Assembly (NCBI RefSeq): GCF_003334335.1
Contig: NZ_QOWQ01000186.1
Reading direction: 5' to 3' (one strand)
DNA from: Escherichia coli
Lineage (GTDB): Bacteria; Pseudomonadota; Gammaproteobacteria; Enterobacterales; Enterobacteriaceae
Length of the DNA stretch: 460 nucleotides
Part shown: one piece after another, positions 1 to 460 of the stretch
How the letters are laid out: every line of letters starts with the position of its first letter
Position numbering within the stretch: position 1 is the stretch's first letter
Program-made: the position numbers and the translations under genes
Notes under the pieces: generated by a model
Told to the model about the DNA's origin: nothing
The model's database searches: none
The model's input: the letters and a program-made list of their open reading frames with translations, nothing else

Positions 1-120
1 GCGCTGGCGTGCTGGGGAATTGACAGATAAGCAGAATATTTTGCTGAAAAATGCGGTTTGCTCACACGGACGGATAACACGAAATCCTGCGAACTGACAA
101 AAACTAAGTGAATAAAAGTA

Positions 121-159
121 AAAACCCCGTTTGTTGGCTGCAAGCGGGGTTTTGTGTTT
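121..159 (+). terminator. Rho-independent (intrinsic) terminator hairpin, possibly bidirectional
   Basis: Seen directly: 121-129 AAAACCCCG is the exact reverse complement of 145-153 CGGGGTTTT, giving a 9-bp stem with a CCCCG/CGGGG core. The 15-nt loop (130-144) can pair further (T131-A143, T132-A142, G133-C141 plus G-U wobbles), leaving a ~5-nt apical loop. The stem is followed by the T-rich run TTTTGTGTTT (150-159). An A-rich tract (112-124) precedes the stem, so the reverse strand also sees a U-rich tail. Sits between the upstream region and the ORF1 ribosome-binding site. Confidence 0.75.
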
Positions 160-176
160 CTGACCTTGGATAAGGC

Positions 177-183
177 AAGGGAG
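177..183 (+). promoter_or_regulatory. Shine-Dalgarno sequence for ORF1 (AAGGGAG)
   Basis: Purine-rich AAGGGAG lies 3-6 nt upstream of ATG 187, complementary to the 16S rRNA 3' end. A second SD-like TAAGG is at 171-175. Confidence 0.5.
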
Positions 184-186
184 AAC

Positions 187-369
187 ATGGAAAAGTATAA
201 ACGAATTCTGTTGAGGTTGACTATGAAAAACGGCCTTGAACTGAAAGCGCCTGTAACTGATGACATCAGCAGAGCACTGGCTTTTGCCATTAAGTGGGTG
301 GCGGTCGGTGTTGCTGTGTCCCCGATGCTGTATGGGCTGGCAAAACTGGTCATTGCGTTGAAATCGTGA
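187..369 (+). CDS. Hypothetical small basic protein (60 aa) with C-terminal hydrophobic, putative transmembrane segment
   Basis: ATG 187 to TGA 367-369, in frame with the supplied 154-369 ORF. Product: MEKYKRILLRLTMKNGLELKAPVTDDISRALAFAIKWVAVGVAVSPMLYGLAKLVIALKS. The N-terminal ~29 residues are charged and basic; residues ~30-58 are predominantly hydrophobic and long enough for one membrane span. Ten K/R versus four D/E. The frame contains no TTA/CTA/TCA codons and uses CTG frequently. A strong SD lies upstream and a tightly linked downstream gene follows. Start is uncertain: the in-frame ATG 223 (SD-like GAGG at 214-216) would give a 48-aa product. No homolog recognised from memory. Confidence 0.6.
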   Translation: MEKYKRILLRLTMKNGLELKAPVTDDISRALAFAIKWVAVGVAVSPMLYGLAKLVIALKS

Positions 370-377
370 AGGGAGGA
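369..377 (+). promoter_or_regulatory. Shine-Dalgarno sequence for ORF2 (AAGGGAGGA)
   Basis: GGAGG core at 372-376, 7 nt upstream of ATG 384, which is near-optimal spacing. It begins on the last base of the ORF1 stop codon (TGA 367-369), indicating operon organisation and possible translational coupling. Confidence 0.65.
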
Positions 378-383
378 TTAAGC

Positions 384-460
384 ATGTCAGACAAACTCAT
401 AACGCTGGCGAAGATCCTCTGTGTAATTGTCGGCATTTCATTTTCACTAATGCTGGTTGC
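384..460 (+). CDS. Hypothetical membrane protein, N-terminal fragment (3' end beyond window)
   Basis: ATG 384 in frame 3, open to the window end; the supplied ORF track presumably omits it because no stop is reached. Translation: MSDKLITLAKILCVIVGISFSLMLV..., a short polar N-terminus (MSDK) followed by an uninterrupted hydrophobic stretch typical of a signal-anchor or first transmembrane helix. Strong SD with ideal spacing. In-frame GTG 366 and TTG 354 are possible alternative starts but lack an SD. Confidence 0.6.
   Translation, partial: MSDKLITLAKILCVIVGISFSLMLV

Follow-up and report, generated by a model that had tools for sequence, protein, structure and literature searches.

The stretch of DNA analysed here (460 nucleotides, hereafter "the window", to which all coordinates refer unless stated otherwise) belongs to the lysis cassette of a lambdoid (Stx-type) Escherichia coli prophage. 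With high probability, it comprises the end of the lysozyme gene R in frame 1, followed by a non-coding 3′ flank and by an intrinsic terminator that borders an accessory-gene slot. The finding as such matters little, since it comes down to a terminator behind a gene end that is already annotated, in one of the best-studied of all phage gene cassettes. The residual interest lies in some 50 non-coding bases which are constrained like amino-acid-determining positions, in a spacer adjoining the slot where Stx phages carry ant and small membrane proteins. The features discussed below are the following.

1–30, + strand: terminal part of R, the lysozyme (endolysin) gene, encoding ..A L A C W G I D R and closed by the stop codon TAA at 28–30; annotated CDS, frame 1
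20–25, + strand: TTGACA hexamer formed by ATT GAC A of the R coding sequence; matches by chance and is not conserved as a −35 element
31–52, + strand: invariant non-coding block 1 (GCAGAATATTTTGCTGAAAAAT); pi = 0.022
41–97, + strand: short frame-2 ORF (TTG41 to TGA95–97), judged non-coding; disrupted in 21 of 59 variants
53–72, + strand: hypervariable linker with at least four haplotypes; pi = 0.283, 14 of 20 sites polymorphic
73–89, + strand: invariant non-coding block 2 (GATAACACGAAATCCTG); pi = 0.012
90–104, + strand: variable linker containing the frame-2 stop TGA 95–97; pi = 0.177
105–116, + strand: invariant non-coding block 3 (TAAGTGAATAAA), with a mosaic breakpoint right after it; pi = 0.009
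121–162, + strand: predicted intrinsic terminator (terminator scan and folding) with a 14-bp stem and a 5-nt loop (121–153), followed by TTTTGTGTTT
187–369, + strand: first accessory small ORF, 60 aa, with a hydrophobic C-terminus and AAGGGAG upstream; annotated CDS

The complete window matches phage PhiR12_1 (PV340549.1, 23416–23875) as well as several E. coli chromosomes at 100% identity. Of 5426 complete E. coli genomes, 2121 contain positions 1–200, at a median of two copies and a maximum of 12, and positions 31–120 alone occur as one copy in each of 316 phage records, including 933W, VT2-Sakai and phiON-2011. According to the annotated records, the late operon is ordered Q, sialate esterase, small genes, holin S, lysozyme R, a pair of small hypothetical genes and Rz, all encoded on the same strand. 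The same S-R-Rz/Rz1 order on the late-operon strand is known from Stx phages (933W, VT2-Sakai and the H-19B type) and from the K-12 prophage Qin (essQ-rrrQ-rzpQ); at the DNA level, the 177-aa R of this locus is 83% identical to K-12 rrrQ and about 94% identical to 933W R.

Two observations on the distribution of the cassette may be added. The lysozyme of this E. coli phage is also found, at 90–95% identity, on contigs labelled Collinsella, Bacillota and Xanthomonas (L091, L094, L144, L146), which probably reflects contamination or mis-binned prophage DNA. Furthermore, the holin-R-Rz block of Sakai Sp4 (L149, 1184145–1186375) is inverted relative to the upstream esterase gene and flanked by copies of IS629 and ISEc8 and by pchA; Sp4 is, thus, a rearranged lysis cassette.

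In positions 1–30, the final nine codons of R, a lysozyme of the SAR-endolysin type, are followed by its stop codon, all read in frame 1. The annotated lysozyme CDS (PhiR12_1, E. coli EC2) has its last base at locus position 6030, equal to window position 30, and the frame-1 stop at TAA 28–30 had been placed correctly in the initial annotation. Upstream of the window, the frame continues over a long distance to give an ORF of 177 aa (L001, 5497–6030), which matches the endolysin family phrog_7 in PHROGs (E = 1.1e-63), while its sole match in NCBIfam is an endolysin model with a score far under the cut-off. For comparison, relatives were collapsed to 57 unique variants, obtained from 80 viral contigs and from annotated loci. 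Diversity at the three codon positions of R among these variants (pi = 0.029, 0.038 and 0.159, respectively) is concentrated at the third, and the common variants up to position 27 are all found at multiples of 3 in frame 1, i.e., they are 3-periodic. The view that the region is simply a gene 3′ end plus its terminator, considered initially alongside a promoter with a structured leader, is borne out for frame 1 by TAA 28–30 and the conserved 177-aa lysozyme, but not for frame 2. Extension of the sequence upstream, which had been proposed as a check, reveals a long conserved ORF, namely that of the lysozyme, ending at 28–30, and this speaks against both the leader and the promoter.

Frame 2 is indeed open from the window edge to TGA 95–97, with the translation as originally given, and it contains the codons GGA CGG ATA ACA CGA at 68–82, so that the suspicion raised by this cluster of rare codons was sound. 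A gene end at TGA 95–97, in contrast, is unsupported because the stop codon is not conserved, substitutions are not 3-periodic in this frame, and the third positions of R, which vary freely, are the second positions of frame 2. Upstream, the ORF extends over 87 codons only, nested out of frame within R. Its stop reads TGG in 46 of the 57 unique relatives (position 97 being G), its reading frame is interrupted by 1-nt indels at 29 and 47 among the relatives and by a change of CGA to TGA at 80–82 in some of them, and the three codon positions over 31–97 yield summed pi values of 2.0, 2.2 and 3.3, which amounts to a mild third-position excess only. The ORF (L001, 5834–6097; window −166 to 97) matches phrog_30041 and phrog_34797, both with no known function; most simply, these families derive from spurious calls and represent gene-caller output on conserved DNA. 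A related annotation is seen in phage CP-1639 (L004, 2606–3260), where two hypothetical CDSs on the minus strand are annotated across a truncated R region and the spacer; they are likely spurious, since the matching minus-strand ORF of L001 (5973–6353) crosses the terminator and the mosaic breakpoints.

The TTGACA hexamer is present at 20–25 on the + strand as described at the outset, and it had been taken as the possible −35 element of a transcript of roughly 110 nt ending at the terminator. We regard this reading as barely conceivable. It can draw on the fact that the hexamer is perfect in the window and still matches at five of six positions (TCGACA) in most relatives, and that a strong predicted terminator lies downstream. 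However, TTGACA is expected 0.42 times per 460 nt and occurs at least once in 67 of 200 shuffles, i.e., it is found at chance level, and it is located on R codons: position 21 is C in 42 of the 57 unique relatives, which turns the hexamer into TCGACA because this position is the synonymous third base of an R Ile codon. The observation that a good −10 element is missing also stands. The sigma-70 consensus scan of the + strand returned no passing site in the window, no −10 hexamer was found 16–18 nt downstream of TTGACA, where hexamers at 42–49, within TGCTGAAAA (42–50), match TATAAT at one to two of six positions, and the best candidate requires a 19-nt spacer and matches at three of six.

A structured leader fares no better. 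The search of 1–160 for a leader or riboswitch family, suggested initially, found none: an Rfam scan of the window with E values up to 10 gave no family at its gathering score and returned terminator look-alikes only. The best hit was the rimP leader (RF01770), which shares with the window a CCCCG...CGGGG hairpin followed by a T run; it scores 27.5 bits versus a gathering score of 47, on the minus strand and over the hairpin only, so that the window is not a member of this family. Folding of 31–120 compared with shuffles gave z = −1.2 on the + strand and z = −0.1 on the minus strand, hence no significant structure on either, and RNAalifold on 34 variants gave a covariation term of −0.64, which is no covariation support. 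A long-range helix between 52–61 and 89–99, predicted from single-sequence folding, was rejected as it is uncompensated in the commoner haplotypes B and C. The promoter with its leader of about 110 nt is therefore not supported, given a chance hexamer on a synonymous site without a −10 element, the lack of an Rfam match, and no significant or covarying structure.

Neither of the upstream features highlighted in the initial annotation, TTGACA and the frame-2 ORF, rises above chance; both are by-products of the R coding sequence. This serves as a caution: a real gene in another frame can, in this manner, give rise to a perfect −35 hexamer as well as to an extended open frame. Positions 31–120 are very probably a non-coding spacer, transcribed as R's 3′ flank in the Q-antiterminated late operon, and contain no gene end, promoter or structured leader.

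The spacer constitutes extra DNA, because R overlaps Rz in Qin, in Escherichia albertii and in other genera. Specifically, rrrQ and rzpQ of K-12 Qin overlap by 4 nt, and in nearly all of 58 loci from other Enterobacterales genera the terminal ..CAGTGA of R overlaps the Rz start codon. Homology of the window's phage to E. albertii and E. coli E69 extends through R to position 35 and resumes at position 590 inside Rz; a junction of 63 nt in these two thus corresponds to 554 nt in the phage. Whereas R and Rz overlap by 4 nt in Qin, E. albertii and the other genera, their homologous parts are separated by those 554 nt in the phage, and the first five bases of block 1 (31–35) are the last stretch homologous to the ancestral start of Rz. 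Relatives share the window from position 1 to about 116, beyond which sharp breakpoints occur near 116–125, 162, 185 and 370; similarity to ant-carrying relatives ends at 116–125. The cargo beyond differs among relatives and consists either of the ant antirepressor gene, as in 933W-type phages, or of other small membrane ORFs. Spacer and hairpin very probably form the upstream edge of an accessory-gene slot which splits the ancestral, overlapping R/Rz junction.

The 60-aa ORF at 187–369 matches phrog_1115 (E = 1e-42), a family without assigned function. A second small ORF runs from 384 through the window end at 460 on to L001 position 6515; it encodes 43 aa with a hydrophobic segment and belongs to phrog_4906. 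Neither the 60-aa nor the 43-aa ORF gave a match in an NCBIfam search. In 933W-type phages, the 43-aa module is present as well, flanked by ant and Rz (ECs_5732 of Sakai Sp12), and in some relatives (L005, L008, L046, L047, L057, L074–L076) the 384–460 module precedes the 253–370 module. Since the small-ORF modules occur in opposite order in those relatives, the slot has been rearranged as well as swapped.

This arrangement is reminiscent of morons, which are accessory-gene insertions of lambdoid phages (Juhala et al. 2000, cited in PMC4104026). Morons, too, are extra DNA between genes that are adjacent in related phages, and alternative cargo (ant or small membrane ORFs) as well as sharp breakpoints are found in the R-Rz slot likewise. 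However, a classical moron carries its own promoter upstream and a terminator downstream, whereas in the window the hairpin lies upstream of the cargo and no promoter-like site is found on the + strand.

With regard to the origin of the spacer, it could be a degenerate remnant of the 5′ part of a different Rz (i-spanin) gene, left behind by a rebuilt junction. This would be compatible with the slot-edge interpretation, and we consider it conceivable, though rather unlikely. Positions 57–100 align to the ..SCSNASNLQNDNEVLRSDN.. coding segment of Rz genes of Enterobacter and Yokenella with a score of 33.5, compared with 18.8 ± 2.5 for shuffles (0 of 300 reaching it) and 20.5 for other Rz families, and the first five spacer bases match the ancestral Rz start. 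Yet, the match is short and needs frame-breaking indels, it loses strength in haplotypes B and C (2 of 300 shuffles) and disappears in haplotype D (53 of 300), and a decaying remnant would not exhibit the purifying selection that the blocks appear to be under. The Rz resemblance of 73–100 or 57–100 is a weak lead, and on origin only.

Turning to the downstream end of the spacer, a hairpin followed by a T run starting at position 121 had been recognised from the outset, and it is the sole terminator-like scan site in the window (121–153). It folds with −21.6 kcal/mol (z = −5.2) on the + strand versus −14.2 kcal/mol on the minus strand, and 0 of 200 shuffles are equally stable. The T-rich TTTTGTGTTT at 150–159 lies immediately 3′ of GCGGGG; the first four Ts of this tract double as pairing partners of AAAA 121–124 at the base of the stem, and the U tract as a whole is interrupted. 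Stem variants among relatives change G-C to G-U, U-G to U-A and U-A to U-G, with no pair changed on both sides; since these variants pair in + strand RNA and would be A-C mismatches on the minus strand, the hairpin most likely acts on the + strand. Taken together, 121–153 is most likely a strong intrinsic terminator, predicted from folding, on the late-operon strand.

In lambdoid late operons, Q-modified RNA polymerase reads through terminators. By analogy, Q-unmodified polymerase, such as would arise in the lysogen from read-through of upstream accessory promoters, would halt at the hairpin, ahead of the accessory genes and Rz, while Q-modified polymerase would pass it during lytic growth. 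Termination, Q read-through and the resulting insulator role at 121–153 are inferred on this basis. In ant-carrying relatives, the hairpin at the equivalent site is weak in its commonest form, which contains an A-C mismatch (z = +0.5). Because of this weakness, the spacer is not always accompanied by a terminator, and an insulator role may not apply generally.

The hairpin upstream of ant is situated about 25 nt past the equivalent of window position 116 and reads GGCACC-GTAAT-GATGCC in most copies (L016, L043, L059 and others; 933W = L089), giving an A-C mismatch on the + strand and a G-U pair on the minus strand; a few copies read GGTGCC. It was considered as a second, non-homologous + strand terminator and rejected, with the common GATGCC form performing no better than shuffles and only the GGTGCC variants pairing well. 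As a further observation on the window's own terminator, AACACGAAA in block 2 (76–84) is complementary to the U tract UUUUGUGUU (154–162) over nine pairs, one of them G-U, at a pairing energy inside the shuffle range in a 12-kb scan.

The three invariant blocks of the spacer stand out against its linkers. While four-fold degenerate sites of R have a pi of 0.187, appreciable polymorphism is confined to three of the 51 sites in the blocks, although the four-fold rate would predict it at about half of them; a naive binomial test gives P ~1e-12, a value that ignores linkage and recombination among prophages. Judged by this sequence variation, the blocks appear to be under purifying selection at the nucleotide level, and a plain untranslated spacer leaves them unexplained; presumably, they act at the RNA level in the 3′ UTR of R, via stability, processing or an RNA derived from the 3′ end. 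Coding in frame 2 cannot account for the constraint, because the blocks do not vary at third positions either and this frame is frequently disrupted. Invariance is just as marked in ant-type relatives, i.e., regardless of the cargo downstream, and since the blocks retain it whatever follows, their role would be tied to R or to the junction and not to the downstream cassette. By eye, no convincing LexA, DnaA, IHF, CRP, sigma-54 or sigma-E motif was found in the blocks, and an RNAduplex comparison of the blocks with 12 kb of late-region sequence gave nothing above shuffles.

Within frame 2, a short leader peptide starting at TTG41 was considered as an alternative. Ribosomes, possibly re-initiating once they have passed the R stop, would translate it from TTG41 to TAA113–115, where the ORF of most relatives ends after 24 codons. 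As that stop lies 6 nt ahead of the hairpin, a ribosome reaching it would affect termination. Of 59 unique variants, 38 have the ORF intact, an AAGCAG Shine-Dalgarno-like sequence lies 6 nt upstream of TTG41, several polymorphisms in 67–103 fall at frame-2 third positions, and PHROGs families exist on this frame. However, the remaining 21 variants (36%), the window included, are truncated or broken by TGA or TAA at 95–97, by CGA to TGA at 80–82, by loss of the TTG or by frameshifts, and the blocks downstream of the premature stops are nonetheless invariant. Furthermore, a TTG start with a weak Shine-Dalgarno sequence is involved, the middle of the peptide is hypervariable, invariant third positions in the blocks are not explained by coding, the hairpin is about 30 nt away from the stop in ant-type relatives, no alternative antiterminator pairing was found, and the PHROGs families are most simply the gene-caller output described above. 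A leader peptide is, thus, highly improbable, and it was rejected on account of the disrupted variants and their invariant downstream bases.

An alternative is that spacer and hairpin together constitute a small regulatory RNA of about 100–125 nt, either processed from the 3′ UTR of the R mRNA or transcribed from a weak internal promoter, with the blocks serving as seeds and the hairpin as terminator. Its appeal rests on the succession of invariant, apparently unstructured blocks between hypervariable linkers, an A-rich stretch right before the hairpin and then the strong hairpin itself on the + strand, which with its U tail provides a 3′ end feature of the sRNA type. Moreover, sRNAs are encoded nearby in the same late regions: Pas, AgvB and AsxR ahead of the holin, and HnrS beyond Rz. 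On the other hand, the U tail is interrupted, no promoter-like site is present on the + strand of the window, no Rfam family matches, no outstanding target was found in the late region, and the blocks are just as invariant in ant-type relatives with a weak hairpin. Searching full-text papers for the literal block and terminator sequences retrieved only primers for the Sp5 r-s knockout, and no Hfq-CRAC orphan peak falls within the Sakai R-Rz spacers, which is weak evidence as it covers lysogen conditions and orphan peaks only. RIL-seq data from EPEC are uninformative on this point, because EPEC PP2 is devoid of the spacer. We consider a small RNA improbable, and continue to read 31–120 as the non-coding flank of R.

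The known Hfq-binding prophage sRNAs of EHEC and EPEC (AgvB, AsxR, PasA–D, HnrS, StxS) share with the window their location in the same prophages at conserved late-region positions, as well as intrinsic terminators. They differ in that they map elsewhere, i.e., to the esterase-holin gap, downstream of Rz or to pR′, with none in the R-Rz spacer, and Rfam reveals no sequence similarity to the window. AgvB, AsxR and the Pas RNAs occupy the interval from the esterase gene to the holin (PMC4104026; 10.64898/2026.05.13.724894; PMC8550237), and a ylcI/ynfO-like gene downstream of Rz harbours HnrS/EcOnc10–12 at its 3′ end (10.1101/2025.11.27.690950). With these map positions, Pas/AgvB/AsxR and HnrS/EcOnc10–12 were rejected as the identity of the spacer; EcOnc35, positioned upstream of the Sp4 holin, and the unrelated hokW-sokW were rejected likewise.

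More broadly, the blocks together with the terminator may form a hitherto unrecognised functional RNA element, for which we see only a small chance; none of the literature searchable here describes an RNA or a function for the spacer blocks. If true, such an element would be present in about 40% of complete E. coli genomes and in the main Stx phages including 933W, and it would represent either a 3′-UTR-derived regulatory RNA or a control of lysis-mRNA stability or processing that tunes the timing of lysis or the expression of accessory genes.

The sole promoter-like site of the window, TAGTCA-18-TATACT, is found on the minus strand at 194–223. Both hexamers are within coding sequence, and their conservation is, therefore, uninformative. 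A putative antisense RNA from this site would start at about 187, extend across the 60-aa ORF's ribosome-binding site and its start codon, and run into the two-way hairpin to give about 75 nt, a layout that resembles an antisense or type I toxin-antitoxin arrangement.

Follow-up and report, generated by a model that had tools for sequence, protein, structure and literature searches.

The hairpin between the lysozyme gene R and the small gene ORF1, in the 460-nt stretch of Escherichia coli DNA analysed here (the window), is probably an intrinsic terminator inside a phage late operon, one that would stop unmodified RNA polymerase and be passed by polymerase modified by the antiterminator Q. What was observed directly is the signal with its conservation and strand bias, the surrounding operon and the absence of a plus-strand promoter; from this we infer, as most likely, termination in vivo and the passage of Q-modified polymerase. 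Lambda-type Q, loaded at the promoter pR', renders polymerase resistant to terminators far downstream, and since Q-modified polymerase ignores such terminators and no plus-strand promoter is present, an internal terminator is the best supported reading of the hairpin. It most likely works like the internal terminators of other Q-controlled late operons. The hairpin would be the left boundary of a slot for variable cargo that opens between R and Rz/Rz1, within a Q-antiterminated late operon. Polymerase lacking the Q modification, whether leaked past the pR'-proximal terminators or started at an internal promoter, would halt there, and polymerase modified by Q at pR' would pass; ORF1, ORF2, Rz/Rz1 and the packaging genes beyond would then be made only in late lytic growth. 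A terminator placed 3' of S and R would leave the lysogen unprotected from leaky holin and endolysin, so its selective benefit is not obvious.

Structure and conservation of the hairpin

The plus-strand terminator hairpin, identified by terminator scan, RNA fold and covariation test, pairs AAAACCCCGTTTGT (121–134) with GCAAGCGGGGTTTT (140–153), an inverted repeat that, as read from the window sequence, encloses the loop TGGCT (135–139). It comprises 14 pairs, six of them G-C, with a loop of five, and the terminator pattern scan finds it to be the sole terminator-like site in the window. Sequence reading places the U-tract UUUUGUGUUU at 150–159 on the plus strand (tail score 4.85), where TTTT at 150–153 is followed by G, T, G and a TTT that ends at 159, so that GTGTTTC adjoins the stem; the first four U double as pairing partners of the A-tract at 121–124. 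The sequence hallmarks of an intrinsic terminator, namely a G+C-rich stem-loop, a U-rich tract adjoining it on the 3' side and a structure kept in relatives, are all present. The interruption of the U-tract counts against the terminator reading.

The sequence-only reading that preceded this work had proposed a thermodynamic fold of 110–165 as a check, and that fold, once run, gave −21.6 kcal/mol against −10.75 ± 2.93 kcal/mol for 200 dinucleotide shuffles of the same interval (z −3.70), with 0/200 shuffles as stable as the native sequence. On a d'Aubenton-Carafa-type score, the hairpin reaches 33.4 on the plus strand against 12.7 on the minus strand, and the plus-strand value is no lower than those of the phage's hairpins close to pR' (25–33). 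The A-tract on the 5' side of the hairpin also lends it the look of a minus-strand terminator, to which the lower score belongs. When the longer interval 25–200 is folded, a second plus-strand hairpin is predicted at 154–188, in which CCUUG (164–168) pairs with CAAGG (176–180) and would mask the first four bases of the ORF1 Shine-Dalgarno (SD) sequence.

Conservation was assessed in 176 regions lying 3' of close R homologues, taken from IMG/VR contigs and phage records. About 120 of these 176 loci have the hairpin at the same offset from the stop codon of R, 91–124 nt past it, a recurrence beyond chance. At loci with an antirepressor gene between R and Rz (e.g. Sakai Sp5), divergence begins just 5' of the hairpin, and another terminator-like hairpin, AGGCACCGTAATGGTGCCT then TTTGTCATTT, occupies nearly the same spot at 110–128. 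Every one of 30 variants (30/30) folds better as plus-strand RNA, by a mean difference of −5.1 kcal/mol, because the T130·G144 and T134·G140 wobbles become A·C mismatches on the minus strand. There is also a second hairpin type, likewise of 33 nt, which shares the base A4C4G/CG4T4 and differs in its self-complementary top (GGCTGCTGGAACAGTCC); in phiSTEC1575-Stx2k it stands in the order M15 peptidase endolysin, 93-aa gene, hairpin, ORF1-like gene, lipoprotein. The presence of a similar hairpin before small membrane-protein genes in two unrelated cassettes suggests that those genes are the gated target. An ungapped alignment of 20 variants spanning both hairpin types, submitted to a covariation test, has 90.4% of its cells paired and contains a compensatory change at pair 10–24, from U·G to G-C in 6/20 variants, and 0/500 shuffles reach the observed pairing or covariation score. 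This covariation rests mainly on one pair, with most stem positions invariant, and is real but thin. Some 12 copies of the hairpin carry a C·A mismatch in the G-C core, and their energy is only about −11 to −12 kcal/mol.

Nothing between this hairpin and ORF1 offers a start for transcription. The hairpin begins 91 nt past the R stop, inside a 156-nt gap between R and ORF1 that has no plus-strand promoter, and the promoter scan finds no sigma-70-like site on the plus strand anywhere in the 460-nt window. The ORF1 SD, AAGGGAG (177–183, plus strand, by sequence reading), starts 18 nt past the end of the T-tract (159 to 177), in agreement with the earlier description of a strong terminator about 20 nt 5' of it. 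That description had also held that no hexamer in 150–176 combines an A as its second base with a T as its sixth, which a hexamer listing shows to be wrong, as GACCTT at 162–167 has both. GACCTT matches TATAAT at only 2/6 positions and has no usable −35, and with the plus-strand scan empty, the claim that ORF1 has no dedicated promoter between T-tract and SD stands despite this hexamer. Since there is no plus-strand promoter, polymerase must arrive from upstream, and ORF1 and ORF2 must be transcribed by passage through the hairpin, as had been proposed.

The late operon and its cargo slot

At 100% identity the window recurs in Escherichia phage PhiR12_1 and in prophages integrated in the chromosomes of several E. 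coli strains. Whole or partial matches occur in 2134 of the 5426 complete E. coli genomes and in 236 phage records, chiefly of Stx-converting phages. The window derives from an E. coli prophage of lambdoid, Stx-phage-like type, within its late operon, and this context is solid. The genes of PhiR12_1 follow one another on a single strand as NinG, Q, a 2-kb gene, two small genes, holin S, DUF1327, lysozyme R, the gap, ORF1, ORF2, Rz with Rz1 embedded, terminase Nu1 and A, and the head genes. The first 30 positions of the window (plus strand) belong to the SAR endolysin gene R, which ends there with the stop TAA at 28–30 (annotation; PHROG endolysin, E 1.1e-63); lysozyme R is annotated in both PhiR12_1 and E. 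coli S19-651. By annotation the holin belongs to class II, and the R N-terminus resembles a signal-anchor-release domain. This combination of class II holin and SAR-like R is the pinholin/SAR-endolysin pairing known from Stx phages, 99% of which carry it (PMC8136144).

The elements that would load and carry an antiterminated polymerase lie upstream. The Q gene (Pfam Phage_antitermQ, E 1.2e-25) is 5.1 kb upstream of the hairpin, a pR'-like promoter, TTGACA-18-CATAAT (11/12), overlaps its end, and downstream of that promoter lie an Rfam match to STnc100 (143 bits) and several terminator-like hairpins. The STnc100 match is outside the window, at 4313–4518 in locus L001 and 3867–4072 in locus L002; L001 has the pR'-like promoter at 3959–3988, S at 7449–7664, R at 8497–9030 and the hairpin at 9121–9153. 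An identical window also occurs in a second backbone, a chromosomal prophage with a DUF1133 Q-like protein and HK97-type head genes, where STnc100 again follows the Q-like gene; in both backbones a Q or Q-like gene, a pR'-like promoter and STnc100 precede the window and share its strand. The lambdoid late-operon setting suspected by the sequence-only reading is borne out by the Q gene, the pR'-like promoter, STnc100 and the terminase. Examination of the flanks located the upstream antiterminator gene that it had proposed to look for, and of the phage late genes to be sought downstream, the terminase starts 1.4 kb 3' of the site and the endolysin R lies upstream, ending at window position 30.

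Between Q and the head-tail genes, 31 terminator-like sites were counted on both strands, against 15.0 ± 3.5 in shuffles, and strong sense-strand hairpins of this kind follow R and the capsid gene and also precede holin S. Such an excess fits an operon that can be crossed only by antiterminated polymerase. Conditional expression of ORF1 and ORF2, as envisaged from the window by itself, is retained as far as Q antitermination is concerned, the likely route in a lambdoid operon; the attenuator or riboswitch leader named beside it finds no support in Rfam or in the folds.

The slot behind the hairpin holds one of several cargos, all of them small membrane proteins. Here it contains ORF1 (187–369, plus strand, ATG 187–189), an annotated CDS of 60 aa (PHROG 1115, 4493 and 3246) with a basic N-terminus and one C-terminal membrane segment (hydropathy peak 1.88 at residues 38–56), and ORF2 (384–460 and on to 515 beyond the window, plus strand), which encodes 43 aa with one membrane segment (PHROG 4906), has the SD GGGAGG at 371–376 and overlaps the Rz start with its stop (GTGA). 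Neither ORF has a Pfam match, the NCBIfam search likewise gives no function, and their PHROGs are function-unknown families. ORF1 plus ORF2 is the cargo at 36 loci, while 54 loci carry PHROG 6632, a 45-aa ORF that overlaps the Rz start and is unannotated in TL-2011c and Stx2 phages. Three small ORFs fill the slot in phages of the 569R3 type (17 loci), and the Sakai Sp4 and GER2 types have a 50-aa ORF1-like protein with an IRWW end. Every cargo type has a strong SD about 18–45 nt past the T-tract. The R–Rz distance is 496 nt here, and because the K-12 Qin homologues rrrQ and rzpQ overlap, the trailer-hairpin-ORF block appears as an insertion, and K-12 has no homologous site on which published 3'-end maps could bear. 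The inserted DNA has a G+C content of 0.436 in the trailer, 0.475 in ORF1 and 0.470 in ORF2, against 0.551 in R and 0.553 in Rz.

Alternative readings of the hairpin and trailer

The hairpin could also act in the other direction. Besides its role in the sense strand, or mainly instead of it, it may end a cis-antisense RNA of about 80 nt that covers the ORF1 start codon and SD and would silence ORF1 in lysogens, in the manner of a type I toxin-antitoxin pair. We regard this reading, which is compatible with a Q-dependent terminator, as rather unlikely. The promoter scan of the window returns a single promoter-like site, TAGTCA-18-TATACT on the minus strand (223–194) in the first ORF1 codons, with a predicted RNA start at about 187; shuffled segments put the chance of such a match at 5–10% per 100 nt and strand, and the plus strand has none. 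A minus-strand promoter-like element sits at a similar place in every cargo type: 34 nt from the T-tract in the ORF1 type, 33–37 nt from it in the unrelated PHROG 6632 cargo, where it takes the form of an extended −10, TGCTAAAAT, and as TGGACA-18-TATACT (10/12) in the Sp4/GER2/phiSTEC1575 type. Among 33 unique genes drawn from two subfamilies, the codons AAG TAT AAA never vary, and synonymous diversity in subfamily B is near 0 in codons 1–14 against 0.3–0.6 beyond. However, the promoter hexamers fall within conserved codons (K-Y-K, D-F-S-K) and may be a by-product of constraint on coding or on translation initiation. The minus-strand tail UUUUUACUUUUAUU makes a good U-tract and the predicted antisense RNA folds with z −3.2, yet of the two strands the minus strand forms the weaker hairpin in 30/30 variants, consistent with the lower of its two scores (12.7 vs 33.4). 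Precedent exists in the sRNAs PasA, AsxR and AgvB, which are convergent with late operons (PMC4104026; PMC8550237 Table S6), but at the homologous Sakai Sp4 site (~1,184,830) no Hfq peak is listed in PMC4104026 Table S2, which covers uninduced cells and the top orphan peaks only, and no Rfam family gives a match. In a broader form of this proposal, the two-way terminator would be part of a regulatory module that travels with lysis-cassette membrane-protein genes, and ORF1-type proteins would be toxins or timing factors held under two independent locks; this we consider decidedly doubtful.

The R trailer itself has features of a conserved non-coding element, and trailer and hairpin together (31–159) might constitute a functional RNA, either a 3'UTR-derived Hfq-binding regulator with a 20-nt targeting patch or a stem-loop that stabilises the S–R message, a reading that seems improbable to us. 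Block A, GCAGAATATTTTGCTGAAAAAT (31–52, plus strand), is identical at 153/176 loci and has a diversity of 0.019 against 0.186 at 4-fold sites of R, and block B with the A-rich tract (73–120, plus strand) has 0.087 against 0.186 at synonymous sites, so that both intervals lie 2 to 10 times below the synonymous sites of R (values from 59 unique sequences retrieved via the R protein). Between them, the plus-strand patch at 53–72 is hypervariable (diversity 0.285) and yet fixed in length, with 70/75 variants of exactly 20 nt. Five A-R-N triplets, AAU AAA AGU AAA AAC at 111–125, adjoin the terminator and its U tail, a likeness to an Hfq site in sequence only, and the blocks recur 3' of the last lysis gene in a different, M15-type cassette. 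Known RNAs such as StxS, PasD and STnc100 also arise at late-operon terminators (PMC7547250; bioRxiv 10.64898/2026.05.13.724894). Set against these points, the trailer has neither a promoter nor a consensus fold: the leader at about 31–120 alone folds no better than chance (z −1.4), the patch at 53–72 has no consistent fold (mean z −0.4 vs shuffles), and RNAalifold finds no consensus structure over 65 variants (energy −1.3). Nor is an Hfq peak listed for the Sakai site; Q-modified polymerase would seldom stop at the hairpin, so little terminated RNA is expected in lytic growth, and the conservation could reflect recombination between mosaic modules.

Other candidates for the trailer were set aside. 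A long hairpin closing 31–91 is well predicted only in relatives from another cassette, and a 126-aa minus-strand ORF across the region was rejected as a protein, being broken in relatives by patch length changes and cargo swaps. An Rfam search of the window at E values up to 10 returned only sub-threshold chance matches, of which the top one, the rimP leader, scored 27.5 bits on the minus strand vs a gathering score of 47, and related loci gave nothing at the site.

It is very improbable that hairpin and trailer have no transcriptional role and form merely a linker, a crossover point for the exchange of R–Rz cargo. Homology among phages does break exactly at the T-tract end or just 5' of the hairpin, and the trailer is about 95% identical in some 200 Stx phages although the cargo differs, as a linker would have it. 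The strand-biased G·U pairs, the compensatory change and the substitute terminator-like hairpin of the antirepressor loci nevertheless point to selection on RNA structure, and the hairpin also occurs without the trailer.

Least of all do we credit a promoter-proximal control region before the lysis genes, be it the counterpart of tR' or a leader of the attenuator or riboswitch kind, to which we assign a nearly negligible probability: a hairpin and U-tract directly 5' of an SD, with no promoter between, do have that appearance, but the hairpin lies 5.1 kb 3' of the pR'-like promoter, past S and R, and the leader match to STnc100 is elsewhere. The layout had earlier been thought compatible with a tR' placed before the lysis genes, a view that does not survive the gene order, in which the hairpin is inside the cassette, between R and Rz/Rz1, with S and R upstream. 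Identity with tR' was rejected on the grounds that the hairpin is not within a few hundred nt of pR'/Q and does not precede holin plus endolysin, and that STnc100 is outside the window. A riboswitch or attenuator leader was likewise rejected, as there is no promoter in the same intergenic region, no Rfam match, and no alternative aptamer or antiterminator structure in the window.

Relation to known systems and significance

As a probable terminator internal to a Q-controlled operon, the hairpin bears comparison with the lambda-type late operon (Q, pR', tR'). Shared with that system are the Q gene, a constitutive-looking promoter at its end, promoter-proximal terminators and a long late operon of lysis and morphogenesis genes, and read-through of the hairpin is most likely Q-dependent. 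The hairpin differs from lambda tR' in lying 5.1 kb downstream, past S and R, inside the lysis cassette. With the sRNAs that originate at late-operon terminators (StxS and PasD/STnc100 at tR'; PasA before the holin), it shares a sense hairpin with U-tract, a multicopy presence in prophages of pathogenic E. coli and an A-rich tract resembling an Hfq site, whereas no RNA product has been reported for the R–Rz position. The hairpin is distinct from the named prophage sRNAs PasA-D, HnrS, AsxR, AgvB and StxS; PasA, which runs antisense to the late operon, is flanked by an esterase gene and the holin gene, and HnrS (EcOnc10-12) lies on the opposite strand, downstream of Rz. Among the orphan Hfq peaks of Sakai, 0/63 fall inside an R–Rz gap.

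The cargo slot invites comparison with other kinds of late-operon passenger. Classical morons carry their own promoter and a downstream terminator. They are extra genes inserted in lambdoid late operons, as was reportedly set out by Juhala et al. in 2000 (via PMC4104026). The block between R and Rz is moron-like in being extra DNA of lower G+C (0.44–0.48 vs 0.55) and unlike a moron in that it lacks a promoter, has its terminator on the upstream side and, through ORF2, runs into the Rz start. Type I toxin-antitoxin systems such as hok/sok also have small hydrophobic proteins, comparable to ORF1 (60 aa) and ORF2 (43 aa) with one membrane-type segment each, and an SD that a short antisense RNA can cover, here a candidate RNA with a putative promoter and terminator of its own; no sequence or Rfam relationship to hok/sok is found. 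P2 LysA and the Mu gp25 releasin (PMC9239132) are accessory membrane proteins of lysis cassettes; like ORF1 and ORF2 they are small and their genes directly follow that of a (SAR) endolysin, and neither has detectable homology to ORF1 or ORF2.

What the finding means depends on which reading holds. An antisense RNA or a trailer RNA, if either were real, would be a new regulatory RNA in phages that control Shiga toxin release, and ORF1-type proteins might then prove to be new lysis-timing or toxin-like proteins as well. The internal terminator that we favour would not surprise a specialist, as it is an ordinary phage signal in a previously undescribed location; for Stx phages, the searchable literature yielded no account of a terminator in the R–Rz gap. 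On that reading the hairpin would also mark the left border of the endolysin-spanin cargo slot, which holds unannotated small membrane proteins in many E. coli prophages, an aid to annotation and to the reading of pathogenic E. coli transcriptomes. If it terminates transcription as we propose, it would constitute a further checkpoint that binds the distal late genes of Stx-type prophages strictly to Q.

Predicted pairing and nucleotide conservation at the start of ORF1

Folding of window positions 25-200 predicts that a second hairpin (154-188) lies directly 3' of the terminator, with CCUUG (164-168) paired to CAAGG (176-180), an arrangement that would mask bases 1-4 of the ORF1 Shine-Dalgarno sequence. 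An alternative pairing of CCUU with AAGG at 172-175 could leave the ORF1 Shine-Dalgarno sequence free. Immediately downstream, codons 2-4 of ORF1 (AAG TAT AAA, K-Y-K; window 190-198) are invariant at the nucleotide level across 33 unique ORF1-family genes, which span two subfamilies that are approximately 50% identical to each other. In subfamily B, synonymous diversity is near zero over codons 1-14 and ranges from 0.3 to 0.6 in later codons. The invariant AAG TAT AAA overlaps the -10 hexamer, TATACT, of a promoter-like site on the minus strand (window 194-223). The minus strand also holds an unannotated open reading frame of 126 aa (L001, the PhiR12_1 locus, 8973-9353), antisense to ORF1, that also crosses the hairpin, the trailer and the 3' end of R. 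As a candidate gene it was rejected, as it is not kept in relatives with other cargo or other patch lengths, and it is probably spurious.

The trailer of R, terminator-like hairpins and Rfam matches in the prophages

The non-coding trailer 3' of R (window 31-120) contains two nearly invariant blocks, 31-52 and 73-91, which enclose a hypervariable patch whose length is almost always exactly 20 nt; trailer sequence was also examined at L060 1560-1624 (minus strand) and in approximately 85 variants from loci L211-L315. The same blocks are also found 3' of the last gene in a different lysis cassette, comprising an M15 peptidase endolysin, an ORF1-like gene and a lipoprotein. In this M15-type cassette they would pair to form the base of a predicted 60-nt hairpin (about -20 kcal/mol), and folding of window-type trailers gave no consistent structure.

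Terminator-like hairpins are about twice as frequent in the PhiR12_1 stretch spanning the Q gene through the head-tail genes as in shuffled sequence (31 versus 15.0 ± 3.5 on both strands; L001 3400-18460). Strong sense-strand examples lie around the capsid genes (16623-16644 and 17709-17729) and in the interval flanked by the DUF826 gene and holin S, just upstream of the latter (7383-7411). The position of this last hairpin, which may be a PasA variant, matches the described site of the PasA/EcOnc51-52 sRNA family, whose members are antisense to the late operon and occupy the interval separating the holin gene from esterase-side genes. Rfam matches elsewhere comprise isrK (76 bits) and C4 antisense RNA (74 bits) just 5' of the PhiR12_1 antirepressor gene (L001 1062-1249), and sok adjoining hokD in the chromosomal prophage (L002 535-709).

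A cargo slot in a mobile lysis module

Families of small single-pass membrane proteins shuffle as modules in a cargo slot that occupies the endolysin-spanin gap, as seen at window 187-460 and in three other loci (L003 2680-2830; L006 612-1077; L130 6615-6790, minus strand). The last cargo protein often carries a C-terminal IRWW, and its gene often overlaps the Rz start codon. One 45-aa member (PHROG 6632) is wholly unannotated in TL-2011c and many Stx2 phages. Comparison of the whole PhiR12_1 and chromosomal prophage loci revealed the identical 460-nt window in two unlike phage backbones, the first with lambda-type Nu1/A/W/B head genes and a PF06530 Q, the second with HK97-type portal/protease-capsid genes and a DUF1133 Q-like protein. 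The presence of the window in both settings shows that the lysis module moves freely.

What the first reader, a model, noticed from the sequence alone, without database searches (positions are those of the whole stretch)
384..460. ORF2 N-terminus looks like a type II signal anchor, as seen in phage i-spanins and some holins
Seen in sequence: MSDK followed by LITLAKILCVIVGISFSLMLV, a very short cytoplasmic N-terminus and then a hydrophobic helix. Established knowledge: Rz-type inner-membrane spanins and many holins start this way (lambda Rz begins MSRVTAIISALVICIIVCLSW...). This is a similarity of pattern, not demonstrated homology, and many unrelated bitopic membrane proteins share it.
Basis: inference. 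Interest (0 to 1): 0.4.

Follow-up and report, generated by a model that had tools for sequence, protein, structure and literature searches.

The report
Small membrane peptide upstream of spanins
The ORF is a real but only 43-codon gene for a single-helix membrane peptide of unknown function, sitting just before the true spanin genes (Rz/Rz1) in the lysis region of lambda-like E. coli phages; it is not itself a spanin or a holin.

Summary
Window 384-460 encodes MSDK followed by a strongly hydrophobic helix. The ORF stops 55 nt beyond the window, giving a 43-aa protein that forms one helix (residues 2-38), with no periplasmic domain and no charged C-terminus. The window is 100% identical to Escherichia phage PhiR12_1 and to many E. 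coli prophages. It spans the end of lysozyme R, a terminator-like hairpin, a 60-aa ORF1, and the start of ORF2. The real i-spanin Rz, with an embedded lipoprotein Rz1, starts 11 nt after ORF2, and an S21-type holin lies upstream. So ORF2 is neither the spanin nor the holin. It belongs to PHROG 4906 (unknown function). It is found in 276 phage records, including 933W, where it is unannotated, and in about 31% of complete E. coli genomes, always labelled "hypothetical". Its length, Shine-Dalgarno site and frame are conserved across unrelated upstream contexts, but purifying selection is weak. A Sakai homolog (XECs191 = ECs_1966) has low Ribo-seq signal. My best guess is a late-expressed accessory inner-membrane peptide of the lysis operon, translationally linked to Rz; a cargo (moron) role is nearly as likely. 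The result is ordinary to mildly interesting.

The parts
1..30 (+). 3' end of the endolysin gene R (177 aa; stop TAA at 28-30). Its N-terminus carries a weakly hydrophobic, Ala/Gly-rich segment at residues 5-27, which looks like a SAR or signal anchor.
   Evidence: Annotated as lysozyme R in PV340549 and in RefSeq. phrog_7 endolysin, E=1.1e-63. Hydropathy.
121..163 (+). Strong stem-loop (14 bp) followed by a U-rich tract, resembling an intrinsic terminator, just after R. Window 1-185 is about 95% conserved in Stx phages, after which the sequences diverge.
   Evidence: Terminator scan. RNA fold -23.1 kcal/mol, z=-3.54, 0 of 200 shuffles as stable. Conservation boundary at about 185.
187..369 (+). 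ORF1: a 60-aa protein (MEKYKR...ALKS) with a basic N-terminal part and a C-terminal TMD (tail-anchor-like). It belongs to PHROG 1115, of unknown function, and is optional cargo.
   Evidence: Annotated CDS. phrog_1115 E=1.4e-42. No Pfam hit. Found in only 14 phage records. Hydropathy.
370..377 (+). Shine-Dalgarno sequence AGGGAGGA for ORF2, 6 nt upstream of the ATG.
   Evidence: Sequence. An SD is retained in at least five different upstream contexts.
384..460 (+). First 25.7 codons of ORF2. The full gene runs to the equivalent of window position 515 and encodes a 43-aa single-pass membrane peptide, PHROG 4906 (= Sakai ECs_1966 / XECs191 family).

Best explanation
ORF2 is a genuine, translated 43-aa gene encoding one transmembrane helix with almost nothing on either side of the membrane; the predicted topology is N-in/C-out. 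It lies in the late (lysis) operon of lambdoid and Stx-type E. coli phages, after the endolysin and any optional cargo, and directly in front of the two-component spanin genes Rz/Rz1. Its stop codon lies 7-11 nt before the Rz ATG, or overlaps a possible GTG start as GTGA, so ORF2 and Rz are probably translated as a coupled pair from the Q-antiterminated late transcript. It is not the i-spanin and not the holin. I put about 0.9 on this identity. The mechanism is inferred, at about 0.35-0.4: a dispensable accessory inner-membrane peptide made together with the lysis proteins. It would insert in the inner membrane and, through its nearly invariant small-residue face (G17, S19, with S21 in most alleles), pack against another TMD or against itself to fine-tune a late membrane event such as holin triggering, endolysin release or spanin deployment. 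Small single-TMD factors such as LambdaSo Lcc6 and Mu gp25 do this in other phages. What is shown: gene structure, conservation, position, helix and weak translation signal. What is inferred: topology, late expression, coupling and function.
For: The sequence is identical to annotated CDSs in PhiR12 phages and RefSeq. It matches PHROG 4906 at E=2.1e-23. There are 129 homologs, all about 43 aa and all E. coli hypothetical proteins. All 14 DNA alleles are intact, and the annotated frame has the lowest pN/pS (0.64, against 0.81 and 1.13); most of the divergent pairs give 0.27-0.6. An SD is retained in at least five unrelated upstream contexts, and the gap to the Rz ATG is 11 nt in 79 loci and 7 nt in 5, out of 91. 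In 933W and Sakai its start overlaps the ant stop. The order S-R-(cargo)-ORF2-Rz-Rz1 holds in nearly all of 87 loci. The complete ant-ORF2-Rz junction is present in 244 phage records. No plus-strand sigma-70-like promoter was found between R and ORF2. AlphaFold gives a single helix at pLDDT 89.7. Ribo-seq of Sakai lists the homolog XECs191 as translated (LB translatome RPKM 12.6, RCV 0.43) and as an inner-membrane protein with one TMH (PMC5597208). Precedents for small one-TMD accessory lysis factors are Lcc6 (bioRxiv 10.1101/2024.01.23.576932) and the Mu releasin (PMC9239132).
Against: No experiment addresses its function. Lambda (my own knowledge) and K-12 Qin lyse or are built without it, so it is not a core lysis gene. 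A roughly 65%-identical homolog sits in a phiP27-like cassette with different holins, a soluble GH108 endolysin and no Rz after it, which argues against any fixed partner. The gene travels with ant and other mini-ORFs, as cargo does. Purifying selection is weak, and one allele (L090) shows an excess of nonsynonymous changes. The Ribo-seq signal is low and comes from uninduced cultures. Unlike Lcc6 and gp25 it has no cytoplasmic domain.
Confidence: 0.45

Rival explanations
1. ORF2 is cargo (a moron) unrelated to lysis. In this reading it is a mobile mini-gene for a membrane peptide that benefits the phage or lysogen in some other way, such as superinfection exclusion, receptor or injection blocking, or modulation of a host membrane protein. 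It would sit in the R-Rz gap only because that gap tolerates insertions.
For: The R-Rz gap holds interchangeable cargo: ant, ORF1, a 231-aa ANT protein, and 31-aa and 28-aa hydrophobic mini-ORFs, all in PHROGs of unknown function apart from the ANT/antirepressor genes. ORF2 occurs with ANT in a phiP27-like phage with no Rz next to it, followed by a small lipoprotein. Alleles are mosaic, with recombination inside the ORF. The gene is absent from K-12 Qin. There is low expression in uninduced Sakai cultures.
Against: No own promoter or terminator was detected; classic morons carry both. ORF2 is tightly juxtaposed to Rz in 84 of 91 loci. It has no PADLOC or defence-family hit. The uninduced signal may simply come from spontaneous induction.
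Confidence: 0.3
2. ORF2 is mainly a translational-coupling upstream ORF. What matters is ribosomes terminating at the Rz start, which would keep Rz/Rz1 translated after cargo was inserted between R and Rz. The peptide itself would be incidental.
For: The ORF2 stop is 7-11 nt from the Rz ATG, or overlaps a candidate GTG start as GTGA. Its last codons (GGG GTG A) lie where the Rz Shine-Dalgarno site should be, and the C-terminal GL(L/V)G is conserved.
Against: The hydrophobic helix, the 43-codon length and several invariant residues (K4, L5, S19, M23, V25, W33, L36) are conserved. ORF2 stays intact where other mini-ORFs separate it from Rz by 140-218 nt, and where no Rz follows at all. pN/pS is lowest in the coding frame.
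Confidence: 0.12
3. ORF2 is a non-functional remnant or hitch-hiking ORF, for example a leftover TMD-coding fragment, kept open by chance and by recent spread.
For: dN/dS is only moderately below 1 and exceeds 1 for one allele. The family is narrow, essentially Escherichia only, with 29 representatives in 1.84 billion proteins. Many copies are near-identical.
Against: There are no frame-breaking indels among alleles down to about 65% identity. An SD is re-created in each new context. The gene is present in 1,659 of 5,426 E. coli genomes, with up to 7 copies per genome. No longer parent protein exists from which it could be a fragment. There is a Ribo-seq signal.
Confidence: 0.08
4. One reading: ORF2 is the i-spanin (Rz-type) or a holin of this phage.
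For: It has a short polar N-terminus followed by a TMD, as Rz does, and it lies in a lysis cassette.
Against: It is 43 aa, with no periplasmic domain, no embedded lipoprotein gene, one TMD and an uncharged C-terminus. The true Rz/Rz1 and an S21-type holin are both present in the same cassette. It has no holin or spanin Pfam or PHROG hit.
Confidence: 0.03
5. ORF2 is a type I toxin-like membrane peptide controlled by an antisense RNA.
For: Its size and hydrophobicity resemble Hok-, Ldr- or TisB-class toxins (my own knowledge).
Against: Nothing suggests an antisense RNA over ORF2: the only minus-strand promoter-like site nearby (L001 5223-5194, inside ORF1) points away from ORF2. There is no Rfam family hit. 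The gene sits in an operon, tightly packed between other genes.
Confidence: 0.02

Closest known systems
PHROG 4906 / E. coli O157:H7 Sakai ECs_1966 (= novel gene XECs191 of Hücker et al. 2017, PMC5597208) / RefSeq WP_001280930.1
   Same: It is the same protein family (E=2.1e-23 to the PHROG). The length is 43-48 aa with one TMH. The position is the same: after ant or other cargo and immediately before Rz.
   Different: Nothing differs, since this is the family it belongs to. The family has no assigned function, and the gene is not annotated in the reference 933W genome.
Lambda-type i-spanin Rz (Pfam PF03245 Phage_lysis; PHROG 13)
   Same: Both have a short N-terminal cytoplasmic head followed by one TMD, and both lie in the lysis cassette.
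   Different: Rz has a periplasmic coiled-coil domain of about 130 aa and an embedded Rz1 lipoprotein gene. ORF2 ends 5-10 residues after its TMD and has no sequence similarity to Rz. The real Rz is the next gene.
Holins, especially the S21-type class II holin (pinholin), Pfam PF04971
   Same: Both are small inner-membrane proteins of the lysis cassette.
   Different: Holins have two or more TMDs, or one TMD plus a large periplasmic domain, and a highly charged C-terminus. ORF2 has one TMD and no charged residue in its last 15 positions. An S21-type holin is already present upstream.
Lcc6 of Shewanella phage LambdaSo (bioRxiv 10.1101/2024.01.23.576932)
   Same: It is a tiny (65 aa) single-TMD phage protein of previously unknown function, acting alongside a pinholin, SAR endolysin and Rz/Rz1 in a lambda-like phage.
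   Different: Lcc6 has a 43-aa cytoplasmic tail, is encoded far from the lysis cassette near xis, and is essential for lysis. ORF2 has no tail, lies inside the cassette, and is clearly dispensable in related phages.
Mu gp25 releasin (DUF2730, PF10805; PMC9239132)
   Same: It is a single-TMD accessory protein encoded within a few genes of a SAR endolysin and the spanins.
   Different: gp25 is N-out/C-in with an anionic cytoplasmic domain and carries DUF2730. ORF2 has no DUF2730 hit and no soluble domain.
P2 LysA (my own knowledge, not tested here)
   Same: The gene sits between the endolysin and the spanin genes, and the protein is a non-essential membrane protein that affects lysis timing.
   Different: LysA is about 140 aa with several TMDs. 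No sequence relationship was examined.

Membership tests
i-spanin (Rz type) | N-terminal TMD with N-in/C-out topology | tested here: inconclusive
   One TMD is predicted. The orientation rests only on the positive-inside rule, from K4 and K10.
i-spanin (Rz type) | Periplasmic alpha-helical (coiled-coil) domain long enough to reach the o-spanin | tested here: not met
   The ORF stops at codon 43, leaving at most about 10 residues after the TMD. No family member exceeds 105 aa.
i-spanin (Rz type) | Cognate o-spanin lipoprotein gene embedded in, overlapping or adjacent to it | tested here: not met
   ORF2 contains no lipobox ORF. Rz1 (MKLFALTLPLVVSAC...) is embedded in the next gene, Rz.
i-spanin (Rz type) | Sequence membership in an Rz family (PF03245 or the spanin PHROGs) | tested here: not met
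   ORF2 hits only phrog_4906, of unknown function, and no Pfam family. The downstream gene hits phrog_13 at E=4.5e-75.
Holin | Two or three TMDs (classes I and II), or one TMD plus a large periplasmic domain (class III) | tested here: not met
   There is a single helix over residues 2-38 and no extra domain.
Holin | Hydrophilic, highly charged C-terminal tail | tested here: not met
   None of the last 15 residues is charged, against 9 of 15 in the cassette's S protein.
Holin | Homology to a holin family, and being the holin of its cassette | tested here: not met
   ORF2 has no holin Pfam or PHROG hit. The S21-type holin is present upstream (phrog_9876 and phrog_20; PF04971).
Holin | Timed lethal permeabilisation of the inner membrane | not testable with these tools
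   This requires expression and complementation experiments.
Releasin (DUF2730) | DUF2730 domain: N-out TMD plus an anionic cytoplasmic domain | tested here: not met
   The Pfam scan shows no PF10805 hit, and the protein has no soluble domain. The family definition is from PMC9239132.
PHROG 4906 (uncharacterised phage small membrane protein) | Full-length match to the family profile | tested here: met
   E=2.1e-23, residues 1-43 against profile positions 7-49 of 49. The divergent homolog P0123 also matches, at E=2e-19.
Type I toxin (Hok/Ldr/TisB-like) | Antisense or overlapping regulatory sRNA, own promoter, and toxicity | tested here: inconclusive
   No promoter-like site directed across ORF2 and no Rfam hit. 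Toxicity is not testable here.

The most novel reading that the evidence does not exclude
ORF2 (PHROG 4906) is an unrecognised additional component of the lysis system of Stx-type lambdoid phages. In this reading it is a bare-TMD peptide, co-translated with Rz, that tunes holin triggering, SAR-endolysin release or spanin activation. It would thereby affect the timing of lysis and of Shiga toxin release, as a cassette-resident, modulatory counterpart of Lcc6 or the releasin.
Probability: 0.22. Interest if true: 0.6.

Novelty: already known. Interest (0 to 1): 0.3.

Why it matters
If ORF2 is only an uncharacterised hitch-hiking micro-gene, the practical outcome is an annotation correction. The true Rz/Rz1 lie just downstream, and they are mis-started or unannotated in some records. 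The micro-gene is missing from the reference 933W annotation even though it is present in 276 phage records, most of them Stx phages, and about a third of E. coli genomes. If it does modulate lysis, it would add a component to one of the best-studied lysis paradigms. It would also bear on the timing of Stx release, which depends on phage lysis. Recent work on Mu gp25 and LambdaSo Lcc6 shows that such small one-TMD factors have been overlooked before.

Tried and rejected
- **Family libraries.** Pfam gave only DUF3930 at E=0.095, which is not significant. NCBIfam, PADLOC and PDB sequence searches gave nothing.
- **Remote homology.** An exhaustive profile search for remote or longer relatives found only 29 short proteins. 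This rejects the idea that ORF2 is a truncated or N-terminal piece of a larger spanin-like protein.
- **Structured RNA.** The only Rfam hit was a sub-threshold rimP-leader match on the minus strand at the hairpin, E=0.093.
- **Antisense ORF.** The 80-aa antisense ORF over ORF2 is broken by stops in several alleles.
- **K-12 equivalent.** Qin has rrrQ abutting rzpQ with no such gene.
- **Specific link to pinholin/SAR endolysin.** This is rejected as a strict rule, because a homolog occurs with two multi-TMD holins and a soluble GH108 endolysin.
- **Specific link to Rz.** This is weakened by the same locus, where no Rz follows.
- **Literature.** Searches for the PhiR12 phages and for a functional study of this ORF found nothing relevant. 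Several tool calls failed because of queues or input rules.
- **Fold search.** I did not run one, because a single helix would give meaningless matches.

Full report
**What is in the window.** The 460-nt window is 100% identical to Escherichia phage PhiR12_1 (PV340549.1, 23416-23875) and to prophages in many E. coli chromosomes. Against the annotated records it contains, in order:
- the last 30 nt of the endolysin gene R;
- a strong terminator-like hairpin at 121-153 (-23.1 kcal/mol, z=-3.5);
- ORF1 at 187-369, encoding 60 aa;
- an AGGGAGGA Shine-Dalgarno site at 370-377;
- the start of ORF2 at 384.

**The full ORF.** In the identical phage record, ORF2 ends 55 nt past the window. The product is 43 aa: MSDKLITLAKILCVIVGISFSLMLVALFLSMAWMMLSSSGLLG. 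Hydropathy is very high, with a KD19 peak of 2.89. AlphaFold2, run with a 23-sequence alignment, gives one uninterrupted helix over residues 2-38 at mean pLDDT 89.7. There is no periplasmic domain, no second TMD, and no charged residue in the last 15 positions.

**The real spanins and holin are separate genes.** Directly after ORF2 comes a 152-157-aa gene that matches Rz-like spanin phrog_13 at E=4.5e-75. It shares the HYRDNAITYKAQRD motif with lambda Rz; the lambda sequence is from my own knowledge. Embedded in its +1 frame is a 56-61-aa lipoprotein gene with lipobox LVVSAC, which matches phrog_3198 at E=2.5e-31. Upstream are a 71-aa S21-type class II holin (phrog_9876 and phrog_20; PF04971 in a related locus) and the endolysin. 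All three canonical lysis functions are therefore already filled, and ORF2 is an extra gene. The lysis-neighbour part of the reading is correct.

**Is ORF2 a real gene?** Several lines of evidence agree.
- It matches PHROG 4906 (unknown function) at E=2.1e-23.
- It has 129 homologs, almost all 43-48 aa, every one labelled hypothetical or uncharacterised and from E. coli.
- tblastn finds it full-length in 276 phage records, mostly Stx phages including 933W. There it lies unannotated between ant and Rz.
- megablast finds it in 1,659 of 5,426 complete E. coli genomes, with up to 7 copies each.
- All 14 distinct DNA alleles I collected keep an intact 43-44-codon frame with no indels, down to about 65% identity.
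- The annotated frame has the lowest pooled pN/pS (0.64, against 0.81 and 1.13 for the other frames). Most of the divergent pairs give 0.27-0.6, although one allele (L090) shows an excess of nonsynonymous changes.
- A Shine-Dalgarno site sits 5-8 nt before the ATG in at least five unrelated upstream contexts.
- In 933W and Sakai the start overlaps the stop of ant.
- Independently, a ribosome-profiling study of O157:H7 Sakai lists the 933W-type homolog as novel translated gene XECs191. In LB it has transcriptome RPKM 30.0, translatome RPKM 12.6, RCV 0.43 and coverage 0.55. It is predicted to be inner-membrane with one TMH and is classed as "real" (PMC5597208). In the current RefSeq it is ECs_1966, in prophage Sp10, between the antirepressor and the endopeptidase.

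Selection on the exact sequence is weak, which is what one expects when the main constraint is to remain a hydrophobic helix.

**Context and linkage.** In 87 loci the order is S-R-(cargo)-ORF2-Rz-Rz1 almost without exception. The ORF2 stop is 11 nt (79 loci) or 7 nt (5 loci) from the Rz ATG. In the window's phage a GTG overlapping the stop (GTGA) could start Rz as MNINRMLSAF.... The complete 933W ant-ORF2-Rz junction is present in 244 phage records.

The segment between R and ORF2 is variable. It holds ant in Stx phages, ORF1 here, and a 231-aa ANT protein plus a 31-aa hydrophobic ORF in PhiR5_1. In PhiR5_1 and phiSTEC1589, further mini-ORFs lie between ORF2 and Rz: the C-terminal 38 aa of ORF1, and a 28-aa ORF. 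K-12 Qin has none of this, with rrrQ abutting rzpQ.

The most divergent homolog (P0123) sits in a phiP27-like phage with Phage_holin_8 and Phage_holin_3_7 holins, a soluble GH108 endolysin, ANT, the 31-aa ORF and ORF2. A small lipoprotein (phrog_7528) and an HNH/terminase block follow, with no Rz. ORF2 is therefore usually, but not obligatorily, tied to Rz. It is not tied to the S21-type holin/SAR-type endolysin pair.

**Other readings checked.**
- No Pfam, NCBIfam, PADLOC or PDB relative exists.
- A profile search of 1.84 billion representative proteins found only 29 hits, all of 105 aa or less. ORF2 is therefore not a fragment of a larger protein.
- No Rfam family matches, and no promoter-like site is directed across ORF2.
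- The antisense ORF is not conserved.
- No plus-strand sigma-70-like promoter lies between R and ORF2. Expression therefore most likely comes from the Q-antiterminated late transcript reading through the hairpin. This is an inference from established lambdoid biology.

**Most likely mechanism.**
- Identity, at about 0.9: a translated 43-aa bitopic inner-membrane peptide of the late operon, translationally linked to Rz.
- Function, inferred at about 0.35-0.4: a dispensable accessory membrane factor made with the lysis proteins. It could act through helix-helix packing via its nearly invariant small-residue face (G17, S19, with S21 in most alleles).
- Precedents: LambdaSo Lcc6 is a 65-aa one-TMD protein essential for pinholin-level function. 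Mu gp25 releasin is a DUF2730 protein. Both have cytoplasmic domains that ORF2 lacks.
- Rivals: a lysis-unrelated cargo peptide (about 0.3), a coupling upstream ORF for Rz (about 0.12), a remnant (about 0.08), a spanin or holin (about 0.03), and a type I toxin (about 0.02).

**Novelty and score.** The sequence and its family are already in the databases as hypothetical proteins, and a homolog has been reported as translated, so nothing here is new as an object. What remains open is its function. A specialist would find it mildly interesting that a conserved micro-gene sits in front of Rz in most Stx phages and is missing from the 933W annotation. It is not surprising, and no mechanism has been demonstrated. 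Interest is 0.3.

Noticed in passing
window 187-369 (ORF1): ORF1 is a 60-aa protein with a basic N-terminal half and a C-terminal TMD (phrog_1115, unknown function, no Pfam hit). It occurs in only 14 phage records. Its C-terminal 38 aa (VTDDISRALAFAIKWVAVG...ALKS) occurs as a stand-alone mini-ORF placed after ORF2 in PhiR5_1 and phiSTEC1589. It shares an xIxRAxAFAIxxVA motif with a 28-aa ORF just before Rz, suggesting paralogous, shuffled mini-genes.
   Followed up: partly
window 121-163: A 14-bp GC-rich hairpin plus U-tract (-23.1 kcal/mol, z=-3.5) lies right after the endolysin gene. It is conserved at about 95% in Stx phages up to window position 185, where the sequences diverge. It looks like an intrinsic terminator marking the edge of a cargo-insertion hotspot inside the late operon.
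   Followed up: partly
L004 (933W, AF125520.1) 2501-2629 = record 27438-27566: The ORF2 homolog is not annotated in the reference 933W genome, nor in most deposited Stx-phage records (features listed as 'none'). It lies between ant and Rz, with its start overlapping the ant stop.
   Followed up: yes
L001 5512-5985 and 5738-5923 (PhiR12_1): In PV340549 the Rz CDS is annotated from 5578, which cuts off its N-terminal TMD; the likely start is the ATG at 5527 or the GTG at 5512. The embedded Rz1 lipoprotein gene is not annotated at all.
   Followed up: partly
L002 (E. coli EC2) ORF2 allele, beyond window position 460: This locus is identical to the window through position 460, but the C-terminal half of ORF2 is of the 933W type (…AIFFSTAWRVLTLSGLVG), as is its Rz N-terminus. 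This indicates a recombination breakpoint inside the 132-nt gene.
   Followed up: partly
L088 3125-3322 (phiP27-like contig, Logan ERR3901405): A small lipoprotein-like ORF (MPRTAVKWALVAILVPFLLVGC..., phrog_7528, unknown function) follows the ORF2 homolog where Rz would normally be. No spanin is recognisable in that cassette. It could be a receptor-blocking or otherwise envelope-acting lipoprotein.
   Followed up: no
L001 3668-4385 (between the holin and the endolysin): Extra genes (DUF1327/YdfR family on the plus strand and DUF1823 on the minus strand) are inserted between S and R. This is another cargo slot inside the lysis cassette. In strain EC2 the YdfR gene is a pseudogene.
   Followed up: no
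L090 allele of ORF2 (GCA_024353925.1): This allele differs from the window allele by 17 nonsynonymous but only 3 synonymous changes (dN/dS about 2), while staying hydrophobic. This could reflect diversifying or relaxed selection in one lineage.
   Followed up: no
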